Virus record (IMG/VR): IMGVR_UViG_3300025035_000013 | Coordinates: 24,627-88,626 of that record | Length of the DNA: 64,000 nucleotides | From: a virus | Strand: one strand, 5' to 3' | Shown here: one piece after another, positions 1 through 64,000 of the stretch | How positions within the stretch are numbered: the first letter of the stretch is position 1 | Layout of the letters: each line of letters starts with the position of its first letter | Made by a program: the position numbers and the translations under genes | Notes under the pieces: generated by a model | Told to the model about the DNA's origin: nothing | Seen by the model: only the letters and a program-made list of their open reading frames with translations | Databases searched by the model: none

Positions 1-51
1 TATTGGTTTCTGTGTTTCTGCCAATTTAGTTTCTCTCGTTTTATATGCCAT
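1..51 (-). CDS. 5' end of a late gene running off the window (MAYKTRETKLAETQKP...)
   Basis: ATG at 51-49, open to the window edge, downstream of a minus-strand GATAAATA at 96-89. Confidence 0.5.
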   Translation of the reverse strand, partial: MAYKTRETKLAETQKPI

Positions 52-59
52 ATACTAGT

Positions 60-67
60 GATAAATA
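60..67 (+). promoter_or_regulatory. T4-type late promoter variant GATAAATA
   Basis: NATAAATA box about 40 nt upstream of gp4. Confidence 0.55.
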
Positions 68-88
68 TAATTGATTATGATTAATTAC

Positions 89-96
89 TATTTATC
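89..96 (-). promoter_or_regulatory. T4-type late promoter variant GATAAATA
   Basis: NATAAATA box upstream of the ATG at 51, face-to-face with the + strand box. Confidence 0.55.
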
Positions 97-108
97 ACTG
101 AGTGTTGA

Positions 109-549
109 ATGAGCAAATTTCCAAAACCATATAGATGGTCACCAAAACATCCTGAAAAATATGCAGGTGACCCAACACAAATATGGGTAAGGTCAGGATG
201 GGAACAGAAAGCAATGTTGTTCTTCGATAATAATCCTGATATATTAGAATGGTCTTCCGAAGAAATTGTTATACCATATCTGAGCCCAGTAGATAATAGA
301 ATACATAGATATTTCCCAGATTTTGTCGTTGTATCTAAATCAAGCACGGGTATTAATAATTATTTGGTAGAAGTTAAACCCAAGGCACAGACGCTTCCAC
401 CCAAAAAGAGGAAGAAATCTACTCCTAGGATGATTACTGAAATTATGACGTATGAAGTAAATCAAGCAAAATGGGCCGCGGCGCAACATTGGTGCAAAAT
501 TAAAAATATGACATTTCTTATACTAACAGAAGACCACATTAAACCATGA
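109..549 (+). CDS. gp4: head completion nuclease (T4 gp4, TnsA-like)
   Basis: P-EKY-GD...RSGWE...W-SE..IPY...RYFPDF...EVKP motifs of gp4. Confidence 0.9.
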   Translation: MSKFPKPYRWSPKHPEKYAGDPTQIWVRSGWEQKAMLFFDNNPDILEWSSEEIVIPYLSPVDNRIHRYFPDFVVVSKSSTGINNYLVEVKPKAQTLPPKKRKKSTPRMITEIMTYEVNQAKWAAAQHWCKIKNMTFLILTEDHIKP

Positions 550-1013
550 AAAGTTTCAAAGAATATATAAAAAAAGGCACTTATGCTGCATTGAAACCAG
601 TAAACTCAGATGCAAAAGCATTACACGATGTTTGCACAGAATTACATGTTCCTAATCTTGAACCAACTGATAAATTACATTGTACTTTATTATACAGTAG
701 AAAATTTCTCCCAAATTATATTCCCGAACCAGATAGAGAATATGAAGGAAAGATAAGTGGAGTAGAAATATGGCCGACAAAATCTGGTAAAAATTGCCTT
801 GTGATAAAATTTAAATCACCTGACATAATAAAAAGACACAATCAATTGATGGACGAACATAATGCTACTCACGATTTTTCAGAATTTAAACCTCATATTT
901 CTGCGTCGTACGATGTAGGCGACTTCGATATATCAAAGTTGAAAGACAAATTGCCTAAAGACATCACTTTTTCCAATGAATATGAAGAAGAATTGGATTT
1001 GACAGGAAAATGA
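546..1013 (+). CDS. acb1: 2H phosphoesterase, anti-CBASS nuclease Acb1 / T4 gp57B-like
   Basis: Two HxT/S motifs (LHCTLLYSR, KPHISASY) and ATHDF; next to gp2/gp4 as in T4. Confidence 0.8.
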   Translation: MKSFKEYIKKGTYAALKPVNSDAKALHDVCTELHVPNLEPTDKLHCTLLYSRKFLPNYIPEPDREYEGKISGVEIWPTKSGKNCLVIKFKSPDIIKRHNQLMDEHNATHDFSEFKPHISASYDVGDFDISKLKDKLPKDITFSNEYEEELDLTGK

Positions 1014-1582
1014 AGCAACCAATGCGCAACCTAAGAGATACCGTACATGCTAATGCCAAGAAAGAATCGAAACTATCTTGGCAGTGGTATGAAACTAATG
1101 TGAGAAATGCGGCAGCTGGAATGTCCGCTCAGAAGTTTCTGGGGGACAATCAAGCACATCAAAGTAAAAACGTAGTGCCGGGTGATATGGTAAGTTTCTT
1201 TTATTCTCCTAAGGGAAAAGATACCCTTCCTTATTATGATACATTCCCGATGAGTCTTCCTTTTAACACAGATTCTGATTCATTCACCGCACTCAATTTA
1301 CATTATCTACACCCAAGAGTAAGAGCAGCATTATTAGAAAAATTGATGGTATATAGCACAGATGATACTTTATCATCTAAAACTAAACTAGCATTCAGTT
1401 GGCAGGCATTAAAAACAGCATCTCAGTTCTCCGAGGTTTCTAATTGTGTCAAAAAATATTTATTCAAACAGGTAAAAAGTAACTTCATTATAATCCCACC
1501 AAACGAATGGAAATTTACGATATGGCTTCCTCTATGTCGTTTCAAGGGTGCCTCAAACGAAGAAGTCTGGAGTAAGAAATGA
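1010..1582 (+). CDS. gp2: DNA end protector protein (T4 gp2)
   Basis: Y-PK-K-TLPYYD-FP, LNLHYL-P--R and VKKYL motifs. Confidence 0.9.
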   Translation: MKQPMRNLRDTVHANAKKESKLSWQWYETNVRNAAAGMSAQKFLGDNQAHQSKNVVPGDMVSFFYSPKGKDTLPYYDTFPMSLPFNTDSDSFTALNLHYLHPRVRAALLEKLMVYSTDDTLSSKTKLAFSWQALKTASQFSEVSNCVKKYLFKQVKSNFIIIPPNEWKFTIWLPLCRFKGASNEEVWSKK

Positions 1583-2397
1583 GTATAAAAGACACCGTAG
1601 TTAACGGGCTGGAGGAATTAAAAAAACCTAGAAATGCTCTATTGTTGGGTGCATCTAAATATGCATATGACGTATTCGGTAAAAAAAATGTAGCTGAATC
1701 AACCCCACCAAATGATGATGCATTCTCATTATCATCGTTCACTGCAAAATTAAAAACTGATCAGTTCAGACTTTCTAAGGGGTATTATTACATTGGTTAT
1801 ATATTGGTTAATGGTGCTTCCTTAGAGGAGATAATGTCTATGGGGTTCCATTTAAACAAGGTGACATTGCCGGGCTGGAGAATCAAATCGCAACAAGCTA
1901 AAATATATGGACTGCAATATGAAATACCAATAGAATTAGAACAAGACCCTATGTGGATGACATTCAATGTGGATATAATGCACAGATTAGAAAAGTTCTT
2001 TATGCATAAAACAAAAGTATCGTTGTTTGATAAATCCTCTTATTCTCCTAAATATAAAGAAGAAGCGCAATTCAACATGCAATTAATAGTAACAGATGAA
2101 AATTTTACTCCAGTTCACAGTTACATTTTCGAAAATTGTTTTATAAAAACTGTATTGAATGTTAGTTATGGTGCATCGAATGTAGGACACCAAGAAATTA
2201 CCGTAGAACTAGTATACGAAACTGTTAAATATGAAGATATATTGACAGCAAGAAAATCAGGAAATATTGCACCTGATATTACATCTAAAAATAAACTTAA
2301 AATAGGGCCATTTAATGCAGACATAAGTGTTATAAATCAAGCAAAAGACACTATCAGTAATATACCAAAATGGTTTACAGGCGAAACAAAACTTTAA
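1579..2397 (+). CDS. baseplate/tail-tube junction protein (gp54/gp19-like fold)
   Basis: V-LPG, W-TF-VD and ITVEL-YE pattern typical of tail-tube fold proteins; position in the baseplate cluster. Confidence 0.5.
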   Translation: MSIKDTVVNGLEELKKPRNALLLGASKYAYDVFGKKNVAESTPPNDDAFSLSSFTAKLKTDQFRLSKGYYYIGYILVNGASLEEIMSMGFHLNKVTLPGWRIKSQQAKIYGLQYEIPIELEQDPMWMTFNVDIMHRLEKFFMHKTKVSLFDKSSYSPKYKEEAQFNMQLIVTDENFTPVHSYIFENCFIKTVLNVSYGASNVGHQEITVELVYETVKYEDILTARKSGNIAPDITSKNKLKIGPFNADISVINQAKDTISNIPKWFTGETKL

Positions 2398-2409
2398 AAG
2401 GAATATAAA

Positions 2410-3093
2410 ATGGCAATAATTGAAATGATGCTACCCGAATATATTTGCACTCTACCTATATCTAAAACGGTCGTTAAATATAGGCCCTTTACGGTGAAAG
2501 AAGAAAAAGTTCTTCTTTTAGCTAAAGAAGAGCAAAACACTGAAATGATGTTGACCTCAATGAACCAGATATTTAATAATTGTACGTTCGGCAAAATATC
2601 AATAGACAACATAAACAAAATAGATGCAGAATATTTGTTTCTTCAACTGAGATGCAAATCAATAGGAGAAGGCATCGATATTAAAGGTATATGCGAGGAG
2701 TGCGGAGTAAAAACTCCATTATTAATGGATTTAACTACTGCATTTGTTGCTGGTGAATTAAAGATTGAACCTATTGAGATAATGAAAGACATTTGGTTGA
2801 CAATGAAGGTGCCATCTTTAAAAGATTCTTTGCGGTTAAAAGAAGGAGATGATATTCTAGCGATTGCTATGTCACTTGATACTATAATTGAAGGGGAAAA
2901 TGTTAAACATGCCAGCGATTATACAGAACAGGAAAGGATAGAATTGATTGAATCTTTGATGAATAGTCAATTAGTAAAATTGACTCAATTCTATAAGAAC
3001 TTCCCTATATTAACTATAGATATAGAATACACATGCAAGTGCGAACATAAAAATAAAATTCACATTGAAGGCATAGATAATTTTTTCGCTTGA
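2410..3093 (+). CDS. gp26: baseplate hub assembly protein (T4 gp26-like)
   Basis: LP-Y---LP-S...YRPFTVKEEK-LL, D-EYLFLQLR-KSIGE, CxxC motifs. Confidence 0.85.
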   Translation: MAIIEMMLPEYICTLPISKTVVKYRPFTVKEEKVLLLAKEEQNTEMMLTSMNQIFNNCTFGKISIDNINKIDAEYLFLQLRCKSIGEGIDIKGICEECGVKTPLLMDLTTAFVAGELKIEPIEIMKDIWLTMKVPSLKDSLRLKEGDDILAIAMSLDTIIEGENVKHASDYTEQERIELIESLMNSQLVKLTQFYKNFPILTIDIEYTCKCEHKNKIHIEGIDNFFA

Positions 3094-3112
3094 GCCTCTC
3101 TGAAGAGGGGCT
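3081..3112 (+). promoter_or_regulatory. candidate -1 programmed ribosomal frameshift signal
   Basis: Slippery heptamer T TTT TTC (3081-3087), 5-nt spacer, 8-bp hairpin AGCCTCTC-TGAA-GAGGGGCT (3093-3112). Confidence 0.7.
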
Positions 3113-3248
3113 GGCAGAATATTTTAAACTTAATTTCTCTCTTATCAACAATAAACACTTCACGTTGGCAGAGTTGGAAGATATGTTGCCGTGGGAAAGA
3201 AGTATATATGTTGGATTATTGAAACAGAAACAAGAAAAAGAGGATTGA
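3090..3248 (+). CDS. gp51: baseplate hub assembly catalyst (gp51-like), not in the ORF track
   Basis: Manual translation LSLSEEGLAEYFKLNFSLINNKHFTLAELEDMLPWERSIYVGLLKQKQEKED* has the gp51-like LE-M-PWER-IY motif; lies in the -1 frame of gp26. Confidence 0.7.
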   Translation: MSLSEEGLAEYFKLNFSLINNKHFTLAELEDMLPWERSIYVGLLKQKQEKED

Positions 3249-3249
3249 A

Positions 3250-5049
3250 ATGTCTATTTTATCGGACAACGCGTTAGTTAAACAAAAGAAACGATTTGAT
3301 GCTGTGATTAAGGTCATGGCATATAATATAGTTGACGGACATCTTACTAATACTAATGCTCTACCTACGCCGGCTGAAGTAAATGGCATGATAAAAGACG
3401 AAGAGACTGAACTTCGTATATTATTCAAGACAAATAAAACAGAGTTTAACAATTATTTAAATTCATATTTCCACACGGTTAAAGGTAAACATATTGCTAC
3501 CTTAGCCCCTGATATGCAGGATTTATTAATTGAAGAGGGAGCAGTAACCTCTGGTGGTAAAATATCGGCTGGGGCCGCGCGTGCCGTAAAAAGTGGACTA
3601 GGTAAATTGCATGTGAGAGCATCTGCATCTCAACTCGGTATTGATATTAAACCATCTACCGCTAGAACTGGTATATTGGATACATTTAAATCGAGATATT
3701 ATGACCCAAATACTCCAAAGACTACCGCAGAGAATAAACAGCTAGTGCTTGATAAAAGGGGATTCGCAGAAGACGACAAATATCGTGCTCTAATTCTTTC
3801 TGAAGAAAAAAGAATATTAGATAAAAAGCATCTAGCCACAGAGGAAGAAATTCGGTTATTGAAGGCAATCAAAGAAACAAAAGTACAATGGGACAAGAAG
3901 GTAATGTCCAATGAAAGATTTAGAGCATCATTAAGTCCAGCAGGCAAAGGGTTGGATGATGTTCTGACTGTGGCAAAGTCAGGATTAAGTTCTATAATGA
4001 AATTCTTGCTTACACCAAAGCAACCCAAAAATGTCCAAGCTGTGGAAAATCCTCCTGTTGTTGCCCCTACTCCTACGCCTGTTGTTGCACCTACTCCTGT
4101 ACCTCCAAAAAATAATATCACAACAAAAGAGTCAGAATTGCCATTAATGGCAACCCCAAAGTACAGGCAACCTCAAAAGTCGAATATAAAGATAGAAGAA
4201 AAGAATCTTGCTGCTAATGATAGTGTATTTGAGGAAGAAAAAGATGAATCAGCTGATGAACTGATAGAAAGTACAAAAGAAGCGGCAAAAAAGAATTATG
4301 AAATCCTTGTACAGATAGATGAGGATATTAAGAATTTGAAGGGAACTGGCGAGGAATCCTCTTTAATAGATACAATATCTGCCGGAATATCAGGAGCATT
4401 AGCATCAAAACTTTTACCAGCATTAAAATCTATTGTTGGTTCAATTGCTAGAATAGCCGTGCCAGCGGCATTGATTGCAGGTGCTGGTGCGGCTGGATAT
4501 GCTGCTGGCACAAGTATATTAAAATCTATTGGTGAACTGGATGAAAATGGCAACATCGCTGGCGATAGTGTAATCGGTAAAGTGACTTCTTTTTTGTCTG
4601 GAGCAGATACCGATGCCGAAAATGCTGCTAAGCCTGTTCCCATGGATTTGGAACACATCTCAACTGCCCGATTAATTCAATTAAATAAATCGAGGGTGGC
4701 TCAAGGCAAGGACGAATTATATAGAGACGAAGCATCTCAAAAGAAATGGGATGCTGAACGAGCCGCGATGCGGGCAGCGAGAGCAGCAGCAGCCAAGAAA
4801 CTTGAAACTCAACCAAAAAATACTGCTGAGGAATTAGATAAACAATCTACTATTATTGAGAAAAATAAAAATACAGCCAAAGCACAAGAAGTAGCGGCGG
4901 CAGTTGGTTCTGCTATCACTCAAAGTAATCAACAGACCATCCAAAATATATCTACTGTCGCTAATGATAATAACAGACAAAAAGATAGCCCTCGAAATCA
5001 AGATAATAGTATTTCACTATTCTTGAAAACGAGAGCTAAATTTGCTTAA
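3250..5049 (+). CDS. baseplate hub / tape-measure-like protein (gp29-like)
   Basis: 599 aa, helical and Ala/Gly-rich hydrophobic stretch, Pro-Thr linker; follows gp26/gp51. Confidence 0.55.
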   Translation: MSILSDNALVKQKKRFDAVIKVMAYNIVDGHLTNTNALPTPAEVNGMIKDEETELRILFKTNKTEFNNYLNSYFHTVKGKHIATLAPDMQDLLIEEGAVTSGGKISAGAARAVKSGLGKLHVRASASQLGIDIKPSTARTGILDTFKSRYYDPNTPKTTAENKQLVLDKRGFAEDDKYRALILSEEKRILDKKHLATEEEIRLLKAIKETKVQWDKKVMSNERFRASLSPAGKGLDDVLTVAKSGLSSIMKFLLTPKQPKNVQAVENPPVVAPTPTPVVAPTPVPPKNNITTKESELPLMATPKYRQPQKSNIKIEEKNLAANDSVFEEEKDESADELIESTKEAAKKNYEILVQIDEDIKNLKGTGEESSLIDTISAGISGALASKLLPALKSIVGSIARIAVPAALIAGAGAAGYAAGTSILKSIGELDENGNIAGDSVIGKVTSFLSGADTDAENAAKPVPMDLEHISTARLIQLNKSRVAQGKDELYRDEASQKKWDAERAAMRAARAAAAKKLETQPKNTAEELDKQSTIIEKNKNTAKAQEVAAAVGSAITQSNQQTIQNISTVANDNNRQKDSPRNQDNSISLFLKTRAKFA

Positions 5050-5918
5050 TCCGCTTTTTCAGATAGACTTCGAATCAGATTCATCACATCATCTGTATCA
5101 TCATCTGTTGATACTTCAACTCGCTTAGTAGCTACTTTTGCTTCTTTTACTACTTTTTGTGTATCCTCGACTTCTTCATTTGCCCTATCATCTACTTCAG
5201 GCGCTTTTACCAAGACAAAAGCAAGACGTTTTCGCAATGCATCAGCAGATTTAAATTGATCCTTCTGGATAAATTTCTGTGGGTCATTTTCTGCCGTATA
5301 CTGCGCCATGAAATCGACATCAATATCACCGCCAGCTTCAAACGTTGACTTTCCATAATTAACCTGCCCATCTACCTTACGAATTCGAAGCTTGAAGTTT
5401 GGCCAATTGTTTTCATCGCCTTCTACACCAAATACATTATATTTCGCATCGTCCTCATCAACTGGTTGCAATGCATCTGCAATCATATCGAATACCTTTG
5501 TGCCGAATTTGTAAAGATATACTTTACCTTCGTGCTCTTGGTTCTTCTTATCTTCGATGACAAGAATACGAGCGATATATGATGTTTTGCGATTCATCCC
5601 GTACTTTCTAGCATCATCCTTCGACATCGAAGCATATAACTTACCATTTTCAATACATACTGGGCATTCCTCATCGATTGAAGTAAGGCAATTATCAATC
5701 AACCATTTACCGTTCGGTCCTTGAAAACCATGGGTATACAACTTAACAAATGGAACATCTTCTTCGTTAGCTGCAGGTAGGAATCGGATAACAGCTGAAC
5801 CATTACCGGCGGCGTCTCGAGTTGGATAATAGAAGAATTCATCTGTTCTATCAAAGGAAGAATTGGTTTTTGCTTTTTGGACTGCTGCTAGGAGTTTGTT
5901 CATTGCTGAATTTGACAT
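5046..5918 (-). CDS. gp32: single-stranded DNA-binding protein (T4 gp32)
   Basis: GNGSAVIRFLPA, HGFQ...W-I-NC, CPVC, RK-SY, acidic C-tail. Confidence 0.95.
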   Translation of the reverse strand: MSNSAMNKLLAAVQKAKTNSSFDRTDEFFYYPTRDAAGNGSAVIRFLPAANEEDVPFVKLYTHGFQGPNGKWLIDNCLTSIDEECPVCIENGKLYASMSKDDARKYGMNRKTSYIARILVIEDKKNQEHEGKVYLYKFGTKVFDMIADALQPVDEDDAKYNVFGVEGDENNWPNFKLRIRKVDGQVNYGKSTFEAGGDIDVDFMAQYTAENDPQKFIQKDQFKSADALRKRLAFVLVKAPEVDDRANEEVEDTQKVVKEAKVATKRVEVSTDDDTDDVMNLIRSLSEKAD

Positions 5919-6041
5919 TTTATTTCCTTTATTTAAACGGCTTCTCGACTTATCGTCATACGTGCCAACCTGTTAAAAAATCACAATATCATAATGTACT
6001 CGGAGGTAACAGCACCTCACGTCTTTAATTACAACTAAAAT

Positions 6042-6230
6042 TCATTTCAATAGATGTTTCACTTGAAAATAAAGTTCCTCATCTTCCTCACAATCAAATG
6101 ATTCTTCTTCCTGAATTTCATTCAAACGTTGTTTCTTTTGTTTCCTGGCTAACTTTTCTTCTACTTCGGCTTGAAAATGTTTCTTATGAAATTTCTTGTC
6201 CACTTCTCTATTTCCTAAATGATAACACAA
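6042..6230 (-). CDS. small hypothetical protein
   Basis: ORF between gp59 and gp32; likely GTG start internal to the ORF. Confidence 0.55.
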   Translation of the reverse strand: MCYHLGNREVDKKFHKKHFQAEVEEKLARKQKKQRLNEIQEEESFDCEEDEELYFQVKHLLK

Positions 6231-6777
6231 ATGGTGAATAATTGCAAATTTTTCTAACTTCTTCTCTTACTAATGGGTCTATCGAGTCACTTAACTTGCG
6301 CATATAAGGATAAGTGATATTACAGAGGCAAATGAACTCAATACTAATAGAATTTTCCCAAAATAACTGAAGAATCGGCGGAGGGTTTCCTGTTCTAGTT
6401 TCTTCAAAAAATGACTTGAACGATACCGTCTTACTGTCTCTAATTGTTTGGATGGTGGAAAAATCATTTGTTATGTTCTTAGTGAAAGTAGAATAAAATT
6501 TAATTTTCTCAAAGTATTTATCATTTGCTTCAGTATAATTATTATATAACCAGTCTGTGTTGTCTAAAAAATTGAAGACACAGAATTTAAGAGCATCTTT
6601 AGATGATTCGATGTGCCGAGCAAAATATGAAAATCTATGTTTGTCTCTTCTGTTATCAAATGAAATACTAGAAATCGTTTTAGACTTTCCCTTATATTTA
6701 TTTAAATCATAAGAAGAAGTAAAATGTAAATTTACTGCTGAGTATATTTTATAAAATTTGTATGGCTGAATAGGCAT
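6208..6777 (-). CDS. gp59: helicase loader (T4 gp59)
   Basis: Y-A--LHFT..YD--KY-GK...F--R-DK--F motif; gp33-gp59-gp32 synteny. Confidence 0.85.
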   Translation of the reverse strand: MPIQPYKFYKIYSAVNLHFTSSYDLNKYKGKSKTISSISFDNRRDKHRFSYFARHIESSKDALKFCVFNFLDNTDWLYNNYTEANDKYFEKIKFYSTFTKNITNDFSTIQTIRDSKTVSFKSFFEETRTGNPPPILQLFWENSISIEFICLCNITYPYMRKLSDSIDPLVREEVRKICNYSPFVLSFRK

Positions 6778-6778
6778 T

Positions 6779-7030
6779 TCATATTGGCAATTTAGATGTT
6801 TCTTTCAATAACCCAGCGGCAATAGATTCCTCCTCTAATTTGCATTTGAGTAGAGGAGATATGAGTTGCAATTTAACCAAATCCTCAGGGTCTATACCAT
6901 TATTATCACACACATACATGATAGATTCCATATATGGAATATGATTTGATATACTGATGTCATTGACCATCATATAAAACTTTTCTCCATTTAAGAATTG
7001 TGCCTCAAGTTCTTCTCGCGTTTTCATCAT
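6779..7030 (-). CDS. gp33: late transcription coactivator (T4 gp33)
   Basis: YME-I---CD---IDPE...LK-KLE-E motif; synteny. Confidence 0.8.
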   Translation of the reverse strand: MMKTREELEAQFLNGEKFYMMVNDISISNHIPYMESIMYVCDNNGIDPEDLVKLQLISPLLKCKLEEESIAAGLLKETSKLPI

Positions 7031-7407
7031 TCATCAATCCAATTATAGAGGTGTTTCATTTTAGCCTTGGCTGCTGTACTGGTAGGTTGCAAGGTATTGT
7101 TATCGATATTGTATATGATGTTATCGAAAATAGAATGTTTCCTATTCAAAGGACATGCATATCCAATATTCCTTACTTTATTAGCGGCTGCTACGGTTGC
7201 ACCAGTCTGCTTTGAGAAGTTATCTTTGTCTGAGCAAAACGAGGGGTAAAAAGTCAATGTCATAGTGTCATAATTGAGTTCACAGATGGCAGTCATGCCG
7301 CCGGATGAGGAATATTGATTGTGCTTGTCATCCCAGCGCCTATAATATCTGAGTACAGTAACTACAGCAGGCTTTTCTTTCTTTCCACAAACACAATTGC
7401 GTTGCAT
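7027..7407 (-). CDS. hypothetical protein
   Basis: Intact ORF overlapping the gp33 start. Confidence 0.6.
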   Translation of the reverse strand: MQRNCVCGKKEKPAVVTVLRYYRRWDDKHNQYSSSGGMTAICELNYDTMTLTFYPSFCSDKDNFSKQTGATVAAANKVRNIGYACPLNRKHSIFDNIIYNIDNNTLQPTSTAAKAKMKHLYNWIDE

Positions 7408-7423
7408 TTCAAATTCTCCTAAA

Positions 7424-7618
7424 TTAGTATTGTTTCATCACAAATCCGACAGGTTTCAGACTGTCTGCTCTTACAAATTGAGCTGTTTTAAAATCGGCCG
7501 TTACTTCAATGAATCTAACCCCGCCAATTTGTTTTTCAAATGCATCTCTCTCAAGATGATAGAAAATCATTCCTGGGTCATACATTGATTCAGATTTGAT
7601 GAATTTGTAATTTTCCAT
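7424..7618 (-). CDS. small hypothetical protein
   Basis: Intact ORF in operon orientation. Confidence 0.6.
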   Translation of the reverse strand: MENYKFIKSESMYDPGMIFYHLERDAFEKQIGGVRFIEVTADFKTAQFVRADSLKPVGFVMKQY

Positions 7619-7675
7619 AATTGCCCTTATAAATTATTTTCGTGTGATAGAATACTCTGATGAAGCGAGTGGCAT

Positions 7676-8773
7676 TCACATCTCCATTTTCTTCATGACA
7701 AAATCTCGTACCCTCTTTGCAACAGACGGCCCGAGTTCTTTGAATGTAAAACCAGAGGCTGCAATAATATTGACATCTTCTTTTATAATATCAGACATTA
7801 CCCAGCGAATCATGTCGCCTGTTTTCTTTATATCAACTTCCCCGCCATTCAACGTGTCAAATATAATTTGCGCAGCTTGTTCAAGGCGCCCATTATGGGC
7901 AAGTCTAGCAGCCAAATCCTTCAAATTATTAATTTTTTCTACATCAATTGTGGCGAGTATTTTTACTTTGCTATTGCTGTGTTTCTCTCCTTTTACTTTG
8001 AACCAAAAACCAGAATTATTATAATTTTCGTCGGTGCATCTCCAAACGATTCCCTCTCCTGTCGCGTTGACACCAAATGCCGCACCAACAGGGCATTCTT
8101 CTTCTACTGATAGAGTTAATTGATTGAGTTTATTTTGGACTGCATGAGGATTTTCAAAATCAATATCAAGTTGAAAGCAAGGAAAGTCATATATACAATA
8201 TATGCAAGATTCCTCAGGAATCTTTCCAGTTGGCCTCAATACATATTCACGGCATCCATCGATTGTATCAACAATTTGTTGACGTGTAAAATATGTCTTA
8301 TTGCCTTCCTCGTCAACAAATGCCACACCAAAGATAACAAACATTTTTGGCAGTTCAGAAATAGCAACACCTTTTTGGATGCCCTTCCCACACCATTCTC
8401 CCCAAACAACAATATCTTGTTTCAGAGAATCTGCGATTGCATCGCGAGCAATACATCTAGCTGTACACATTAAATCTCGAAACGCAAATTCGTTCGCAAT
8501 TGCAAACATGGCAAATCCAGCATTATCTCTTTCTGGTGTGATGATATTTTCGCGGGATTGATACCACATATCGCCATCATGCGACTGCGCAACAGAGGAA
8601 TTTGTCCCGTGTAATTTTACGGTGCCCTCAAAATGCAGTGTAGGAAGCTTAGCAGATGTATCGAAAATTGCATTCCCATTATCATCAAGCCCACTGAAGC
8701 GAACTTTATGCTGTACGTTTTTTACAACATTACGAAATTGCTCAATAGAAGGCCAGCGAATTAAATTTTGCAT
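7676..8773 (-). CDS. RNA ligase, Rnl2-like family
   Basis: Nucleotidyltransferase motifs KLHGTN, GEWCG, FVIFG, EGIVW, FKVK. Confidence 0.85.
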   Translation of the reverse strand: MQNLIRWPSIEQFRNVVKNVQHKVRFSGLDDNGNAIFDTSAKLPTLHFEGTVKLHGTNSSVAQSHDGDMWYQSRENIITPERDNAGFAMFAIANEFAFRDLMCTARCIARDAIADSLKQDIVVWGEWCGKGIQKGVAISELPKMFVIFGVAFVDEEGNKTYFTRQQIVDTIDGCREYVLRPTGKIPEESCIYCIYDFPCFQLDIDFENPHAVQNKLNQLTLSVEEECPVGAAFGVNATGEGIVWRCTDENYNNSGFWFKVKGEKHSNSKVKILATIDVEKINNLKDLAARLAHNGRLEQAAQIIFDTLNGGEVDIKKTGDMIRWVMSDIIKEDVNIIAASGFTFKELGPSVAKRVRDFVMKKMEM

Positions 8774-8861
8774 GATGTATATTTCCTTAAATCAGATTAC
8801 CGTGAATGTCGATATGTGCTTCTTTTGCTCGATTAATAAGATTGGTAATATCATGTAAACG

Positions 8862-9467
8862 TCAAACATCTATTACAGGATGCATCTTTGCATTGAATTC
8901 TGCTTCTGTATATCTTACACCATTCAGATACCAGAATTTATCTCCATTGATATATTCAACTGCAGGGCCGTCTTCACGATGGCATTTACCGTTCAGATAC
9001 CAGATTTTGTCCCCATTAGCACATTCAATCGCCGGGCCGTCTTCACGATGGCATTTACCGTTCAGATACCAACTTTTGTCCCCATTAGCACATTCAATCG
9101 CTGGGCCGTCTTCACGATGGCATTTACCGTTCAGATACCAACTTTTGTAACCATCAGCATATTCAATCGCTGGGCCGTCTTCACGATGGCATTTACCGTT
9201 CAGATACCAGATTTTGTCTCCATTAGCATATTCAATCGCCGGGCCGTCTTCACGGTGATATTGTCCATTCAAACCCCAGTATTTGTCCCCATTAGCATAT
9301 TCAATCGCCGGGCCGTCTTCACGATGCAATTCACCATTCAGGTACCAGTAATTGTCTCCATTAACTTTTTCAATGGCAGGGCCGTCTTCACGATGAAGTT
9401 CCCCATTCAAGTACCAGAGTTTGTCGCCATTAGCATTAACCTGAACCTCGACTTCGTTCGTAAACAT
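8862..9467 (-). CDS. HREDGPA 23-aa repeat protein, copy A (7 repeats)
   Basis: Tandem WYLNGxxHREDGPAxExANGDKx units followed by TEAEFNAKM. Confidence 0.85.
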   Translation of the reverse strand: MFTNEVEVQVNANGDKLWYLNGELHREDGPAIEKVNGDNYWYLNGELHREDGPAIEYANGDKYWGLNGQYHREDGPAIEYANGDKIWYLNGKCHREDGPAIEYADGYKSWYLNGKCHREDGPAIECANGDKSWYLNGKCHREDGPAIECANGDKIWYLNGKCHREDGPAVEYINGDKFWYLNGVRYTEAEFNAKMHPVIDV

Positions 9468-9530
9468 TTTCTTCTCCGTGTTGTTTAATTGATGTATACA
9501 TTATACCACGACTCAATTAAATGTCAAATG
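9468..9530 (-). promoter_or_regulatory. repeated early promoter-RBS cassette
   Basis: TTGACA (9527-9522), 16 nt, TG-n-TATAAT, then GGAG RBS; near-identical at 8 sites. Confidence 0.85.
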
Positions 9531-9548
9531 CCTTAATGAATCAAGCAT

Positions 9549-9639
9549 TTATCTAAACGACCGTCTAGGATGCTGCACCATTCTTGTTGTTTTTGAGTTG
9601 ATGGGTGCATATCGACTGTGTCAAGATAATGGGGCTAAG
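9549..9639. repeat. about 90-bp dispersed repeat, copy 1 (copy 2 at 10483-10572)
   Basis: Direct alignment; copies differ by substitutions and an internal micro-inversion. Confidence 0.85.
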
Positions 9640-9667
9640 CCGCCGCGGGAGAGTACGGTCAATAAGT

Positions 9668-9946
9668 TCATGGAGTAACCATCATAGCCATTCCGGTCAC
9701 TACCACACCCGCAAGAGCGCCGCCTAATAACGTACTGACCTCATCCCGTAAATCTGCCCGGCGGCTAGCAGGGTGGAGGATATCCCACACTTCTTTGAGT
9801 ATCCCGACGTTCGCCGCCGCCAACAGTCCAAGGAGTGCCGCCATCTGCATACTTGTGATGCCTCCCACAATCAGGCCGAGTGCCACCGTAATAGAAATGC
9901 AGTATCCAACAAAAAAGTGAGCCTTGTTATCCATCGATATTTTCAT
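9668..9946 (-). CDS. small GC-richer membrane protein (K-HF...G--KE-WD type)
   Basis: Three hydrophobic segments; DNKAHF and ILKEVWD motifs. Confidence 0.7.
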   Translation of the reverse strand: MKISMDNKAHFFVGYCISITVALGLIVGGITSMQMAALLGLLAAANVGILKEVWDILHPASRRADLRDEVSTLLGGALAGVVVTGMAMMVTP

Positions 9947-10010
9947 TTTATTTCTCCGTATTGTTTAATTGATGTATACATTATACCACGACTCAATTAA
10001 ATGTCAAATG
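9947..10010 (-). promoter_or_regulatory. repeated early promoter-RBS cassette
   Basis: TTGACA 10007-10002, TATAAT, GGAG; matches the 9468 copy. Confidence 0.85.
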
Positions 10011-10081
10011 CCGAAATAAATCAATCACTTAACAATCTTCACTTTAAACCCAAGCAGCGGTTCGATGTCAGCAACGGACAA

Positions 10082-10400
10082 TTACTTTTCAGTCTTCATC
10101 TTTGCATTGAATTCTGCTTCGGTGTATTCTACATCATCCAGATACCAATATTTGGTTCCGAGAACAGATTCAATAGCAGGACCGTCTTCACGATGGCGCC
10201 TACCGTTCAGATACCAGAATTTGCATCCATTGGCAAATTCAGCAGCAGGACCGCCGAGGCCGGGCCAGCAGGCCGTTCAGATACCATTCTTTATCGCCAT
10301 TTGCAGATTCAACCGCAGGGCCGTCTTCACGATGGAGGTTACCATTCAGATACCATTCTTTATCGTCATTATCGTAGAGCTTAACTTCGTTCGGAAGCAT
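10082..10400 (-). pseudogene. HREDGPA repeat gene, copy B, frameshifted
   Basis: MLPNEVKLYDND... first repeat intact; 19-nt GC-rich patch replaces 18 nt of repeat 2 and shifts frame; ends ...MKTEK*. Confidence 0.75.
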
Positions 10401-10464
10401 TTTATTTCCCCGTGTTGTTTAATTGAGGAATACATTATATCACGACACAATTAAATGTCAAACA
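10401..10464 (-). promoter_or_regulatory. repeated early promoter-RBS cassette
   Basis: TTGACA 10461-10456, TATAAT, GGGG RBS variant. Confidence 0.8.
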
Positions 10465-10482
10465 CCTTGATGAATCAATCAC

Positions 10483-10572
10483 TTATCTAAAAGACAGTCT
10501 AGGATGCTGTACCAGTCTCATTGTTTTGAGTTGATATGCACCCATCGACGGTATCAAGATAATGGGGCTAAG
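10483..10572. repeat. about 90-bp dispersed repeat, copy 2
   Basis: Aligns with 9549-9639. Confidence 0.85.
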
Positions 10573-10586
10573 ATGCCTTAGCCCCA
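10563..10586 (-). terminator. hairpin terminator after the ATPase gene
   Basis: TGGGGCTAAG-ATGC-CTTAGCCCCA perfect inverted repeat just after the stop; weak U-tract. Confidence 0.6.
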
Positions 10587-10592
10587 GTTAGG

Positions 10593-11477
10593 TCATCCAT
10601 TTACAGAAAAGTTATATAAACAAGGCCGTTCCCAGTCTTCCCCAAGTGCAACTTTCATCTTGAGAATATTCAAGGCACTTCTGATATTTAAATCTTTTGC
10701 CATTTTCACATGCTTCCTGATAAAATTCAACACATCTATCTTATCCTCGGACTCAAACCTTTCATCTTCATCGAAAATCTGAGCAATTCGTTCTATTTTC
10801 TCGTCCACATTGAGAGTCAAGTCGCATACTATAGAACGGCTCAGAATTGCCTGCGGGAACTTATGCAATTCTAGATTAGAAATGAAAATAATTTTGCCAG
10901 TGAATTCAAAACGACTAGGCACCTCATCATCTTTTGATTCTGCCCCCCAGGAGATAATCCGGCGGTCGGAAGAATCCAATGCAGCTTTTAAAATGCTTGC
11001 ACCAATCGGGTCACGAAAAGCTGTATCGAGGTCATCCAGAACGATTACCTTGCCGTTTTCATGAAAGAGAGTGGTGTACAAGTTGCGGGGAGTAGTATAA
11101 CCCTTCACAAACACGAAGTCACCATCCATAGTGCCGATTGTATCTTCAGTCAATCCCATATCTCGAAGTGCATTTAAAACGGTAAAAGACTTCCCGAGGC
11201 CGCCTGAACCTGTCACCACGAGGCTGGGGATAATACCTTTAGCTGCGAGTTTAGTGAATTGGGTCATGAAGTCGAACCGCTCAGCCACAGTAAATTCGGA
11301 TTTTTTAACTTCAAGCAAAACATCATCATCCACATCAGCTGCTGAAGTCTTGCCGAGTGTTCGAATTTTTGCTTCGAGTTTCTTCTTATCGTTAGATGTA
11401 GCAAGAGTTTTGCCATCTACGATATAAGAATATCGGCCAGTTTTTGAATAGAATTTAATCATGTTTGAGTATTTCAC
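10593..11477 (-). CDS. AAA+/P-loop ATPase
   Basis: Walker A GSGGLGKS, Walker B VIVLDD, sensor-like IIFISN and A-LSRS. Confidence 0.8.
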   Translation of the reverse strand: MKYSNMIKFYSKTGRYSYIVDGKTLATSNDKKKLEAKIRTLGKTSAADVDDDVLLEVKKSEFTVAERFDFMTQFTKLAAKGIIPSLVVTGSGGLGKSFTVLNALRDMGLTEDTIGTMDGDFVFVKGYTTPRNLYTTLFHENGKVIVLDDLDTAFRDPIGASILKAALDSSDRRIISWGAESKDDEVPSRFEFTGKIIFISNLELHKFPQAILSRSIVCDLTLNVDEKIERIAQIFDEDERFESEDKIDVLNFIRKHVKMAKDLNIRSALNILKMKVALGEDWERPCLYNFSVNG

Positions 11478-11531
11478 CGTGTTGTTTAATTGAGGAATAC
11501 ATTATATCACGACTCAATTAAATGTCAAATG
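11478..11531 (-). promoter_or_regulatory. repeated early promoter cassette
   Basis: TTGACA 11528-11523 and TATAAT; same sequence family. Confidence 0.8.
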
Positions 11532-11601
11532 CCGAAATAAATCAATTATTTAACAATCTTTACTTTAAACCGAATATCTTTTCGATGACTGCAACAGACA
11601 A

Positions 11602-12060
11602 TTACTTTGCAGTATTCATCTTTGCATTGAATTCTGCTTCGGTATGCTGTTTACCATCTAGATGCCATTCTTTGGTACCATCATTGTGCACGACGGCAGG
11701 ACCGTCTTCACGATGAAGTTGACCATTTTTATACCATTTTTTATCACCATCAGCATGTTCAACAGCAGGACCATTGTCTCTATGCAATTTGCCATTTTTA
11801 TACCATGCTTGAGTGCCATTAGCATATTTAACAGCAGGACCATTGTCTCGATGCAATTTGTCGTGAATATACCAGTATTTGTTTCCATTAGCATATTTAA
11901 CAGCAGGACCATTGTCTCGATGCAATTTGCCATTCAAATAATATTCTTCGGCGCCATTAGCATATTCAATTGCGGGCCCAGCTTTACGATGTAATTTGCC
12001 ATTCAAATAATATTCTTTGGCATCAGCATATTTTTTCACTTCGTAGTTTTTTGTTGTCAT
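11602..12060 (-). CDS. HREDGPA/HRDNGPA repeat protein, copy C (5 repeats, divergent)
   Basis: Repeat units plus TEAEFNAKMNTAK*. Confidence 0.85.
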   Translation of the reverse strand: MTTKNYEVKKYADAKEYYLNGKLHRKAGPAIEYANGAEEYYLNGKLHRDNGPAVKYANGNKYWYIHDKLHRDNGPAVKYANGTQAWYKNGKLHRDNGPAVEHADGDKKWYKNGQLHREDGPAVVHNDGTKEWHLDGKQHTEAEFNAKMNTAK

Positions 12061-12090
12061 TTTTTCCCCGCGTTATTTAATTGATGTTAT

Positions 12091-12098
12091 TATTTATA
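12091..12098 (-). promoter_or_regulatory. T4 late promoter TATAAATA
   Basis: Exact consensus about 30 nt upstream of the copy C start. Confidence 0.7.
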
Positions 12099-12138
12099 GT
12101 TATTTGATAATAGCTGAATTCAAATAATCATACATAAC

Positions 12139-12495
12139 TTAAAGTGTTATTTTCCAGTTACCTCGTTCGTCTTCTACTAAATTATAATTTCTCTTCCAGA
12201 CCGGCGATAAAGGAGTAAGATAGAGTTCTGGTTTAAACCCAAATTCTATCAACGTCTGGTTAATATGAGGGCGCAATTCTTTGAATCTTCCTTTTCCTCT
12301 CCATTTGCTTTTTGATAATTTCAGTGAATCTCCTGAAAATGCGCCTATCCCATTGAGTTTTACATGTCCTCCACAGACTGTAATATCGATTGGCATATCT
12401 CCAATCCATGCTGTTCCAGTCAATATTGCTTCACATTTAAACTCTATTTTATGGCCAGAAAGTTCAGCAATGCGTCTGAGGATAAGATTCTCCAT
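12139..12495 (-). CDS. hypothetical protein, possible GNAT-like fold
   Basis: WRGKGRFKEL resembles the acetyl-CoA binding R-G-x-G motif; weak. Confidence 0.5.
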   Translation of the reverse strand: MENLILRRIAELSGHKIEFKCEAILTGTAWIGDMPIDITVCGGHVKLNGIGAFSGDSLKLSKSKWRGKGRFKELRPHINQTLIEFGFKPELYLTPLSPVWKRNYNLVEDERGNWKITL

Positions 12496-12948
12496 TTAAG
12501 ATAGCAGAAGTTTGAATTGAGTAGCTGCTTGTTTGCCATCAAACTGTTCACCGTATTTATCTTTGAGTTTCTTCGTGATAACACCCAGTGATTTTTGCTC
12601 CAATTTAAGCCCACATACCCCAATAATAAATTTGACGGCGTCCAGCACTTGACCGGCCGAAATTTTAGTCGGAAGGAATGTTCTAACAATTTCAAGTTCA
12701 TTCAGCGTATGTAAAAACCTTGGGGCAGTAGATGACATGCCATTATCATTCATGTATCCAATTGTGTCAATCATACCCTTTTCAAACCGCTTTAATGTTT
12801 TTAATGTATCATCTGTGACTTCTCTGCGCTCATTTTTGCCAATTATTTCAGTCTCCCCGATAATTGTAGTCAATAAGGAAGATGTTGTAGAATCTTTCGC
12901 TTTTCTAGCAGTAAGTTGAGAATTCTTGCTGTCTTGTAATTTAGTCAT
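12496..12948 (-). CDS. GatB/YqeY domain protein
   Basis: A-KAKD----LL--I-GE...EL-I---FLP--- S pattern of YqeY. Confidence 0.75.
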   Translation of the reverse strand: MTKLQDSKNSQLTARKAKDSTTSSLLTTIIGETEIIGKNERREVTDDTLKTLKRFEKGMIDTIGYMNDNGMSSTAPRFLHTLNELEIVRTFLPTKISAGQVLDAVKFIIGVCGLKLEQKSLGVITKKLKDKYGEQFDGKQAATQFKLLLS

Positions 12949-12987
12949 TTATTGATTGGCATCATAGTAAAATTCTATTCAAAATAC

Positions 12988-13233
12988 TCATGCAGTGAAA
13001 GCATCAGCCATTTTTTTTGTTTTCAATTGTTTCTCGGTCAGAGTAACTTTAACACTGGTGCCATCAGGATTGATGACCTGTGAAATGTCCCATGCATAAA
13101 CCGAGCCAATCTCCGTACAGAATCCTTCTACATTAACCATTCGAATGTTGCCCTTCATGTTATCCATCATAGTACCATACCATCCATTCGCGAGTATAAC
13201 CCTCATACCCTTCTTAATATCGTTCGTAAACAT
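12988..13233 (-). CDS. small hypothetical protein (SH3-like beta pattern)
   Basis: Intact ORF with its own promoter cassette. Confidence 0.7.
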   Translation of the reverse strand: MFTNDIKKGMRVILANGWYGTMMDNMKGNIRMVNVEGFCTEIGSVYAWDISQVINPDGTSVKVTLTEKQLKTKKMADAFTA

Positions 13234-13296
13234 TTTCTTCTCCGTATTGTTTAATTGATGTATACATTATATCACGACTCAATTAAATGTCAAACA
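13234..13296 (-). promoter_or_regulatory. repeated early promoter-RBS cassette
   Basis: TTGACA 13293-13288, TATAAT, GGAG. Confidence 0.85.
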
Positions 13297-13306
13297 CCTA
13301 AATGAA

Positions 13307-13789
13307 TCAAATACTTAGCATATTCATATTGAGTTCAAACTCCGAGCCGAATTTACGAGCAACGACTTTTTTCAGACCTTCTACTGTGTTTGAGCGGCAA
13401 GCAACGACATTATCTTTATAAAACATATACTTCTGATATTTTTCTGAAAACACAACGATATTGTCTTTTCTCATATCTTTAAAGTCAGCTTTTGCCATCT
13501 TTTCGATATGAGTCAACACAGTATCATATTTGGTTTTACACCACGGATATTTTCCCACATGTTCATATACTTTATCTGCTGCCAGAGCAACAATATCATT
13601 CGTATCGATAGATTCATCGATGCTCAATTGAAGACAGTACTTATACAAATATTCGAGTTGATATGCAGCCGCAGAAGCGGGCACTTCAACATTAAATTCT
13701 TTTTTGAGCAACTCACCATACGGAGTAGCTGGGGTAAATGTATATAACTTGCGAATCAATTCAGATTGTGTCATTGCAATTTTCACCAT
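13307..13789 (-). CDS. hypothetical protein
   Basis: Intact ORF downstream of a cassette-type promoter at 13836-13831. Confidence 0.7.
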   Translation of the reverse strand: MVKIAMTQSELIRKLYTFTPATPYGELLKKEFNVEVPASAAAYQLEYLYKYCLQLSIDESIDTNDIVALAADKVYEHVGKYPWCKTKYDTVLTHIEKMAKADFKDMRKDNIVVFSEKYQKYMFYKDNVVACRSNTVEGLKKVVARKFGSEFELNMNMLSI

Positions 13790-13830
13790 GTTGTTTAACT
13801 GATATATATCATATCACTCATCAATTAAAA

Positions 13831-13920
13831 TGTCAAATACCTAGATAAATCAAATACTTATACTTATTATAGACATTAAAAACCCCACCGAAGTGGGGTT
13901 TTACTGTATCATACCTAAAA
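13831..13920. repeat. 90-bp direct repeat (promoter -35, terminator, last HNH codons), copy 1
   Basis: Identical to 14181-14270. Confidence 0.9.
13879..13902 (-). terminator. rho-independent terminator
   Basis: AAAACCCCAC-TTCG-GTGGGG-TTTTT on the minus strand; repeated at 14229-14252. Confidence 0.85.
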
Positions 13921-13924
13921 TTTG

Positions 13925-14125
13925 TTAACCCACCTTAGTATTTTTGAACAACATTGAACAAAGAAATAGGATACCAAGAGCATTCCAAAATCCAATTTCA
14001 TGTACACCGTCAATCGTACCAACAAATGCCGCATTCCACACCCACATCACAGGCAGAGCAAGAACCACAGAGATAATCGCAACCATTGCAATGATTTTCA
14101 AAAGACCTTCGATAATTTTTTTCAT
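13925..14125 (-). CDS. small two-TM membrane protein, copy 1
   Basis: Hydrophobic; near-identical to 14951-15154. Confidence 0.8.
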   Translation of the reverse strand: MKKIIEGLLKIIAMVAIISVVLALPVMWVWNAAFVGTIDGVHEIGFWNALGILFLCSMLFKNTKVG

Positions 14126-14189
14126 TTTATTTCTCCGTGTTATTTAATTGAGGAATACATTATACCACGACTAAATTAAATGTCAAATA
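14126..14189 (-). promoter_or_regulatory. repeated early promoter-RBS cassette
   Basis: TTGACA 14186-14181, TATAAT, GGAG. Confidence 0.85.
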
Positions 14190-14270
14190 CCTAGATAAAT
14201 CAAATACTTATACTTATTATAGACATTAAAAACCCCACCGAAGTGGGGTTTTACTGTATCATACCTAAAA
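14181..14270. repeat. 90-bp direct repeat, copy 2
   Basis: Identical to 13831-13920. Confidence 0.9.
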
Positions 14271-14832
14271 AATGAGGAGCCGCTAAAATTCTTGAATGTT
14301 TCGGCAAGAACCCTCGCAGATAATCCATTTGGTCAGCTAATACTCGTCTGTTTTGCATCAACAATCTTTCAGCATGATTTGGTGTGTACGGAATGTAAAT
14401 CAATTCCATGTCAATCTCGTGTAGTAAATAATCTGCTTTTTCATGATTACATGCTTTACATGCTGAAACTACATTTGTCCACACATTTTTACCTCCCTTT
14501 GAGGTCGGATGAATATGGTCGCACGATAATTTGTGTGAAGGATAATGTCTACCACAATATGCACAAATGTTTAAATCTCTGCTGAATAAATTAGTATTAG
14601 TAAGAGGTGGAATTCTTGTTTCGTATTTGATGGAATCTTTCAAGAATAATATCGGAGCTATATCCACCGCAGACCGTTCTCCAGTAATACGAGAAATGCC
14701 TCCTCTATATCTATTTGAATCCCCAAATTCATAACTCAAGGAGTCTTTAACTTTTAACAGAATAGAAGCTTCCATAGAAGCCCAATATTGTGGTTGACCT
14801 CCTTTGTCACAGACCAGATACTGATGTTTCAT
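14251..14832 (-). CDS. HNH endonuclease (McrA/HNH_5-like)
   Basis: CAYCG...DHIHP-SKGG-N-W-NVV-AC--CN--K. Confidence 0.9.
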   Translation of the reverse strand: MKHQYLVCDKGGQPQYWASMEASILLKVKDSLSYEFGDSNRYRGGISRITGERSAVDIAPILFLKDSIKYETRIPPLTNTNLFSRDLNICAYCGRHYPSHKLSCDHIHPTSKGGKNVWTNVVSACKACNHEKADYLLHEIDMELIYIPYTPNHAERLLMQNRRVLADQMDYLRGFLPKHSRILAAPHFLGMIQ

Positions 14833-14950
14833 TTTTTGCTCCTTTAATCATTTCGTAAATTCTTACAGGAATGACAATAGGCAATAAGCAAACTCTGATG
14901 AATTGGGCAAATCCCCAATAAAATTTCTGATTTGTCGACATTGTTATTCC

Positions 14951-15154
14951 TTATTTGTTAGACGTATTATTTTTGAACAACATTGAACAAAGAAATAGGA
15001 TACCAAGAGCATTCCAAAATCCAATTTCATGTACACCGTCAATCGTACCAACAAATGCCGCATTCCACACCCACATCACAGGCAGAGCAAGAACCACAGA
15101 GATAATCGCAACCATTGCAATGCCCCCCAAAAACATCCCGATATTTTTTTGCAT
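14951..15154 (-). CDS. small two-TM membrane protein, copy 2
   Basis: Core IAMVAII...SMLFKN identical to copy 1. Confidence 0.8.
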   Translation of the reverse strand: MQKNIGMFLGGIAMVAIISVVLALPVMWVWNAAFVGTIDGVHEIGFWNALGILFLCSMLFKNNTSNK

Positions 15155-15238
15155 TTCATTCCTTTCCTTTAATAATCAATGATGATTGCCATTTTAACAA
15201 CGGTAGAATAATTGTCAAATTTTTGCTAAAAAGAATAA

Positions 15239-15508
15239 TTAAACTCGAGTATTCCATTTTTCTATGCATTCGTCACGCGAGTCGCCATAAATTTCCGCGC
15301 CGCACCCGCCTGCCACTACAGGGCAGTTGTAAGTCCAGCACTTATTATCCTCACTTTTTCTATCCTCAAATGAAATGTAATGTTTAATGCCATCCTCTAT
15401 CCTCCAATAAAGCCCGTTAGGGTATAATGTTTCATTATCTAAAACATCTGAAGGTCTTCCGCAAAATGGACACGATTTTTGCTTTTTTGTAGACATGAAT
15501 TCTTCCAT
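15239..15508 (-). CDS. Lar-family restriction alleviation-like zinc protein
   Basis: CPFCG...C---GGCG...WN-R pattern. Confidence 0.65.
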   Translation of the reverse strand: MEEFMSTKKQKSCPFCGRPSDVLDNETLYPNGLYWRIEDGIKHYISFEDRKSEDNKCWTYNCPVVAGGCGAEIYGDSRDECIEKWNTRV

Positions 15509-15524
15509 TTAATGTAACAATTAA

Positions 15525-15878
15525 GTGTGCTTTTTCTGTTCCCAAGAAAAGCACCAAACTCGGCACTACACGACAATCAAGCCGCTAGTGCATATAAGCT
15601 ATCATTAGCTGCGTTTACTTTATTTACGCTATTTTAGTCAGTCGTCTGACTATCCCAAGAAAGTCTATTTCCTCAAAATCGAATCTATATCAGGCCCATT
15701 ACTAATGATATTAATTTGGTAGTTCAGTTTGATGCACCCATCATATTGGATAGTCCCTTCGTCAAGTTCTATCTATCCGTTTACTGTTTAACACCATTAG
15801 TGGTGGACCTGGGGAGGTACTGCCCCTCCCGTCTTCCAAGCCTTTAATACTCTCCTGCTTTACAATCTTTCGATTGTG
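15525..15878 (-). ncRNA. ssrA: circularly permuted (two-piece) tmRNA
   Basis: Acceptor piece ending CAGGTCC-A-CCA at 15801 precedes the coding piece starting GGGCCTG at 15697; G3:U70 pair; tag AANDSLYALAA* at 15612-15577. Confidence 0.9.
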
Positions 15879-15883
15879 AATTT

Positions 15884-15953
15884 TGGAATCCCCAATAGGC
15901 ATCGAACCTATCCTATTTCTTTAGGAAAGAAATGTCTGTCCATCAGTGAGGAT
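15884..15953 (-). tRNA. tRNA-Arg(CCT) with miniature D-arm
   Basis: Acceptor ATCCTCA/TGGGGAT, loop TTCCTAA, T-loop TTCGATG, CCA; D region only CTGATGGACAG. Confidence 0.65.
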
Positions 15954-16252
15954 GTCTGATTCTTGATTTAATCAACATTAATTTTTCCATATCAATTTTA
16001 CTTTTACAAACATCAGATAATTATGCACGTATTGAACTCTATCCCATAACAAGATTCGTTCGAGTCGGACATAGATTTAATTGTGTATTCAAAGTCAGAT
16101 GTTTCTAGAATTTTGAATCGGGTAGATTATTTAATTGCATCATCAATGTAAAATTCATCAATTCTTCGAATTTTTCTTTTGCTGCTAATGTTGATTCCAT
16201 CACAAAAAGAACATGCGTTTTCATATGTCTTTCCTTATCATAAGTACTGAAT

Positions 16253-16328
16253 TGGTGCCCGGTGTCAGACTCGAACTGACATGCTGTCACTTGTAGGGAG
16301 ACCGATTGAACCTTTCATCTACCCGGGC
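16253..16328 (-). tRNA. tRNA-Val(TAC)
   Basis: Cloverleaf, loop CCTACAA, TTCGAGT, CCA. Confidence 0.85.
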
Positions 16329-16333
16329 ATTAT

Positions 16334-16407
16334 TGGCAACCCTATACGGTAATGCTCCGCATTCGCCGGGTTTGGAGACCGGTACATCACTTTAATGCTT
16401 TAGGGTC
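16334..16407 (-). tRNA. tRNA-Trp(CCA)
   Basis: Cloverleaf, loop CTCCAAA, atypical T-loop AGCATTA, CCA. Confidence 0.8.
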
Positions 16408-16437
16408 ATAAATCAGATTATCATTTTACGAATCTGT

Positions 16438-16530
16438 TGGCGGAAGAGGGCGGAGTCGAACCCCCAAGGGTAAGGTCATTACCTCAACTGTTTTCAAGAC
16501 AGGTACCGTCGCCAGTCGGTTTGCTCTTCC
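16438..16530 (-). tRNA. tRNA-Ser(TGA)
   Basis: GGAAGAG acceptor, loop CTTGAAA, long variable arm, CCA. Confidence 0.9.
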
Positions 16531-16556
16531 ATAGTATTTGCCCACAACTATCATAA

Positions 16557-17008
16557 TTATGCATAACCGTAAACTTCTGTAAAGTTTACTTTTGCTAAAC
16601 GCTTCATCAAAGATGCCAAATTTTGGTGCAGAACACTATAATCGGGACTAACTGCTTCTCTGCGTTTGTAATCGACTAATTCGGCCGATGTTAAGGAATA
16701 AAGGTCACGAAGGCCCTCATCCAGAATGTTGTTTGCTGCATTTACATCTCTATCATGCTCAGCACTACAAGATGGACAAATCCATTCCCTAATGTCGAGC
16801 GGCAAAGACTCTACCTTATGACCACAGCAGTTGCAAGTTTTAGAAGATGGGAAAAAAGTATCAATTTTGGTAAATGTTTTACCGTACCAATTGGACTTAT
16901 ACTCAAGCTGACGCACCAATTCCGACCATGAAGCATCGTGAATTGATTTTGCCAAGTTATGATTTTTAACCATGTTCTTTACTTTTAAAATACTTTAAAT
17001 GATTTCAT
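16557..17008 (-). pseudogene. tnpB: internally deleted TnpB (IS200/IS605/IS607-type) relic
   Basis: RBS plus MKSFKV start (17008) joined out of frame to LKVKNM..; C-terminus has L-YK--W, PSSK-C--CG, W-C--C---HDRD-NAA-NI. Confidence 0.85.
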
Positions 17009-17031
17009 TTTACCTCCGTACACATTAGGAT

Positions 17032-17102
17032 TGGAGGCCGAGGGAATCGAACCCTACCAGCACAATCATCGCAAATGATTGCCGTAACCCATTACTGCCC
17101 CC
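17032..17102 (-). tRNA. tRNA-Ala(TGC), short D-arm, no encoded CCA
   Basis: G3:U70, loop TTTGCGA, TTCGATT; D region GTAATGGGTTAC. Confidence 0.65.
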
Positions 17103-17118
17103 ATAAACTATATTTAAT

Positions 17119-17191
17119 TGGTTGCGACCGCAGGAATTGCACCTACTCCCATTCGTGGTTATGAGCCAGAAGTCTACTGATAGAAGTCGCA
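17119..17191 (-). tRNA. tRNA-Met(CAT), initiator-like, degenerate
   Basis: Acceptor TGCGACT/GGTCGCA, loop CTCATAA, CCA; weak D and anticodon stems. Confidence 0.55.
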
Positions 17192-17221
17192 GTTGTTACT
17201 ATACAAGACGGTATTAGCCAC

Positions 17222-17782
17222 CTATGAATGTGTGGATACGGGACCTTGCAAATTCTTTTTTAATGTTCGTGTTTTATTTACGTGTGTTGCTGAACAAACA
17301 TGACCACAAAATTTGTTATTTCTTTTTGAGTATTCTAACTCTTTACCACAATGTAAACATTTATTTGGATTATTTTTATAATTTTCTTGTTTTATATAAT
17401 GCCGCATATTTCCTAATATTGAGCAGCCATTTTTATTTGCATTTTCCATTGCTGTCTTGTTCTTTTCTATTCGAAGCTCAACATTCGAATTTATATGGTC
17501 CCACCCGCCTAATCCACCAAGTTTCAAATTATAAGTGTTTTCTTCAGATAAGAATTCTTCATTTACTATTTCCTCCTCTTTTGTATACATATCTTCGGAT
17601 GTATCAAATATATAAAGAATCTCTTTTTCAAAATTCTCCAACCCATATTTTTCAATGGCATATCTAAGATACTTACCAGAACCCATATATGAGTCATTCA
17701 AATTTCTGGTCTTATGGCTTCCAATATAGAATTTGCCATCAATTTGATTTGTTATCTTGTAGATTGTATAATATGTTTTCAT
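17222..17782 (-). CDS. GIY-YIG (Seg-like) homing endonuclease; true start at 17782
   Basis: [18 protein letters not shown]...Y-GSG--L--AI-KYG--NF-KEIL; C-terminal CxxC zinc module. Confidence 0.9.
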
Positions 17783-17823
17783 ATTACTATATACAAGTTC
17801 GAGTCTTGACTGTGACTCAAGGG

Positions 17824-17894
17824 AGCGGGAAAGGGGAATCGAACCCCTGTCTTCAGCTTGGAAGGCTGTAATAATGCCATTATACGACTCCCGC
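17824..17894 (-). tRNA. tRNA-Gly(TCC)
   Basis: GCGGGAG acceptor, loop CTTCCAA, TTCGATT; 3' end reads CCC instead of CCA. Confidence 0.9.
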
Positions 17895-17931
17895 ATTGTG
17901 TAAAGATGACACAAAATCATCTTCACTTGTG

Positions 17932-18003
17932 TCAGTGTGGTAGGAATCGAACCTACTGCTCCCCAGTTCCAAGCCGGGATGTCTGCCAATGACTTACACA
18001 CTG
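17932..18003 (-). tRNA. tRNA-Pro(TGG), copy 1
   Basis: CAGTGTG/CACACTG acceptor, loop CTTGGAA; no encoded CCA. Confidence 0.85.
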
Positions 18004-18008
18004 TATTT

Positions 18009-18083
18009 TGGTCTCTCTGGTAGGTATCGCGCCTACTCCTCGTGGTCCCAAACCACGCATGCATCTATTAACACCTCAGAGAG
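18009..18083 (-). tRNA. tRNA-Pro(TGG), copy 2
   Basis: CTCTCTG/CAGAGAG, loop TTTGGGA, T-loop CGCGATA, CCA. Confidence 0.8.
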
Positions 18084-18108
18084 TTATTTTTTGCAAAGCT
18101 AAAACTTG

Positions 18109-18186
18109 TGGGGGAGCAACGAGACTTGCATTCGCAGGACTCCCTGATTCACAGCCAGAGGCTTTACTGATTAAGCTATACTCACC
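18109..18186 (-). tRNA. tRNA-His(GTG), degenerate
   Basis: G-1, loop CTGTGAA; acceptor mismatch and imperfect T-stem. Confidence 0.65.
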
Positions 18187-18237
18187 ATTATTATTGAATT
18201 TGGCAGAAGATGACTAATGCCCAATTGTAATAATCGG

Positions 18238-18310
18238 TCGTCATGGCTGGTATTGCGCCAGCTTGAAACTGCATTATGAAAGCAGTGCATCACTTTTCTG
18301 CCACACGACG
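18238..18310 (-). tRNA. tRNA-Met(CAT), elongator-like
   Basis: CGTCGTG/CATGACG, loop TTCATAA, T-loop CGCAATA; ends CCG. Confidence 0.75.
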
Positions 18311-18316
18311 ATTATT

Positions 18317-18387
18317 TGGTGCCCCGTAACGGTATCGAACCGCTCTGTTCCAGTTTCGAAGACTAGACACTGTCCATCAGACGAGGC
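18317..18387 (-). tRNA. tRNA-Arg(TCG) with miniature D-arm
   Basis: GCCTCGT/ACGGGGC, loop CTTCGAA, TTCGATA, CCA; D region CTGATGGACAG. Confidence 0.75.
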
Positions 18388-18389
18388 AC

Positions 18390-18473
18390 AGGAAGATACA
18401 GGAATCGAACCTGTCGGGCCCTTTCTGGCCGGGAATTTAGCAAACTCCGGTTGCACCTTGCACCACATCTTCC
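18390..18473 (-). tRNA. tRNA-Ser(GCT)
   Basis: GGAAGAT/ATCTTCC, loop TTGCTAA, long variable arm; abuts the next tRNA, no CCA. Confidence 0.85.
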
Positions 18474-18479
18474 ATTGTA

Positions 18480-18554
18480 TGGCGGAGATGAACGGTTACG
18501 ATCCGTCTTGTCCCGGTAGACAGCCGAGCATAATAGCCAGTATATGACATCTCC
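18480..18554 (-). tRNA. tRNA-Asp(GTC)
   Basis: GGAGATG/CATCTCC, G73, loop CTGTCTA, T-loop ATCGTAA, CCA. Confidence 0.85.
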
Positions 18555-18562
18555 AATTATTT

Positions 18563-18648
18563 TGGTACCCGAGGTCGGATTTGAACCGACACGCCCTTAC
18601 GGACACTGCGTTCTAAGCACAGCGCGGCTGCCATTACGCCACTCGGGT
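18563..18648 (-). tRNA. tRNA-Leu(TAG)
   Basis: Loop CTTAGAA, long variable arm, TTCAAAT, CCA. Confidence 0.9.
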
Positions 18649-18672
18649 ATTTATCACATGCGTTAAGTTGTT

Positions 18673-18767
18673 TGGTACTCCCCCACGGTTACGCTCCGTG
18701 CCGTTCCAGCCTATCTGACCAGTCTCCAGACTTTATAAAAATCCGCTGCACACTAATGCTGGGGAGC
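18673..18767 (-). tRNA. tRNA-Ile(TAT), non-canonical (short D region, very long variable region)
   Basis: GCTCCCC/GGGGAGT acceptor, loop TTTATAA, T-loop AGCGTAA, CCA; 95 nt. Confidence 0.65.
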
Positions 18768-18786
18768 ATATTTATTACATTTGTTC

Positions 18787-18860
18787 TGGTGCCCCCAGAA
18801 GGAATCAAACCTCCATGAGTTGATTACAGGTCAACCGTAATATCATTATACGATAAGGGC
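18787..18860 (-). tRNA. tRNA-Thr(TGT)
   Basis: GCCCTTA/TGGGGGC, loop CCTGTAA, CCA. Confidence 0.9.
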
Positions 18861-18949
18861 ATTATTTAAAGCTATGTCCTCTTGCAGGACTCTCGTTATC
18901 ACTAACATCCCAAATTTATGCTCTGACTTAGTGTAGTCATGCATTGCAT

Positions 18950-19025
18950 TGGTAGGAGCAGCGAGGTTCGAACTCGCACCCTGTCGATTAAAAGTCGAAT
19001 GCTCTTCCAGCTGAGCTATACTCCC
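18950..19025 (-). tRNA. tRNA-Lys(TTT)
   Basis: Canonical cloverleaf, loop CTTTTAA, CCA. Confidence 0.95.
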
Positions 19026-19086
19026 AATTCATTATTTGGTTCAGCTCGGGTATATCTTAAAACATATTGCGATTAGACAACTTCTA

Positions 19087-19113
19087 TGGTCTCGGAGACA
19101 GGACTCGAACCAG
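19087..19113 (-). pseudogene. tRNA 3'-end remnant (T-arm, acceptor strand, CCA)
   Basis: CTGGTTCGAGTCCTGTCTCCGAGACCA with no 5' half. Confidence 0.6.
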
Positions 19114-19129
19114 TAGATGTCGGCAAATT

Positions 19130-19208
19130 TGGTCCGCCAGGAGAGACTCGAACTCCCATTGGTCCAATTACACGGCTACCGCTTAGAAGGCGGTTGTGAT
19201 ACTGGCGG
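19130..19208 (-). tRNA. tRNA-Arg(TCT), D-armless with 20-nt variable region
   Basis: Perfect acceptor CCGCCAG/CTGGCGG and anticodon stem ACCGC/GCGGT, loop CTTCTAA, TTCGAGT, CCA; only TATCACA between acceptor and anticodon stems. Confidence 0.75.
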
Positions 19209-19339
19209 TAAATCATATATAATATTATTTTCCTTAATGTGCAGTTTTTGTAAATTTAGAACCCGTTGTTGTAATTGTTACATTTGTTGTATCGGCGGCA
19301 TTAGTCCATAGTGACATTTATAATATGTTTCAGCCAAAT

Positions 19340-19415
19340 TGGTGGGCCCGACCAGGGTCAAACTGGTAGTCTCTCGAATTATGAGTTCGGTGTTTTATCA
19401 TTAAACTACAGGCCC
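19340..19415 (-). tRNA. tRNA-Ile2/Met(CAT)
   Basis: GGGCCTG acceptor, loop CTCATAA, CCA; resembles lysidine-type Ile2. Confidence 0.85.
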
Positions 19416-19434
19416 TATATATGCAACTCAAAGT

Positions 19435-19517
19435 TGGTACCCCGAGTCGGACTCGAACCGACATGCCTAAGCGTCAGGACTTAAATCTGATGCGTCTACC
19501 AATTCCGCCATCAGGGC
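19435..19517 (-). tRNA. tRNA-Leu(TAA)
   Basis: GGCGGAATTGGTAGACGC D-arm, loop TTTAAGT, long variable arm, CCA. Confidence 0.9.
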
Positions 19518-19626
19518 ATTATTTAAAGCTATGTCCTTTTGCGAGGACTCTCGTTGTAGTTTGAGATGCATGTTTCCGACGGATACAGAGGCTTCCTACC
19601 ACAGCATAAAGCGATGCTGTGCATTT

Positions 19627-19680
19627 TGGTGGACCGTAACGGTCCGTAACGGAATCAAACCGTTCCCTTCGCGTTACAGG
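19627..19680 (-). pseudogene. tRNA 3'-half remnant with a 10-bp tandem duplication
   Basis: ...GGTTTGATTCCGTTACGGACCGTTACGGTCCACCA; 5' half absent. Confidence 0.6.
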
Positions 19681-19689
19681 AGTATTGTA

Positions 19690-20100
19690 AAATGTGCTTA
19701 ATTAAGATTTCTTGACCAATGATGTTTACATCTGCAACCTTTTCATTGAAAATCTTAATAAAGCACACTCAATAAAGTTCAATCAAATAATGTTGGCTTT
19801 GCTCACCACGTCGATTACCAACCTTTTAATTCTGGAACACCTGTATATGCCATCTGCGTTAACAGTTTCATAAAGGGAATCGAACCCATATACTTTGTAT
19901 CAATCTCTCCGTATCCAACAACGGTCTTAACATATTAATATATTAATATGCATAATTTTTTTGATTGAACATCTATTGAATGTCCAATATTCGGATTTTT
20001 CAGTTTCCCATTCATCCCCGAATCCGCCCGTAGAGGTTTTTAAACAGGTCCTCGCAGCCACGTTCCATTCCTGTTTGCTAACACGATATTATGTGTCATT
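19690..20100 (-). ncRNA. candidate structured leader / stable RNA(s) of the tRNA operon
   Basis: No long ORF; several strong hairpins and a GGGTTCGATTCCC T-loop-like element. Confidence 0.35.
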
Positions 20101-20105
20101 GAATT

Positions 20106-20146
20106 CCACCTAACAATCATATCAAGTTTCGATTTAATTGTCAAAT
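20106..20146 (-). promoter_or_regulatory. sigma70-type promoter, 41-bp repeat copy 1
   Basis: TTGACA-17-TATGAT; identical to 20187-20227. Confidence 0.8.
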
Positions 20147-20186
20147 GGTGAAAGATTTACACCTTTCAGTGTTGCCTGTTTCACAA

Positions 20187-20227
20187 CCACCTAACAATCA
20201 TATCAAGTTTCGATTTAATTGTCAAAT
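20187..20227 (-). promoter_or_regulatory. sigma70-type promoter, 41-bp repeat copy 2
   Basis: TTGACA-17-TATGAT; a third promoter (TTGACA 20344-20339, TATAAT) lies upstream. Confidence 0.8.
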
Positions 20228-20426
20228 TTATTTATCAATCAATGATTTGGCGAAATTTCATCCAATTCATTATGAAACAAATTGATTCACCAAAACATTT
20301 AAATCGACATAATCAATTATATAGATTTTTAATTAATTGTCAAATGTCTAATAAAAACAACAATTTACCCCTTTGACAACCTCGCGAGGATGTCAAAGTA
20401 AACAATAAAAGTACTCATGCTTACGT

Positions 20427-20693
20427 TTACCCCAGTATCAAAGTTGTTACAGTTTTGATATATTGATTCGCGATTTCATGCGGAGCATCCACCGCTGTTA
20501 CAATAGAATGTGCTTTTATTCTGATGTTATTAGCATCAGGTACACTAATGAGATAAGGCACTAATCCAATGTTTTGGCCAGAAACCATTAGTATCCTAGG
20601 TCTAGTAACGGTATAATCACCTTCTGATGATATTGATTCGAGTTCTGCCAGAATCTCTTCACCGCCTAATGTCTTAATTACAACAACATTCAT
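20427..20693 (-). CDS. conserved small T4-like hypothetical protein (Sm-like beta pattern)
   Basis: KT-GGEEILA...L-PY pattern common in T4-like phages. Confidence 0.7.
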   Translation of the reverse strand: MNVVVIKTLGGEEILAELESISSEGDYTVTRPRILMVSGQNIGLVPYLISVPDANNIRIKAHSIVTAVDAPHEIANQYIKTVTTLILG

Positions 20694-20730
20694 ACATTAC
20701 TCCAATTGAGTTCTAAAAATCCATCATAGA

Positions 20731-21264
20731 TTAATTAACGTGGGTTGTCAACTTTTCAACAAATTTGTCGTATCTCGCTCGATGATATTGGTATTTATTG
20801 AAATAGATTGCTCCAGATTTTTTTAATTTCCCGTGTTTAAAATTTCGTGGACCGATGTTATAACTTTTTACGGCGCACTCAATGCTACGATTGCAATACT
20901 TTACGTAATACTCTCTAAGTAGAGAAGTTCCTTGCTTCATGTTATGCTTCGGATTGAACGTGCCATTCTGCACCTGCATAAGTCCAATAGAGGGGGGTAT
21001 TTTCCTGTTAGGATTTATCTTGCTCTTCTCTGGATTGAATGCCTTCGGATTGAATGCTGACTCTACTCTGATTATTGCCAAAATATCTGCTTGTTTTGGA
21101 AAATCTTTATAAGCCATTTTCGCTGAATATTTTATCACATACTCTGGTGGTATTACGAGCTTATCTGCTAAGGAGGTGTTTGATAATATCAATAAACACA
21201 TTACGATCTTTAGAGGCCACGTCAGTCTGTGGCCGGTGGTGGCGAGCAGATGGATGAGGCTCAC
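20731..21264 (-). CDS. SLT-domain lytic transglycosylase
   Basis: II-VES-FNPKA, GLMQV, A--SYN-GP motifs; N-terminal hydrophobic anchor. Confidence 0.85.
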   Translation of the reverse strand: MSLIHLLATTGHRLTWPLKIVMCLLILSNTSLADKLVIPPEYVIKYSAKMAYKDFPKQADILAIIRVESAFNPKAFNPEKSKINPNRKIPPSIGLMQVQNGTFNPKHNMKQGTSLLREYYVKYCNRSIECAVKSYNIGPRNFKHGKLKKSGAIYFNKYQYHRARYDKFVEKLTTHVN

Positions 21265-21725
21265 TTGGAAATCTTCTCCATACCGCCCAAGTCCTCGCCG
21301 ATGCTGACATGGTCCTGCACCTCGAAATCGAATTTCTTCGGCTCGCCGATCTTATACATCTCGACGTTATCTGCTTCCGACTTCCCTTCGGGCACGTTGG
21401 GGTGCGGCCGGTTGGGGATATTGGCGAGGAAGGCCTCCATATCTCCCAGCACTTGTGGCAGCCTGGCTTCTAGTTGCTTCAACTCATCATTCACCGCTAT
21501 CACTTTGGCCTTGATAGCGGTCGTTTCTTCACCATTGGCCTTCGCCTGACCGATTAGCTTGGATGCGACATTGCGCTTGGCTTGCAGTTCCTGCGCGCGC
21601 GCCTGGATGCTTTTGCGTTCGGCTTCCAGCTGCTCGAATTTCGCGGTATCCAAAACAAATCCGCGTGTCGCCAAACGTGCGGCCACGCCCTCCAAATCAT
21701 TTCGTAAAGTTTGTATGTCTAACAT
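21261..21725 (-). CDS. serS: stand-alone N-terminal tRNA-binding arm of seryl-tRNA synthetase (host-derived, truncated)
   Basis: MLDI--LR, coiled-coil, IPN-PH--VPEGK-E-DN-E---GEP--FDF---DH--IG; ends before catalytic motifs; GC-richer; has a GGAG RBS. Confidence 0.9.
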   Translation of the reverse strand: MLDIQTLRNDLEGVAARLATRGFVLDTAKFEQLEAERKSIQARAQELQAKRNVASKLIGQAKANGEETTAIKAKVIAVNDELKQLEARLPQVLGDMEAFLANIPNRPHPNVPEGKSEADNVEMYKIGEPKKFDFEVQDHVSIGEDLGGMEKISK

Positions 21726-21764
21726 CTGCGCTCCATATTTGATTTAACTCAAAAGCCCACATCA

Positions 21765-22457
21765 TCAAGACCATAATCCTCTATAATATTTGCCGAATAA
21801 AATGAGGCCGTTTGTTATTCTGTTTTCTACCTTTTCGATACTATCCCAATCATAAACAATTTTAACATTTTTAGAATACAATTTATTTAATACTGATTGA
21901 TGTTTTGATTCCTCTTCGGTCATTGGATATGATGTTTTATAAGCATCCATCCAATTTCCATCGTTTAAAATCATTTCAAAGGCAAAAATCATTTCATCGA
22001 GTACCCAGTCCCATCGTACATGATGGTCGCACTCAATTTTGACACTATCTTCGTCATTGTAAAAGTCAAATGCTCGTTGAGCATTTTCATATTCTGAATC
22101 ATCACTATATCGATACTGTAGTGGAACATCTTCTAAATCAACTATGACCGAGCCGTGTTTAGTCTCTTTCAGCTTTTTAAGCATAGGTAAAATAATCAAT
22201 GCCAATGTATAATCCATACTCCAAGTGTCATAATCGTGGATTTTAACTTTGATTTTACGTTTCTGCTTAGTATCAATCCATTCACATAAAGTGTTTATCG
22301 GAGTATCTGCTAAAATTTCACCAAATCTATGAACATATTTATCGTATGCTTTTGTATATTCGTGCTTATCATTGTATTTAGGAATCCAAAACATCAGCAT
22401 TTCAGCTATCTGATAAGGCCCAACATAATACTTGTACTTTCCTATGTCCACTCGCAT
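21765..22457 (-). CDS. conserved T4-like hypothetical protein
   Basis: YVGPYQIAE-L-FW, IHDYDTWSMD-TLA-II-PMLK, W-WVLDEMIFAF. Confidence 0.8.
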   Translation of the reverse strand: MRVDIGKYKYYVGPYQIAEMLMFWIPKYNDKHEYTKAYDKYVHRFGEILADTPINTLCEWIDTKQKRKIKVKIHDYDTWSMDYTLALIILPMLKKLKETKHGSVIVDLEDVPLQYRYSDDSEYENAQRAFDFYNDEDSVKIECDHHVRWDWVLDEMIFAFEMILNDGNWMDAYKTSYPMTEEESKHQSVLNKLYSKNVKIVYDWDSIEKVENRITNGLILFGKYYRGLWS

Positions 22458-22482
22458 AATAATCTCCTTTAATCTGGCATTA

Positions 22483-22695
22483 TCAAAAACAACCTAATGC
22501 TCTAAATTCATCTGGCGTCATAGGAATAGAATTGTGGGCAAGTGTGATGTGTACTACTTTTTCTCCAATAAATCTTTGATGATAATCCAATTGAGCATCT
22601 GTTCTCGTCACAATCTCAACAGCGGCATTTTCATTTGGGGCATCAATTTCGTAAATATGTTCAAATGTCGCATGAGTAGTAATAATAAAATTCAT
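22483..22695 (-). CDS. small hypothetical protein
   Basis: Intact ORF in operon. Confidence 0.6.
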   Translation of the reverse strand: MNFIITTHATFEHIYEIDAPNENAAVEIVTRTDAQLDYHQRFIGEKVVHITLAHNSIPMTPDEFRALGCF

Positions 22696-22752
22696 GTCAA
22701 TCCCTTTATCAAAAGTAATACCTGTTATTTTGTTCTAATTCTAGACTCATTT

Positions 22753-23127
22753 TTAAGCTTCATCACGAATTTTTAGTGTTACATAATCACTATTTTCAAA
22801 ATTAGGTTCAACTGTGATATTGACATCAATTATATCGAAGCCTTCCGTTGCTTTATTATCTGACGTTAACACAAGTGTTACCCCGCCGCACGAAGACCAA
22901 GAAGACCATACCCCCGCGCTTTTATACTTATGCATAGCACTCTTTACCGTGCTTTTGATAAAATCAATTAACCACAAATCATAATTAGACTCCCCTCTGC
23001 GATAGAGATTATTTTCTTTAATGTAGTCTATTGCTTTCATGAAAGACTTTTTTTCATACTCAATATTATAGTTCATTTTATCTCCAAGTTCTATGAGTTT
23101 CCGAAACATGTTCTCTACCACCGTCAT
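22753..23127 (-). CDS. hypothetical protein
   Basis: Intact ORF; start probably internal. Confidence 0.6.
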   Translation of the reverse strand: MTVVENMFRKLIELGDKMNYNIEYEKKSFMKAIDYIKENNLYRRGESNYDLWLIDFIKSTVKSAMHKYKSAGVWSSWSSCGGVTLVLTSDNKATEGFDIIDVNITVEPNFENSDYVTLKIRDEA

Positions 23128-23455
23128 CCACCGAAATAAACCACGAAATGTCGTCAGGAATTTCTACAATTTTCAATGACGCATATTTCCCGTTCGCTGC
23201 TTTGCCAAATATTTTAACTGCTTTAATCAAATCCTTGTTTGTACGAATATCATATCCGGATTTCAGAACATAAATAGAATTCCCTGTCGCCTTTATACAA
23301 CCATAATCATTGTAATTACTTGTATACTTATTAAAATGATCAGCATCCATCACAGGCATGAGTATAATTGCATCAGATTTATTATCTATCAAATACTGCA
23401 TTACTTCTGATGAAACCCCAAACCCACCAAAATCTACATTGATTACGACTTCCAT
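23078..23455 (-). CDS. conserved phage hypothetical protein
   Basis: VVIN--FGGFG-S...R----L---V---G--A-G-Y--LKIVEIPDD--W-I---DG-EHV-E-HRTW. Confidence 0.75.
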   Translation of the reverse strand: MEVVINVDFGGFGVSSEVMQYLIDNKSDAIILMPVMDADHFNKYTSNYNDYGCIKATGNSIYVLKSGYDIRTNKDLIKAVKIFGKAANGKYASLKIVEIPDDISWFISVDDGGREHVSETHRTWR

Positions 23456-23469
23456 TATTTAATCTCCTG

Positions 23470-24384
23470 TCAAAATCTGATGTTAGGATTGCCAACCTGA
23501 AAAACTTTAAGCCCCATTGCTCTCCAGTTATCACACACGCTAGGCCTATCATCGATAACGAATTGACAATTGTAATTCGGAGCAATATCTCTCCAGAAAA
23601 TTTCCTCTTTCACAACTGTATCTTTTCTCATATCACCTGTTGCTCGCATGAGTAACGTATCAAAAAAAATGTCATTATAATCGAGCCACTTTTCTGTTTC
23701 TGGTCTACAGATGCCATCTCTCCCAGAAAGAATTATAACAGTATCTTCCACTGGCATGTTATTTACCAAAAACTTTACTTGTTCATCACAATCATCCAGC
23801 CCGACTTTATCCCATTCAAACGCCCCGCGCTTACCATTCATGTGAGCCAATGTTCCATCTACATCAACCAAGATAGCCCTTGGTTTTGTGACGTCTGCAA
23901 CATACTGCCGAGTACTTGGAAATTCTTTAGTAAATTGTTCATACTGCTTCCAAATAACCTGATGACCGACAGTATCGCGGCGGCGCTCGTCACGCTTAAT
24001 TGCTTCCATCACATCAATATGGAAGACTTTGAACTCAACAGTATATCCAAGTTCTTCAAGTTTTGTATGCAGCAGTGACCGATATTTAATATTCAAATTC
24101 GTATCACCAATAATGATGTTTGCTTTCATCTTTGCGCAGTCATCAATTATTTCATTCACCATTTCAGTGACTTTGTTTTCATTTTCTTTTGTGAATTTCC
24201 AGAGGGACCAGAAGTTATCGCTAGAATTATCATCATCAAATCCAAGCAGGCGCTTGCGCATAATATCACGTTCAATTCTAACGAAGTAATCATATTCCCG
24301 CTTTGCAATTTCGGTGGTTTTGCCCGACCCCGAAATACCAATTGCAATAATAGCCCTTTTCACGTATTTCTCCTCGTACCACAT
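23470..24384 (-). CDS. pseT: polynucleotide 5'-kinase / 3'-phosphatase (T4 PseT)
   Basis: P-loop GISGSGKT and HAD motifs DVDGT, SGR, DDR. Confidence 0.92.
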   Translation of the reverse strand: MWYEEKYVKRAIIAIGISGSGKTTEIAKREYDYFVRIERDIMRKRLLGFDDDNSSDNFWSLWKFTKENENKVTEMVNEIIDDCAKMKANIIIGDTNLNIKYRSLLHTKLEELGYTVEFKVFHIDVMEAIKRDERRRDTVGHQVIWKQYEQFTKEFPSTRQYVADVTKPRAILVDVDGTLAHMNGKRGAFEWDKVGLDDCDEQVKFLVNNMPVEDTVIILSGRDGICRPETEKWLDYNDIFFDTLLMRATGDMRKDTVVKEEIFWRDIAPNYNCQFVIDDRPSVCDNWRAMGLKVFQVGNPNIRF

Positions 24385-24447
24385 TTATCGATATAATCAT
24401 TAAAACACATGCTGATAAAATGTCAAATGTCTATACAAACCAATGAC

Positions 24448-24735
24448 TTATGCTGCATAGGGCTGAAGTTCAAAAATGAATGAACTGTCGGCATCGATCC
24501 GAATATTCGTGACTTTACGCCCATTCAACAAAGAACCGACTGAAATGAATGGACCTCCAGATGGGTCCACAAATCCCAAATCATTTGTGTCAATTTCAGC
24601 CTGCCCGTCTTTACCACCATATCTCCAGTGTTTCAAGTCACCTACTATTTTAAACTCATCATTGTTAATTTTTTGAAAAGAATACTCAACTCCCTCGCGA
24701 TTTTTCATTGGTCGACCTCCTTGTGATGACGGCAT
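24448..24735 (-). CDS. small hypothetical protein
   Basis: GGAGG RBS before MKNREG; GFVDPSGGPFI motif. Confidence 0.65.
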   Translation of the reverse strand: MPSSQGGRPMKNREGVEYSFQKINNDEFKIVGDLKHWRYGGKDGQAEIDTNDLGFVDPSGGPFISVGSLLNGRKVTNIRIDADSSFIFELQPYAA

Positions 24736-24750
24736 AGAACAACGGCAAGA

Positions 24751-25863
24751 CTAAGTCAATCTAGTCTTTAGCCATTCTGCTCTTTTGTTAACTGGAAACT
24801 TATTGAATTCATGTAACACGTCATTAACATTTGCGCTGCGGGCCTTAAACATTACGCAACTTAAAGGCAAGTCCTTAATCGCAATAGCAAAGTCCTTTTG
24901 TGATTCAATGGTCTTGAATTTACAATAATTATCTGTGAGTTCATTTTGTATAACTGCATACATTGATTGTGCTTCATTGAACTTATGTGTATCTTCAGGA
25001 AACGTAGCTAAGTATTCATCCACTTCGCGCGTGACGATAAGTTCACATACTGAATTCAAAGTCAAACCATTGCCACGGAGGCGATGGATTGCAAGATATG
25101 TAGGCGACTTTATTTTAACACGTGTTTTTGTTTTTGTGTTATATACAACAAACCCTTCCTTGAGTCCAGTCAATTCACCAAGCACTTTGAGACAATCATC
25201 TTGAGTATTAAATGAAAACACCTCAACAGGTCGGACATTCCAATTAAGCAAAGCGTTATGTACTTCCTGATTACCAATAAGATATTCATTGCCGGTTGCA
25301 TTTTCTACACTAGATAGAAATACCAGCATATTTTCTCCATACGGAGTTACTATGCGATTATCTTTCCCGATACACTCGAACAAGTATGTGTATTCCTTGT
25401 TCAGCAATTCCGTGCAGTCTTCTTGAAATTCTGCTTCTGTTCGGCCCATAGCTGATAGCATAAAATCTCGGAATGTCCCGAAGAATTCTTTCGGTCCTTC
25501 TGCAAAAGCAGTTCCGCGAGTACCGATTTCCCACTTCCCTGTTGGGAGGCAAAAGTACGTAAACATGAGTGAGCCGTCGGCTTTCTCAAATGTGATTGAA
25601 TTTTGAAAGTCGAATGTGTCGACCCCATTCTCACCCAAATTGTAAAAACGCGGCATGCCATTGCGAATAATAGAACCGTCATATCCAATTAGCAATCCTC
25701 GGCAAAGATTTACTATTGGATGATTCTTGATTGCTTCGATTTGATTATAGTTCAAAAGAACCATACCCAAATCTTCATAATGCTTCATGTCAATGCCGAG
25801 TTCAGTGAACTCTGCCCATCGTTTATTCAGCACAATATCAGATATTTTTTTCAAATTTGTCAT
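24751..25863 (-). CDS. rnlA: RNA ligase 1 (T4 RnlA-like)
   Basis: CRG, F-N, EKADGS adenylation motif, FE---NRIV--Y, EGFVV, KIKS--Y. Confidence 0.9.
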   Translation of the reverse strand: MTNLKKISDIVLNKRWAEFTELGIDMKHYEDLGMVLLNYNQIEAIKNHPIVNLCRGLLIGYDGSIIRNGMPRFYNLGENGVDTFDFQNSITFEKADGSLMFTYFCLPTGKWEIGTRGTAFAEGPKEFFGTFRDFMLSAMGRTEAEFQEDCTELLNKEYTYLFECIGKDNRIVTPYGENMLVFLSSVENATGNEYLIGNQEVHNALLNWNVRPVEVFSFNTQDDCLKVLGELTGLKEGFVVYNTKTKTRVKIKSPTYLAIHRLRGNGLTLNSVCELIVTREVDEYLATFPEDTHKFNEAQSMYAVIQNELTDNYCKFKTIESQKDFAIAIKDLPLSCVMFKARSANVNDVLHEFNKFPVNKRAEWLKTRLT

Positions 25864-25884
25864 TATTAAAATTCACCAAATTAT

Positions 25885-26022
25885 CTATGATTCTCGTATC
25901 TGTTCTCGGATGTTCTTCTTTTGGGCAAGACGTTCAGTTTTCCAAAACACCCGTTTAAAATCTTTTAGGTGTTTCCACCATTGAGGCGATTTTGTAAGGT
26001 TACCTTGTTTAACATTAGCCAT
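25885..26022 (-). CDS. 45-aa basic protein (MANVKQGNLTKSPQWWKHLK...), not in the ORF track
   Basis: Manual translation; GAGG RBS upstream. Confidence 0.55.
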   Translation of the reverse strand: MANVKQGNLTKSPQWWKHLKDFKRVFWKTERLAQKKNIREQIRES

Positions 26023-26023
26023 A

Positions 26024-26275
26024 TTAGTCCTCTACCGAAGTACGAAACGATTCAATCTCAATGTTCGAAGGATATCCTTCAACAAGCAAGGAAGCTCGAG
26101 CTTCCTTTACTGTCATACTCTTCGGGAAAAACACTTCGTCAAAATATTGTCCATCAATAAAAATTAAAAAACCATTCATGACTATTCTCCTTTCAAAGCC
26201 CTTGTAAACGAAACCATGCTTCAACAAAAAGGGAAAAAATCCCAGTAAAAAACAATGTGCATCCGATAGCATCAA
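26024..26275 (-). CDS. small hypothetical protein
   Basis: Probable start at internal MNGFL with GGAG RBS. Confidence 0.55.
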   Translation of the reverse strand: MMLSDAHCFLLGFFPFLLKHGFVYKGFERRIVMNGFLIFIDGQYFDEVFFPKSMTVKEARASLLVEGYPSNIEIESFRTSVED

Positions 26276-26485
26276 TCCAGTTTTTCATCATCTACTCCCT
26301 TATTCGATAATGTATTATCAATCATTTGCAATTAAATGTCAAATCTTATTTAAAATGAATGGGTTATGAGGTGTAATAGTCTACATTTTGAGATTATCCT
26401 TCATGATAAGATTATATCAATGTTTAAAAACATTGTTTTGTTGACCTTATCACGGAATGACACGCTTCGTGATATGGTTCTCCAG

Positions 26486-26722
26486 CTATTTGCGGTCGCC
26501 ATTGCCGGCGGTCATAGAGGAAAACAAAACATCCTCAAGTCTTGTTATTTGCTTGTTTAGGGATTTTATCGTTTTAGTTGCCATTTTCAGCCGCTGTTTC
26601 AACTCGATAACTTCTACTTGTATCGCCGCCTGTTCGAAGGCAGATAGTGCTTTATGCTCGCTCATTTCTAATCTCCTTGTCTGCCGCAGCGGGTGCAACA
26701 TCACGGTTTCGTCAATCATCAT
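26486..26722 (-). CDS. small coiled-coil hypothetical protein
   Basis: GGAG RBS before MSEHK; heptad pattern. Confidence 0.55.
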   Translation of the reverse strand: MMIDETVMLHPLRQTRRLEMSEHKALSAFEQAAIQVEVIELKQRLKMATKTIKSLNKQITRLEDVLFSSMTAGNGDRK

Positions 26723-27087
26723 TTAGTATCAGGTGCAATGCGCATTTTACCGCCGCGAAAATCATCGAATGATTTCTTATCTGCATCAGAGTATACGTCT
26801 GGGCAGATTACGTCGCTTTGCAGTGCCTCAAAGGCTTCATCAGCTGTTGCGAATATGCCGTCGGCGCGCCATGCGAAGTAATACACCCGGCCGAAAACAA
26901 AATCATTACCTCCACGGTCAACAAAAAATACACGTTCATCATTGCAGGAATTTAGTTTGCGTTCAATCACAATCCCGATATTCACTGCCGGCTTGAATTT
27001 GGTACCATTCAACCCCGATTCTCCCACTGTTGCAAAATTCGAACATGCTTGGAATACAATTTGGCCTTTTTCAAATTCAGTGTTCAT
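26719..27087 (-). CDS. hypothetical protein
   Basis: Intact ORF with GGAG RBS. Confidence 0.65.
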   Translation of the reverse strand: MNTEFEKGQIVFQACSNFATVGESGLNGTKFKPAVNIGIVIERKLNSCNDERVFFVDRGGNDFVFGRVYYFAWRADGIFATADEAFEALQSDVICPDVYSDADKKSFDDFRGGKMRIAPDTK

Positions 27088-27105
27088 TCCATTCTCCTTT
27101 GTTCA

Positions 27106-27660
27106 TTAAAATGATGGGATTACAACATTGAACATCTTGCAACCGAAAGATTCTTGCATGATTTTCTTTACTTTATTGTAACTTATATCAGTTGCAACAA
27201 TTGATTTATTGATGAATCCATTATAGCATTGTGAGTCTTTGTTCCAAAGAACATCATAGATACCGACAAATTCTTTATCTTGCTTAATAATCTTGGTTGG
27301 CTCGTTTATTGCACCAACTGTCAATTTCATGTCGTGGTATCTGTTCTGTTCGCATCCAAGTGCTTCCATGAATTTTTTCCACTCTCTACCATGTCCACCT
27401 TTACCATTTGCTTGAGGATAGTACTTCGCTGTGTACATGTGTGCAATTTCATGAGGAACAGTACGAGATAAAATGCGGTCGGTATGTTTTTCGAGATAAT
27501 CTATGCTTATCTCGAATCTATCGTACCCCCACGCCCTGCCAGCAACTCCTTTTGGCAATTTACATATAGAAAATGGAGTATGAATCTTTGCAAAACCAAG
27601 AGCTAATAGCTTTTCTTGAATCTCTTCAGTTTTTGTTTGAATTAAGTCTCTATAACTCAT
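27106..27660 (-). CDS. SprT-like zinc metalloprotease
   Basis: AG-A, TVPHEIAH, HG-EWK--M--LG, H motifs. Confidence 0.85.
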   Translation of the reverse strand: MSYRDLIQTKTEEIQEKLLALGFAKIHTPFSICKLPKGVAGRAWGYDRFEISIDYLEKHTDRILSRTVPHEIAHMYTAKYYPQANGKGGHGREWKKFMEALGCEQNRYHDMKLTVGAINEPTKIIKQDKEFVGIYDVLWNKDSQCYNGFINKSIVATDISYNKVKKIMQESFGCKMFNVVIPSF

Positions 27661-27758
27661 GATTTAATTATTTCTCACCATATCAACCATATTACTATGA
27701 TAATATTGATACATTTAATTGTCAAATGTAATGATAAATCAATCACTTACAACCATCG

Positions 27759-27944
27759 TTATTTGTTTTTGTAATCTGTCTGGTAGAATCCAGTACCCTT
27801 AAAAATGATACCAGAAGTTGATAGTATTCGTTTCAAACCGTCTTTATCGCAATTAGGACATCTGACTGGAATTTCAGACATTTTGTGAAGAACATCTTTT
27901 ATTTCAAAGCCACACTGTATACAAATGAAGTCGTTAATAGGCAT
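27759..27944 (-). CDS. FmdB-family zinc-ribbon protein
   Basis: MP---F-C--CG...CP-C...FKGTGFYQTDY. Confidence 0.85.
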   Translation of the reverse strand: MPINDFICIQCGFEIKDVLHKMSEIPVRCPNCDKDGLKRILSTSGIIFKGTGFYQTDYKNK

Positions 27945-27970
27945 AATTCAACACAATAGAGTTCTTCATT

Positions 27971-28168
27971 TTACTGATATTCAGCTACAATATCAAAAGG
28001 ATGTTCATGCTGTAAAGTATAATTACCTTCTGCTGTATACACAAAAATAGTACCGCTCATAAGTTCAGCAACAACAGGAAATGCTTCATTATTTCTATCT
28101 ACAGCAAGTATTCTTCTTACGATATTGTTATTTCTTGTTTTATAGGATTTATCTAATTCAAGTTTCAT
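27971..28168 (-). CDS. small hypothetical protein
   Basis: L-L-KSYKTR...YT-EG pattern; GGAG RBS. Confidence 0.65.
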   Translation of the reverse strand: MKLELDKSYKTRNNNIVRRILAVDRNNEAFPVVAELMSGTIFVYTAEGNYTLQHEHPFDIVAEYQ

Positions 28169-28196
28169 TTGGACTCCATTTCAAAGTAATTAATAA

Positions 28197-28430
28197 TTAC
28201 CTTCTTTAATAGATTAATCTTTACCTTCTTTAATAGATAGGATTAATTAATTCTTTACCTTCTTTAATTGATTAATCTTTACCTTCTTTAATTGATTAAT
28301 TCTTTACCTTCTTTAATTAATTAATTCTTTACCTTCTTTAATTGATTAATTCTTTACCTTCTTTAATTAATTAATTCTTTACCTTCTTTAATTGATTAAT
28401 TCTTTACCTTCTTTAATTGATTAATCTAAT
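28197..28430. repeat. AT-rich tandem array of nine ~25-bp units (TCTTTACCTTCTTTAATTRATTAAT)
   Basis: Core TTACCTTCTTTAAT at 28197, 28221, 28255, 28279, 28304, 28329, 28354, 28379, 28404. Confidence 0.95.
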
Positions 28431-28444
28431 CTAAAGATTAATTA

Positions 28445-28800
28445 ATTGTTTCCAGAGAGTAGAGGACATGGTTAGGCTAGCAGAACCTAACCACATTTTT
28501 CCGTCGAATGTCGGAGTGATGGTCTAAAAGATTCAACCATGTGTCAAATGGTAAAGTCTGCGAGTGTGAAGACTTTTTACGATGCTGGCATATCTCGCGC
28601 CTACAGCTAATACCACCCTCTTTTAACAAAGTGTCGCTGATTCCCGGTTGCAACCATAGCATTTCCGGAGCTTTTTATTTCACTTTTTGTCTATACCAGT
28701 GATGATGTTCTTTAGCAAAAAGCCAGGCATCATTTGGGGCATAATCTGCTTATGCCTGCGGTAGACTGTTCATACTAAGACATTTAGGAGAATTTTACAA
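28445..28800 (-). ncRNA. candidate structured non-coding RNA / origin transcript
   Basis: No credible ORF; series of hairpins such as GGCATAA/TTATGCC, AAAGTC/GACTTT and TGGTTAGG/CCTAACCA. Confidence 0.4.
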
Positions 28801-28802
28801 AT

Positions 28803-28897
28803 GATAAATAGTATTGTGATGTAGGACAATGGATGCAATATCCACTGGATTTGAATCTCCTAAAGTTCATCAAATCCTAACTACATCACTATTTATC
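28803..28897. promoter_or_regulatory. inverted-repeat element carrying convergent GATAAATA boxes
   Basis: GATAAATAG..TGATGTAG (28803) mirrored by CTACATCA-CTATTTATC (28881-28897). Confidence 0.5.
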
Positions 28898-28914
28898 ACA
28901 ATCGCGAGTCTCAA

Positions 28915-29115
28915 TCACATATTTTCTTCAATAGTCAAAGGGCCAACGACTTCAACATGTGTTGATGTCTTGGTTAATTTCTTTTCACTCATGGCTCTTG
29001 CAAAGTCTTCGCCATTAAACGTATATTTAGCCCTTTGGTCAAACACACAATCCGGTCGACCAATGTGTTGTATATCGCTGTGATAGCCAGTAGAACTCAT
29101 AATTTCTTTTTTCAT
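28915..29115 (-). CDS. small hypothetical protein
   Basis: Intact ORF coupled to the upstream stop. Confidence 0.6.
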   Translation of the reverse strand: MKKEIMSSTGYHSDIQHIGRPDCVFDQRAKYTFNGEDFARAMSEKKLTKTSTHVEVVGPLTIEENM

Positions 29116-29116
29116 T

Positions 29117-30070
29117 TTAAATTTCCTTTTTTTGGTTTTTCACCATCTTTGTTATAAAATCGTCTTTGCGCTCTTCTTTTAACTCTTCTCTTTTCACACA
29201 AACCATGCCATACTCATTTATCTTATTTGGTATAATAATATCAGGGATACGTTGTAATCTATTTTTCTTAAATACATTATAATCTACATGATGATGAGGC
29301 CTATCATATTTCGTGACCAATCTAGTAACATCTGGGTGCATATCAAAAAGCATTTGAGATTTTGGTGTAGTTCCTTCTTTTGCATAAAATTCTGCTGTAT
29401 TCCCACCTTTCACTGCCTGTGTTACGATTTTGCCCTGTAAGAATGCATTAAATTGTACAGTGCACAAGCCGTCTTTCAGCATCCTAAGTGAAATATCAGT
29501 ATCTTCGTTATAACGACCTCTCCATCTATAAGGGGTACCGCATTCAATCAGATTACAGGAATAAATGCGAGTATTCATAATAATCGGTGGATTTTTTTTG
29601 CCACAAGGAACAGCAAAAGAAAAATAATTAGGCCCACACATAGGCAGATTAGTATATCTATCATTAAAATCTTCCATTGCCCGGAATAATGCTCCACTCA
29701 GACACACTATCCTAGAGTTATTATTGAATCGATAAAATCCATTGATGTTATCATCCATGACCCAGTGACGTTTAAATCCATTCGATTTTGCATGTTCCCA
29801 TACAAAATTTCTAGCAGGACCTGGCCCCTTACTCTTAGTGTATCCTAAATCATCAAATGTGTCATATTCATCTTGAAATTTCTTGTCGAGTTCTAAAACT
29901 GTACCATATTTAGGATTTATTGCTGCCTCATATATATCTACTTCTTGTTTTTCTACGACAATATAATATGGCACATGCATTGCTTCTAGCGTTTTGGAAG
30001 TAAATCGACTATCAGCTCTTCCTTTTGACACAATGTAGAGTGGGTATTGTGGCATGTGTTCGTCAATCAT
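29117..30070 (-). CDS. GREB1-like / TET-associated glycosyltransferase (predicted DNA base glycosylation)
   Basis: YP-YIVSKGR, GPARNF-WEH, HWVMDDNI (DxD-like), RIYSC-LI, W-G-YNEDTD. Confidence 0.75.
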   Translation of the reverse strand: MIDEHMPQYPLYIVSKGRADSRFTSKTLEAMHVPYYIVVEKQEVDIYEAAINPKYGTVLELDKKFQDEYDTFDDLGYTKSKGPGPARNFVWEHAKSNGFKRHWVMDDNINGFYRFNNNSRIVCLSGALFRAMEDFNDRYTNLPMCGPNYFSFAVPCGKKNPPIIMNTRIYSCNLIECGTPYRWRGRYNEDTDISLRMLKDGLCTVQFNAFLQGKIVTQAVKGGNTAEFYAKEGTTPKSQMLFDMHPDVTRLVTKYDRPHHHVDYNVFKKNRLQRIPDIIIPNKINEYGMVCVKREELKEERKDDFITKMVKNQKKEI

Positions 30071-30369
30071 ACATCATCCTCATCTACATAAAATGCCCTA
30101 CGTTCTGGTAAAACTCCCTGTTTAGGATACCATACCGTTTTTGTTTTATGTGTCAATGGCTGACCAACCAATTCTGATAGTTTTTTTAGATGTTCTTCAT
30201 CCACTACTCTAAAAACAATAGTAGCAAAAGAATCGATATTATGCTGATTGAATTCTGGCATACCTACCCATTCTGTTTTTACTTGAGCTGCATCTATATT
30301 AGACTCAATAAAATCATCTAATGTTGCAGTATCAAATTTTGTATATCTGCCATGAATTTTAGTCATCAA
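30067..30369 (-). CDS. small partner protein of the glycosyltransferase
   Basis: W-GMPEF-Q...LVGQ-LT-KTK--WYP pattern; overlaps the GT start. Confidence 0.7.
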   Translation of the reverse strand: MMTKIHGRYTKFDTATLDDFIESNIDAAQVKTEWVGMPEFNQHNIDSFATIVFRVVDEEHLKKLSELVGQPLTHKTKTVWYPKQGVLPERRAFYVDEDDV

Positions 30370-30914
30370 TTTTCCTTAAAAACTTTTATAAGTGTTTCAG
30401 CCTGCGCAATTGCATCATTTAATGCATTATGATGACCAACCGCTCCCTTTCGTTCCAAGTCATTCCTCACATTCAATAATGTAAATACCGTTCTAGAATC
30501 CATTTCTTGAAAATATTTCCAACTTTTGTTTATGCCACACAATGTATAAGCACTTGATAAAATTCCTAGGTCGAACACACTCCCCTGCGCCCATACTAAT
30601 GTTTTTTTATCTTTACCAATGAATGTATTCAAATAATGCAGAACCTCGCTGATGGGTTTTGCATCATTTAAACATGACTTAAATACTGTCTCATCTTGTG
30701 TCATCCACCATTCGTATGTATCTTTTGCAAAATGCATACCAGCATTTAAACAGGATTCTATGTCAACATTGTGAAGGAATGATTCGCCGATACCGTCTTC
30801 AAATGTAAAAGAACACGCGCCGATTTGAATTATGATTGCATTTTGGCGAGAACTTAATGTCTCGATGTCAATCATAATATGTTTTCTACCTAAAATGCCA
30901 AGTTCCTCACTCAT
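30366..30914 (-). CDS. 3'-5' exonuclease (DEDDh, DUF5051/ExoVIII-like)
   Basis: MIDIETL, WAQG--FD--IL, D-RT, HNAL-DA. Confidence 0.85.
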   Translation of the reverse strand: MSEELGILGRKHIMIDIETLSSRQNAIIIQIGACSFTFEDGIGESFLHNVDIESCLNAGMHFAKDTYEWWMTQDETVFKSCLNDAKPISEVLHYLNTFIGKDKKTLVWAQGSVFDLGILSSAYTLCGINKSWKYFQEMDSRTVFTLLNVRNDLERKGAVGHHNALNDAIAQAETLIKVFKEN

Positions 30915-31429
30915 AATTGTCCCATTTCTTGATTTGTTATAACCATAATAAACGAATTTAGTTCTTCTGTCGACTTTTTTGAATTTTCATGAACAATACC
31001 ATAACCTCCGACTGATTCCCATTGCTGAATATTCAATTCAATATCGTCTATTAGCACATCAAATTTGTGTCGCTTGTGGTATTGTTTGTCTTGGGCGTAA
31101 GGACCAAAGTGTACTCTAATGTCAGGACTAATGTGAGTGTGAGCCCATTCTATCTTATCTTTTGCAGCAGATTCCATATTCATTCTTTGTGGCAATGCTG
31201 TAAGAATTTGCACTCTGTTTTTGTCGCCGATGATGTCTACACAATTGTTGTATAATTCTAACGCGTCTGCCATTGGTTTTAATTTGGCGAATAGATTCGA
31301 CGTGTTGCTTATAGCCCCCCAATTCGGCTTTTCAATTTCTGTTTTCCACTCTTCACCGAAATTTTCTATTGCCCATCCTCGAAAATCGGCCAAAACACCA
31401 TCCATATCTAGATAAATTATGCTTTTCAC
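30911..31429 (-). CDS. 5'(3')-deoxyribonucleotidase, HAD family
   Basis: IYLDMDGVLADF, ILTA, LIDD--NI-QW---GG. Confidence 0.85.
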   Translation of the reverse strand: MKSIIYLDMDGVLADFRGWAIENFGEEWKTEIEKPNWGAISNTSNLFAKLKPMADALELYNNCVDIIGDKNRVQILTALPQRMNMESAAKDKIEWAHTHISPDIRVHFGPYAQDKQYHKRHKFDVLIDDIELNIQQWESVGGYGIVHENSKKSTEELNSFIMVITNQEMGQL

Positions 31430-31436
31430 GGTTCAG

Positions 31437-32285
31437 TTACCTCACTTTCAATGTTTCGTGTACAACTAATCCTGATTGTTCTAACTTTTCTGATGTATAT
31501 CCACACGGATTTATAATTATTCTAGTTTTTTCAAAAAATGTATCTGACCCGTAATGTGTATGACCGGCGCACCACATTACAATATGCTCATTGCCAAGGA
31601 TTAACTCACTCAAATCGCTCATAAAATAATCATTGCCTTGAGTACCTTTAAATTTTGGGTCACTCAAAGTCAACAAAGGGAGGTGATGAGTAATAACAAT
31701 AATTTTCTTGTCTCGATTTTGTTCAATTACATGTTTGATGTACGCTCGGTGTTTAGAATGTGTTTGTACCCATTTTTCAGATGTAAATCTACTCCCAATA
31801 TCATATTGAATCTTTCCGTCATATCGCATGAACATAGGCATATTATACATGGATAACTCATTACAATTATTCATATCAGTCCAAAGAGTGCAACCGACAA
31901 ACAAATACTCACCGTCTTCCCATGTATCGCAGTCCAGTACTTTTACATTGTAACACCCTAAATCCTGCAACATAGCATTGCAGGTATCTCCACCACGCGT
32001 GATAGTCAGGGAGTTGTTTCCGGGCCAATAGTCGTGGTTGCCTAATACGATTAAGACGTTCTTGAAACGTGTTGAGACCTCTGTAATCCATGAATACCCC
32101 GCGAATTCAATAAATCTTGTGCCAATCCATAAATCCCCAGCAAGAATTAGAATTGTGTCTTTGTCATCAGGAAGCACAGGTGGCTTCCAGCATTTCACTT
32201 CACTGTTATTAGCATCAAATTGTATATCATCACTAAAGTACCAGTCCAACTACAAATGAATATCGCTATATACACGAATTTTCAT
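31437..32285 (-). CDS. calcineurin-like metallophosphoesterase with an in-frame TAG at codon 12
   Basis: MKIRVYSDIHL*LDW..., AGDL, GNHD, THH, GHTH; GAGG RBS before the ATG at 32285. Confidence 0.8.
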
Positions 32286-32395
32286 TTTTACACCTCACTT
32301 TCTGCTCTATAAGCTATCAAATTTAACATCATGCCCCATCTTATTATCATAACCAACATTATTTTAAATGTCAAACTGTCAAATGAATCAACAAC

Positions 32396-33784
32396 TTAGT
32401 CGAAATTTATGCTGGCAAAGTCATGTGTTTTCTTGGATTTGCCGAATAACTCATCATCTGTAATGCCTTGGTCGGAGACTGTTTGTTGTTGGGATTCTTC
32501 TACATCAGATAATTTAAATTTCCTTATATCAACACCAATGAGGAATTTGTTATAATAATTTATGTCATTGTATCTACTCTTCAACTGTTTAATCATCAGC
32601 TGATTCATTTTGTCCAATTCTTCGGTGCGTATAATACCTATGAAGAAATCTAAAGATGCCGGCAAACCAAACGATTCCGATGTATCTGTCATACTGAAAT
32701 CCGAATCATTGAATCCTGTTCTGGTAAGTTGAGTGGCCGTCCAGCCAACACAGTTATATTCCACCATCAATCCTCTTAGTTCTTCTGCGATTGCTTTGAT
32801 AGCAAAATAAGAATTGTAATTGCTGCTCTTATATTTCTGTGATGCACAAATATTGATATAATCAATACAAATAACATCTGGGAGAAAATTCTTTTTGAGT
32901 TTCAGTTCTTCCAATAATGCCCTAAAGTGCCCAACATGAGCACCACCAGTAGGGTATTCTTTAATTATTAGTTGTCCACGAGTCTTGGATTTAATGCCAG
33001 TAACTCCATCGATAAAATCATCTTTGTTCAATCTACCTAAATTATCAACATCGATGTCAAGTAGATTGCAGTCTATGCGTTCTGCTATCTTTTCTTGCGC
33101 CATCTCCAGCGTGACATACAACACATTGAAGCCTTGACTTAATGATGTTGCTGCCATATCACACAGGAAAAGTGATTTACCTACCCCTACCCCTGCTAGA
33201 ACAGCGTTTAGTGTCTTGCGAGGAATACCATTCTTAGTAACTTTATTAAAATACGACAGTCTGAATGGAATCTTATCTTCTTTTAAATGATAAAAATCAA
33301 AACGAGATTCCATATCATCAAAGAAGTCATGCCCTACACTATTATCAAATGATACCGCCAGTGCATCTTGCATCAAGGATGGCATAGCTTCCACTGACAA
33401 TTTTGAGTCTTTCCCATCCATTGCTTGAATTGTAGTCATGACAGCATTATAGAATGCTTTATCTTTACAAAACTTCTCTGTCCTGCCGATGAGCCAGTCT
33501 ACATTTTCTTCTTTGCCGTTCAATTCCTTCACAAACAATTCTGCTTGAATATATTCTTCTTGAGTAAAAGAAGAATATTCCTTTGATAATAATCCTAAAA
33601 TCTTTTGATTAGGTGCTTTATTATGTTTTTCAGCAAATACGGTAATGAATTTGAACAGTGTCTTTTCTATTTTTGTACTAAAATATTCCTCTTTTAAATG
33701 AGGAAATACTTTCCTAAAATAATCATCATTATTAATCAAATTTTCCAATACAATATTTTCAATTTTTAATTCCATCAGTACCAC
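32396..33784 (-). CDS. gp41: replicative helicase (T4 gp41)
   Basis: AGVGVGKS Walker A, TLEM, IKEYPT, IDY, TATQLTR, ESFGLP. Confidence 0.95.
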   Translation of the reverse strand: MVLMELKIENIVLENLINNDDYFRKVFPHLKEEYFSTKIEKTLFKFITVFAEKHNKAPNQKILGLLSKEYSSFTQEEYIQAELFVKELNGKEENVDWLIGRTEKFCKDKAFYNAVMTTIQAMDGKDSKLSVEAMPSLMQDALAVSFDNSVGHDFFDDMESRFDFYHLKEDKIPFRLSYFNKVTKNGIPRKTLNAVLAGVGVGKSLFLCDMAATSLSQGFNVLYVTLEMAQEKIAERIDCNLLDIDVDNLGRLNKDDFIDGVTGIKSKTRGQLIIKEYPTGGAHVGHFRALLEELKLKKNFLPDVICIDYINICASQKYKSSNYNSYFAIKAIAEELRGLMVEYNCVGWTATQLTRTGFNDSDFSMTDTSESFGLPASLDFFIGIIRTEELDKMNQLMIKQLKSRYNDINYYNKFLIGVDIRKFKLSDVEESQQQTVSDQGITDDELFGKSKKTHDFASINFD

Positions 33785-34052
33785 CAGTGTAAATTACTTC
33801 GTTAGCATTCAATTGTTCAATAAGAATATCTTTTAATATATCTCCTGTCAACTTTTCAAATTCTTCTGTTGAATTTTTATCAATTTCACCTTCGAACACA
33901 TCATATACAAATGATAATTTGGCGGCATCTTCTATTTCCTCAACTGCTACTCTGCCATAAGCAAACGTAATGCCACTGAATTTACCATCGGTGATTTGAA
34001 TAGGGCAAACACCAGTAGAGGTCGGTTCGCGCACTTTATATAGTTTTGTCAT
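33759..34052 (-). CDS. head vertex assembly chaperone-like protein (gp40 position)
   Basis: Between uvsX and gp41 as in T4; I--G-F-G----YG-V pattern. Confidence 0.5.
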   Translation of the reverse strand: MTKLYKVREPTSTGVCPIQITDGKFSGITFAYGRVAVEEIEDAAKLSFVYDVFEGEIDKNSTEEFEKLTGDILKDILIEQLNANEVIYTGGTDGIKN

Positions 34053-34563
34053 CTTTCACCTCCGCGTTCATTGGATTAACTGACAATTGAAATTTATTTT
34101 TCACGAATTTATAGAAATCTGGATTAGATAAAATCGGCGCCCAAAATGTTTTATTATGAGTATCTGCTTCTCTGACTTTCTTTTCATCCAATATCTCACC
34201 AGTATTTTTATCTACTCTTATATACCAACCATTAGAAGGTTTTTGAACAAACCCGCTTTCTAATGCAAGTTCAAGTAAACCAGAATACTTATCAATACCA
34301 CCATCGAACATAACCTGAAACTGAAGTTTGCTTTTTTCTTTCACGAATCTCGATTTTTCAATGTTGATTGTAAAATTATAACCTACCACCTCTGTTCCCG
34401 CCTTTTCTTGAGACCTGCCGATGATGAAAATCTGATTTGAGGAATAGTAGAGGCCCGTATTGTGTGTAACAATACCATTTTCAAGAATATAATGCTCAAC
34501 ATCTTCCACAGATATATCATATACTGGTTTAATCCCAACATTCTCTATCTTTATTAATTTCAT
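34036..34563 (-). CDS. uvsX: split-intein C fragment (35 aa) fused to the UvsX C-extein
   Basis: MKLIKIE...VYDISVE--EHYILENGIVTHN|TGLYYSSNQIFIIGR; own GGAG RBS. Confidence 0.9.
   Translation of the reverse strand: MKLIKIENVGIKPVYDISVEDVEHYILENGIVTHNTGLYYSSNQIFIIGRSQEKAGTEVVGYNFTINIEKSRFVKEKSKLQFQVMFDGGIDKYSGLLELALESGFVQKPSNGWYIRVDKNTGEILDEKKVREADTHNKTFWAPILSNPDFYKFVKNKFQLSVNPMNAEVKDDKTI
34459..34563 (-). mobile_element. split intein IntC
   Basis: Block F (VYDISV) and block G (THN) followed by Thr+1. Confidence 0.9.
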
Positions 34564-34676
34564 TTTCTTTTCTCCATGTCTATTTTGTTATTCTGCCTCG
34601 GTAATAGTATTTGCCGCTGCTACACTCCTTGATTATTTTCACCCTATTTTAACTGCCCCTCTGTAGAGGATGTCAA

Positions 34677-35582
34677 TCATCTAACCACAAAAATATGATT
34701 TTCTGTGAGATTTTTTGCTTCTACCCACCCCTCCGATGTTAAAAATGGATGATTTTCTGAAACTGTTACTGAATAACCATCATCAAATGTAAATCTAATA
34801 CATTCTGGGGTTCCGTGTAACAACGTATCTGGATTCCATGTATGTGTTACTTTTTTAGGCCCATTTAATGTATTCACCATATCTCCTACATTAATAGATT
34901 CAATAGTCTTCTTTTGACCGTCCGCCATTTCTAACTGTGTGCCTGCAAGCAAACACCCACCACTAACGACCGTCCGCGCGAACGGTCCCACTTCGGCATA
35001 TACGTGGTTGACTGCAATACATGGCAAATCTTTTACTGTCAGGTGTGGAGTAATAATACGAAACAAACTCTTAAGTGATTTAGCTCGAGTCATATCAGCT
35101 ACTGACTTTTCATTTTCTGCATCTTCAACTTCTTTCTTCGACGCAAGATTGCCAATAGAATCGATAAAAATGATTACCTTATCACCTTTTTTAATTTCTG
35201 CTAGGCGCTTTGTGATGTCAAATTTTAATTGTTCGATGTGTTCAAGTGGAATATGTAATACTCGTTCTGTGTCAATTCCATGCGATAACATATATTCAGG
35301 AGTAATGCCGAACTCAGAATCATAAAATAAACATACGGCCTCTTTATATTTCTTCATGTATGAACTTACACAAACAAGACCAAGATTAGATTTGAAGTGT
35401 TTTGAAGGTCCTGCAAGAATTGTAAGACCTGATACTATCCCACCATCAAGTATACCGCTAAATGCTACGTTGATAATAGGGATATTTGTTTGAACTAAAT
35501 CTTTTGGAGCAAAGAAACTTGATGCTGCTACTGTTTCTGCTTTAATTGAACCTACTGCTTTAAGTTTGTCTAATAGACTCAT
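34677..35582 (-). CDS. uvsX: UvsX/RecA recombinase N-extein fused to split-intein N fragment
   Basis: GPSKHFKS, FYDSEFG, IDSIGNL, NHVY; then GG|CLLAGT intein block A. Confidence 0.92.
   Translation of the reverse strand: MSLLDKLKAVGSIKAETVAASSFFAPKDLVQTNIPIINVAFSGILDGGIVSGLTILAGPSKHFKSNLGLVCVSSYMKKYKEAVCLFYDSEFGITPEYMLSHGIDTERVLHIPLEHIEQLKFDITKRLAEIKKGDKVIIFIDSIGNLASKKEVEDAENEKSVADMTRAKSLKSLFRIITPHLTVKDLPCIAVNHVYAEVGPFARTVVSGGCLLAGTQLEMADGQKKTIESINVGDMVNTLNGPKKVTHTWNPDTLLHGTPECIRFTFDDGYSVTVSENHPFLTSEGWVEAKNLTENHIFVVR
34680..34955 (-). mobile_element. split intein IntN (92 aa)
   Basis: Block A CLLAGTQL, block B TVSENHPFLT, GWVEA; ends at a TGA stop. Confidence 0.9.
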
Positions 35583-35646
35583 GTATTTCTCCTTTCATTT
35601 ACGACTTTTGATTTGTGCATGGAGTCGGATACCATGCAATTATTTA

Positions 35647-36639
35647 TCAGTCAAAAAATGATTCTAATGAACTTTCTTCTCTCAATTTCCAGCCAGCACA
35701 ATCTGTCAATGATTTCATTGCATTTTCTACTGTCTTCTCAAACTGCGTATCATAATCTAAGTATCCATGCAGTTTAAATTCAGGAGGCAAATCAATATTA
35801 GAAGGAAAGCCTATTACGTTTTGTCTAATTGGATTTGGCATCTTCAAATATAAGAATTTTATTTTGTCCCCATTTTGAATTTGTTGATATTGTTTGAATT
35901 TAACTGCATTCATATTGAACAGACAGGCTGCCCTTACATGCATAGGTACTGTCATGCCGGTTCTAATTGCATTATTTGCAAAATATTTGCCAATATCACT
36001 CACTCCCCGCGGGAATGCTACTTCACTAGGCGGCAATGTTTTGAATTCTTTCTCCAGTTCCAAAAATCTCTTTCGTAGAGTATATTCATCTGATTCAAAC
36101 ATCAACTGTAATAATTCTTTTAATTTATTTCTGCACCATTTAGGGGTAGACGACCTTACAATCTCAATTCCCATTACTTTAAGTTTAGGTGGATTGTATG
36201 CAACCCCTTCGGAGTTATATACATACATTGCGTAGTTCTTTTTTGCTCGATATAACATCTTTGACGCAATTGCTTCTCTCTTACTTCCCATTATTTTATC
36301 ATAAGCATTCATTTTATCAAAAATCACACTGACGCTATTATTGATAATTGGTTGACATATTTTATTAGCGAAATCATCCAAAAATTTAACAACATCACCT
36401 GTCGATTTGTTTGACGCAAATTTATCTACAATTCTCTGACAATTAATAATCACAGAGTCAGTGTCGCCTGCAATAATATAATCTACATCTTTTGTTTCTA
36501 ATATTTTATTGAAATTCATATTCAACAAATTTGCCAAATGGATGTCTGATAGTTGACCAGTAAGTGTAATCGCCTCAGCCATGCGATAATCATAATAATG
36601 GAACCCCTCATTGCCAATGCTGCCGAATGCAGAATTCGC
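35647..36639 (-). CDS. gp43: DNA polymerase gp43B, exon 2
   Basis: ANSAFGSIGN (motif B), AGDTDS (motif C), KKNYA, G-EIVRSSTP, C-terminal SLESFF clamp-binding motif. Confidence 0.92.
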   Translation of the reverse strand, partial: ANSAFGSIGNEGFHYYDYRMAEAITLTGQLSDIHLANLLNMNFNKILETKDVDYIIAGDTDSVIINCQRIVDKFASNKSTGDVVKFLDDFANKICQPIINNSVSVIFDKMNAYDKIMGSKREAIASKMLYRAKKNYAMYVYNSEGVAYNPPKLKVMGIEIVRSSTPKWCRNKLKELLQLMFESDEYTLRKRFLELEKEFKTLPPSEVAFPRGVSDIGKYFANNAIRTGMTVPMHVRAACLFNMNAVKFKQYQQIQNGDKIKFLYLKMPNPIRQNVIGFPSNIDLPPEFKLHGYLDYDTQFEKTVENAMKSLTDCAGWKLREESSLESFFD

Positions 36640-36879
36640 CTTTTGTGTTTAAATGAAGTCGTTAATTTCATCCCATATAGCTGCATATTACTATGCAGAA
36701 CAGACTATCTCTTCACCTTCACAGGTGCTATGCGCTTCGAGTCACTTGACCCTACGGCTTTCGCCTAGTCGTTACACCTTCCCATATTAGGGCTTGGCTC
36801 GGTATTGTCCCAATTTGGGATGTTCACCGAATTCACATAGTTTTCAATTACAAATTTCTTTGTATTGCGCCCACGATTA
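36640..36879 (-). mobile_element. group I self-splicing intron, 240 nt, no homing endonuclease
   Basis: U|TAA 5' junction, terminal G; P GAATTCGGTGAA, Q AATACCGAGCCAAG, R AACGACTA, S GAAGAGATAGTCTG; P3 CTATGTG/CGCATAG; removal restores KIA-ANSAFG. Confidence 0.9.
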
Positions 36880-36984
36880 AGCGATTTTCAATGCAAGTTG
36901 TTTATTTTTTAATGCTGCTATTTTTGCTCTACTACTATTTCTCAATTCTAAAAGCTCGTCTAAAGTCATTTCTGAATAATTCAT
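36880..36984 (-). CDS. gp43: DNA polymerase gp43B, exon 1 (35 codons)
   Basis: MNYSEMTLDELL...KQLALKIA; AGGA RBS. Confidence 0.85.
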
Positions 36985-37015
36985 ATGTTTCCTTTCTAAT
37001 GATTATTGCCAATCT

Positions 37016-38512
37016 CTACGGTCGCGCTGCGCGTTCACTTATTTCCCTTTCTATAATTTGATATTCCGATTCTAGTCGAAGCATTTCTTTTTTAGCTATT
37101 GCACGACCAGTCATACAATATTCCATCAATTCTGCTAGAAATCCTTTTTTGGATTTATCATACATTGTACCATTTGCAGCAATTGTATGATTGATTGATT
37201 TTGCATAATCAATGGCAGCAATAGCATCTGCATCATTATCCAAGAAATTTCTTGCTCTAATATCATATTCCGGTGCTCTAAATGTCTCCGGCGATATGTT
37301 CCATTGACGAATAACAGAAGGATATAGGGATGAGAAGTCGAAAGACATACACCATCCATACATGCCCTGTATACCGTCTTTCACCCATGCACCTTCTACA
37401 TCCCCCCTCAATCCATTTTTTCGAGGCGGAACTGCAATCTTTTTCTTATTCAAGTGATGATAGATGAATGCTTCCCATGGAGCAACAGTGCGATATACAT
37501 CTCCTAGATTGCAATGATACATATATGCCATAGCAAAAGCAAGTTCAATCAACTTCATCTTGTCTTCTAATTTCTTAACAAGAATTGAGTCTATCGCATT
37601 ATATCTCACGAAAGTGTCGAAGTGGTTTACGTAAGAATCTCTGAATGACACCCCTGGTAATTCAAGTTTTGTTTCGCCAAGTTCTTCTTGGGCAATAAAT
37701 CCTAATGCGTACGATTCTTTCGATGAATATGTGCCGAATTTCTTATAGAGTTCAAGATAATCCAAGTCTATGATACCATAAATCTCATACGTCTGAATTT
37801 CTTTTCCACGGATATTAACCATCTTTTCACGAATATAATTGAATGGCGATAGCCGTTTAACTTGTGTCTCATCAAATAGTAGTTTGATTCGATTAATCAT
37901 ATATGGTATATCGAATCCTGATGTATTCCACCCCGTCCAAACATCTGGTTTTGTTGCAATCTGAAATTCGATAAAAAACTTTAATAGTTCTTTCTCAGTA
38001 TCAAATTTTTTATATATAAAGGCATCAGACTCAACTTTATCAAACTCTTTTAATCCTAATACGACCGTTTTATCTGTTATATTATCGTGTATAGATATGA
38101 GAACAATCGGAATGCGCGCTGCCTGAATATCAGGAAAACCTTCTTCGGAATCCTCATCTACTGTTTCGATGTCTATCGTGTGAATTTTTACATGTGATAT
38201 ATCATATTCAATATCTCCTGGAAATTTTGAATTTATATATTGAAGGTTCCACTTAGTCATGCCATGAAGTTCAATCCCATGGACATCCTTATACATTTCT
38301 ACATAATCTTTTGCTTCTCGGATATTATTGAATTGAATTGGTTCGAGTGGGGTGTTTTTGTATAAATCATTCCAAGATTTTTCGTCTCTATTTTTTGTGG
38401 AAACGAATAATGTAGGGCCAAAATCAATCTTTTCGATTATTTGTCGGCCCTTATCATATCCTCTATATAATATAGAATTACCAAGAGTTTGGCAATAAGT
38501 GTAAAATTTCAT
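37016..38512 (-). CDS. gp43: DNA polymerase gp43A (exonuclease plus N-terminal polymerase half)
   Basis: IDIE, TGWN--GFD-PY, YN--D, motif A SFDFSSLYPS; ends in the fingers helix. Confidence 0.92.
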   Translation of the reverse strand: MKFYTYCQTLGNSILYRGYDKGRQIIEKIDFGPTLFVSTKNRDEKSWNDLYKNTPLEPIQFNNIREAKDYVEMYKDVHGIELHGMTKWNLQYINSKFPGDIEYDISHVKIHTIDIETVDEDSEEGFPDIQAARIPIVLISIHDNITDKTVVLGLKEFDKVESDAFIYKKFDTEKELLKFFIEFQIATKPDVWTGWNTSGFDIPYMINRIKLLFDETQVKRLSPFNYIREKMVNIRGKEIQTYEIYGIIDLDYLELYKKFGTYSSKESYALGFIAQEELGETKLELPGVSFRDSYVNHFDTFVRYNAIDSILVKKLEDKMKLIELAFAMAYMYHCNLGDVYRTVAPWEAFIYHHLNKKKIAVPPRKNGLRGDVEGAWVKDGIQGMYGWCMSFDFSSLYPSVIRQWNISPETFRAPEYDIRARNFLDNDADAIAAIDYAKSINHTIAANGTMYDKSKKGFLAELMEYCMTGRAIAKKEMLRLESEYQIIEREISERAARP

Positions 38513-38607
38513 AATTATCTCCCTGTTATTATTTTAAACCATGTCAAGCCAACAATCAAATTATTTTGATTTGTGAATCTTTGGAGGAAGAATAATAACT
38601 CAATTAC

Positions 38608-39171
38608 TCACAGCCCATTATCTTTGAAATGCTTATTGATTACTTCAAATGCAACAGGCGTATAATTATTCCTTTCTACAGATACGTTGAAGTACTTAGG
38701 GTCGTCGATTTCAGTCCAGACCGGTGAACCATGTTCTAAAGAAAATAATTGCTTCTTCACAGTTCCAGAATGTAAATGCCCATGCACGTTACTCCTCCAC
38801 CTGCTTAGACTTCCTGGGTGGATTGGAATGTGGCTCAAATGAATCCTGTCTAGCATGTGACAAGACCTAACATCTTTAAAGTACTGATTATAAGCTGACA
38901 TCTTCAAACTATCGTGATTTCCTTTAATGAGGACTTTTGCGCCATTCAATCTTGGCATGACATTATGAAAGTGAGTAGCACCAAAACACACATCTCCCAA
39001 GAAATAAACTGTATCATTTGGCCCAACAACTGAATTATGATTATTAACCATAGTCTCGTCCATCTCTTCACACGAGTCAAATGTCCTCAAATTTGAACCA
39101 TCCTCGTTTAAAAATGAGAGGATGTTACAATGGCCAAAGTGTTGGTCTGCAATTAGAAAAGTGTCACTCAT
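38608..39171 (-). CDS. calcineurin-like phosphoesterase
   Basis: D-HFGH, LGD, KGNHD, SH-P, HGH-H. Confidence 0.85.
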   Translation of the reverse strand: MSDTFLIADQHFGHCNILSFLNEDGSNLRTFDSCEEMDETMVNNHNSVVGPNDTVYFLGDVCFGATHFHNVMPRLNGAKVLIKGNHDSLKMSAYNQYFKDVRSCHMLDRIHLSHIPIHPGSLSRWRSNVHGHLHSGTVKKQLFSLEHGSPVWTEIDDPKYFNVSVERNNYTPVAFEVINKHFKDNGL

Positions 39172-39775
39172 TTATTGCTCCTTTTGTAATCTCTTTTATT
39201 ACTTTTGTTATGTCGCTTTGAAACTCATCTATTGTACCATTATTGAAAATTACAAAATCGATGTACTTTTCATCTAACGTGATATTGGACGCGTGATTGA
39301 CTGCTCCGTTTATTTTATTATCAGAATCGAATTTATTATCGTCGCGAATAATATGGACAATAAATCCCCCCAAATCTTTTACTCTTTTAGCCTCATTCTC
39401 AAAACGTAAATCAGTATTGACAACAGATTGTCCTTTATTCCATGCATGCTCTATTCCTTCTTGGGCCAAATCGACCCATACGGAATCTTTAATTAATACT
39501 CTGCCCCATTCAGTACCTAGAGTTTGCGCCATGTATCTGATACTTCGCTCAAATTTATAATGGGCGGAATTTTTGATATTTGGGTTCTCAATGTCTTCCA
39601 TCGGGATATTGAACATCGCCGAGAGTCCTCGTTTAATTGGGGCGGCAAATGATACTTTTGACCAATTACCACCATCTCGGATAAGATGATTTGCAAATGT
39701 GTCTTTACCAGACCCAGGTAAACCGTGGCAAGCAATGAGAATATGGGGCAATTTATCTTTATTATCAGCGCACAA
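39164..39775 (-). CDS. deoxynucleoside monophosphate kinase (gp1-like)
   Basis: G--GSGKDT, SFA-PIK, Q-LGTE-GR, D-RF-NE, H-S. Confidence 0.85.
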   Translation of the reverse strand: MCADNKDKLPHILIACHGLPGSGKDTFANHLIRDGGNWSKVSFAAPIKRGLSAMFNIPMEDIENPNIKNSAHYKFERSIRYMAQTLGTEWGRVLIKDSVWVDLAQEGIEHAWNKGQSVVNTDLRFENEAKRVKDLGGFIVHIIRDDNKFDSDNKINGAVNHASNITLDEKYIDFVIFNNGTIDEFQSDITKVIKEITKGAINE

Positions 39776-39804
39776 AATTTCTACCCCCAGCTAGAAATTT
39801 CATT

Positions 39805-40182
39805 TTATTCCTTTACAATCTTCACTTTAAAACCAAGTAGGTTTTCGATGTCAGCAACAGACAATTCCTTTACAGGATGCATCTTTGCATTGAATTCTGC
39901 TTCGGTACATATTACACCATTCAGATACCAGAAATTGTCTCCATTAGCAAATTCAATCGCCGGGCCGTCTTCATGCCGCAGTTTATCGTTCAGATACCAG
40001 TGTTTATCTCCATTAGCAAATTCAATCGCCGGGCCGTCTTCTCGATGGCGTTTACCGTTCAGGTACCAGTATTTGTTTCCGTCGACATATTCAGCAGCAG
40101 GGCCGTCTTCACGGTGCAATTTACCGTTCAGGTACCAATAAATGTCGCCATTATCATGAACCTTAACTTCGTATGTTTTCAT
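39805..40182 (-). CDS. HREDGPA repeat protein, copy D (3 repeats plus ELSVADIE tail)
   Basis: Repeat units visible in the translation. Confidence 0.85.
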   Translation of the reverse strand: MKTYEVKVHDNGDIYWYLNGKLHREDGPAAEYVDGNKYWYLNGKRHREDGPAIEFANGDKHWYLNDKLRHEDGPAIEFANGDNFWYLNGVICTEAEFNAKMHPVKELSVADIENLLGFKVKIVKE

Positions 40183-40183
40183 T

Positions 40184-40630
40184 TTATTCCTTTACAATCT
40201 TCACTTTATACCCAAGTAGCTTTTCGATGTCAGCAACAGACAATTCTTTTTCTGGATTGAGCATTGCATTAAATTCTGCTTCGGTGTATCTTATATCATC
40301 TAGATACCAGTATTTGTTTCCGTCGACATATTCAATCGCCGGGCCGTCTTCACGATGGCATTTACCGTTCAGATACCAGAATTTATCTCCATTGGCGTAT
40401 TCAGCAGCAGGGCCGTCTTCACGATGCAGTTTACCATTCAAAAACCAATGTTTGTTTCCATTAGCAAGTTCTACTGCAGGGCCGTCTTCACGATGCAGTT
40501 TACCATCTTTGAACCAGATTTTGTTTCCATTGGCAAGTTCAATTGCAGGGCCGTCTTCACGATGCAATTCACAATTCAGATACCAATAAATGCCGCCATC
40601 ATCATTAATCTTGATTTCGTATGGTTTCAT
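40184..40630 (-). CDS. HREDGPA repeat protein, copy E (4 repeats plus tail)
   Basis: Repeat units visible. Confidence 0.85.
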   Translation of the reverse strand: MKPYEIKINDDGGIYWYLNCELHREDGPAIELANGNKIWFKDGKLHREDGPAVELANGNKHWFLNGKLHREDGPAAEYANGDKFWYLNGKCHREDGPAIEYVDGNKYWYLDDIRYTEAEFNAMLNPEKELSVADIEKLLGYKVKIVKE

Positions 40631-40870
40631 CTATTCCTTTACAATTTTCACTTTAAAACCGAGTAGGTTTTCGATGTCAGCAACAGACAATTCCTTCACA
40701 GGATGCATCTTTACATTGAATTCTGCTTCGGTGCATTCTACCCCATTCAGACACCAATGTTTATCTCCAGTAGCATATTCAATCGCCGGGCCGGCTTCAC
40801 TGTGAAGTTTACCATTCAGATACCAGAATTTGGTGCCATTACCATGAACCTTGACTTCGTATGTTTTCAT
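40631..40870 (-). CDS. HREDGPA repeat protein, copy F (1 repeat plus tail)
   Basis: MKTYEV start at 40870. Confidence 0.8.
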   Translation of the reverse strand: MKTYEVKVHGNGTKFWYLNGKLHSEAGPAIEYATGDKHWCLNGVECTEAEFNVKMHPVKELSVADIENLLGFKVKIVKE

Positions 40871-40871
40871 T

Positions 40872-41387
40872 TTAGTCCTTAACAATTTTCACGTTATACC
40901 CAAGTAGGTTTTCGATGTCAGCAACAGACAATTCCTTCACAGGATGCATCTTTGCATTGAATTCTGCTTCGGTGTATTCTAAACCATTCAGATACCAGAA
41001 TTTATCTCCATTGGAAAGTTCTATGGCAGGGCCGGCTTCACGATGGCATTTACCATTCAGATACCAGAATTTGGAACCATCAGCATATTCAGCAGCAGGA
41101 CCGTCTTCACGATGGCGTGTATCGTTCAGATACCAGTATTTGTTTCCATTAGCAAGTTCAACAGCAGGGCCGTCCTCACGATGGCGTTTACCGTTCAGGC
41201 ACCAGAATTTGTTTCCATTGGCACTTTCAATCGCAGGACCGTCTTCACGGTGGCGCTTATCGTTCAGATACCAATATTTGTTTCCATTAGCAAGTTCAAC
41301 AGCCGGACCGTCCTCACGATGTTGTTTACCATTCATGTACCAGAATTTGTCACCATTGTCTTGCACTTTAACTTCGTATGTTTTCAT
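40872..41387 (-). CDS. HREDGPA repeat protein, copy G (5 repeats plus tail)
   Basis: Repeat units visible. Confidence 0.85.
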   Translation of the reverse strand: MKTYEVKVQDNGDKFWYMNGKQHREDGPAVELANGNKYWYLNDKRHREDGPAIESANGNKFWCLNGKRHREDGPAVELANGNKYWYLNDTRHREDGPAAEYADGSKFWYLNGKCHREAGPAIELSNGDKFWYLNGLEYTEAEFNAKMHPVKELSVADIENLLGYNVKIVKD

Positions 41388-41388
41388 T

Positions 41389-41766
41389 TTATTCCTTTAC
41401 AATCTTCACTTTATACCCAAGTAGGTTTTCGATGTCAGCAACAGACAATTCCTTCACAGGATGCATCTTTGCATTGAATTCTGCTTCGGTGTATTCTAAA
41501 CCATTCAGATACCAGAATTTATCTCCATTGGAAAGTTCTATGGCAGGGCCGGCTTCACGATGGCATTTACCATTCAGATACCAGAATTTGGAACCATCAG
41601 CATATTCAGCAGCAGGACCGTCTTCACGATGGCGTGTATCGTTCAGATACCAGTATTTGTTTCCATTAGCAAGTTCAACAGCAGGGCCGTCTTCACGATG
41701 GTGTTCACCATTCAGGTACCAGTGGGTGGTGCCATTACCATGAACCTTGACTTCGTATGTTTTCAT
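41389..41766 (-). CDS. HREDGPA repeat protein, copy H (3 repeats plus tail)
   Basis: 3' 281 bp identical to copy G. Confidence 0.85.
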   Translation of the reverse strand: MKTYEVKVHGNGTTHWYLNGEHHREDGPAVELANGNKYWYLNDTRHREDGPAAEYADGSKFWYLNGKCHREAGPAIELSNGDKFWYLNGLEYTEAEFNAKMHPVKELSVADIENLLGYKVKIVKE

Positions 41767-41780
41767 TTTGTTTTATCCAA

Positions 41781-43049
41781 TTATTTAATTTCTTCAAATT
41801 TAGACGTGATATCTTTATCAAATCTAATATCAACAAACCTAGGCAAAAACAGACTATATTGTTTAGTATTCTTATCAGTGATTAGTTGATTATAAAGAAT
41901 CTCCATAATTTCACCAATATATTTCTTATCAAAAAACATCCTCCGCTGGTCATCTGAAAATCCAGAACCTACATTGCCTTTGATGAGTCCGTCATCAGTA
42001 GAATATTCAAATGCGCCGAGCATCCCGGCATATTTACCCGTGCCTTCGATTATCTCAGTAATTCGCACTTCAATACTCTCTACCGCCTTCATTTTACCAA
42101 TCCCCTTTACTCGTTTTGGTTCCCATGTCTGTTTGATGTTCTTCATCATGGCGCCCTCGTGCCCGTGTGAAATACATTCCTCAAACATTTTTTGCGCTTC
42201 TTCAGGAGAATTTATGCTGCGGGTCTCAGCAAGTATAATCATATTGTGATTTAGCGCTTTCGACATTGCCTCGGTGAGAGTTTGCAATCTCACATCATAA
42301 GGAATTTTGCTAGTAACATCAACAATGTCCCATGCCACCATACGGATACTATCTGCCTCTTCTTTAGTAATTGTTCCCTTATTGGCTTTGCTGATTATAC
42401 CATTCCCGGTCTTTCTATCAATAATCTTGCCATCTCGCACGATGAGCAATTCACCATCAATCGTAACGCACTCAGCACCAAATGCACTTTGCATCTGGGA
42501 ATCAAATACTCCTAGTGTCTGAATTTCCTTGCCATTTCTGGACCAAGCTGATGCTTTTGTGCCATCCCAAATTAAATGACATCTTGCACCATCGAATTTA
42601 ATTTGCCCAATACAAGGGTATTTGATTCCAGAAATATCTTTGTGCGCTAACATCACATCGAATACAGGCACGATGCCAGGCCACACTCGCGCGGCTAGTG
42701 TATCACTTGTTCCACATCGAAGGTCCCGTTGAATTACTCGCTCCAATACAATTGCAGAGGCAGGAGACAGCCTGGAAAGTATATTTGAAAGATATTGAAT
42801 TGCTTGATTGCCAGTATATTTTCTAGTAGAGAAAACCGTCAATTCATCGATTGCTTTATCTAAACTGATTTTGGTGACATACTCGGTGTATTCAGGAATT
42901 TTTTTAATGCCGTATGTGAGTGTTTTATCATACGCTGCTTGAAATACTCGCTTCAGTACCTTATTATCTTTCTCTCGTTCTAAAATTTTAACTTTATCAT
43001 TCGTTGAAGGAGTAGATGTCAGTTCATTCAAAATATCAAGAATACTCAT
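41781..43049 (-). CDS. gp30: ATP-dependent DNA ligase (T4 gp30)
   Basis: KFDGAR, DGEL, WD, EG-M-K, K-K, VGSGFSD, LFLPRF. Confidence 0.93.
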   Translation of the reverse strand: MSILDILNELTSTPSTNDKVKILEREKDNKVLKRVFQAAYDKTLTYGIKKIPEYTEYVTKISLDKAIDELTVFSTRKYTGNQAIQYLSNILSRLSPASAIVLERVIQRDLRCGTSDTLAARVWPGIVPVFDVMLAHKDISGIKYPCIGQIKFDGARCHLIWDGTKASAWSRNGKEIQTLGVFDSQMQSAFGAECVTIDGELLIVRDGKIIDRKTGNGIISKANKGTITKEEADSIRMVAWDIVDVTSKIPYDVRLQTLTEAMSKALNHNMIILAETRSINSPEEAQKMFEECISHGHEGAMMKNIKQTWEPKRVKGIGKMKAVESIEVRITEIIEGTGKYAGMLGAFEYSTDDGLIKGNVGSGFSDDQRRMFFDKKYIGEIMEILYNQLITDKNTKQYSLFLPRFVDIRFDKDITSKFEEIK

Positions 43050-43089
43050 TTTAAGCCCTTTTCCATCATCTAGATGTATGATACATCAA

Positions 43090-43464
43090 TCACTTAACAA
43101 TCTTTACTTTACATCCAAGTAACTTTTCGATGTCAGCAACAGACAATTCCTTTACAGTATTCATCTTTGCATTGAACTCTGCTTCGGTGTATTCTACACC
43201 ATTCAACAACCAATAGTTGTCTCCATTAACATATTCCACAGCAGGGCCGTCTTCACGATGGCGCTTACCGTTCAGAAACCAGAATTTGTCTCCATTAGCA
43301 AATTCAATCGCCGGGCCGTCTTCGCGGTGATTTTTACCGTTCATACACCAGTATTTGTCTCCATTAGCAAATTCAATCGCCGGCCCGTCTTCGCGGTGAT
43401 GTTTACCGTTCAGGTACCAATAAATGTCGCCATTTTCATGAACCTTGACTTCGTATGTTTTCAT
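43090..43464 (-). CDS. HREDGPA repeat protein, copy I (3 repeats plus tail)
   Basis: MKTYEV start at 43464 behind a promoter cassette. Confidence 0.85.
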   Translation of the reverse strand: MKTYEVKVHENGDIYWYLNGKHHREDGPAIEFANGDKYWCMNGKNHREDGPAIEFANGDKFWFLNGKRHREDGPAVEYVNGDNYWLLNGVEYTEAEFNAKMNTVKELSVADIEKLLGCKVKIVK

Positions 43465-43520
43465 TTTCTTCACCATGTTGTTTAATTGATGTATATCACG
43501 ACTCAATTAAATGTCAAATG
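43465..43520 (-). promoter_or_regulatory. repeated early promoter cassette (variant -10 and RBS)
   Basis: TTGACA 43517-43512; same family with a small deletion. Confidence 0.7.
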
Positions 43521-43534
43521 ACCAAATGAATCAA

Positions 43535-43840
43535 TCACTTAACAACCTTCACTTTAAAACCGAGTAGTTTTTCGATGTCAGCAACAGATAATTCCTTCGC
43601 AGGATGCATCTTTGCATTGAATTCTGCTTCGGTGTATTCTACCCCATTCAGATACCAGTAGTTGTCTCCATTAGCATATTCCACAGCAGGACCGTCTTCA
43701 CGGTGAAGTTTACCAGCTTTGAACCAGACTTTGTCTCCATTAGCATATTCAATCGTTGAGCCGTCTTCGCGGTTCCGCTTGCCGTTCAGATACCAGAATT
43801 TGTTTCCATTAGCATGAACCTCGACTTCGTATGTTTTCAT
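43535..43840 (-). CDS. HREDGPA repeat protein, copy J (2 repeats plus tail)
   Basis: Repeat units visible. Confidence 0.85.
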   Translation of the reverse strand: MKTYEVEVHANGNKFWYLNGKRNREDGSTIEYANGDKVWFKAGKLHREDGPAVEYANGDNYWYLNGVEYTEAEFNAKMHPAKELSVADIEKLLGFKVKVVK

Positions 43841-43904
43841 TTTGTTTCTCCGTGTTGTTTAATTGATGTATACATTATACCACGACTCAATTAAATGTCA
43901 AATG
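43841..43904 (-). promoter_or_regulatory. repeated early promoter-RBS cassette
   Basis: TTGACA 43901-43896, TATAAT, GGAG; matches the 9947 copy. Confidence 0.85.
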
Positions 43905-43975
43905 CCGAAATAAATCAATTACTTAACAATCTTCACTTTAAACCCAAGTAACTTTTCGATGTCAGCAACAGACAA

Positions 43976-44149
43976 TTACTTTTCAGTCTTCATCTTTGCA
44001 TTGAATTCTGCTTCGGTGTATTCTACATCATCCAGATACCAATATTTGGTTCCGAGAACAGATTCAATCGCAGGACCGTCTTCACGGTGAAGTTGGCCGT
44101 TCAGAAACCAGTATGTGTCTCCGGCATTTTCAACTTCAAGTTCTTTCAT
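43976..44149 (-). CDS. HREDGPA repeat protein, copy K (1 repeat, tail cut off by TAA)
   Basis: MKELEV start at 44149; the in-frame tail continues after the stop to 43919. Confidence 0.75.
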   Translation of the reverse strand: MKELEVENAGDTYWFLNGQLHREDGPAIESVLGTKYWYLDDVEYTEAEFNAKMKTEK

Positions 44150-44166
44150 TTTCTTCTCCATGTTGT

Positions 44167-44730
44167 TCAAGTGTTCAATAATGAAATTTTATCGCATATT
44201 TTATAATTCAGTGCTTCCTCTGCCGATAGATACATGTCTTCCGATGGCAAGAGGTATTTTTTGATATTAGTTATCGATAACTTTGTATATTTTTTGTAGT
44301 GATTCAACATTCTAGAATACGTCAGTTCGTATTCTTTGTTGATTGCAATAAGTTCATTATGCTTTCCTTCTGCGCACCACGAATACTGGTGACTCATGAT
44401 AGAAGTATTTGGGGTTAGAATTCTGTGTCCTTTTTCTCCCGCTAAAAAAACCATTAATCCAGCGCTCTGTACACACCCAAGTCCTATCGTCCTAACGGGA
44501 ATTCTTGAACTTTCCATAATGTCAATAATCGCATATGCATCCAATAATGACCCGCCCGGGCTATTGATAATTAAATTAAGAAAATCCGGTTGGGGATTAT
44601 TTACGTAATTATTATGTAATATCCATTCGCACACTCTACTGGCAGAATCATTATCAATGTTCTCGAAGAGTAAATAAATATTGGCGATTTGTGGTTCATA
44701 ACGGTTGTCATCTTCTTTATCTTTTTTCAT
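44167..44730 (-). CDS. clpP: ClpP-like protease proteolytic subunit
   Basis: INSPGGS, G---SAG (Ser), MSHQ (His), D-YLSAEEA (Asp). Confidence 0.9.
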   Translation of the reverse strand: MKKDKEDDNRYEPQIANIYLLFENIDNDSASRVCEWILHNNYVNNPQPDFLNLIINSPGGSLLDAYAIIDIMESSRIPVRTIGLGCVQSAGLMVFLAGEKGHRILTPNTSIMSHQYSWCAEGKHNELIAINKEYELTYSRMLNHYKKYTKLSITNIKKYLLPSEDMYLSAEEALNYKICDKISLLNT

Positions 44731-45385
44731 TTTTTGTAGGAAATTCCTTTAGTTTATTTACCAAAACATTCAACCAATTTTTTCTACTTTCCTCAAATAC
44801 TAATACTTTATTTTCATTATCGACCGCCATTAAAATAACCATTTTATCGATTTTTAAACCATACATTTCCTGAATCATTATGCTATAAATGGAAGTCTGT
44901 AAAAAATAGCTACTTATGTCTTCTTTTGATTTTCTATTTTTTGATGTTTTAAAATCTATGAGAGCTATTACCCCATCATAATTAGCGACACAATCTACTG
45001 TTCCTGCAAGTTTCATTACATCTGAATAAAGTGGGTATTCCAGTGCGTGAATATCAGTAATATGTGAATCTGCTATAATAGCCAGTGGTTTGAACAATAT
45101 CCCATCCAGCATAGAAAGCTTTTCTACTTTTTCATTTTTTAGATAATGTTCTATGTTCTCATGTAGTCTAGTACCTCTTTTTGAGGCTCTTTCTAAAGTT
45201 TTTTTAGCTACATCTTCGCCTACATTCTTTTTCCACTCTTCTATCCAAGATTTATCCGATATTCTAGACAACCAAGTAGTAACAGATTCGTATTTGTTTC
45301 CTTCTGGTGTAACATATAATCTGCCGGTTGGAGAATCGATTCTCTCCAAATTAGCTTTAAGTAATGGAGAGTGAGCGAAAATCAT
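44717..45385 (-). CDS. PD-(D/E)XK exonuclease (Cas4-like T4-type exonuclease)
   Basis: Y-SVTT, RGT-LH--IE-YL, AGTVDC, IDFKTS, Y-LQ---Y. Confidence 0.85.
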   Translation of the reverse strand: MIFAHSPLLKANLERIDSPTGRLYVTPEGNKYESVTTWLSRISDKSWIEEWKKNVGEDVAKKTLERASKRGTRLHENIEHYLKNEKVEKLSMLDGILFKPLAIIADSHITDIHALEYPLYSDVMKLAGTVDCVANYDGVIALIDFKTSKNRKSKEDISSYFLQTSIYSIMIQEMYGLKIDKMVILMAVDNENKVLVFEESRKNWLNVLVNKLKEFPTKNEKR

Positions 45386-45672
45386 CCTTTGACATCCACT
45401 ATCGTCGAGGATGTATTGAGTTGAGAGCCAGGGGTGTCTCTATGAATTTGATTTAGTTTTTCTTGAAATTTAGACCCATTTAAACTATTCTTTGTAGCCT
45501 TAGATATTCCAATTGAGAGTGTTATACTTGGGGCAGTTAATCTTTGATAGATACAATTTACATCATTACACGATGGGCAAGCTTCGCTCTCTGGTTTTTT
45601 TCTATCTGATATTTTAGAAAATGAATCGAATTCGTGACCACATTTATTGCAGAAATAGGTATATGTTGGCAT
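45382..45672 (-). CDS. FmdB-family zinc-ribbon protein
   Basis: MPTY-Y-C--CG...CP-C. Confidence 0.8.
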   Translation of the reverse strand: MPTYTYFCNKCGHEFDSFSKISDRKKPESEACPSCNDVNCIYQRLTAPSITLSIGISKATKNSLNGSKFQEKLNQIHRDTPGSQLNTSSTIVDVKG

Positions 45673-45744
45673 TAAGTTAGTCTCTCTACATGTATTTTAT
45701 TTAGTGCACGCCGCCGGAACATCTCCTTTAGGTGGAGGAGGTTA

Positions 45745-46206
45745 TCAAGCTTTCACATAGTTAGGAAACACCTTTGAAACTAATTCAGCCGTTACAGATG
45801 GATACAATTCTGTCAGCGCTTTATCTTTTGCAGAGCAAAGAATCTCAGCATCCTTCAATGGGCAATTAATAAGAACCTCATAGAAAATCTGTTCCTTTTT
45901 GAACTTCTTTAAATCGCTGTCTACTGTACAGTGTTTCAATCTTGCAATTGTTGAGCCAAGTTGGCCCATAAAATCTGGATGAGTTAGCATATCCAGCTTT
46001 TTTGCATCTATTGGTGGCATACCTTCCGGCAAATCTAATTTAACGCTATTGTTGAAATTTAATGAGAGAATAAAATTCAAAGGGGGTCGGCTTCCATATT
46101 CTTTGATGAGTTTCAATTTCAGTGGTTCGTCTTTCTCTTTTTCAATTGTATCCAATTGTTCATAACAATGAATTGGTTTTACTATTCTGCCGTTGATTAC
46201 AGTCAT
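45745..46206 (-). CDS. conserved T4-like hypothetical protein
   Basis: F------LPEG-PP...K-EQ-F---L......DA-IL---KDK-L--LYP. Confidence 0.75.
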   Translation of the reverse strand: MTVINGRIVKPIHCYEQLDTIEKEKDEPLKLKLIKEYGSRPPLNFILSLNFNNSVKLDLPEGMPPIDAKKLDMLTHPDFMGQLGSTIARLKHCTVDSDLKKFKKEQIFYEVLINCPLKDAEILCSAKDKALTELYPSVTAELVSKVFPNYVKA

Positions 46207-46220
46207 TTGTTTCTCCTTTG

Positions 46221-47114
46221 TTAAAAATCAGATGCTGAATTCAGCAACAATTTCATTCTGTGTGCATTAAGATAATTGAATACCTTGGCTTTGTTGCCGA
46301 GGATTTTATAATTCATATATTCAGATATAATATTATTATATATCTGGTTTGGAATAAAATCAAAATCTATCAACTTTTCATTCCTGCGAAAATTGCGCTG
46401 TTCCTCTTCATTCAAGCATGCATCATATCCTTTGTCATAAAATTCTTTGAATCTCGCTGTTTTAAATGGTTTTGCTCTGGTAGCTACATTATCTGCTCTA
46501 TCTCTAGCCCAATTGTCTCCATTTACAATTGACGGTATATTATCCCCTGCATCGCCAATACATATATGTTCTATGAGGAATTGTTTTGGATTCTTACATA
46601 CCAAATGTTTTTTCATTACATTATTCCACTGCGACACATTTCTATATGCCTGCAATTGTTGAAAATCGTGGTCAGTAGAAGAAATTATAATAGCATCTGG
46701 CTCATCGATTAATCCAGTATTTACTAATTCGTTTTCGTCGAAATATTTGACGAGACATGCGATTATATCATCTGCTTCTGCGGTATCAATTTTAAGCACA
46801 ATATATTGAAAATTTTCTTTAAGTTCCTCAATGAGTTCATTTAATGTTTCAAATACTATTTCCCAATCTAACCCAGTAGCAGCCCTATTATGTTTTCTAT
46901 GACCTTTATACCACTGAAATTCTGTCTTTCTCCAATAGTTTCTACCATCACAACAAAGAATTACTTTACCATTGAAGCGTCTTTTTAATGCTAACAATTG
47001 ATTCAATGCAATATGTTTAATTAGATTCTTTTCATCACCTTCCTTAAATTCTTTAGCATTAGCAGCAACAGAAGATATAACCATTTGACTAAAGTCACAC
47101 AGGACAATGCTCAT
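46221..47114 (-). CDS. rnh: RNase H / 5'-3' exonuclease (T4 rnh)
   Basis: D-SQ, CCD---YWR----YKG-R, EADDII, S-D-DF-QL, GD-GDNIP. Confidence 0.92.
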   Translation of the reverse strand: MSIVLCDFSQMVISSVAANAKEFKEGDEKNLIKHIALNQLLALKRRFNGKVILCCDGRNYWRKTEFQWYKGHRKHNRAATGLDWEIVFETLNELIEELKENFQYIVLKIDTAEADDIIACLVKYFDENELVNTGLIDEPDAIIISSTDHDFQQLQAYRNVSQWNNVMKKHLVCKNPKQFLIEHICIGDAGDNIPSIVNGDNWARDRADNVATRAKPFKTARFKEFYDKGYDACLNEEEQRNFRRNEKLIDFDFIPNQIYNNIISEYMNYKILGNKAKVFNYLNAHRMKLLLNSASDF

Positions 47115-47380
47115 TTGAATCTTTCTTTGAATGCAGTCAAGACCGCATCAGCAAGTTTAGTACAAGCTGCAACATCTCCTTCATGCTTCACATCTCTAGT
47201 ATGCAGCGCTGCGATAAGTCCTTTCACCCATACTTCTGAATCGATTGACAAGCCCGCAGCAGTAGTTACATCAGTCTTATTTTCACTTTTCTTTGTTGTA
47301 TCTTTTTTATTTAATGAATTTAGCCGTCTAGCTTCTCTAGCTCTCATTAATGCTAATATTTGCTTTTCTGTAGCTGCCAT
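47111..47380 (-). CDS. small hypothetical protein
   Basis: Intact ORF with GGAG RBS. Confidence 0.65.
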   Translation of the reverse strand: MAATEKQILALMRAREARRLNSLNKKDTTKKSENKTDVTTAAGLSIDSEVWVKGLIAALHTRDVKHEGDVAACTKLADAVLTAFKERFK

Positions 47381-47463
47381 GTCAATTCTCCTTGTAGTTA
47401 TTTCTTGCCTTTGATTTTTATTGTTTTCCTTGGTGTGCCGTTTTCAGTAAAGAAACCGCGGCA

Positions 47464-48555
47464 TCATATACATTTGACAATTATTGTGTCTTCATTCAAC
47501 CTGCCTACTGCCTTAGATTCTGTTCCTCTGATGTCATTATAAAGTTTATTCAATGGTCGACTACTCAAAGATTGTATACCATTTAATGTTACTTCAGGCT
47601 TTCTAATAATCTTGCCACCAGATTTTTCTGTATTGACATTTAAAATCGTGGTGCCTTTAACCGTTAATTTCATCCCATTGAGCGAAACATATTTAAATAA
47701 ACGCCGATTTTTTGCATTATATAACCAAACTTCGGTGCTATTGACTATCTTACTTGGGTGCTCTGATTTTAGTTTAGATGTCGCATCAGATATTAACCAT
47801 TTTGCCTTTTTTACTAATTCGCCGGGAGGTTTAATTTTAGTAGTTTTTGGTTTTTTTGATGCTTTTACTATCGCGGTTGCAACATCACATGCAGTTGACA
47901 ACGACTGGATATATTCATAATATTTAATTAATTTGCGTTTTGTTAAAAATGAATATGCTTCTATCAACTGTGCATCTTTTCCATTTATTGCTTCTTTGAT
48001 TTCTTTTAATATTGGTTTGATATGGTCTGCTATATGTTTGCTAGTACCTGGTTTAATATTATTGCGGATGAGATAACTCTTAGCATCGAATGTTTTGCCA
48101 TCCAGATATGAATCAATAGCAATATCAAATTCTGTTATATGTTTACTAAATACCGCAGCTTCTTGCACTTGTTTCCGCCTATTTTTTTCTGAAATAATTT
48201 CCTCTAATTGTTCCTCTTTCCCGGCAGGCTTTGAAGAAAATTCAATATATTTTTTATCGAGATAAGATACGTCTTTTGCTTCCAGCGGCAATTCTCTCAC
48301 ATATATCATGTGAGCCACTGCCCCCGAGGTAGAGAAATAAGAATCTGGTATCTTCGATACTGACGAAATGTCTTTTTTTAGACTTTTCCAATAGTCAAGA
48401 GTCCATTGTTTTTTCTTTTTATTATCATCCACCTCTGACGTATAATAAAACAGATTTGAACGAAGCGAAATATCGTAATCCATTATATTAAATTCAGGAT
48501 ACTTTTCCTTAGATTTAAGAATTTCTCTACCTTTAGCTGAAGCAGTTCTAGCCAT
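47464..48555 (-). CDS. conserved T4-like hypothetical protein
   Basis: P-KIV---EVWLYN-K-R-L--Y...VKGTT...K--RKP...GR-NED C-terminal domain. Confidence 0.75.
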   Translation of the reverse strand: MARTASAKGREILKSKEKYPEFNIMDYDISLRSNLFYYTSEVDDNKKKKQWTLDYWKSLKKDISSVSKIPDSYFSTSGAVAHMIYVRELPLEAKDVSYLDKKYIEFSSKPAGKEEQLEEIISEKNRRKQVQEAAVFSKHITEFDIAIDSYLDGKTFDAKSYLIRNNIKPGTSKHIADHIKPILKEIKEAINGKDAQLIEAYSFLTKRKLIKYYEYIQSLSTACDVATAIVKASKKPKTTKIKPPGELVKKAKWLISDATSKLKSEHPSKIVNSTEVWLYNAKNRRLFKYVSLNGMKLTVKGTTILNVNTEKSGGKIIRKPEVTLNGIQSLSSRPLNKLYNDIRGTESKAVGRLNEDTIIVKCI

Positions 48556-48602
48556 CTTATAATTCCTTATTCTGTAAAATAATTATTAGAATTTCAACCT
48601 AA

Positions 48603-48869
48603 TCATTTTACAATTGCTTCGTACAGTTCTACAAAATCTTCTGATTCTGCCGTCATCTTATCAAAATTTTGCTTGTGATAAGTCATAATCAATTTGCGGA
48701 TATATTTCTTGTTTAATCCTTCGAACTTTTCTGAAAGAGTATCCACGATTGCTTTCACTTGCTCTTTTTCAGATTCAATACGTTGCAAAGAATCATCTGC
48801 TTCTTTCATTGCATCGAGGATAGTTTCTTGGTCCGCAGGCGATGTTGGGATGATAACGTCTTTTGTCAT
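48603..48869 (-). CDS. dsbA: dsDNA-binding protein (T4 DsbA-like)
   Basis: D-MKE--D---RIE-EK...K--RK----YHKQNF pattern. Confidence 0.7.
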   Translation of the reverse strand: MTKDVIIPTSPADQETILDAMKEADDSLQRIESEKEQVKAIVDTLSEKFEGLNKKYIRKLIMTYHKQNFDKMTAESEDFVELYEAIVK

Positions 48870-48949
48870 TTTATGTCCTTTTTAGTGATAGATAATCATT
48901 TCAATACATTAAACCACGGGTGTCAAAAATTATACAATTTATTCGCAAT

Positions 48950-49120
48950 TCAGGTGCATAAATCGTAATCGTGACTATACATCTCTGCCAAATTGAAAAA
49001 TATTTCAGCTGTTTTTTGATTGCCAGCCTTTTCCTGAATCATCGCGGCATTCAACCAGAATTTGTATGAAGCAGACATTACATCACATTTCTTTGTATAA
49101 CACTTTTCGTCTTTAATCAT
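48950..49120 (-). CDS. 56-aa hypothetical protein (MIKDEKCYTKK...), not in the ORF track
   Basis: Manual translation behind the TTGACA promoter at 49177-49172. Confidence 0.5.
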   Translation of the reverse strand: MIKDEKCYTKKCDVMSASYKFWLNAAMIQEKAGNQKTAEIFFNLAEMYSHDYDLCT

Positions 49121-49199
49121 CTCATTCACCTTTATGATAATTCATAATAATTATAACATATAGTAATTAAATGTCAAATAATGATAAACAATGTCTTAA

Positions 49200-49652
49200 T
49201 CAACATTTCTTCCATTCTATTACCTTATCAAAAATGAATGACCTCCATTCCTGATTATCAATATCAAATACAGGAAGTGAAGTATTCTTTGAATCATCTT
49301 TGCTTGTACCGGAAGTCGATGGTTGGTGTTCTGTTGGAATTAGTGCAAAATTCAAAGTACACTTCATCACACGAATATCACCATTGCGTTTAGTGAATTT
49401 TACTTCTACTACACCTTCCTGTAAATTGGTTTTAAGTAAAGCGGTATTGTTTTCCATAATTATCTCCTTTAAACTTTCAGTTGAATACGATTTAGTTTGT
49501 TTTACAGTTAATTCTTTTGTTTCTTCTGTATATACAGAATGCTTTTTATTGACTTTGTACTTAGGATGCAACAGCCAATTTTCGCCCAGATATTCGATTG
49601 CTTTCTTTCGTTTTTCTGCATATACATCTTCTATTATTCGGGTATCATCCAT
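49200..49652 (-). CDS. SH3/WYL-like small protein (T4-type conserved)
   Basis: V-V-FTK-NG--R-M-CTL...VFD-D--EWRSF. Confidence 0.7.
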   Translation of the reverse strand: MDDTRIIEDVYAEKRKKAIEYLGENWLLHPKYKVNKKHSVYTEETKELTVKQTKSYSTESLKEIIMENNTALLKTNLQEGVVEVKFTKRNGDIRVMKCTLNFALIPTEHQPSTSGTSKDDSKNTSLPVFDIDNQEWRSFIFDKVIEWKKC

Positions 49653-49685
49653 ACAATATTCCTTTCAGTGTACTGAAAGCAATCA

Positions 49686-49976
49686 TTACATTACTCCACC
49701 ACCAAAATATCGGAGACATGTACAAACATCAGATTGTTCATTAAATAATGCAAAATTATCAATATCGTCATCATTCATAGGAAACTCTTTAGCCATCTTA
49801 TCATCTTCCAAAAAGAATCCCAAATAATCCACTTGATACTTCCAGTCTTGCTGGCAACGAATCCGAAATTCAGTTTCTCTGTTAATTTTTTTGTAAAATT
49901 GCAATTGCTCGGAGAGTATATTGAACTGTTCAAGCCCCTTTTTTGAGTTCAATCTAATTGGGAACATATCAATCAC
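49686..49976 (-). CDS. hypothetical protein
   Basis: Intact ORF. Confidence 0.6.
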   Translation of the reverse strand: MIDMFPIRLNSKKGLEQFNILSEQLQFYKKINRETEFRIRCQQDWKYQVDYLGFFLEDDKMAKEFPMNDDDIDNFALFNEQSDVCTCLRYFGGGVM

Positions 49977-50370
49977 CGCTTTCTAGGATGTATACTAAAA
50001 ATTGCGGTAAAGTGCCGGCAAAGAACACTTTATTAAGATAATCGCTAACTTCAATTCTAATATCACCAGTCAGTTTATCTACAATTACGGTATAATTGTA
50101 TTCTTCTATTTGAGATGTCGTTGACGGTTCAATATAGAATTGCCCAATTTCAGTTTTAAAGTGGGCAATCATCTGCGCGGATAAACATCCTATGCCATTT
50201 GCTGCCATAGCCTTAGTTTCAGAATTGAATCCATTTACTAATATAATACCGCTTAAAAAATCATATAATTCTTTGCCGTGCCCACTAAGATAGCCATCGT
50301 ATTGTCGATACATACATACGTAAACGATGCCGGACTGATCTTGAATTTTTGTGATAGAACGTGTTCCCAT
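49969..50370 (-). CDS. conserved phage hypothetical protein
   Basis: MGTRS...Y---DGY--GHG--L...NG-GCL-AQ---HFK. Confidence 0.75.
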   Translation of the reverse strand: MGTRSITKIQDQSGIVYVCMYRQYDGYLSGHGKELYDFLSGIILVNGFNSETKAMAANGIGCLSAQMIAHFKTEIGQFYIEPSTTSQIEEYNYTVIVDKLTGDIRIEVSDYLNKVFFAGTLPQFLVYILESGD

Positions 50371-50380
50371 TAGTTTCTCC

Positions 50381-50599
50381 TCATGCTCTGATTATACCAA
50401 TTATATTGGCAATTAAAAAATAAAATGTAATAAAATGCACAGATTTAGATGCATCCGAGATATGCAACAAATAAATAGTAGCTATGCTAGAAAGCAAAAA
50501 CAATACAAACCCTACCTCGTTTATTCCAATGTTGAGAGAAATAACAGTAGAACCAGAAACTGCTCCCAACACGGCAACATAGTCAGCTATTACTTTCAT
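50381..50599 (-). CDS. small membrane protein
   Basis: Three hydrophobic segments. Confidence 0.65.
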   Translation of the reverse strand: MKVIADYVAVLGAVSGSTVISLNIGINEVGFVLFLLSSIATIYLLHISDASKSVHFITFYFLIANIIGIIRA

Positions 50600-50895
50600 T
50601 TACCACTTTCTACGACTGAATCGATAATTCGAGTTAAATCTTCGGCATAAACATCAGTAACAGTGTTCATCATTCTACCAACTCGATTTGAAAATACCAA
50701 ATCGTATAAATCTGACCCCTCATTGTAATTTACTTCAACTTTGCCGATTAATTTTTTGCCTTTGACATTGAACTTCAGGCCATTCAAAGTACTTGTTGGT
50801 TTGTTAAAACCCCAACACATCATGAGCACGATTCCCTTATTATACCCATCTGTACCAGATTTGATTTGATTGAGAATTGTCTGTGCTTTATTCAT
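50596..50895 (-). CDS. hypothetical protein
   Basis: Intact ORF behind the TTGACA promoter at 50957-50952. Confidence 0.7.
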   Translation of the reverse strand: MNKAQTILNQIKSGTDGYNKGIVLMMCWGFNKPTSTLNGLKFNVKGKKLIGKVEVNYNEGSDLYDLVFSNRVGRMMNTVTDVYAEDLTRIIDSVVESGK

Positions 50896-51075
50896 GACAT
50901 TTACCTCTTCAAGTTAATCAACATAATCTATTATATAGAATTTTAATTAATTGTCAAATATCATTAAATATCAATGACTTAGTGAACCCATTCTTCAATT
51001 ATTGTGCATCCCTTCTAAATAATCGTCATTGCCATAGATAAATAACAATCAAATGGTACAGGAAATAAATAAATT

Positions 51076-51513
51076 ATGTGGTTTTTTAATAAAAAAGAAC
51101 TGAAAACAGAAGATATACCGGCAAATTCAATAGGATTTATCTACAAGATAACAAATGAGATTGACGGTATGTGGTATATCGGAAGAAAATTACTCACCCG
51201 CGCGGCGACTAAAACCATAAATGGCAAAAAGAAAAAGATACGAAAAGAATCTGATTGGGCGGAGTATTGGAGTTCATCGCCAAAATTAATCGAGACAGTC
51301 GAAAAAGAAGGCAAATTAAATTTCAAACGAGAAATACTATTATTTGTTAGTACAAAAGCAGCATTGACTTACTCGGAAGAGTATTTTCTACATGTTACAG
51401 GTGCTCTATTTGACCCAAAATGTTACAATGGTAACATTAGGTCTAGGATACAAAGGTCGTGGTTTGCAAAAACACCAAACCTACAATCGGAATTGGAGAA
51501 AATTACGCCTTGA
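51076..51513 (+). CDS. GIY-YIG-like protein, lone + strand gene
   Basis: GFIY-ITN---G--YIG-K...W--YWSSS; GATAAATA box at 51037-51044. Confidence 0.8.
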   Translation: MWFFNKKELKTEDIPANSIGFIYKITNEIDGMWYIGRKLLTRAATKTINGKKKKIRKESDWAEYWSSSPKLIETVEKEGKLNFKREILLFVSTKAALTYSEEYFLHVTGALFDPKCYNGNIRSRIQRSWFAKTPNLQSELEKITP

Positions 51514-51712
51514 ACTTGAACTCTGCAGTTGAATTCAAACCTCGATACTCACGGGTCAGCTCTTGACATTCACCCCTCCCCAAAGCAAGGGGGGTTTCGC
51601 GGAGGCCTCATAAACTTCTCTGTGTTTTTCGGCCGGCGTCATGTAAAACCACGCTGCTGGTGGCATAGACCACAAATTGATTGGCCCGAATTTTAAATCA
51701 GGCCAATCTAAT

Positions 51713-54022
51713 TTAGTGCAATTCACACTGCCCACCCGCGCAGGCAACCTGTTCTTTTAGTGTAGTATTATCATCATGTTCAATAACATTACTTAAGTCA
51801 ATATTGTGTTGAAGAATTTTTATCATTTCATTATATTTTTCTTCAGTAATATCTTCAAATGGCGCCTGGATATAAGTCCCACCATCGTACGGAAGAACAG
51901 AAATTCCAGTGTAGAAATCTCGATTTTTCCACATCCATCTACCACATTTGCCCCATTCCTTTGCTTTCAATGAGATTGTGCAAGATACATTGTGATAATT
52001 TTTTCCATCAACATGTCCCTCATGCACCCATTCGATATTGAATCGTTTGACTCGTTCTAGCAAGTTCATAAATGATTCGCTTCGGACAATTGAACCAGTT
52101 GGAGCTTTTTGAGGGAACGACATCACAGCTTCAATGTGTGGTTTATGATAGCAGTCTTCTACTAAATCAGGAAAATTATCTTTCATGTATGAATACAATG
52201 GTTCATTCTTACCTACCCGCATCCTGCGGACGTAGAACTCATTATGCCATGCATGTATGCCGGATGAAGACCCCAGCACGCAGCTCGTAGTGCCACTCGG
52301 TTTTATAGTAGTATTGCGAGCGGCATGATTGACACCAATCAAATCAGCTACTCGAATATTTTCTTCTTTAACTGCCGCCGCGGCTGCGCGCAGGTCTAGG
52401 TTTAATACTGCGCCGGATGCAATACCAGTCATACCAACACCAATCAATGCTTCACGTTTGGTTGTTTCTTCCCATTCAGCCCTAAGATAATGAAAATCAG
52501 TATAACCTGCTTGCAATGTTCCTAGAAATGCCGCCGCTTTTGCACGCGAATTTAAATCTGCCTGGTCTATAATATCAGATGCATTAATTTCTGTAACATT
52601 ACAGAATTGATAGGGGTTCAGCGCAATTTCACAGTTATGAACTAAAATGTCATTCGCATAAAAGCAATGAGTCCCTTCTACTTCAAAATCATATACATCT
52701 TCTACATAGTTGAGTTTTTCTACTACTATCATATTATTCTTGCATCTTACACGCTCTATCGAATCGGGGGGCATGTATTCTTTTAAAATATCAGTTGACA
52801 ACAATTCGTCTGCTCTAACATATCCCCTATTCTCTGTAAATATTCGATGGTCTGGAGTACAGATTATATGATTGTTAGAAATTGTATCAGTAACTTTAAC
52901 CAATTCTGCATTCTTTCTAGTCAATCTCCCATCAATTACATGTTGCATAATGGCAGTATCGCCATTCCATGAAAGTATATCAACTTTATTACCATCTTTA
53001 ATTAATTCTACAACATCAGACGACTTCATTGTTTGCACTGGGCAACCATTAAATGATACTTGAACTTTGGTATCACCTGAAACACAGCAAGGATTTGTTC
53101 CCCAGTCTATATCATTAGTCCAGAAAATACCTGGCTCCCCCGCTCCAGATTCTTCTACACGTTCCCATATATCAAAAAATTCTTCTTCTGTCAAATTTTT
53201 TCTATCTAGCACAACTGAATTATTAGCACGACCTCGGGATGGATTCAATTCCCACCAAGCCCCGGATTTACTAGATAACATGTCCATATCGTCATGTGAA
53301 AACAATGAAATCATAGCAGCCCTACGAATACCACCAGATAAAACTGCATCAGCAATATGGCATTGTATATCATGTGCTTCAATTGGTTGCAACTTTCTGC
53401 CAGTCGCATTAGTCAATATCGATCGTATTTGTTCTATACAAATACGCAAGGGAGCAGGGCCGGGTGCTTTACCTCCAGATGTAACTAGACGCGCTCCTTT
53501 ATGACGAATATCTCTATAATCAAACACAGGGTCTGACTTATTATAAAAATAAGCTTCAACCAAAATCTTAATTGCATCCGCCCAGCCTTCAATGGAATCA
53601 CCGATTAAGAATCTTCGAGTCTTATCTTTTGGCCCAATCACGATTGGTAATTTGGCGATTTGGTGCTTCTGAATACCGAAACCTACCCCTGTGCCGCCCA
53701 GTAATAGAAACATTGTTTCCGAGAATGCATCGGTATGTTCTATTGGCAAATATGCACAATTATACATACGATTATTAGACAATTCGATTGAATTGCCACC
53801 GAATTGAAGAGACCGCATAGAAGGCAATACTTTTTTCGGTAGAACAAAGTCAGAATAAACTTGTTTAATTTCTTTTTTAAGAATAGGATATTTACTAATG
53901 TGCATTGACATGTTGCGCTCGCACAGCTCTTGCCACGTTTCTCGTCTAGCTAGCTCAGGGATATATCTTGCATATTTGTTAAAAATTGTAATTTCAGAGA
54001 GAATTGTTTGAGAGACATCCAT
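51713..54022 (-). CDS. nrdJ: class II (B12-dependent) ribonucleotide reductase NrdJ with intein
   Basis: KYA...RETW, PS-R-L, NC, GG-RRAA, TNPC|CEI, C-L-E, TIKPSGT, ACAGG-CE. Confidence 0.93.
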   Translation of the reverse strand: MDVSQTILSEITIFNKYARYIPELARRETWQELCERNMSMHISKYPILKKEIKQVYSDFVLPKKVLPSMRSLQFGGNSIELSNNRMYNCAYLPIEHTDAFSETMFLLLGGTGVGFGIQKHQIAKLPIVIGPKDKTRRFLIGDSIEGWADAIKILVEAYFYNKSDPVFDYRDIRHKGARLVTSGGKAPGPAPLRICIEQIRSILTNATGRKLQPIEAHDIQCHIADAVLSGGIRRAAMISLFSHDDMDMLSSKSGAWWELNPSRGRANNSVVLDRKNLTEEEFFDIWERVEESGAGEPGIFWTNDIDWGTNPCCVSGDTKVQVSFNGCPVQTMKSSDVVELIKDGNKVDILSWNGDTAIMQHVIDGRLTRKNAELVKVTDTISNNHIICTPDHRIFTENRGYVRADELLSTDILKEYMPPDSIERVRCKNNMIVVEKLNYVEDVYDFEVEGTHCFYANDILVHNCEIALNPYQFCNVTEINASDIIDQADLNSRAKAAAFLGTLQAGYTDFHYLRAEWEETTKREALIGVGMTGIASGAVLNLDLRAAAAAVKEENIRVADLIGVNHAARNTTIKPSGTTSCVLGSSSGIHAWHNEFYVRRMRVGKNEPLYSYMKDNFPDLVEDCYHKPHIEAVMSFPQKAPTGSIVRSESFMNLLERVKRFNIEWVHEGHVDGKNYHNVSCTISLKAKEWGKCGRWMWKNRDFYTGISVLPYDGGTYIQAPFEDITEEKYNEMIKILQHNIDLSNVIEHDDNTTLKEQVACAGGQCELH
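52634..53086 (-). mobile_element. contiguous 151-aa mini-intein in NrdJ
   Basis: C1 CVSGDT, CTPDH block B, VYDFEV block F, ILVHN|C block G; no endonuclease domain. Confidence 0.93.
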
Positions 54023-54093
54023 TGTAGATTCCTTTTAATTATTATGGTTGGGAGATTATTTATCGGCATCCGCGCAGGATGCCGGCGTAAATA

Positions 54094-54447
54094 TCACTGT
54101 TTATCCGCGCGCTGCTGCGCCGCGGCATCTGTATATCTCATATCAGCATATCGAGCCCCCAATTTTGCTATGTTATGGGAGAGTACTTCTTCCCGCCGGA
54201 TATTTAATCCTTGTCGTAACCCTTCCATGTAAAATTCAATGTCCCCAAGTTCCTCAATCACGTTTTCCCTGTCCAATTCTTTATTGTAAATTACATGCTT
54301 TTTGATTGCGTCGAGTAGTTCTCCTGATTCTCCAGAAATGCCAACTGCCATATGCAACACATGTGCTTTTTCTGGCGTCAAAGATGCGATAATATCATCT
54401 CCTGGTTTAACTAATGCTAGAACCATTTCATCATATTTAATTTCCAT
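54094..54447 (-). CDS. MazG-like NTP pyrophosphohydrolase
   Basis: G--GE-GE--D-IKK...EELGD--FY. Confidence 0.85.
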   Translation of the reverse strand: MEIKYDEMVLALVKPGDDIIASLTPEKAHVLHMAVGISGESGELLDAIKKHVIYNKELDRENVIEELGDIEFYMEGLRQGLNIRREEVLSHNIAKLGARYADMRYTDAAAQQRADKQ

Positions 54448-54503
54448 TTTATTTCCTTTTTAATCAAGACGATAATTTAACATATCAATCGGCATCGGTA
54501 TGC

Positions 54504-54770
54504 TCATTCTAATTCAACTGGGTCATAAAGTAATTCGAAAATATCTTTATCACACACACTCAATTCACCGTCGAGTGCTTTTATCAAATAATCCCCGGGT
54601 CTGCCTTGTATATAGTTATAATCATTTGTATCGACTCTAAATGATTCATCAATTTGTCTAGCTGAAACAATACTCGGTCGCTTTCTATAATCATGCATAT
54701 CAGCCACATCTTCATGGCTGCCGAAGTATAATATAGATGCGCCGGTTGGGTTGAGCAATTTCCTCGCCAT
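54504..54770 (-). CDS. PGDYLI-motif small protein
   Basis: G-PGDYLI---DGE---C--DIF---Y. Confidence 0.75.
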   Translation of the reverse strand: MARKLLNPTGASILYFGSHEDVADMHDYRKRPSIVSARQIDESFRVDTNDYNYIQGRPGDYLIKALDGELSVCDKDIFELLYDPVELE

Positions 54771-55105
54771 TATCTATCCTTATAAGAAATTTTTAAAAAT
54801 TCAATGTATTCATCGATTGAATTTACCACGTGTTCTTTATTATTGAAATCGAATACAGTCGTTTGTTCTTTGCCATCCCACTCATATAAAAACCAAAAAA
54901 CTTCTTCTGCATCAGCGCCAAAATGCGCTTTGATTAATTCATCTACCATAGTGAAGACATTATTGACATGAGAATTATCGAAGAATGCAGCGCTTATTTC
55001 ATTCGGTATACTATCTAAAAATTCATTAGAGTTCATTAGATACTTCTTCAATCGTACAAGTAATTTTAAATTATTCAAAATCATATTTTTATCTCCTATT
55101 TTCAT
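54770..55105 (-). CDS. hypothetical protein
   Basis: Intact ORF in operon. Confidence 0.6.
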   Translation of the reverse strand: MKIGDKNMILNNLKLLVRLKKYLMNSNEFLDSIPNEISAAFFDNSHVNNVFTMVDELIKAHFGADAEEVFWFLYEWDGKEQTTVFDFNNKEHVVNSIDEYIEFLKISYKDR

Positions 55106-55784
55106 GTTTAACTTCTAAATTATGCGCTGGTCTATCGTGTGATGTGTCGCCTACATCGCAAAATAATGTAGGCCACCGCTTCCTCATAACGCCTAGCAAT
55201 GGGCACATGATTTGCCTAATCTGCGGATGCGCCTCTTTCGATGTCCGAAGTGAAAAAATCTTTCGCCACTCCCGCACGTTCGCTGTTACTACAATTTCAG
55301 TCTTCAAAGAGTTAGGTAAAACGGAACGAGCTTCTTGTGCTTTAGCACCTTGAACTAATAAGCTGAGGTACATAGCCTCTGCTGATAAACATGCATTTTT
55401 CCATACGTCGTATTTCGACTCTGAATATTCATCTCCCCCTGCCCAGAAGAACGGTTCAATTACAGTTATTTCGCCGCCGAATTTCCCTTTACTATAATTA
55501 CAATACCTAGTAGATTCCTGGGTAAAAGAGCAGATACGATGTCTAACGAGCTCATGTGTAACACCGCGGTCAGTGATAAATTTTACTGTAATAGCGGTGT
55601 GTTCTAGCGTCGACTCATGTTTTAGTGATTTTATGTGTTCAATGATTTTTGCTGCACTGCCTTCTTCAATTCTATCCTCTGATTTGTATGCGCACCTTAT
55701 CGCATTTTCTATTAAAAGTTCCATATTTGGGGTAGAGGATAGTATTTCAAAACTGGGGGGTATGATGCGCATTATAATTTCCAT
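55089..55784 (-). CDS. thyX: flavin-dependent thymidylate synthase ThyX
   Basis: H-S-LEH, R-V-HELVRHR---SF-QES-RY, AR-VLP, N-REW. Confidence 0.93.
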   Translation of the reverse strand: MEIIMRIIPPSFEILSSTPNMELLIENAIRCAYKSEDRIEEGSAAKIIEHIKSLKHESTLEHTAITVKFITDRGVTHELVRHRICSFTQESTRYCNYSKGKFGGEITVIEPFFWAGGDEYSESKYDVWKNACLSAEAMYLSLLVQGAKAQEARSVLPNSLKTEIVVTANVREWRKIFSLRTSKEAHPQIRQIMCPLLGVMRKRWPTLFCDVGDTSHDRPAHNLEVKHENRR

Positions 55785-56776
55785 GATTTAAAGTTTAATT
55801 GTGCAGCTAGACCTTCATAAGTGTTAGAATTAATTATATCAATTAAGTCTTCACTTGTCCATCCTTGCTTAACTAATTCATTAAGGTCTTTGCCGGGTAA
55901 ATCTGGTGGCATCATACAAACTTTAAGTCCTAACGCAATCATATCTGATACATTTTTCATGATGTGTTTATTACGAATATCACAATCTGGAATATAGATT
56001 GCATCTTTATTAAAATAAGAATGTAATTTGCCATTTGATACAGCGATAGCATTTGGAATCATAAGAGAATCTATTTCACCTTCAAGGACATACACTTGTG
56101 TAGTAGCATCTAGTCTGTCCATCCCAAAGAATTTTTCCTTCACTGTGTCATCGAGTATCAGTCTATAATATTTGTGGGTTTCTTTGTCATCGAGTGCTCT
56201 AGCTGTATAACCAAAAATCATACCATCTTTAGTTTTAAATGGTAAAACAATTCGAGGATGGTCGTCTTTTGTAGACCAATCTTTGAATTTATCAGTGTGC
56301 CCCCTAGTCCATTTGATAAAACTCTCGACATAATAAATGTCGAATGTATCAATTGGTAGTTTTCTACCAACACAAAATTTATAAGCTACAGAGTCTTTTG
56401 ATAATTCTCTGACTAGTTTTAAATCTGAAAATATATTAGGAATGTATCGATGAGTTATTGGGGGTTCTTTTTCGATGAATGCAATCTCTTTATGCATCTT
56501 TTCTTTAAAGACTTCTAATGAATACTCTTGAAATAAATTCGGGTCGAACCATTTCAAGAAAGAACCAAAAGATACTGACATTGAACAATTATGACAATAA
56601 TAATTCAAAGCACCCATTTTTTGGGTAAAATATCCTCTTGCTAGTGATGCCTTCTTTTTTGAATCTCCACAGTAAGGGCATCTGCAATTCCAGACGTGAT
56701 TACCCTTCTCCTTGAACCTGAGGAGACGAGGACTTATTATCTTCAGGTATTTTTCCGCTATGTACAGTTTGCTCAT
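55772..56776 (-). CDS. gp61: DNA primase (T4 gp61)
   Basis: C-CPYCGDS...YYCHNC zinc finger, RI-LP, EG-IDS TOPRIM, D-D, KD-NE. Confidence 0.93.
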   Translation of the reverse strand: MSKLYIAEKYLKIISPRLLRFKEKGNHVWNCRCPYCGDSKKKASLARGYFTQKMGALNYYCHNCSMSVSFGSFLKWFDPNLFQEYSLEVFKEKMHKEIAFIEKEPPITHRYIPNIFSDLKLVRELSKDSVAYKFCVGRKLPIDTFDIYYVESFIKWTRGHTDKFKDWSTKDDHPRIVLPFKTKDGMIFGYTARALDDKETHKYYRLILDDTVKEKFFGMDRLDATTQVYVLEGEIDSLMIPNAIAVSNGKLHSYFNKDAIYIPDCDIRNKHIMKNVSDMIALGLKVCMMPPDLPGKDLNELVKQGWTSEDLIDIINSNTYEGLAAQLNFKSWKL

Positions 56777-56960
56777 TATTTAATACTTCCACATAATCAC
56801 GATTGATATTGAACTTATCGGTACTAATTAGGACGTGAGTTATTAAAATATCGTTCCAGTAAAACGCCGTAACAGGACAAATAAAATTCTGTCTACCTTC
56901 TACATTAACTTCTCCAATTACGTTAATGTCTTTACCATTATTCAATTGTAATTTATTCAT
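56700..56960 (-). CDS. hypothetical protein
   Basis: Intact ORF, 3' end overlaps primase. Confidence 0.5.
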   Translation of the reverse strand: MNKLQLNNGKDINVIGEVNVEGRQNFICPVTAFYWNDILITHVLISTDKFNINRDYVEVLNNEQTVHSGKIPEDNKSSSPQVQGEG

Positions 56961-57193
56961 GGGGCACTGTCAACAATCCTTGCTGCGTCAACCATATCAT
57001 CACACCATTTTCTTGCTGATTGAGTATTAAGAAAACATTTGATTCTAAAGTAGCTATACTTATCACTTTTAGCAATAATGTATACAGCCCCATCATAATT
57101 ATTTGAAGATATATGAAAAACAATTTCATTCCTTTTCGCATCTATAACAAAAATTTTAAAATTATTTTCTTGTTTTCTTTTTTGGTTTGACAT
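56957..57193 (-). CDS. hypothetical protein
   Basis: Intact ORF. Confidence 0.55.
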   Translation of the reverse strand: MSNQKRKQENNFKIFVIDAKRNEIVFHISSNNYDGAVYIIAKSDKYSYFRIKCFLNTQSARKWCDDMVDAARIVDSAP

Positions 57194-57480
57194 TTTCTAC
57201 AATTATATTAACTTCGCTTTTCGGCAAAATGTCTGATGTCACATTAGAAAAATATTCCATTTTCGATAATGCTGTATATAATGCTATATAAGGATTCTCT
57301 CCTTCTACATATTCTGCTTGAATAGAAAAAGTCGTGATGGGTTCAACTGCTGTGGAATTTTTAAACACGGCAACCCATGCATTCCAGTGTTCGATTTTAG
57401 AGCCCCAAATTCGTGTTATTTTGGCACATACATTGTTATATGTGCCAGTAGCATCTGTGTATGTGCCAATGAGTGCCATG
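57162..57480 (-). CDS. hypothetical protein (probable start MALIGTY)
   Basis: Internal ATG at about 57482 behind an AAGGA RBS. Confidence 0.55.
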
Positions 57481-57684
57481 TTATTCTTCCTTCGCTTCAA
57501 GGTGAGGTTGAATAGATTCTGCATTCTCCTGCTCAACTGGGGCCGTCGCCGCACCTTGGGCACGAGATTTTTCTGCGATGAAATTAATTAAATCCATTGA
57601 ATATTTTGCAGGTACTTCAGCAAGATAATTGAGAATTTTATTTACTTCATCTACGGTAAAGCTAATTGTGTTGTTTTCAGACAT
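57481..57684 (-). CDS. small hypothetical protein
   Basis: GGGAG RBS; intact ORF. Confidence 0.65.
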   Translation of the reverse strand: MSENNTISFTVDEVNKILNYLAEVPAKYSMDLINFIAEKSRAQGAATAPVEQENAESIQPHLEAKEE

Positions 57685-58088
57685 TATACTCCCTTTCGTT
57701 TGTTACCAATTGTATATTTGGCAATTAATTGCCACTCATTTTTATCTTTGAACGATAAAATCTTTACAGCAGACATCGATGCAATATTTGATGCTTTCGC
57801 TTCATCAATCACCTCTATCAGCCCCCACTCTTTAATTAATTTAATAATCAAATTTCGTCTTTGAATATCTTCTTCATTTATATCAGAATATTTGCCATCT
57901 ATCGCAAACATTTCTTTAAAATGGACTATATAATAATCCCCATGTTTGTGTAAGATATGAGCACTTTGATATAAAACTTTATTCTTGTTTGATGCAACAC
58001 CAAGTCTAGTTAAAGTCTCTTTCACCAAGAGAAATGATTCCGGATCTTTGAGTTTAATCTTTACTCCATAAGGAAATTCTTCGTTCAT
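57684..58088 (-). CDS. regA: translational repressor RegA
   Basis: FL-VKETLTR-G-AS...LYQS-HILHK-G-YYIVHFKE-F--DG. Confidence 0.95.
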   Translation of the reverse strand: MNEEFPYGVKIKLKDPESFLLVKETLTRLGVASNKNKVLYQSAHILHKHGDYYIVHFKEMFAIDGKYSDINEEDIQRRNLIIKLIKEWGLIEVIDEAKASNIASMSAVKILSFKDKNEWQLIAKYTIGNKRKGV

Positions 58089-58456
58089 TTTTTACCACCT
58101 TCAACCATTTTTTCTTTTAATTGTTTCAATGTAGCTTCGCTCATACACTTTACGTACGATTCTGCTACTCTTCGGTTGACTTGATACAAATTCATCATCA
58201 TTTCAACATAATTATTTATTGCCTCTGCTTTATGATATTTGCCGTATCGTTTGGCTTTAGGCAAAGCATAATAATAAAAATCGTGTTGAATGTCTCTGTC
58301 TAGATGTGATGCTCTATTCATTGCTTCAGCATAAAATAAAGTGTCAATCGTATTAGAAAAAACACGATTTACCATCCATGCTGAATATTCTGTATCAGTA
58401 AATTCTAGTGGTATTTTCTCATTAATGTGTTTAACTATATCCCACAATGTAGCCAT
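58085..58456 (-). CDS. gp62: clamp loader small subunit (gp62)
   Basis: Y---MVNR--S---DT---A--MN...-DF----L-K--RY-K. Confidence 0.9.
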   Translation of the reverse strand: MATLWDIVKHINEKIPLEFTDTEYSAWMVNRVFSNTIDTLFYAEAMNRASHLDRDIQHDFYYYALPKAKRYGKYHKAEAINNYVEMMMNLYQVNRRVAESYVKCMSEATLKQLKEKMVEGGKK

Positions 58457-58474
58457 TTTGAACCTTAACGTAAA

Positions 58475-59416
58475 TTATTTCCACACGATTGAGGGCGACA
58501 TCATAATAGTAATTAAAAATGCCATTCGATTTATCTCTACATCAGCAACAAAAGATTCTTTATATGAATACTCTGCTAACTGTAAAATGAGTTCTGGAAT
58601 TGATTTTTGTTCCATCTTCGCCACGGCAGTATCATAAAACATACGAAATAGATATTGAGAATCTAAATCAATGTGGTCAGCCACCCATTTGCGAACATCA
58701 TTAAATTTCTTGTGCTTTAATGCTACAATCAATGTAGAGAATGCTTCATCTGATAAATTAAGCAAGATGCCCGAATCGATTTTGCCACCAGCCGCGTATC
58801 CTTGCAATTCATTCAACACAGAACGAAAATCTGGAAACTTTTTCATCACCAAACCTGCTACCGCTTCTTTGTCATACTCAATAGATTCTGCTTTCAGTAT
58901 AGAAAATACTCGCTTTAGAAACTTCGATGCAATCTTTGGTTTCTCCGCAGCAGATATTTTAAAATCAACCACCTTACATCTAGAATGAATCGGGTCAATG
59001 ATTTTTGATGCGAAGTTAGCAGTAAATATGATGCTATGATTCTTGCCAAATTCCTCGATAAATCCCCTAAGTGCCTGTTGAGCCTGTTGAGTTAGACCGT
59101 CTGCCTCATCCAATACTGTTATTTTTCTTGCATCATTAAATGACACGGTGGATGCGAATTGTGTTAAACGCGTACGAATCATATCAACATTCCCGTCCTT
59201 GGACGCATTAATGAATAATAAATCCGCTCCCATTTCATTAGCGATGGCTTTTGCTAATGTTGTCTTACCACAACCAGCACTCCCCACGAATAACATTGAT
59301 GGGAGATTCCCAGATGAAATTAGACCACGAATCTGCTCTTTAGTCGCATCCGGTAGAACGCACTCATCGATTGTTTTAGGTCTATATTTCTCAGCCAACA
59401 CGTCTTCCATACTCAC
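58475..59416 (-). CDS. gp44: clamp loader large subunit (gp44)
   Basis: EKYRP, G--G-GKTT, DEAD, LRG-IE, SRC. Confidence 0.95.
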   Translation of the reverse strand: MSMEDVLAEKYRPKTIDECVLPDATKEQIRGLISSGNLPSMLFVGSAGCGKTTLAKAIANEMGADLLFINASKDGNVDMIRTRLTQFASTVSFNDARKITVLDEADGLTQQAQQALRGFIEEFGKNHSIIFTANFASKIIDPIHSRCKVVDFKISAAEKPKIASKFLKRVFSILKAESIEYDKEAVAGLVMKKFPDFRSVLNELQGYAAGGKIDSGILLNLSDEAFSTLIVALKHKKFNDVRKWVADHIDLDSQYLFRMFYDTAVAKMEQKSIPELILQLAEYSYKESFVADVEINRMAFLITIMMSPSIVWK

Positions 59417-59486
59417 CTCATAATAAATTTAATGAACAGTTTTCAGTCTTGTTCAGGACTACATTACTTAAAACAATGTCTTAAAC

Positions 59487-59669
59487 TTACCCTGCATATG
59501 CACGAATGCCTGTAATCTTCTTACCATTCTTTGCGAATTCTGCTATTACAGATTTGGCTTTTGCATGACGGCTGCGATAAACACCTCCTTCTTCTCCATG
59601 AACATTTACTGCCCAGAAATACCGATTACCATCTGTGCCATGAGAATGAACTTTTTGCTTTTGTGCCAT
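59487..59669 (-). CDS. small basic hypothetical protein
   Basis: AGGAG RBS; intact ORF. Confidence 0.6.
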   Translation of the reverse strand: MAQKQKVHSHGTDGNRYFWAVNVHGEEGGVYRSRHAKAKSVIAEFAKNGKKITGIRAYAG

Positions 59670-59749
59670 ATACTACTCCTTATAATTAAACAATGTTAAA
59701 AAATGGGCAATCAATTCACCCGATATTTGCCCAAGACATCGGTATTCTT

Positions 59750-60427
59750 TCAAGAAAATGTGCTATCAGATTCTACTGCGATGATATAGTTGAGATTAAT
59801 GCTATCATGAGTAAATCGAGAAATCATTTTATCAGAAATCTCTACTTTATAAGACCCATCAATCAACTTTATCTTTGAAATCTTAAATAGAATATTAAAT
59901 TTTTCTTTTGTTTTTTCTTCAGTATCTAACTCAAAATCATTGCCTTTAGTGATTGCTTTGTCGAATACCCTGAGCTTAATTGTCTTCCCATCGCCATATA
60001 CACTAAGGTCTTCTACGTTCAGGATAGAAGCCATGCGCTGGAGTTTTGTCAAAGTAGACCCACTCAATAAAAATTCAACCGCAGGTGAACTGAGTGCTTT
60101 AGTGATTTTATCTCGATTTGTAGGTGGAGTAACCAAGAGTGAAGAATCTGCATAGATATAATTCACTTTCTGTTTACCGGATTTAAATGTTACAGACTTT
60201 GTATCTAATAGAAGGTCAGGTTGCTCAAATGCAGATAATACTCCAAGGAATTCTCCTAGGTTGTATATAGACATTTGTTTATCGAATTCATCTTCGGACA
60301 CATACGATGCAATAATATCTTTTGCTACCGATACTGTCTCAATTTTATTACCAACATTAATTACAAGATTTGAATTAATTCCATTAAAATTCTTCAATAC
60401 TTCAACTGTTTCTTTAGACAACAACAT
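59750..60427 (-). CDS. gp45: sliding clamp (gp45)
   Basis: LS-ET---LKNF--IN-, IY-L-EFL, Y--AD, Y-IA-E; start MLLSKET behind an AGGAG RBS. Confidence 0.92.
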   Translation of the reverse strand: MLLSKETVEVLKNFNGINSNLVINVGNKIETVSVAKDIIASYVSEDEFDKQMSIYNLGEFLGVLSAFEQPDLLLDTKSVTFKSGKQKVNYIYADSSLLVTPPTNRDKITKALSSPAVEFLLSGSTLTKLQRMASILNVEDLSVYGDGKTIKLRVFDKAITKGNDFELDTEEKTKEKFNILFKISKIKLIDGSYKVEISDKMISRFTHDSINLNYIIAVESDSTFS

Positions 60428-60704
60428 TAGCTTCTCCTTCAATAATTTGATTATTTTCATCACCGATTGACTTATTATCTACCATCTGATACAGTTTGTC
60501 AAATTCTGGCGTTTTTATGCCCGCTCGTTTGAACAATTGAGCATGAATTGGTAGTAAAAACTTTTTATTCGACACAGTCGACACAATTGCATTCCGTAGT
60601 GCTCTACCTGTTCTGCTACCATCTTCCTGCTTCTTTGCAATCTTTCTCCAAAGACATGTCCTATTCTTCATCGGAGTCTTTTTCCTAATTTTAGTAGTAG
60701 CCAT
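60414..60704 (-). CDS. hypothetical basic protein
   Basis: Intact ORF upstream of gp45. Confidence 0.6.
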   Translation of the reverse strand: MATTKIRKKTPMKNRTCLWRKIAKKQEDGSRTGRALRNAIVSTVSNKKFLLPIHAQLFKRAGIKTPEFDKLYQMVDNKSIGDENNQIIEGEANVVV

Positions 60705-60732
60705 TTAAATTTCTTTCTTTGTAAGTTGCAAA

Positions 60733-61620
60733 TTATTCTTCATCGCAGTATACATCATCTGCCTCATAGTCGTCCTCATAGTCGCTCTCATAATATCCTT
60801 TTTCAGATTTAGAACACCCAGTAGAATCAACAACAGCATCATTTGTGTAGTCGGCTACAGAAAGTTTTGCTCTCCAGTCCGGGTCTTCTACTTCGCCTAC
60901 AACAGTGTATTGCCACGTCCTGCCCTTCGCATTATTGTAATCGGAAGGAATAGAAACTACATCAGCTGGATTGATTTTTACAAGAATGCATCTACTGTTA
61001 TTTACCTTGCCATAATAAGATAAATAATCTTTTGAGCAAAAGTGAAGACCAGCAGAACAAGTGCGATTTCGGTTATCATCTACCATATTTCTCGGCATTT
61101 TCAGTGTTTGGCCGATGCTGTTATCCATTGTACCGCTAAAAATATCTTTATAATCCTCCCTGACGATTTTATAAGCAATAAAACATCCATCATCCGTGAT
61201 AGGCAGTTCACATGCTTCGATAAAAAGATATAGTTCATCTACCGCGGTCTTACTCGGATTGTCATATAAATTAGAAATAAAATTGACAAGTGCAAGAGAA
61301 TCTAATCCTTGTTCATTCATCTTTAGAATCCGCTGGGCAATCGCAGGATGCAATGGCACAGTTGTATTATCTCGCCCAAAATGAACAACCCCGGTGCCAT
61401 CCTCAATTTTAACTGAGATATCGCCGTATTTGTCGGTTTGAAAGAAGTTTGTTACGACTGATTTAATGTCCATTTCAAAAATGGACTCATAATCTTCCTC
61501 TTGCAATAATTCCAATGCGAGCTGATACCTATTGTCATCGCTATAAAATTTGACCTGTTCACCGTTTTCGATGTTCAAAACAAGAATGGAATCATCTGTT
61601 ACTACATTTACATATTGCAT
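60733..61620 (-). CDS. rIIB: rIIB-like protein
   Basis: NF--NL--NPS----ELY-F...IT-DG-F-AYK-V...C--GLH, V-SIP-DY---K-R. Confidence 0.9.
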   Translation of the reverse strand: MQYVNVVTDDSILVLNIENGEQVKFYSDDNRYQLALELLQEEDYESIFEMDIKSVVTNFFQTDKYGDISVKIEDGTGVVHFGRDNTTVPLHPAIAQRILKMNEQGLDSLALVNFISNLYDNPSKTAVDELYLFIEACELPITDDGCFIAYKIVREDYKDIFSGTMDNSIGQTLKMPRNMVDDNRNRTCSAGLHFCSKDYLSYYGKVNNSRCILVKINPADVVSIPSDYNNAKGRTWQYTVVGEVEDPDWRAKLSVADYTNDAVVDSTGCSKSEKGYYESDYEDDYEADDVYCDEE

Positions 61621-61635
61621 TTGTTTCTCCTTTAA

Positions 61636-63720
61636 TCACATTCCACAAAGTTTAATATAATCAACCACCTTACGAGAAGATATATCATTTAAATTACCTC
61701 CATAACTAACAAATTCCAACATAGGATATGCTAAGAACATACGATCTTTATACTCACGCACTGTGTTAACGTCATCATCTATTGTTTTATTTAAAATTTT
61801 TGCACATTTATATAATGTATCATATTGTGCAAGGGCAGTCAAATTTAGTTTATTTTTCTTTATGGCATGAATTTCTGACATAATTTGACTTGCCACACTA
61901 TTAATAGGAATATCAATAAACAAATTTGGGGTTTTAATCATTCTATCAATTAAACTCCCATAATATAACTGATCAATCATCTTACATTTTTTAGCTCGAA
62001 TGATTTCATCTTTCATTGCACATAAGGAATTATATTTGTTTTTTATCCATTCTGTGCAAGATATTGCCCATTTTGGTGGAATAGTATCTTTCTTGATAAA
62101 TACGAAATTAGCATCATATCTAAATTCTTTAAATACTTTCGCATCAACTTCATTTACAATTGAACTGATTGTGTTGGCGTTCGACATTGTAATATATACT
62201 GCATCAACTTTAGAACACTCTCCTTCTAATACTTTATTGAAGTGATTTCCTGCAGCTTGAAACAACTCTGAAATTACTTTATCCTTTTTTGTTCTTTCGA
62301 TTTTAGGTCGCTCCAGCGTACTCGCGAGTATTTTTTTAAACCCTACTGGAACACAATCATACCATTCTTTATCTAATATTACAGCAAACATACGCGAATG
62401 CTTTGAAAGTTCTAATTTAACTCGGTTTAAAACTGCAGTAGTATCACGAAGAACAAATATCAATTTATCTACATCATCACATACAAACGATATACATTGA
62501 TATTGACATTGATATTGGGCTTTACTGTAACTAATAGGGGGGGCTATTGAGATTGAATTAAATCCCTTTGCATATCTGCCCGCTTTCAGAGTTACTGCTT
62601 TTTCGGCGTCGTGATATTGGACTTTCGAATCTGCAATAGGAACATTAAATTTAAATAATTTTAAATTAAAAAAATCGACATTTGTCAAAAATTCATCTTT
62701 CATTTTTTGCGCAAAAGAATACGCTGCACTCGGTGTTAAATTGTATTTTTTCTTGAATGCACATGCAGCGAGCTGATATTCAACCACATTAGTACACACC
62801 GATACATTATTTTTCCATAACGATTGCAAAGCACCATTAATTGCCTCAAATCGTGATTTAATCTTTGAAATGGTTTTAGTATCATATTGCAAATCCTCCC
62901 TAGAAAGACTCACACTTAATTCGGAAGTATCAAAAGGGAGATAACACTGGTACTCGAATGTTTCATCAAGTCCAATTTTTTTTGTGTCCAATTTATAGAG
63001 TCTACGATTCATGATAACATCAATTTCTCGTCTGTGATAATACCGCATATCACTGCTATTATTGTCGAACATGATTAAATCGAGTCCATCTATTTTACTA
63101 AATTCTTTCTTATTAATTGGATTAGATGCATGTTTTAACTCTGGCATAACATCATACACTTCAAATACATTAATAGCCGCGGTGTGCCAAGGAGCCACGG
63201 TTTTTGTGGGTACCACAACTTCTAGTCCACTATCCGTAGTGGGCATTTTATAAAGAGTGTTAATACTTGGAATTCCTCTTTCGTTTACATGAATCAAGTA
63301 TGATGTTTCATACCCATTATTAAATGAATTGATTGTCCAAGTATCTGTGACCGCCGCAGGAGATTTAGAACCGATGCCAAAGCCACCGATGAAATCGTTT
63401 GACTCGTTCTTTGACGAAGCACCATATTTAGTCAGGAATTCATGCACTTGCGCCTCTGTCAACCCGGGACCAAAATCTCGAACTCGAAATTCTTTTTGGA
63501 ATTCAGTAGGCAAATGTACTCGAATTGGGGTAGAGTCTTTGTCTAACATTTTATGAGCATCAAGAGCATTAGAACAAAGTTCTGTAATTACAGAACGTTC
63601 TTTGTCTTTATATAGGAAGTTGGATAGAAAACTGAAAATTTTTGCAGAATCTTCTGAAACAGAAAATTCCACAGAATTGCGCAAACTGGTTTTTACGTGT
63701 GATGTATTATCGATAATCAT
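61636..63720 (-). CDS. rIIA: rIIA-like protein (GHKL ATPase N-terminus)
   Basis: LY----R--I-EL--NA-DAH, RDFG-GL, S-K----FIGGFGIGSK. Confidence 0.9.
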   Translation of the reverse strand: MIIDNTSHVKTSLRNSVEFSVSEDSAKIFSFLSNFLYKDKERSVITELCSNALDAHKMLDKDSTPIRVHLPTEFQKEFRVRDFGPGLTEAQVHEFLTKYGASSKNESNDFIGGFGIGSKSPAAVTDTWTINSFNNGYETSYLIHVNERGIPSINTLYKMPTTDSGLEVVVPTKTVAPWHTAAINVFEVYDVMPELKHASNPINKKEFSKIDGLDLIMFDNNSSDMRYYHRREIDVIMNRRLYKLDTKKIGLDETFEYQCYLPFDTSELSVSLSREDLQYDTKTISKIKSRFEAINGALQSLWKNNVSVCTNVVEYQLAACAFKKKYNLTPSAAYSFAQKMKDEFLTNVDFFNLKLFKFNVPIADSKVQYHDAEKAVTLKAGRYAKGFNSISIAPPISYSKAQYQCQYQCISFVCDDVDKLIFVLRDTTAVLNRVKLELSKHSRMFAVILDKEWYDCVPVGFKKILASTLERPKIERTKKDKVISELFQAAGNHFNKVLEGECSKVDAVYITMSNANTISSIVNEVDAKVFKEFRYDANFVFIKKDTIPPKWAISCTEWIKNKYNSLCAMKDEIIRAKKCKMIDQLYYGSLIDRMIKTPNLFIDIPINSVASQIMSEIHAIKKNKLNLTALAQYDTLYKCAKILNKTIDDDVNTVREYKDRMFLAYPMLEFVSYGGNLNDISSRKVVDYIKLCGM

Positions 63721-63743
63721 GACATTTAGCTCACTGTGAAATG

Positions 63744-63965
63744 TTACTTGATATGCTGTATAGAAATTTGGTCAAAGTACAAGCCGATTACCTTGATGCA
63801 ACAGAATCCAGCAGTCGAAGCTGATATAATCTCTGCTGGAATTCTGAGTATTTCTGACATCAAAAGAAACTCGTACCCCTTGATTCCAAATAATTCTTCG
63901 AAGATAGATTTTGAATGTTCGATGCCGCGAAGTCGAACAAACTCTCCGACTCTATTATCGACCAT
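63744..63965 (-). CDS. hypothetical protein
   Basis: Short ORF upstream of rIIA. Confidence 0.45.
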   Translation of the reverse strand: MVDNRVGEFVRLRGIEHSKSIFEELFGIKGYEFLLMSEILRIPAEIISASTAGFCCIKVIGLYFDQISIQHIK

Positions 63966-64000
63966 TGAAAATCGCGCGCATTTCTTTATTGAATACCGCC

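What the first reader, a model, noticed from the sequence alone, without database searches (positions are those of the whole stretch)
19130..19208. D-armless tRNA-Arg(UCU) with a D-loop-like motif relocated into the variable region
Seen: perfect acceptor and anticodon stems, canonical T-loop and CCA, but only 7 nt (TATCACA) where the D-arm belongs. The 20-nt variable region AGCCGTGTAATTGGACCAAT contains TAATTGGA, the usual D-loop sequence with GG and the ArgRS determinant A20. The linker CAC could pair with GTG just before it. Inference: a topologically rearranged tRNA that rebuilds the elbow from the other side of the anticodon arm. Intact stems argue against decay.
Basis: partly seen in the sequence, partly recalled or inferred. 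Interest (0 to 1): 0.75.

Follow-up and report, generated by a model that had tools for sequence, protein, structure and literature searches.

The report
Phage arginine tRNA with rewired D-arm
This 79-base gene is very probably a working arginine tRNA of a groundwater phage in which half of the D-arm lies after the anticodon arm instead of before it. Many unrelated phages share this non-cloverleaf layout, annotation tools often miss or mislabel it, and I found no paper that describes it.

Summary
On the minus strand at 19208..19130 there is a tRNA-like gene with perfect 7-bp acceptor, 5-bp anticodon and 5-bp T stems, a CUUCUAA loop (anticodon UCU) and an encoded ACCA. Only 7 nt lie where the D-arm belongs, and the 20-nt variable region holds UAAUUGGA.

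I collected 89 distinct homologues from 81 phage loci. In these, linker positions 11-13 (CAC here) pair with the 3 nt just before UAAUUGGA (GUG here) in 15 different compensatory combinations. RNAalifold predicts the same helix on its own. The 15/48-like positions covary as a Levitt pair: A·U 82, G·C 6, G·U 1, A·C 0. U8-A9 is invariant and GGA is kept in 88 of 89.

Of the 89, 86 carry Arg anticodons (UCU, ACG, CCU, UCG) and 3 carry Ile-type anticodons. The family is phage-borne: only 2 true hits in 185,579 species' genomes, both in phage-like tRNA arrays. AGA is this phage's commonest Arg codon, and this is the only UCU tRNA in the record.

Charging and decoding are inferred, not shown. This scan reached the same reading on other DNA at least ten times. 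Eight literature searches found no description.

The parts
19130..19208 (-). Whole gene: rearranged-core tRNA-Arg(UCU), 76 nt plus encoded CCA
   Evidence: Sequence. Rfam RF00005 35.8 bits. Family model R1 84.7 bits.
19202..19208 (-). Acceptor stem 5' strand, CCGCCAG (nt 1-7)
   Evidence: Pairs 7/7 with 19134-19140. All 7 pairs show double compensatory changes in the family.
19199..19201 (-). U8, A9, U10. U8-A9 is invariant in all 89 members.
   Evidence: Invariant although no search pattern or parser required it. Inferred roles: U8 pairs with the A14-like base, and N10 faces the U13-like base.
19196..19198 (-). H5 = CAC (nt 11-13): D-stem strand continuous with the anticodon stem (equivalent to canonical 23-25)
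   Evidence: Pairs with GUG at 19171-19173. 15 covarying combinations across the family.
19178..19194 (-). Anticodon arm ACCGC-CUUCUAA-GCGGU. Anticodon UCU is at 19185-19187.
   Evidence: 5/5 pairs. U33 and A37 are canonical. The stem covaries in the family.
19174..19177 (-). Linker AGCC (equivalent to positions 44-45 plus a spacer). It is 4-5 nt in most members and up to 12 nt in some.
   Evidence: Length and content tabulated. The second base is usually G. Vibrio phage K406 has a 12-nt linker.
19171..19173 (-). H3 = GUG (nt 36-38): the other D-stem strand (equivalent to canonical 10-12)
   Evidence: Covaries with H5.
19163..19170 (-). D-loop-like UAAUUGGA (equivalent to U13, A14, A15, U16, U17, G18, G19, A20)
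   Evidence: GGA kept in 88/89 members. The third base (15-like) covaries with the base before the T stem. Natural variants: UAAUGGA, UAACGGA, UAAGUGGA, UAGYUGGA.
19158..19162 (-). CCAAU: connector from the GGA to the T stem, ending in a conserved A-U (the U is 48-like)
   Evidence: The last base is U in all 82 A15 members and C in 6 of 7 G15 members. The penultimate base is A in 88/89.
19141..19157 (-). T arm GGGAG-UUCGAGU-CUCUC
   Evidence: 5/5 pairs. Canonical UUCGA loop and G53-C61-type closing pair. The stem covaries.
19130..19140 (-). Acceptor 3' strand CUGGCGG, discriminator A, encoded CCA
   Evidence: Sequence. Discriminator is G 41, A 22, U 3 among 66 members, and CCA is encoded in half.

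Best explanation
This is a functional elongator tRNA-Arg(UCU) of a phage, belonging to a large phage-borne family with a rewired core. The acceptor, anticodon and T arms are ordinary. The D-stem is not a hairpin. One strand (nt 11-13, straight after U8-A9-N10) runs directly into the 5' strand of the anticodon stem. Its partner strand lies 3' of the anticodon arm and is followed by a D-loop-like U-A-R-N(1-3)-G-G-A and a short connector ending in A-U before the T stem. So the secondary structure is a three-way junction in which the anticodon arm is nested inside the D-stem. In canonical numbering, the block 10-20 (D-stem 5' strand plus D-loop) has moved into the variable loop, which amounts to a circular permutation of the D/anticodon domain. 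Inferred: the helix stacks on the anticodon stem like a normal D-stem, with the same number of layers. The GG reaches the T-loop, U8 pairs with the A14-like base, and the 15-like base pairs with the 48-like base, so an L-shape of normal size is rebuilt. Also inferred: the host ArgRS charges it through the A after GG (A20-like), C35, U36 and A73, and it reads AGA, the phage's commonest arginine codon.
For: Shown:
- The sequence has every arm as described.
- Rfam's tRNA model scores it 35.8 bits against a gathering score of 29.
- A pattern that left the helix free found 79 viral loci. In all, 89 distinct members lie in 81 loci.
- All four helices covary: 97.5% of cells paired against 62.8% in shuffles (0/500), and 37-46% when partners are slid.
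- Helix H has 15 combinations, with pairs 11 and 12 Watson-Crick in 66/66 using all four pair types.
- RNAalifold predicts the same structure unaided.
- Family model R1 separates members (at least 52.9 bits) from ordinary tRNAs (at most 32.4 bits) in 783 kb.
- Tertiary-pair signal at 15/48: A·U 82, G·C 6, G·U 1, A·C 0, Fisher p about 1e-8, not tree-corrected.
- U8-A9 is invariant and GGA is present in 88/89, neither imposed by the parser.
- 86 of 89 anticodons are Arg. A scan that excluded C35 found only 2 true members in IMG/VR.
- The bacterial Arg identity set A/G73, A20, C35, U/G36 (PMC9976931) is matched.
- AGA is 41.6% of Arg codons in this 36.6% GC record, and no other UCU tRNA is present.
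- Only 3 of 73 loci with a rearranged UCU gene also hold a separate canonical UCU tRNA.
- RNA-library contigs from three aquifer runs cover the gene at 100% identity.
- No ArgRS gene in this record or in four 91-100% complete jumbo phages that carry the family, while 14/14 control genomes gave a hit.
Against: - There is no direct evidence of processing, charging or decoding.
- The RNA-library contigs cannot exclude DNA carry-over and cannot show RNA ends.
- Nearest-neighbour energies do not favour the 3-bp helix. It is in the MFE fold of only 6 of 89 members, and the proposed fold lies a median 3 kcal/mol above the MFE; for this gene, -23.4 against -25.9.
- Pair 13 is mismatched in 21 of 89 members (subfamilies UGG/GCA and GCC/AGC). 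These need a bulged alternative register that I worked out only by eye.
- Most members were found with patterns that fixed UAAUUGGA, the anticodon loop and UUCGA. Conservation of those motifs is therefore partly by construction; the unbiased evidence comes from about 25 members found by the model or by BLAST.
- The mapping onto canonical numbering and the L-shape are inferences without a 3D model.
- This record is only 57% complete, so a canonical UCU tRNA could lie in the missing part.
I could not retrieve which part.
Confidence: 0.8

Rival explanations
1. It has the same rewired fold but is not an adaptor in translation. Instead it is a tRNA-like decoy or regulator, for example a sponge for a host nuclease or toxin directed at tRNA-Arg, or a ligand for ArgRS.
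For: Nothing here shows charging or decoding. The phage invests in RNA repair (Rnl1, Pnk and an Rnl2-like protein), which fits conflict over tRNAs. Phage tRNAs are proposed to counter tRNA-targeting defences (PMC10264068, listed).
Against: A decoy would not need strictly kept anticodon loops of four different Arg isoacceptors, an A/G73 discriminator, an encoded CCA in half the members, and canonical EF-Tu and ribosome contact surfaces (7/5 acceptor/T branch, UUCGA loop). In 70 of 73 loci it is the only UCU tRNA in the stretch fetched, and AGA is the phage's main Arg codon.
Confidence: 0.1
2. It is a truly D-armless tRNA of the mitochondrial kind, or a class II-like tRNA. The 7-nt linker is an unpaired D-replacement loop, and the long variable region is unstructured or forms its own hairpin (AUUG-GAC-CAAU in this copy).
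For: The MFE fold of this copy does not contain CAC/GUG. In this one sequence, AUUG and CAAU could pair.
Against: The linker covaries with the 3 nt before UAAUUGGA in 15 combinations. The D-like motif plus connector folds into a hairpin of 3 bp or more in only 1 of 89 members. The connector varies (CACAU, UUUAU, UCGAU and others) while UAAUUGGA stays fixed, so there is no covariation for a variable-arm hairpin.
Confidence: 0.04
3. It is a decaying pseudogene, left after a deletion of the D-arm and an insertion in the variable loop of an ordinary tRNA-Arg.
For: ARAGORN does not call it. Rfam aligns it as a deletion plus an insertion. Disrupted relatives exist: L031 and L127.
Against: 89 distinct copies occur in phages of Proteobacteria and Actinobacteria and in a crAss-like phage, and every stem is kept by compensatory change. 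In most loci it is the only UCU tRNA in the stretch fetched.
Confidence: 0.02
4. It is a working tRNA with this fold but is charged with something other than arginine, so it recodes AGA.
For: Three members carry Ile-type anticodons (UAU twice, GAU once), so the scaffold can change identity.
Against: This copy has all four bacterial Arg determinants: A73, an A after GG, C35 and U36. The one Ile-type member found without a motif-fixing pattern (crAss-like cr130_1) has changed GGA to GGU-U, so the A tracks the Arg anticodons.
Confidence: 0.03

Closest known systems
Canonical bacterial and phage tRNA-Arg(UCU) (class I cloverleaf, Rfam RF00005).
   Same: 7-bp acceptor stem, 5-bp T stem with a UUCGA loop, 5-bp anticodon stem with a CUUCUAA loop, A/G73, a GG-A motif, U8, a 5-nt connector before the T stem (ACACAU in L088 against CACAU in many members), and the inferred job of reading AGA.
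   Different: In the cloverleaf the D-stem is a hairpin between positions 9 and 26. Here its two strands lie on either side of the anticodon arm and the D-loop follows the anticodon arm, giving a three-way junction instead of a four-way one.
D-armless mitochondrial tRNAs, for example metazoan mt tRNA-Ser(AGY/UCU) (reviewed in PMC7609411 and PMC4013460)
   Same: There is only a short linker between the acceptor and anticodon stems, and standard finders have trouble with them.
   Different: The mitochondrial linker is an unpaired replacement loop, the D-loop/T-loop elbow is lost, and dedicated factors are needed. Here the linker is one strand of a covarying helix, the GG motif and a Levitt-type pair are kept, and the genes are in phages of bacteria.
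Circularly permuted tRNA genes of Cyanidioschyzon merolae (PMC3978253)
   Same: tRNA segments are in a non-standard order in the gene.
   Different: There the whole gene is permuted at the acceptor ends and processing restores a normal cloverleaf tRNA. Here the acceptor ends are collinear and paired. Only the internal D/anticodon domain is permuted, and I see nothing that would restore the canonical order, so the mature RNA should keep the new topology.
Allo-tRNAs and (8/4) or (9/3) tRNAs from bacteria and phages (PMC5389517)
   Same: They are non-canonical tRNAs found in metagenomes and phage tRNA clusters, and were also missed or mis-annotated.
   Different: Those differ in the acceptor/T branch (8/4, 9/3) and have long V-arms and ordinary hairpin D-arms. 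This family has a 7/5 branch and a split D-stem.
Engineered circularly permuted tRNA-Phe
   Same: It shows that the tRNA tertiary fold can tolerate changed backbone connectivity.
   Different: It is a synthetic construct permuted over the whole molecule, not a natural gene family, and it was not tested as an adaptor in cells.

Membership tests
tRNA (Rfam RF00005) | Score at or above the curated gathering threshold (29 bits) | tested here: met
   35.8 bits on 4.3-kb and 0.3-kb stretches, but filtered out in the 64-kb default search. In a 44-kb default search, 12 of 22 family members passed, at 32-44 bits.
tRNA (Rfam RF00005) | 7-bp acceptor stem, discriminator base and CCA end | tested here: met
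   CCGCCAG/CUGGCGG, A, CCA. The stem covaries at all 7 pairs.
tRNA (Rfam RF00005) | 5-bp anticodon stem and 7-nt loop with U33 and a purine at 37 | tested here: met
   ACCGC-CUUCUAA-GCGGU.
tRNA (Rfam RF00005) | 5-bp T stem with a UUCRA-type loop | tested here: met
   GGGAG-UUCGAGU-CUCUC. 99.7% of cells paired in the family.
tRNA (Rfam RF00005) | Hairpin D-arm between positions 9 and 26 (cloverleaf) | tested here: not met
   Only 7 nt lie between the acceptor and anticodon stems, and Infernal aligns the D-arm as deleted. The D-stem partner strand lies 3' of the anticodon arm.
tRNA (Rfam RF00005) | L-shape tertiary contacts: U8·A14, R15·Y48, G18G19 with the T-loop | tested here: inconclusive
   The sequence equivalents are conserved: U8 in 89/89 and GG in 89/89. 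The 15/48 positions covary: A·U 82, G·C 6, G·U 1. No 3D model or probing is available.
Bacterial tRNA-Arg identity set (PMC9976931, Table 1) | C35 and U36 or G36 | tested here: met
   Anticodon UCU. 86 of 89 family members have NCU or NCG.
Bacterial tRNA-Arg identity set (PMC9976931, Table 1) | A20 in the D-loop variable pocket | tested here: inconclusive
   An A directly follows GG in 88/89 members, and the exception has an Ile-type anticodon. That this A occupies the position-20 pocket in 3D is inferred.
Bacterial tRNA-Arg identity set (PMC9976931, Table 1) | Discriminator A73 or G73 | tested here: met
   A in this copy. G 41, A 22, U 3 among 66 members.
Bacterial tRNA-Arg identity set (PMC9976931, Table 1) | Aminoacylation by ArgRS | not testable with these tools
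   Needs an in vitro or in vivo charging assay. No phage-encoded ArgRS was found, so the host enzyme would have to act.
D-armless mitochondrial-type tRNA | Unpaired D-replacement loop with no D-stem | tested here: not met
   Linker nt 11-13 form a covarying helix with the 3 nt before UAAUUGGA.
Class II tRNA (long variable arm) | Self-paired variable-arm hairpin | tested here: not met
   The D-like motif plus connector forms a hairpin of 3 bp or more in 1 of 89 members.
Circularly permuted tRNA gene (C. merolae type) | The 3' half lies upstream of the 5' half, with the acceptor ends joined in the precursor | tested here: not met
   The acceptor 5' and 3' strands are at the two ends of the gene in normal order and pair 7/7.
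Allo-tRNA, (8/4) or (9/3) tRNAs | 8/4 or 9/3 acceptor/T branch | tested here: not met
   The branch is 7/5 in this copy and throughout the alignment.

The most novel reading that the evidence does not exclude
The rewiring is an adaptation in the conflict over tRNAs. It keeps every surface that RNase P, ArgRS, EF-Tu and the ribosome need, but changes the backbone path through the core (positions 8-10, 21-22 and 44-48). This would make the phage's arginine tRNAs invisible to a host nuclease or toxin that recognises cloverleaf tRNA-Arg, or to the phage's own host-tRNA-destroying activity. A natural, widespread non-cloverleaf tRNA working on bacterial ribosomes would also be a ready-made orthogonal scaffold.
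Probability: 0.25. Interest if true: 0.9.

Novelty: new variant of a known kind. Interest (0 to 1): 0.8.

Why it matters
Textbooks and recent papers hold that tRNAs used on bacterial ribosomes are all cloverleaves. [quoted passage not shown] If these genes work as inferred, there is a natural, widespread exception, in which the D/anticodon domain is circularly permuted yet the L-shape is apparently rebuilt.

That would matter in four ways:
- **tRNA architecture:** it shows which features of tRNA are essential (the surfaces) and which are historical (the chain order).
- **Phage annotation and codon-usage studies:** these genes are often missing or mislabelled. Examples are tRNA-Phe in Streptomyces phage Mildred21, tRNA-Ser in Alishewanella phage Slicko01, and hypothetical proteins in Vibrio phages.
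- **Why phages carry tRNAs:** it bears on the debate, since nearly all members are arginine tRNAs.
- **Synthetic biology:** it offers a natural non-cloverleaf scaffold.

Cultured phages with known hosts carry the family, so the question can be tested directly.

Tried and rejected
- Megablast of the region against GenBank phages found nothing.
- An exact 27-mer scan of viral contigs found nothing.
- ARAGORN at a lowered threshold and in mitochondrial mode gave only shifted, implausible folds.
- Variable-arm hairpin rival: rejected, 1 of 89.
- Phage-encoded ArgRS as a partner: none found in this record or in four near-complete jumbo phages.
- Genome-contig scan: 7 of the 9 pattern matches were chance, with no significant model hit.
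- Non-Arg scan: 45 pattern matches, of which only 2 new true members (L155, L118). A third hit, L126, is an ACG member matched in a shifted register, and the rest were chance or degenerate.
- The mini-D-arm motif in L046 is a chance match inside coding sequence.
- I tested whether the tRNA 3'-half-like fragment downstream (19087-19125) is a remnant of a destroyed canonical tRNA-Arg. BLAST was uninformative, all E values 0.3 or higher.
- Promoter scan: a weak minus-strand site lies about 19 nt upstream, but the number of sites is not above chance.
- Laid RNA runs: they show presence in RNA libraries only. One contig ends at 19209, one base past the predicted 5' end, which contigs cannot certify as an RNA end.
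- My first census script dropped members through a lazy-regex mis-parse. I replaced it with explicit enumeration.
- Eight literature searches and reads of PMC7609411 and PMC5389517 found no description of this fold. The library lacks most subscription journals, so this is absence of evidence only.
- I could not retrieve which part of the earlier claim 'fell'.

Full report
**What is there.** On the minus strand of the window, 19208..19130, lies a 79-nt gene. It has a 7-bp acceptor stem (CCGCCAG/CUGGCGG) followed by the linker UAUCACA. Next comes a 5-bp anticodon stem with the loop CUUCUAA (anticodon UCU), then a 20-nt segment AGCC-GUG-UAAUUGGA-CCAAU. It ends with a 5-bp T stem with loop UUCGAGU, discriminator A and an encoded CCA. 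The gene sits in a minus-strand array of at least 13 tRNA genes plus a permuted tmRNA. ARAGORN does not call it. Rfam's tRNA model missed it in the whole-window default search. On shorter stretches the same model scores 35.8 bits against a gathering score of 29, aligning it with the D-arm deleted and a 17-nt insertion in the variable region.

**The genome.** The window belongs to a 98.7-kb linear virus record estimated to be 57% complete. The DNA is held by aquifer, groundwater and hot-spring metagenome runs. Neighbouring genes are T4-like RNA-repair and DNA-modification functions: RNA ligase 1, polynucleotide kinase, an Rnl2-like protein and an HMC glucosyltransferase-like protein. The nearest GenBank phages share only about 40-45% identity in the kinase.

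**Homologues.** A low-stringency BLAST found unannotated look-alikes in two cultured Vibrio phages. They share the loop, a UAYCACA linker and CCGUGUAAUUGGA, and have compensatory changes in all three ordinary stems. I then scanned the viral contig collection with a pattern that fixed only the anticodon loop, UAAUUGGA and UUCGA. It left the linker and the three bases before UAAUUGGA free, and it returned 79 loci. A covariance model built from 66 distinct members (R1) separated family members (at least 52.9 bits) from ordinary tRNAs (at most 32.4 bits) in 783 kb. It also picked up paralogues the pattern could not see. Further scans and BLAST searches added G15 variants, two members in MAG contigs, two Ile-type members and eight members in cultured or reference phages. 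A structure-aware census gives 89 distinct members in 81 loci.

In the 66-sequence alignment, linker positions 11-13 pair with the three bases immediately before UAAUUGGA.
- Pair 11 is CG 48, UA 11, GC 6, AU 1.
- Pair 12 is GC 36, CG 17, AU 7, UA 6.
- Pair 13 is GC 28, CG 20, AU 1, with 17 non-pairs confined to two subfamilies.

Over the whole structure, 97.5% of cells are paired against 62.8% in shuffles (0 of 500 reach it) and 37-46% when partners are slid by 1-3 columns. RNAalifold, given only the alignment, predicts exactly the same four helices. In the full census there are 15 different three-base combinations, with CAC/GUG, this gene's, among them. In the UGG/GCA subfamily an alternative register with one bulged G gives a 4-bp helix (G13 with Y, C14 with G) that also covaries, but I worked that out only by eye.

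**Evidence that the core is rebuilt.**
- U8-A9 is invariant in all 89 members although nothing in the searches required it.
- The base just before the T stem is U in all 82 members whose D-like motif reads UAA.... It is C in 6 of the 7 that read UAG... (G·U in the seventh), and A·C never occurs. This is the behaviour of the R15·Y48 Levitt pair.
- The base before that U or C is A in 88 of 89 members.
- GG is universal, and the base after it is A in 88 of 89.
- Counting layers, anticodon stem (5) + N14 facing the first linker base (a 26·44-like pair) + helix H (3) + N10 facing the U (a 22·13-like pair) equals the canonical anticodon stem + 26 + 4-bp D-stem. So the distance from anticodon to elbow would be preserved; this is my inference.

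In canonical numbering, my reading is that the block 10-20 has moved from before 22-45 to after it. That is a circular permutation of the D/anticodon domain, which could arise by tandem duplication and trimming. One member (L114:2951-3039) carries an extra UCC-GCAA-GGA mini-hairpin between GGA and the A-U, where a class II variable arm would protrude.

**Identity and function.**
- Of the 89 members, 73 have anticodon UCU, 7 ACG, 4 CCU and 2 UCG, so 86 are arginine. Two have UAU and one has GAU.
- A scan of the whole viral collection that excluded C35 found just two true members, against 79 loci for UCU alone.
- The bacterial Arg identity set is A/G73, A20, C35 and U/G36 (PMC9976931). This gene has A73, the A after GG, C35 and U36.
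- The crAss-like UAU member has GG-UU and A73. U20, U21 and A73 are bacterial Ile determinants in the same table. This hints that identity tracks that position, but it is a single case.
- No ArgRS gene was found in this record or in four 91-100% complete jumbo phages with the family, so a host enzyme would have to charge it.
- The record is 36.6% GC, and AGA is its commonest Arg codon: 41.6% of Arg codons, 15.4 per 1000. This gene is its only UCU tRNA.
- Among 73 loci with a rearranged UCU gene, only 3 also hold a separate canonical UCU tRNA in the stretch fetched. The rearranged gene usually stands in for the ordinary one and does not duplicate it.
- Metatranscriptome-library contigs from three aquifer runs cover the gene at 100% identity. 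This is compatible with transcription but does not exclude DNA carry-over.

**Distribution and annotation.** In one genome for each of 185,579 prokaryote species, the UCU pattern has only two true members (82.8 and 88.1 bits). Both are on MAG contigs with dense phage-style tRNA arrays. One IMG/VR carrier is classed as a provirus. The family is therefore phage-borne, which is a safer word than phage-only. Confirmed carriers are:
- Agrobacterium phage Atu_ph04
- Stenotrophomonas phage SOVA965
- Limnohabitans phage DC31
- Microbacterium phage Zooman
- Vibrio phages K406, 277E43-1 and 1.101.O
- Streptomyces phage Mildred21
- Alishewanella phage Slicko01
- crAss-like phage cr130_1

In these records the gene is mostly unannotated. 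In some it is overlapped by a 'hypothetical protein' or labelled tRNA-Phe(gaa) or tRNA-Ser. The statement that gene finders miss it needs bounds. ARAGORN reports a tRNA at the member in 3 of 73 loci, and misfolds it each time. Rfam's tRNA model at its curated threshold finds 12 of 22 members in a 44-kb search, at 32-44 bits. Infernal-based finders will therefore catch a fraction of them and draw them as D-arm-deleted tRNAs.

**Against, and limits.**
- Nearest-neighbour folding does not favour the 3-bp helix: it is in the MFE of 6 of 89 members, and the proposed fold is a median 3 kcal/mol above the MFE. Short D-stems generally depend on tertiary contacts, so I give this less weight than the covariation.
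- Most members were found through patterns that fixed three motifs, so their invariance is partly by construction.
- The Fisher test on positions 15/48 ignores phylogeny.
- Charging, processing, decoding and the 3D fold are all inferred.

**Prior knowledge.** Eight full-text searches and two targeted reads found no description of this topology. The reads were the 2020 review of non-canonical tRNAs (PMC7609411) and the allo-tRNA paper (PMC5389517). The library lacks most subscription journals. Within this scan the same class has been reported at least ten times on other DNA with the same reading, including Arg and Ile members and carriers such as Felix O1-like phages. My analysis was done before I read those notes and agrees with them. 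One note says a later check of the same claim elsewhere found that part of it fell. I could not see which part, so I have bounded the claims about finders, phage restriction, novelty and function accordingly.

**Verdict.** The gene is a new structural variant of a known kind (tRNA). The secondary structure is very well supported. The tertiary structure and the function are plausible but untested.

Noticed in passing
window 15884-15953 (-) and 18317-18387 (-): The phage's other two arginine tRNAs (CCU and UCG) share an identical miniature D-arm, CUG-AUGGA-CAG, placed directly after the acceptor stem (anticodon at position 29). So all three Arg tRNAs of this phage have abnormal D regions. An exact-motif scan found few further real examples: L169, and the identical pair L170/L171, where U-C precedes the motif.
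   Followed up: partly
window 19087-19125 (-): Directly downstream of the candidate lies a tRNA 3'-half-like fragment: a T-arm-like CUGG-UUCGAGU-CCUG, then CUCCGAG-A-CCA, with no 5' acceptor partner nearby. A second ...CCCGAG...ACCA end lies near 19037-19050. BLAST gave no informative match, so its origin is unknown. It could be a remnant of a replaced tRNA gene.
   Followed up: partly
window 15577-15866 (-): A permuted (two-piece) tmRNA gene lies at the end of the phage tRNA array: Rfam RF04321, 82.2 bits against a gathering score of 47.
   Followed up: no
window 36681-36889 (-): A group I intron: Rfam RF00028, 93.9 bits against a gathering score of 50.
   Followed up: no
window 18111-18185 (-), 17120-17200 (-), 17031-17101 (-), 18673-18767 (-): Further tRNA-like genes that ARAGORN skips. 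One scores 32.9 bits with Rfam's tRNA model. One has a CAU loop. One is a GGGGGC.../...GCCUCC element. One has a UAU anticodon, a roughly 27-nt variable region and a non-canonical T-loop (AGCGUAA). Family model R1 matches none of them.
   Followed up: partly
L155:1726-1802, L118:10605-10681, L166:398-475 (crAss-like phage cr130_1): Three members of the rewired family carry isoleucine-type anticodons (UAU, GAU, UAU). The crAss-like one has GG-UU in place of GG-A and an A73 discriminator, which match bacterial Ile determinants U20, U21 and A73. This suggests the scaffold has switched identity.
   Followed up: partly
L114:2951-3039 (-): An ACG member with an extra UCC-GCAA-GGA mini-hairpin inserted between the GGA and the A-U before the T stem, so that site tolerates an added arm. 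Model score 42.2 bits.
   Followed up: partly
L001:2493-2577 and L002:2493-2577 (Vibrio phages 277E43-1 and 1.101.O): In these two members the two bases 5' of the acceptor stem (GC) pair with the two bases after the discriminator position (GC). This gives an apparent 9-bp acceptor helix, and no CCA is encoded. It may be leader/trailer pairing or a true longer stem.
   Followed up: no
L165:395-470 (Streptomyces phage Mildred21); L167:385-460 (Alishewanella phage Slicko01); L001:2390-2554 and L164:370-462 (Vibrio phages): Public annotations mislabel family members. A UCG member is annotated tRNA-Phe(gaa). A UCU member is annotated tRNA-Ser. Short 'hypothetical protein' CDSs are drawn over two others.
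   Followed up: yes
L031:3201-3271 and L127:1665-1735: Disrupted copies of the family. L031 loses the 3' T-stem and acceptor strand, and L127 lacks a recognisable 5' half. They are probably pseudogenes or insertion-interrupted genes.
   Followed up: no
L163:257-842 (Microbacterium phage Zooman): A cluster of four arginine tRNA genes. Three are annotated cloverleaf genes (ACG, CCG, CCU). An unannotated rearranged ACG member lies at 401-476, so rearranged and canonical ACG genes sit side by side.
   Followed up: partly
window 7676-8773 (-), 23470-24384 (-), 24751-25863 (-): A T4-like tRNA-repair toolkit flanks the tRNA array: RNA ligase 1, polynucleotide kinase/phosphatase and an Rnl2-like protein. 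This fits a phage exposed to tRNA-cleaving defences.
   Followed up: no

Follow-up and report, generated by a model that had tools for sequence, protein, structure and literature searches.

A captured fragment of a Gallionellaceae serS gene, encoding a stand-alone seryl-tRNA synthetase arm, in an uncultured aquifer phage

The stretch of phage DNA analysed here (the window, 64,000 nucleotides) carries on its minus strand, at 21261..21725, a mini-gene for a protein of 154 amino acids, serS', which was characterised by its open reading frame (ORF), its translation and its Pfam and PDB matches. It starts with an ATG that follows the Shine-Dalgarno sequence GGAG at a distance of five bases. The Pfam domain Seryl_tRNA_N (PF02403) covers residues 1-107 (E 1.7e-29; 102.7 bits against a cut-off of 28.2, and 103.2 bits in a genome-wide scan), and solved chains of bacterial seryl-tRNA synthetase (SerRS) are colinear with residues 1-150, the best of them being 6HDZ (E 9e-39). 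An interpretation made beforehand from the letters alone (the sequence-only reading) had described an intact, stand-alone SerRS arm ORF of 154 residues with a ribosome-binding site, matching approximately residues 1-150 of the synthetase, and the start codon, the GGAG, the Pfam match and the structural alignments bear it out on both points. The protein is made up of SerRS residues 1-148, which comprise the coiled-coil tRNA-binding arm (1-103) and the 45 residues with which the catalytic domain begins, followed by the donor's six C-terminal residues (MEKISK) and the native TGA. The class II core (PF00587, tRNA-synt_2b, motifs 1-3) gave no match in the ORF or, at E values up to 1, across the 98.7-kb virus record, which is rated only 57% complete; the absence of catalytic motifs had been claimed correctly. 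The motif 1 region, which serves the SerRS homodimer and cross-subunit tRNA binding, is missing from the sequence. serS' is a member of the Seryl_tRNA_N domain family and not a SerRS enzyme, and with neither an active site nor a motif-1 dimer interface, it is unable to charge tRNA or to pair normally with host SerRS.

The gene lies in an island of foreign composition with a sharp GC step at either edge. The GC content is 54-57% over 21225-21675, as against 27-38% in most of the flanking 150-nt windows (a few reach 43%); the flanking phage DNA as a whole has a GC content of ~33% and the genome one of 36.6%. The GC excess over the neighbours reported from the letters alone is therefore real, and the span then outlined, 21215-21740, coincides with the host-derived segment as delimited here (~21214-21745). 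A distance of 1.7 kb, taken up by two genes and ~0.9 kb of non-coding sequence, separates the nearest tRNA gene (19435-19517) from serS'.

The island sits between two phage genes on the same strand. Upstream, a 230-aa gene with no assigned function (21765..22457, minus strand; phrog_11543) marks the left border of the insertion site. Downstream lies the core of an SLT-domain lytic transglycosylase gene (20731..21213, minus strand), defined by its Pfam SLT match (E 3.7e-14), the N-termini of homologues and the alignment of the junction. A related phage, known from contigs L245 and L246, has the same gene order as the window (PNKP, three small genes, the 230-aa gene, SLT and an 88-aa DUF6561-like gene) and lacks the cassette. 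Its SLT protein, which is 67% identical, has 159 aa, is 18 aa shorter and begins with its own ATG, placed 15 nt after the 230-aa gene with its own AGAGGA in the gap. The codon aligned with that ATG in the window is CTA.

At the 5' side of the cassette, the donor-derived ribosome-binding region (21726..21745, minus strand) reads TGGAGCGCAG ahead of the ATG and was recognised by alignment to the upstream regions of Gallionellaceae serS genes; its counterpart before the serS ATG of L002, a Gallionellaceae metagenome-assembled genome (MAG), is TGGAGTGCAG. Homology to serS begins ~12-20 nt ahead of the ATG, which leaves the 5' edge of the captured segment uncertain by ~10 nt, and the related phage has nothing comparable at that site. 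Comparison with cellular serS DNA at both sites placed the deletion junction at 21279..21290 (minus strand; codons L146-G147-G148-M149). The homology runs to codon 148 and the next 39 nt correspond to the extreme end of cellular serS, such that the cellular C-terminus ...PYMGGMEKISK-stop is matched by ...EDLGGMEKISK-stop in the phage ORF, and ~277 core codons are missing, all class II motifs included. Cellular serS has the microhomology TGGGCGG(N)(N)TGGA twice, once over codons 146-150 and once at the C-terminus, with identical codon phase, and on this comparison the core was evidently removed by a microhomology deletion that was automatically in frame. The sequence-only reading, which had the ORF stop ahead of the class II motifs, was right that the motifs are missing and wrong in implying a simple truncation, as the core was lost by an in-frame internal deletion; that the final six codons and the stop of the ORF are those of the donor gene, and hence the origin by internal deletion, had been overlooked. 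The cut point does not fall at a domain boundary of SerRS, leaves 45 residues of the catalytic domain behind and looks accidental.

The 3' part of the cassette (21214..21264, minus strand), identified from cellular gene order and alignment, consists of a host-derived GTG start and 17 codons of the donor's downstream gene. In donor cells, serS is followed by the gene for a 260-aa membrane protein, ion-channel-like by appearance, whose GTG start overlaps the serS stop (AAGTGA); the phage GTG overlaps the stop of serS' in the same manner, as GTGA. This piece has its own 39-nt in-frame deletion. Host-derived DNA ends at ~21214, where the reading frame runs on into the phage SLT-domain transglycosylase, and the 17 donor codons now form an N-terminal extension of the SLT protein. 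Judging from the alignment, the start codon of SLT must be either the host-derived GTG or an ATG further inside the gene, the latter of which would leave the signal peptide without a charged start. Since the ancestral SLT ATG is gone (CTA) and the GTG is host-derived, the cassette has replaced the ribosome-binding site and start of SLT and now supplies both. That the 3' end of serS' provides the start of the next gene, a non-functional reason for its frame to be open, had not been noticed earlier.

The source of the cassette could be traced closely. In a search of one genome per prokaryote species (GTDB), the 80 best relatives all belonged to the Gallionellaceae and their kin (Sideroxydans, Gallionella, Sideroxyarcus, Ferriphaselus and 'Nitrosomonadales' MAGs), the best of them with 81% amino acid and 82.5% nucleotide identity. 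A maximum-likelihood (ML) tree of 72 codon-aligned sequences (the phage copy and 71 cellular ones) placed the phage copy inside the clade of Sideroxydans-type Gallionellaceae, as sister to L002 with a UFBoot support of 98, and the phage copy shares 11 derived sites with L002, as against 0, 0 and 3 with the next relatives. Among JGI metagenomes, aquifer sets included, nothing closer than 82.6% nucleotide identity was found, and all matches were full-length cellular serS genes in contexts of ~60% GC. The origin of the cassette in the Gallionellaceae is settled, and the betaproteobacterial origin proposed earlier is confirmed and narrowed by relatives and tree to Gallionellaceae / Sideroxydans. 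One aquifer run (X1) contained short host-like serS contigs at ~320-fold depth together with a phage contig spanning the cassette at ~35-fold. Elsewhere in the phage genome, the ends of tail-fibre genes are GC-rich. Because of the placement of the donor, the co-occurrence with host-like serS contigs and the GC-rich tail-fibre ends, the Gallionellaceae iron oxidisers are likely to be the hosts of this phage.

Selection on the phage copy was estimated from three-point distances, with L002 as sister and three outgroups, and from ML branch lengths on a fixed tree topology. By the three-point method, the phage branch has a dN of 0.10 and a dS of 0.51-0.55, a ratio of 0.18-0.20 (bootstrap 95% range 0.09-0.39, with no replicate at 1), and the L002 branch has a dS of 0.08-0.12. 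The ML phage branch measures 0.596 at codon position 3 and 0.132 at positions 1+2; the resulting ratio of 0.22, compared with 0.124 for the whole tree and 0.107 for the median cellular tip, lies within the range of cellular lineages. On the L002 branch the corresponding lengths are 0.079, which is 7.5-fold shorter, and 0.015, and over all sites the two branches measure 0.037 (L002) and 0.351 (phage), a 9.4-fold difference. Because the sister branch is so much shorter, the divergence falls mostly on the phage side: 52 differences are specific to the phage and 9 to L002, GC-to-AT changes outnumber AT-to-GC changes by 29 to 9, and the GC content at third positions is 66% in the phage copy versus 74-81% in the four nearest cells. 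Flanking genes of the window phage and of its L245/L246 relative differ by a dS of at least 1.7, which is synonymous saturation, and a dN of 0.16-0.46; given the branch dS of ~0.5, the capture is much younger than the split of the two phages, yet not very recent.

Neutral evolution was simulated from L002 with the 78 observed differences, with or without stops forbidden and with an AT bias of up to 5. Median ratios were 0.49-0.86 (0.49-0.78 with stops forbidden), not one run was as low as the observed 0.17, and where stops were allowed, 95-98% of the runs encountered one. Where conserved sites are those at least 95% conserved in the 71 cellular copies, amino acid changes outside residues 64-79 affect 3 of 64 conserved and 16 of 69 variable sites (p 0.0025). 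A sliding-window mosaic test against 144 cellular copies detected no near-identical stretch beyond universally conserved windows, and recent gene conversion from host serS is accordingly not supported by the sequences compared. The neutral divergence that had been feared is not what the branch dN/dS of ~0.19 indicates, and from these comparisons we conclude that the gene has been under purifying selection at the amino acid level over most of the phage branch, relaxed about twofold relative to cellular serS.

The changes are unevenly spread over the protein. At the hairpin tip (residues 64-79), 6 of 11 conserved sites are replaced, as against the 3 of 64 elsewhere (p 1.6e-4), and the net charge goes from -2 to 0; in the tail (104-149), 2 of 23 conserved sites are changed, a proportion that is statistically not significant. 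An AF2 run with 56 aligned sequences predicted, with high confidence, a two-helix antiparallel coiled coil (helices 27-63 and 69-101, pLDDT above 90) within a block of residues 1-100 at a pLDDT of 82-95, and gave residues 104-154 low confidence (pLDDT 41-69); the model suggests that the 45-residue tail is probably flexible. The pattern of replacements suggests that the remodelled arm tip has altered binding properties, although the six changed residues could also mean that a tRNA contact was lost rather than retuned.

Two metatranscriptomic runs from aquifers contain the gene. Contigs of run X23 cover 21363-21627 and 21719-22011, and a contig of run X24 covers 21368-21595, all with zero mismatches to the phage copy; they are phage-derived, because the host gene differs at approximately one base in six. 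Cover in X23 is uneven, with no contig over 21628-21718 or 22012-25000. The absence of expression feared earlier is countered by the presence of serS' in these RNA libraries, in contigs that are of low depth (~2.3), give neither strand nor level and could stem from DNA carry-over. No strong promoter or terminator was seen between the ORF and its neighbours, and serS' is probably transcribed leftward on a long RNA that also covers PNKP and the small genes.

The exact serS' protein is encoded by at least 24 contigs of the ENA, JGI and Logan assemblies (39 index blocks), and its neighbours are the same on each of them; one contig of 12.5 kb (L001) is identical to the window. A 1.8-kb query (window 20700-22500) had at least 90% of its sampled words in 22 runs. 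The phage comes from aquifer and groundwater metagenomes and one hot-spring metagenome, over several samples and years; all contigs already carry the core deletion, and apart from one frameshift none shows further decay. There are only two variant contigs, L162 and L163, both of which were picked because their protein differs, and the pattern they present is biased for that reason. In L162, covered 5.8-fold, the loss of 19 nt from codons 14-20 shifts the frame. L163 carries A118P and opens with 155 nt of host-like upstream DNA, which meets the phage copy precisely at the sole 20-nt run common to the host and phage copies; an assembly chimera is the likeliest explanation for this contig, with natural recombination as a possible alternative. 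Against the window, these two contigs show two differences inside the ORF, plus one at base 21729, four bases 5' of the start, by the host-like join. The phage population is nearly clonal, and too clonal for pN/pS.

Searches for relatives of the arrangement in other phages were negative. A near-identity search of INPHARED with 3 kb around the ORF gave no match, and IMG/VR contained no relative of either the serS' or the SLT protein. None of 80 IMG/VR loci with distant homologues (at most 43%) of the 230-aa gene had a SerRS-like piece, SLT or another common neighbour, and they offered no usable synteny. A domain-alignment scan of IMG/VR returned 39 SerRS-N loci, each either of full length (424-438 aa) or interrupted by the end of its contig; the SerRS-like matches in INPHARED were prophage flanks or full-length genes, a few of the latter in jumbo phages, with no stand-alone arm; and PHROGs holds SerRS only as a full-length family of 426 positions. 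A second phage with a stand-alone SerRS arm was thus not found in IMG/VR, INPHARED or JGI metagenomes. The sequence-only reading had suggested looking for the same truncation in other phages; none has it, and because the gene is confined to one nearly clonal phage lineage, recurrence lends no support to a function.

The explanation that we favour, at a probability of roughly 45%, is that serS' is a maintained non-catalytic arm protein that probably binds tRNAs with long variable arms. The phage captured a stretch of Gallionellaceae chromosome containing serS and the start of the next gene, and this stretch came to lie between the 230-aa gene and SLT. Either during capture or afterwards, the whole catalytic core was taken out in frame by a microhomology deletion, and the product, translated from the donor's ribosome-binding site, would be a 154-aa protein composed of the coiled-coil arm, the 45-residue tail and the native six C-terminal residues. 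On this view, the mini-gene has since been kept as a protein under purifying selection, transcribed together with its neighbours. On the tRNA, the binding sites of the SerRS arm are the variable arm and the D/T loops (PMC4666401). The phage arm would most likely act in the same way and grip type-2 tRNAs by their long variable arm and elbow, above all tRNA-Ser, whether of the host or of the phage, which encodes ~13 tRNA genes, among them two for tRNA-Ser (16438-16530 and 18390-18473) and two for tRNA-Leu with long variable arms. As a free tRNA-binding factor during infection, it might sequester or chaperone tRNA, or block the access of another protein. The data establish where the cassette came from, how it is built, that it was inserted, that it is present in RNA libraries and that its protein has been constrained. 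Both the binding of tRNA by serS' and its benefit to the phage are inferred only, and we are not aware of any demonstration that a SerRS arm binds tRNA in isolation.

Several other explanations would account for part of these observations. It is possible, if rather unlikely, that the phage carried a complete, working SerRS for the greater part of the time after capture, that the observed selection belongs to that period, and that the core was lost only recently, leaving a functionless remnant. The segment retains both ends of serS and the start of the next gene, as an internal deletion of a complete copy would leave; full-length SerRS genes do exist in large phages; the tail, partnerless in the mini-protein, has few changes at conserved sites (the 2 of 23 that did not reach significance); a frameshift variant (L162) exists; and as the deletion is undated, the low dN/dS could stem from a full-length phase. 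However, neither a full-length nor an intermediate copy was found in the collections searched, the replacement of 6 of 11 conserved tip residues would be odd for an enzyme that still needed to recognise tRNA-Ser, and every contig, from several samples and years, is already deleted and has not decayed further. We also consider it unlikely that the arm protein is useless and that the frame of serS' is open only in order that ribosomes reach the GTGA stop-start of SLT. With CTA in place of the ancestral ATG, the host GTG overlapping the serS' stop is the sole in-frame start upstream of SLT, its GGAG sits within codons of serS', and both deletions in the cassette are in frame. Coupling of this kind would explain why stops are missing but not why amino acids are constrained: simulations with stops forbidden gave medians of 0.49-0.78 and never 0.17, the changes avoid conserved residues, and the ratio of positions 1+2 to position 3 (0.22) is within the cellular range. 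A deletion of arm codons that kept the Shine-Dalgarno sequence and the GTG would have suited SLT equally well, and none was seen.

The low dN/dS would be an inheritance from cells if the gene had come by recent transfer from an unsampled donor or by repeated gene conversion from host serS, both of which we regard as very improbable. By arithmetic, ~0.5 of cellular position-3 divergence plus ~0.1 of neutral divergence fits the totals, and L163, in which host and phage DNA meet at the one 20-mer that they share, may have arisen by natural recombination. Such a mixture, however, demands a six- to nine-fold violation of the clock between sister cell lineages; nothing closer than 82.6% in nucleotides was found in GTDB species genomes or JGI metagenomes; no window is near-identical to any of the 144 cellular copies save for universally conserved stretches; and the phage-specific changes lean from GC to AT. 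Finally, a chimera of phage and host contigs made during assembly would produce a sharp GC step at both edges such as is seen here, and L163 resembles a host-phage join. The fear of a host-contig chimera can nevertheless be dismissed almost entirely, as the same junctions recur across assemblers and samples, on no fewer than 24 contigs, the insert is just 82% identical to the closest host gene, carries two deletions that keep the frame and reads on in frame into a phage gene, and the X1 phage contig spans the insert at a depth of ~35 while the host-like serS pieces stand at ~320.

If serS' is indeed a maintained arm protein, what it does for the phage is a matter for conjecture. RNA ligase 1 and polynucleotide kinase-phosphatase (PNKP) are encoded 2-5 kb upstream. 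The arm of the host SerRS may have been made into a free, retuned factor for long-variable-arm tRNAs in infection, one that masks host or phage tRNA-Ser from a tRNA-directed defence or toxin or withholds tRNA-Ser from host SerRS, but we consider this specific version improbable. The roles initially proposed, namely shielding of tRNAs, action as a decoy or redirection of host SerRS, are pure inference. As for phage action on a synthetase, T4 Vs reportedly modifies the host valyl-tRNA synthetase.

Parts of serS' have parallels in known systems. The N-terminal domain of bacterial SerRS (PF02403; 6HDZ, 6H9X and 1SER, the complex of T. thermophilus SerRS with tRNASer) is homologous to residues 1-148 and has the same predicted coiled coil; compared with SerRS, the phage arm stands alone, without class II core or dimer interface, and its tip (64-79) is replaced at 6 of the 11 residues conserved in the Gallionellaceae. 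Like the host-derived morons and auxiliary genes of other phages, serS' is a compositionally foreign insert between conserved phage genes that is absent from the same site in a syntenic relative, and its nearest relatives are cellular. Unlike the usual morons, it consists of a piece of an essential translation gene, reduced to a single domain, and donates a start codon and leader to the gene downstream. Trbp111 and the Arc1p/EMAPII-type domains are free-standing, synthetase-derived, non-catalytic proteins that bind tRNA by its shape, and the Trbp111-like families are old, widely conserved and have an OB fold. With this class serS' shares the character of a synthetase appendage turned into a separate non-catalytic protein, its own tRNA binding being putative; it differs in having a coiled-coil fold and in stemming from a single recent capture confined to one phage lineage, without conservation across many genomes.

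Within SerRS itself, reduced or dead paralogues are described, the SLIMP-type SerRS of animal mitochondria (PMC10570016), as is the use of SerRS by METTL6 as a selection factor for tRNA-Ser (PMC8373065; bioRxiv 10.1101/2025.06.25.660299). Both are precedents for SerRS parts that act by recognising tRNA-Ser and not by aminoacylation. Both are eukaryotic and keep the core fold, whereas serS' is coreless and has no partner enzyme in evidence. The PMC and bioRxiv literature, covered mostly at the level of titles and abstracts, contained nothing directly relevant on a stand-alone SerRS arm or a phage synthetase fragment. Stand-alone tRNA binders derived from synthetases are a known kind of protein; the use of a SerRS arm in this way in a phage is apparently new, and to our knowledge no stand-alone SerRS tRNA-binding arm has been known before.

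In summary, the locus is a single-lineage curiosity, instructive for the domestication of host DNA. Whatever its function, it is a clean and datable case in which a phage has domesticated host DNA, with a donor ribosome-binding site, an in-frame microhomology deletion, and a donated start and leader, and it ties an uncultured, AT-rich aquifer phage to the Gallionellaceae iron oxidisers as its probable hosts. A working arm protein would be the first known stand-alone SerRS tRNA-binding arm and a natural experiment on the arm apart from the enzyme, in which the remodelled tip could reveal what sets tRNA preference. It would then also add a protein part to the tRNA kit of the phage (tRNAs, RNA ligase 1 and PNKP), which counters tRNA-directed defences of the host. 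Should the masking or withholding of tRNA-Ser prove true, the locus would represent an undescribed principle of counter-defence or takeover, the theft of a domain from an essential host synthetase.

The acquisition of serS', the 154-aa phage gene encoding a SerRS arm derived from Gallionellaceae serS, is also recorded in the gene that directly follows it. This phage SLT-domain lytic transglycosylase gene (window 20731-21264, minus strand) includes a host-derived extension of 17 amino acids at its N terminus, the source of which is the start of a Gallionellaceae gene encoding a membrane/ion-channel-like protein. A CTA now stands where the transglycosylase once had its own ATG, and reading of the extended protein begins at a GTG overlapping the stop codon of serS'. 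In the related-phage contigs without the serS' cassette (L245 and L246), the transglycosylase is a plain 159-aa protein with its own RBS.

Two contigs carry variant forms of the serS' protein. In L162 (nt 1501-1893), a 19-nt deletion in codons 14-20 (window 21663-21681) shifts the serS' frame; apart from this deletion, the contig (coverage 5.8) matches the window exactly over 3.4 kb. In L163 (ENA contig k141_317812), nt 1-155 come from the region upstream of a Gallionellaceae serS and are about 92% similar to L002, the MAG that is sister to the phage copy. This host DNA meets the phage serS' copy, in which A118P is also present, exactly at the only 20-nt run common to host and phage. L163 is probably an assembly chimera and possibly a genuine host-phage recombinant.

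The deepest RNA contigs by far, in both metatranscriptomes, map to the non-coding stretch between the gene for the 88-aa DUF6561-like protein and the tRNA cluster (window 19758-20135, minus strand), where depth was 19-45 versus 2-5 nearby. Three near-consensus promoters of the sigma-70 type (window 20116-20144, 20197-20225 and 20316-20343) lie just upstream of this stretch, which may represent a leader or a small RNA that precedes the tRNA array. Within the cluster, the 93-nt tRNA-Ser with a long variable arm (window 16442-16530, minus strand) scored 47.4 on the Rfam tRNA-Sec model, just at the threshold of 47; its anticodon was assigned by ARAGORN as UGA (Ser) and not UCA. The cluster also holds a 138-aa ORF (window about 16557-16973, minus strand; nt 10753-11169 of L001, a 12.5-kb contig identical to the window) with a Cas12f1-like/TnpB zinc-ribbon match (PF07282, precomputed annotation), which may be what is left of a TnpB-type element, and is adjoined by a full-model match to permuted tmRNA (window 15577-15866, minus strand; RF04321, 82 bits). 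The intron that the sequence-only reading had placed in the DNA polymerase gene agrees with a group I intron match at window 36681-36889, minus strand (RF00028, 94 bits).

Two further GC-rich islands stand out from the genome GC of 36.6%. One, at 54% GC, lies outside the window (97219-98648 of C1 in G000, the 98.7-kb virus record) and comprises the C-terminal portion of a fibre-like protein of 370 aa and the following 102-aa ORF; the other, at 52%, encodes a 92-aa membrane protein (window about 9668-9946). Both may likewise have been acquired from GC-rich hosts or from phages of such hosts.

Follow-up and report, generated by a model that had tools for sequence, protein, structure and literature searches.

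The window analyzed here is a stretch of 64,000 nucleotides from a 98.7-kb virus contig in IMG/VR that is 57% complete. It carries uvsX as two ORFs on the minus strand, and all features described below lie on this strand. ORF-N (35582..34677) encodes 301 amino acids. These are UvsX residues 1-209, followed by a 92-residue N-terminal intein half (IntN) and a TGA stop codon (34677..34679). At the boundary between the extein and IntN, the protein reads ...VVSGG/C-L-L-A-G-T... (the slash marks the junction). The N-extein (34956..35582) matches PF00154 RecA with 34.9 bits, and its Walker A motif, GPSKHFKS, is intact. It aligns with chain positions 4-186 of T4 UvsX (PDB ID: 3IO5) with an E-value of 1.6e-73. 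IntN occupies positions 34680..34955, and the codon of its Cys1, TGT (34955..34953), directly follows that of Gly209. A non-coding spacer of 113 bp (34564..34676) without any ORF of 30 or more amino acids separates the two genes. There are three stops in the frame of ORF-N in the spacer, and ORF-C lies in another frame, with an offset of 2.

ORF-C (34563..34036, stop codon TAA at 34038..34036) encodes 175 amino acids, namely a 35-residue C-terminal intein half (IntC; M-K-L-I-K...I-V-T-H-N, 34459..34563) and the remainder of UvsX. It starts at an ATG, which is the earliest start codon of its open frame, with a GGAG ribosome-binding site (34575..34572) 8 nt upstream. The N-terminal stretch of IntC is basic; block F reads Y-D-I-S-V, and block G contributes His34 and Asn35. 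The C-extein (34039..34458) is 140 residues long, begins with T-G-L-Y-Y-S, and matches PF21134 T4_UVSX_C with 62.3 bits. Its first codon, ACG (34458..34456), encodes Thr+1, and it aligns with 3IO5 from position 187. Each intein half is thus found on a separate ORF with its own extein, start codon, and ribosome-binding site, as in a naturally split intein. The original prediction had given the same anatomy (a 92-residue IntN, a 113-bp gap, and a 35-residue IntC with its own ribosome-binding site), and every figure in it was correct to the base.

The identity of the two halves was examined with profile searches. ORF-C matches the intein_Cterm profile (NCBIfam TIGR01443) with 35.0 bits, above the cut-off of 15.6 bits. 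ORF-N scores 22.3 bits against intein_Nterm (NCBIfam TIGR01445), slightly below the cut-off of 24.5. Matches to the Pfam Hint and Intein_splicing profiles all fall under the gathering scores (20.8 versus 35.8 for Intein_splicing). IntN also matches the gp41-1 intein (PDB ID: 6QAZ) with an E-value of 1.4e-3. When 19 related inteins are aligned, Cys1, Thr6, the block B motif Ser-x-x-His-x-Phe, the block F motif Y-D..V, and the block G motif N-G-x-V-x-H-N are invariant. Block B of the window intein is Ser66-Glu-Asn-His69-Pro-Phe, and its block G is N-G-I-V-T-H-N followed by Thr+1. The customary Thr of block B is a Ser throughout the related inteins, as it also is in gp41-1 where that sequence aligns. 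Cys52 of IntN is an extra cysteine, invariant in the family, within the motif W-N-P-D-T-L..G-x-P-E-C. In weighing the locus, the N-terminal profile scores below cut-off, the Ser for Thr in block B, and the incompleteness of the record were counted against a splicing intein.

The insertion site is well defined. The extein ends fall on adjacent positions of the 3IO5 chain, 186 and 187 (...GGG/TG...). An IMG/VR contig (L015) has an empty, uninterrupted site, VSGG-SGLYYS, in a UvsX that shares 88.5% identity with the window's protein after conceptual splicing. Splicing would restore the GG-TG sequence, as originally proposed. In terms of the RecA fold, the GG/TG site is on the C-terminal edge of the region that forms the DNA-binding loop L2. 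Five one-piece (cis) versions, 129-134 amino acids long, have a variable linker where the window intein is split in the alignment, and this is the canonical site of endonuclease insertion or splitting between blocks B and F. The sequence features point to a genuine, canonically split class-1 intein located precisely at the conserved UvsX GG/TG site.

The original prediction had laid emphasis on the Thr+1 nucleophile. The residue at +1 is Thr in 16 of the 19 related inteins and Ser in 3. In a survey of 74 matched IMG/VR loci, which takes in some IntC junctions of intein-bearing loci, the native UvsX residue at this position is Thr in 71 and Ser in 3. The emphasis was too strong, because Thr is the native UvsX residue there and no special feature of the intein.

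The split was checked in independent assemblies. The assembly collection contains the exact 301-residue product of ORF-N in 82 of its indexed blocks. Each of the 24 contigs inspected shares the gene layout, including the 113-bp gap. Contigs of three runs (hot spring 2025, groundwater, and aquifer) bridge the stop codon and the spacer with zero differences, the hot-spring run being a possible source of this DNA and so of uncertain independence. Judged by these contigs, the stop and the gap are not an assembly artefact. This DNA occurs in over 20 runs from aquifers and groundwater as well as in one hot-spring study of 2025. The phage belongs to a distant T4-like lineage from aquifers, and the best matches to its gp41 in the phage collection are 53% identical. 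Expression is represented by one metatranscriptome contig of 222 nt, which covers part of the N-extein and might derive from DNA carry-over.

The window intein, which the original prediction had put forward as possibly new, is not a one-off. In tblastn searches, ORF-N including IntN was matched in 36 GenBank phage records. At least 19 distinct phages are among the matches listed, including Escherichia phage HY03, Proteus phages Pm5461 and PM2, Salmonella phages CF-SP2 and SEA1, Yersinia phage TG1, Shewanella phage Thanatos-1, Vibrio phage vB_VmeM-32, and PspYZU05. In the three GenBank records inspected, a gene for the N-terminal part of UvsX with IntN is followed by a gene for a 240-residue GIY-YIG/NUMOD endonuclease and then by IntC plus the C-terminal portion of UvsX. 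The uvsX halves of the inspected phages are annotated in GenBank only as "recombination protein" or as a DNA repair protein. The fractured uvsX genes of these Straboviridae (the phages named above, HY03 to vB_VmeM-32) share with the window the host protein and the GG/TG site. They encode a homologous IntN (about 96 amino acids) and IntC (35 amino acids) with the same invariant residues, and identity over ORF-N is about 55%. They differ in having the 240-residue endonuclease gene between the halves, where the window has only its 113-bp non-coding spacer. Two further candidate IntC carriers from tblastn, phiM12 and PX29, were rejected because their uvsX genes (355 and 411 amino acids) are of the ordinary kind and contain no intein.

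A search of metagenomes had also been suggested, and it recovered relatives at the same site on many contigs, one-piece versions among them. These one-piece mini-inteins, of 129-134 amino acids, are found in P0013, P0016, P0022, L010, and L035. Other metagenomic relatives are split, with GIY-YIG/NUMOD3, HNH, or unclassified endonuclease ORFs between the halves. All split forms break inside the linker that varies among the one-piece forms, and IntC starts at the same aligned Met in the split relatives. The halves of L014 differ from those of L012 by one residue, and its spacer is 279 bp compared with the 736-bp HNH endonuclease spacer of L012. L014 thus represents the L012 intein with its endonuclease truncated and decayed. 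L088 is a second split version without an endonuclease, with a spacer of 81 bp. In its usual form, the element has a homing endonuclease gene between the halves, which the window version lacks; the original prediction had not remarked on this.

A full HMMER scan with IntN returned 1383 cluster representatives at E ≤ 1e-3. Those with about 50-61% identity mostly agree in length and match position with what UvsX pieces would show, and their host proteins may be UvsX. Identity is lower than about 45% for most other matches, many of which are long proteins with several matching segments. In a tree of 18 related inteins, 2 of the 15 inner branches are well supported. The window groups with the endonuclease-bearing L091 with moderate support (89/84), so the endonuclease may have been lost more than once. 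The tree is poorly resolved and gives no order or direction of the split and one-piece events.

The spacer (34564..34676) was searched for other elements. It has no terminator-like site and no internal promoter under the rules of the scan. A TTGACA directly after the stop codon of ORF-N was not counted as a promoter, its spacing to TAAAAT being 19 nt. The spacer was also rejected as the seat of an intron or RNA element, as the Rfam scan gave zero matches at E ≤ 1 and the RNA fold shows no significant structure (z-score +0.48). Nor does the spacer hold a detectable endonuclease remnant. Its local alignment with the region between the halves of L091 scores 13, and shuffled sequences score 14.1 ± 1.9. 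Between the window and L088, the ribosome-binding site is the only part of the spacers that can be aligned. A fractured gene in the sense of Dassa et al. (2009) has a free-standing homing endonuclease gene between its halves; in the window there is only the 113-bp spacer without an ORF. The loss of an endonuclease is accordingly read from the relatives, because the spacer holds no remnant. With neither a terminator nor a promoter in the spacer, co-transcription with separate translation starts is the simplest reading.

Selection on the intein halves was estimated among HY03, CF-SP2, and Pm5461. The values of dN/dS are 0.07-0.11 for IntN, 0.04-0.05 for IntC, and 0.03-0.23 for the exteins. These low values show that the intein halves are constrained as much as the exteins and that they are under purifying selection in these three phages. 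Between the window and L088, dN/dS for IntN is 0.24, with dS near saturation.

An AlphaFold2 (AF2) model of a one-piece version (part of P0016) has a pLDDT of 77.7. The top 50 Foldseek matches to this model are inteins or intein-like HINT domains, the best being gp41-1 (PDB ID: 6QAZ; E-value 1.6e-8, TM 0.60/0.67, 21% identity). The HINT fold is therefore predicted for the one-piece P0016 rather than for the window's own halves. IntN and IntC of the window were modeled as a complex with a pLDDT of 70-76. The complex score is 0.58, compared with 0.01 for the best control. In the calibration, 51 of 78 solved complexes attained the mark, as did 2 of 108 mismatched pairs, and scores of 0.60 or less comprise only 5 of the 78 solved complexes and all 4 passing mismatches (of 180). 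The score may also reflect memory, because solved split-intein complexes exist. The prediction lends weak support to an association of the two halves. Among inteins of solved structure, Npu DnaE and gp41-1 are the nearest in sequence, with E-values of 5e-8 to 1e-3.

We compared the locus with known systems. The hosts of the "fractured gene" inteins described by Dassa et al. in 2009 (PMC2677866) are gp41, NrdA/J, IMPDH, DnaE, ligase, and terminase, and gp41-1 to gp41-9, NrdJ-1, NrdA-2, and IMPDH-1 are among those named. UvsX is present in that work as a neighboring gene only and not as an intein host. The Dassa inteins share the class of the window intein, with a break at a conserved site, an IntN of 88-105 amino acids, an IntC of 33-54 amino acids, and host genes of T4-like replication and recombination. 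The window has no endonuclease, and a precedent exists in gp41-7, a fractured arrangement without an endonuclease gene (PMC2677866). The window intein is thus an endonuclease-free member or variant of a family of this type.

The gp41-1 intein (PDB ID: 6QAZ, 6RIZ) is the top Foldseek match, is among the closest PDB sequences, and shares the Ser-x-x-His block B and a similar IntC ending in T-H-N. It is only about 21% identical to the UvsX inteins, whose extra segment, W-N-P-D/E-T-L..G-x-P-E/D-C with the second invariant cysteine, falls in a gap of the gp41-1 alignment. The DnaE split inteins (Npu/Ssp; PDB ID: 4KL5, 4KL6, 2KEQ) also have a canonical split, no endonuclease, and an IntC of about 35 amino acids, but are about 24% identical to the UvsX inteins. 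In cyanobacteria, the DnaE host gene is cellular, its two halves are encoded at distant places of the genome, and the residue at +1 is Cys. The RecA and RadA inteins (Mtu RecA, PDB ID: 2IMZ, 3IFJ; Pho RadA, PDB ID: 4E2T, 4E2U) share a host of the same recombinase superfamily and the HINT fold, but are in one piece, with weak sequence similarity to the UvsX inteins. They presumably occupy insertion sites other than the UvsX GG/TG site, that of RadA being in the P-loop. Conceivably, the M. leprae RecA-b insertion site is a match to the GG/TG site. Atypically split "VidaL UvsX" inteins were reportedly named by Thiel et al. in 2014. A solved VidaL intein (PDB ID: 6VGV) matches the UvsX GG/TG inteins weakly (E-value 0.018) and does not match the long IntC of P0012. 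The literature on UvsX or RecA-like recombinases and inteins that we consulted, including Dassa 2009, a review of T4 mobile elements, Pinto 2020, and the Mootz papers, describes no intein at the UvsX GG/TG site. The sequences of these inteins are public, and the family is apparently undescribed.

We consider it very probable that the window encodes a functional, naturally split class-1 mini-intein at the uvsX GG/TG site. The original prediction had held that a functional UvsX requires trans-splicing. This is supported as the best explanation for an intact recombinase. The splicing residues are conserved, and the split uvsX is the sole RecA-family match within the 98.7-kb record; a second uvsX elsewhere in the genome is possible, as the record is incomplete. 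UvsX is most likely joined after translation. Both ORFs would probably be co-transcribed, with a separate ribosome-binding site for the translation of each. IntN (92 amino acids) and IntC (35 amino acids) would assemble into a single HINT fold, in which Cys1 would form a thioester with Gly209. The hydroxyl group of Thr+1 would attack this thioester to give a branched ester. Cyclization of Asn35 of IntC and an O-to-N shift would then yield a 349-residue UvsX with a native GG-TG peptide bond. We infer this chemistry from the conserved residues. A mobile "fractured gene" cassette made up of IntN, a homing endonuclease gene, and IntC circulates among T4-like phages, and the window would represent its endonuclease-free state, the endonuclease gene having been fully lost here or never present.

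The halves might instead associate without splicing, so that UvsX would be a non-covalent two-chain enzyme joined by a dead split intein. Genes in pieces can indeed work unspliced (Aeh1 nrdA is an example), the N-terminal profile scores are below threshold, and the complex prediction speaks to association only. We nevertheless regard this as quite improbable. The catalytic Cys1, the block B His, the terminal His-Asn, and the Thr or Ser at +1 are retained in all 19 related inteins, and the one-piece relatives with the same residues must splice to free the site close to L2. A domain of 127 amino acids at the edge of L2 would probably obstruct the filament.

Both ORFs are intact, each with a start codon and a ribosome-binding site, which argues against a decaying, interrupted uvsX whose function has passed to the host RecA or to another phage gene. 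Extein identity to the relatives is high, and dN/dS is low. The identical arrangement was found again in many samples, and a related architecture is present in the 36 GenBank phage records (with the full layout inspected in three). Even with a record that is 57% complete and a close relative, L015, whose gene is intact, we give decay a very small chance. Still less credible, to the point of being negligible, is an error of sequencing or assembly that placed the stop and the 113-bp gap within a one-piece mini-intein. One-piece versions are known at the UvsX site, but here the ORFs are separated by three in-frame stops as well as a frame shift of 2. The sequence is identical in three separately assembled runs, the layout is the same in 24 of 24 contigs, and the common aligned Met of IntC in the split relatives also speaks against an error.

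The non-catalytic cysteine of the G-x-P-E/D-C motif is present in every related intein examined. It could make splicing conditional, for example by forming a redox trap together with Cys1 or by responding to ssDNA or to the filament state at the edge of L2, although we consider this unlikely. If it were true, the maturation of UvsX would be timed during infection rather than constitutive.

Some of the fastest protein-ligation tools known are split inteins of phage origin, gp41-1 and NrdJ-1 being examples. The UvsX inteins are at most about 25% identical to any solved intein, and this makes the family a reasonable candidate for a non-cross-reacting partner, possibly orthogonal to split inteins of the gp41-1/NrdJ-1 type. 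Features of use in a tool are the short IntC of 35 amino acids, the Cys1/Thr+1 chemistry, and the natural Ser+1 variants. The window halves may be usable as they stand, because no endonuclease gene is present.

Homing depends on a recombinase, and here the recombinase is itself the host of a homing element. At one site in UvsX we find empty, one-piece, and split states, the last with a GIY-YIG or HNH gene, with a decaying endonuclease, or without an endonuclease. As these states occur at a single site, and partly in culturable coliphages, the origin and decay of split inteins may be experimentally tractable.

The second cysteine of the IntN in the window, Cys52 (34800-34802, minus strand), lies in a G-x-P-E/D-C motif. 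This second cysteine, in the same motif, is present in all of the related inteins examined, which comprise the 19 aligned inteins and further N-halves that were retrieved. The surrounding segment of the UvsX inteins, W-N/D-P-x-T-L, corresponds to a gap in the alignment with gp41-1, a known phage split intein. An exact match to the uvsX N-extein (window 35050-35271) was found as a 222-nt contig in an aquifer metatranscriptome run (X24). This hints that this part of the gene is expressed in situ, although the contig could represent DNA carried over into the metatranscriptome.

In a relative on an ENA metagenome scaffold (L097:1475-5524), uvsX is divided among three proteins, and the locus contains two split inteins as well as two ORFs that resemble endonuclease genes. 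The N-terminal piece is 79 aa long, and its extein ends in ...GPSKHFK, at the Walker A site. It is followed by an IntN of just 13 aa (C-L-G-G-D-T-P-I-T-I-Y-Y-Q) and a stop codon. The partner of this IntN is an IntC of approximately 128 aa at the N terminus of the protein P0027. The 13-aa IntN is shorter than that of the VidaL intein (16 aa), and shorter than the 15-aa IntN of PolB16 OarG, which has been named the shortest (PMC10189870).

UvsX has a third intein site, around 8 residues upstream of GG-TG and within the L2 region. It is occupied in L009 (3001-5500), a locus from the same lineage as the window (exteins 91% identical), by a split intein that differs from that of the window (...ETG before C...HN, then SMYAKTIVSGG); a 333-aa ORF separates its halves. 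In the protein P0026 (L098:3001-4020), an IntC at this third site is followed by 12 extein residues and then by a one-piece intein at GG-TG.

The class II ribonucleotide reductase of the same phage (NrdJ-like, 769 aa, ORF 51713-54022) hosts a one-piece mini-intein of 151 aa (52634-53086, minus strand; Intein_splicing 38.4 bits, TIGR01443 32.8 bits), which begins with C after N-P-C and ends in V-H-N before C-E-I-A-L. The DNA polymerase is in separate ORFs (38512..37016 and 36582..35647), and a group I intron (36681-36889, minus strand; RF00028, full-length model, 93.9 bits, E 3.5e-24) sits in this region, immediately upstream of uvsX.

Two IMG/VR contigs, L012 (3909-4646) and L014 (1274-1554), differ by one residue across the intein halves. 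The 736-bp spacer of L012 carries a 233-aa HNH/NUMOD3 endonuclease ORF, whereas the spacer of L014 is 279 bp and retains the 3′ part alone of this ORF. The pair looks like endonuclease decay caught mid-course.
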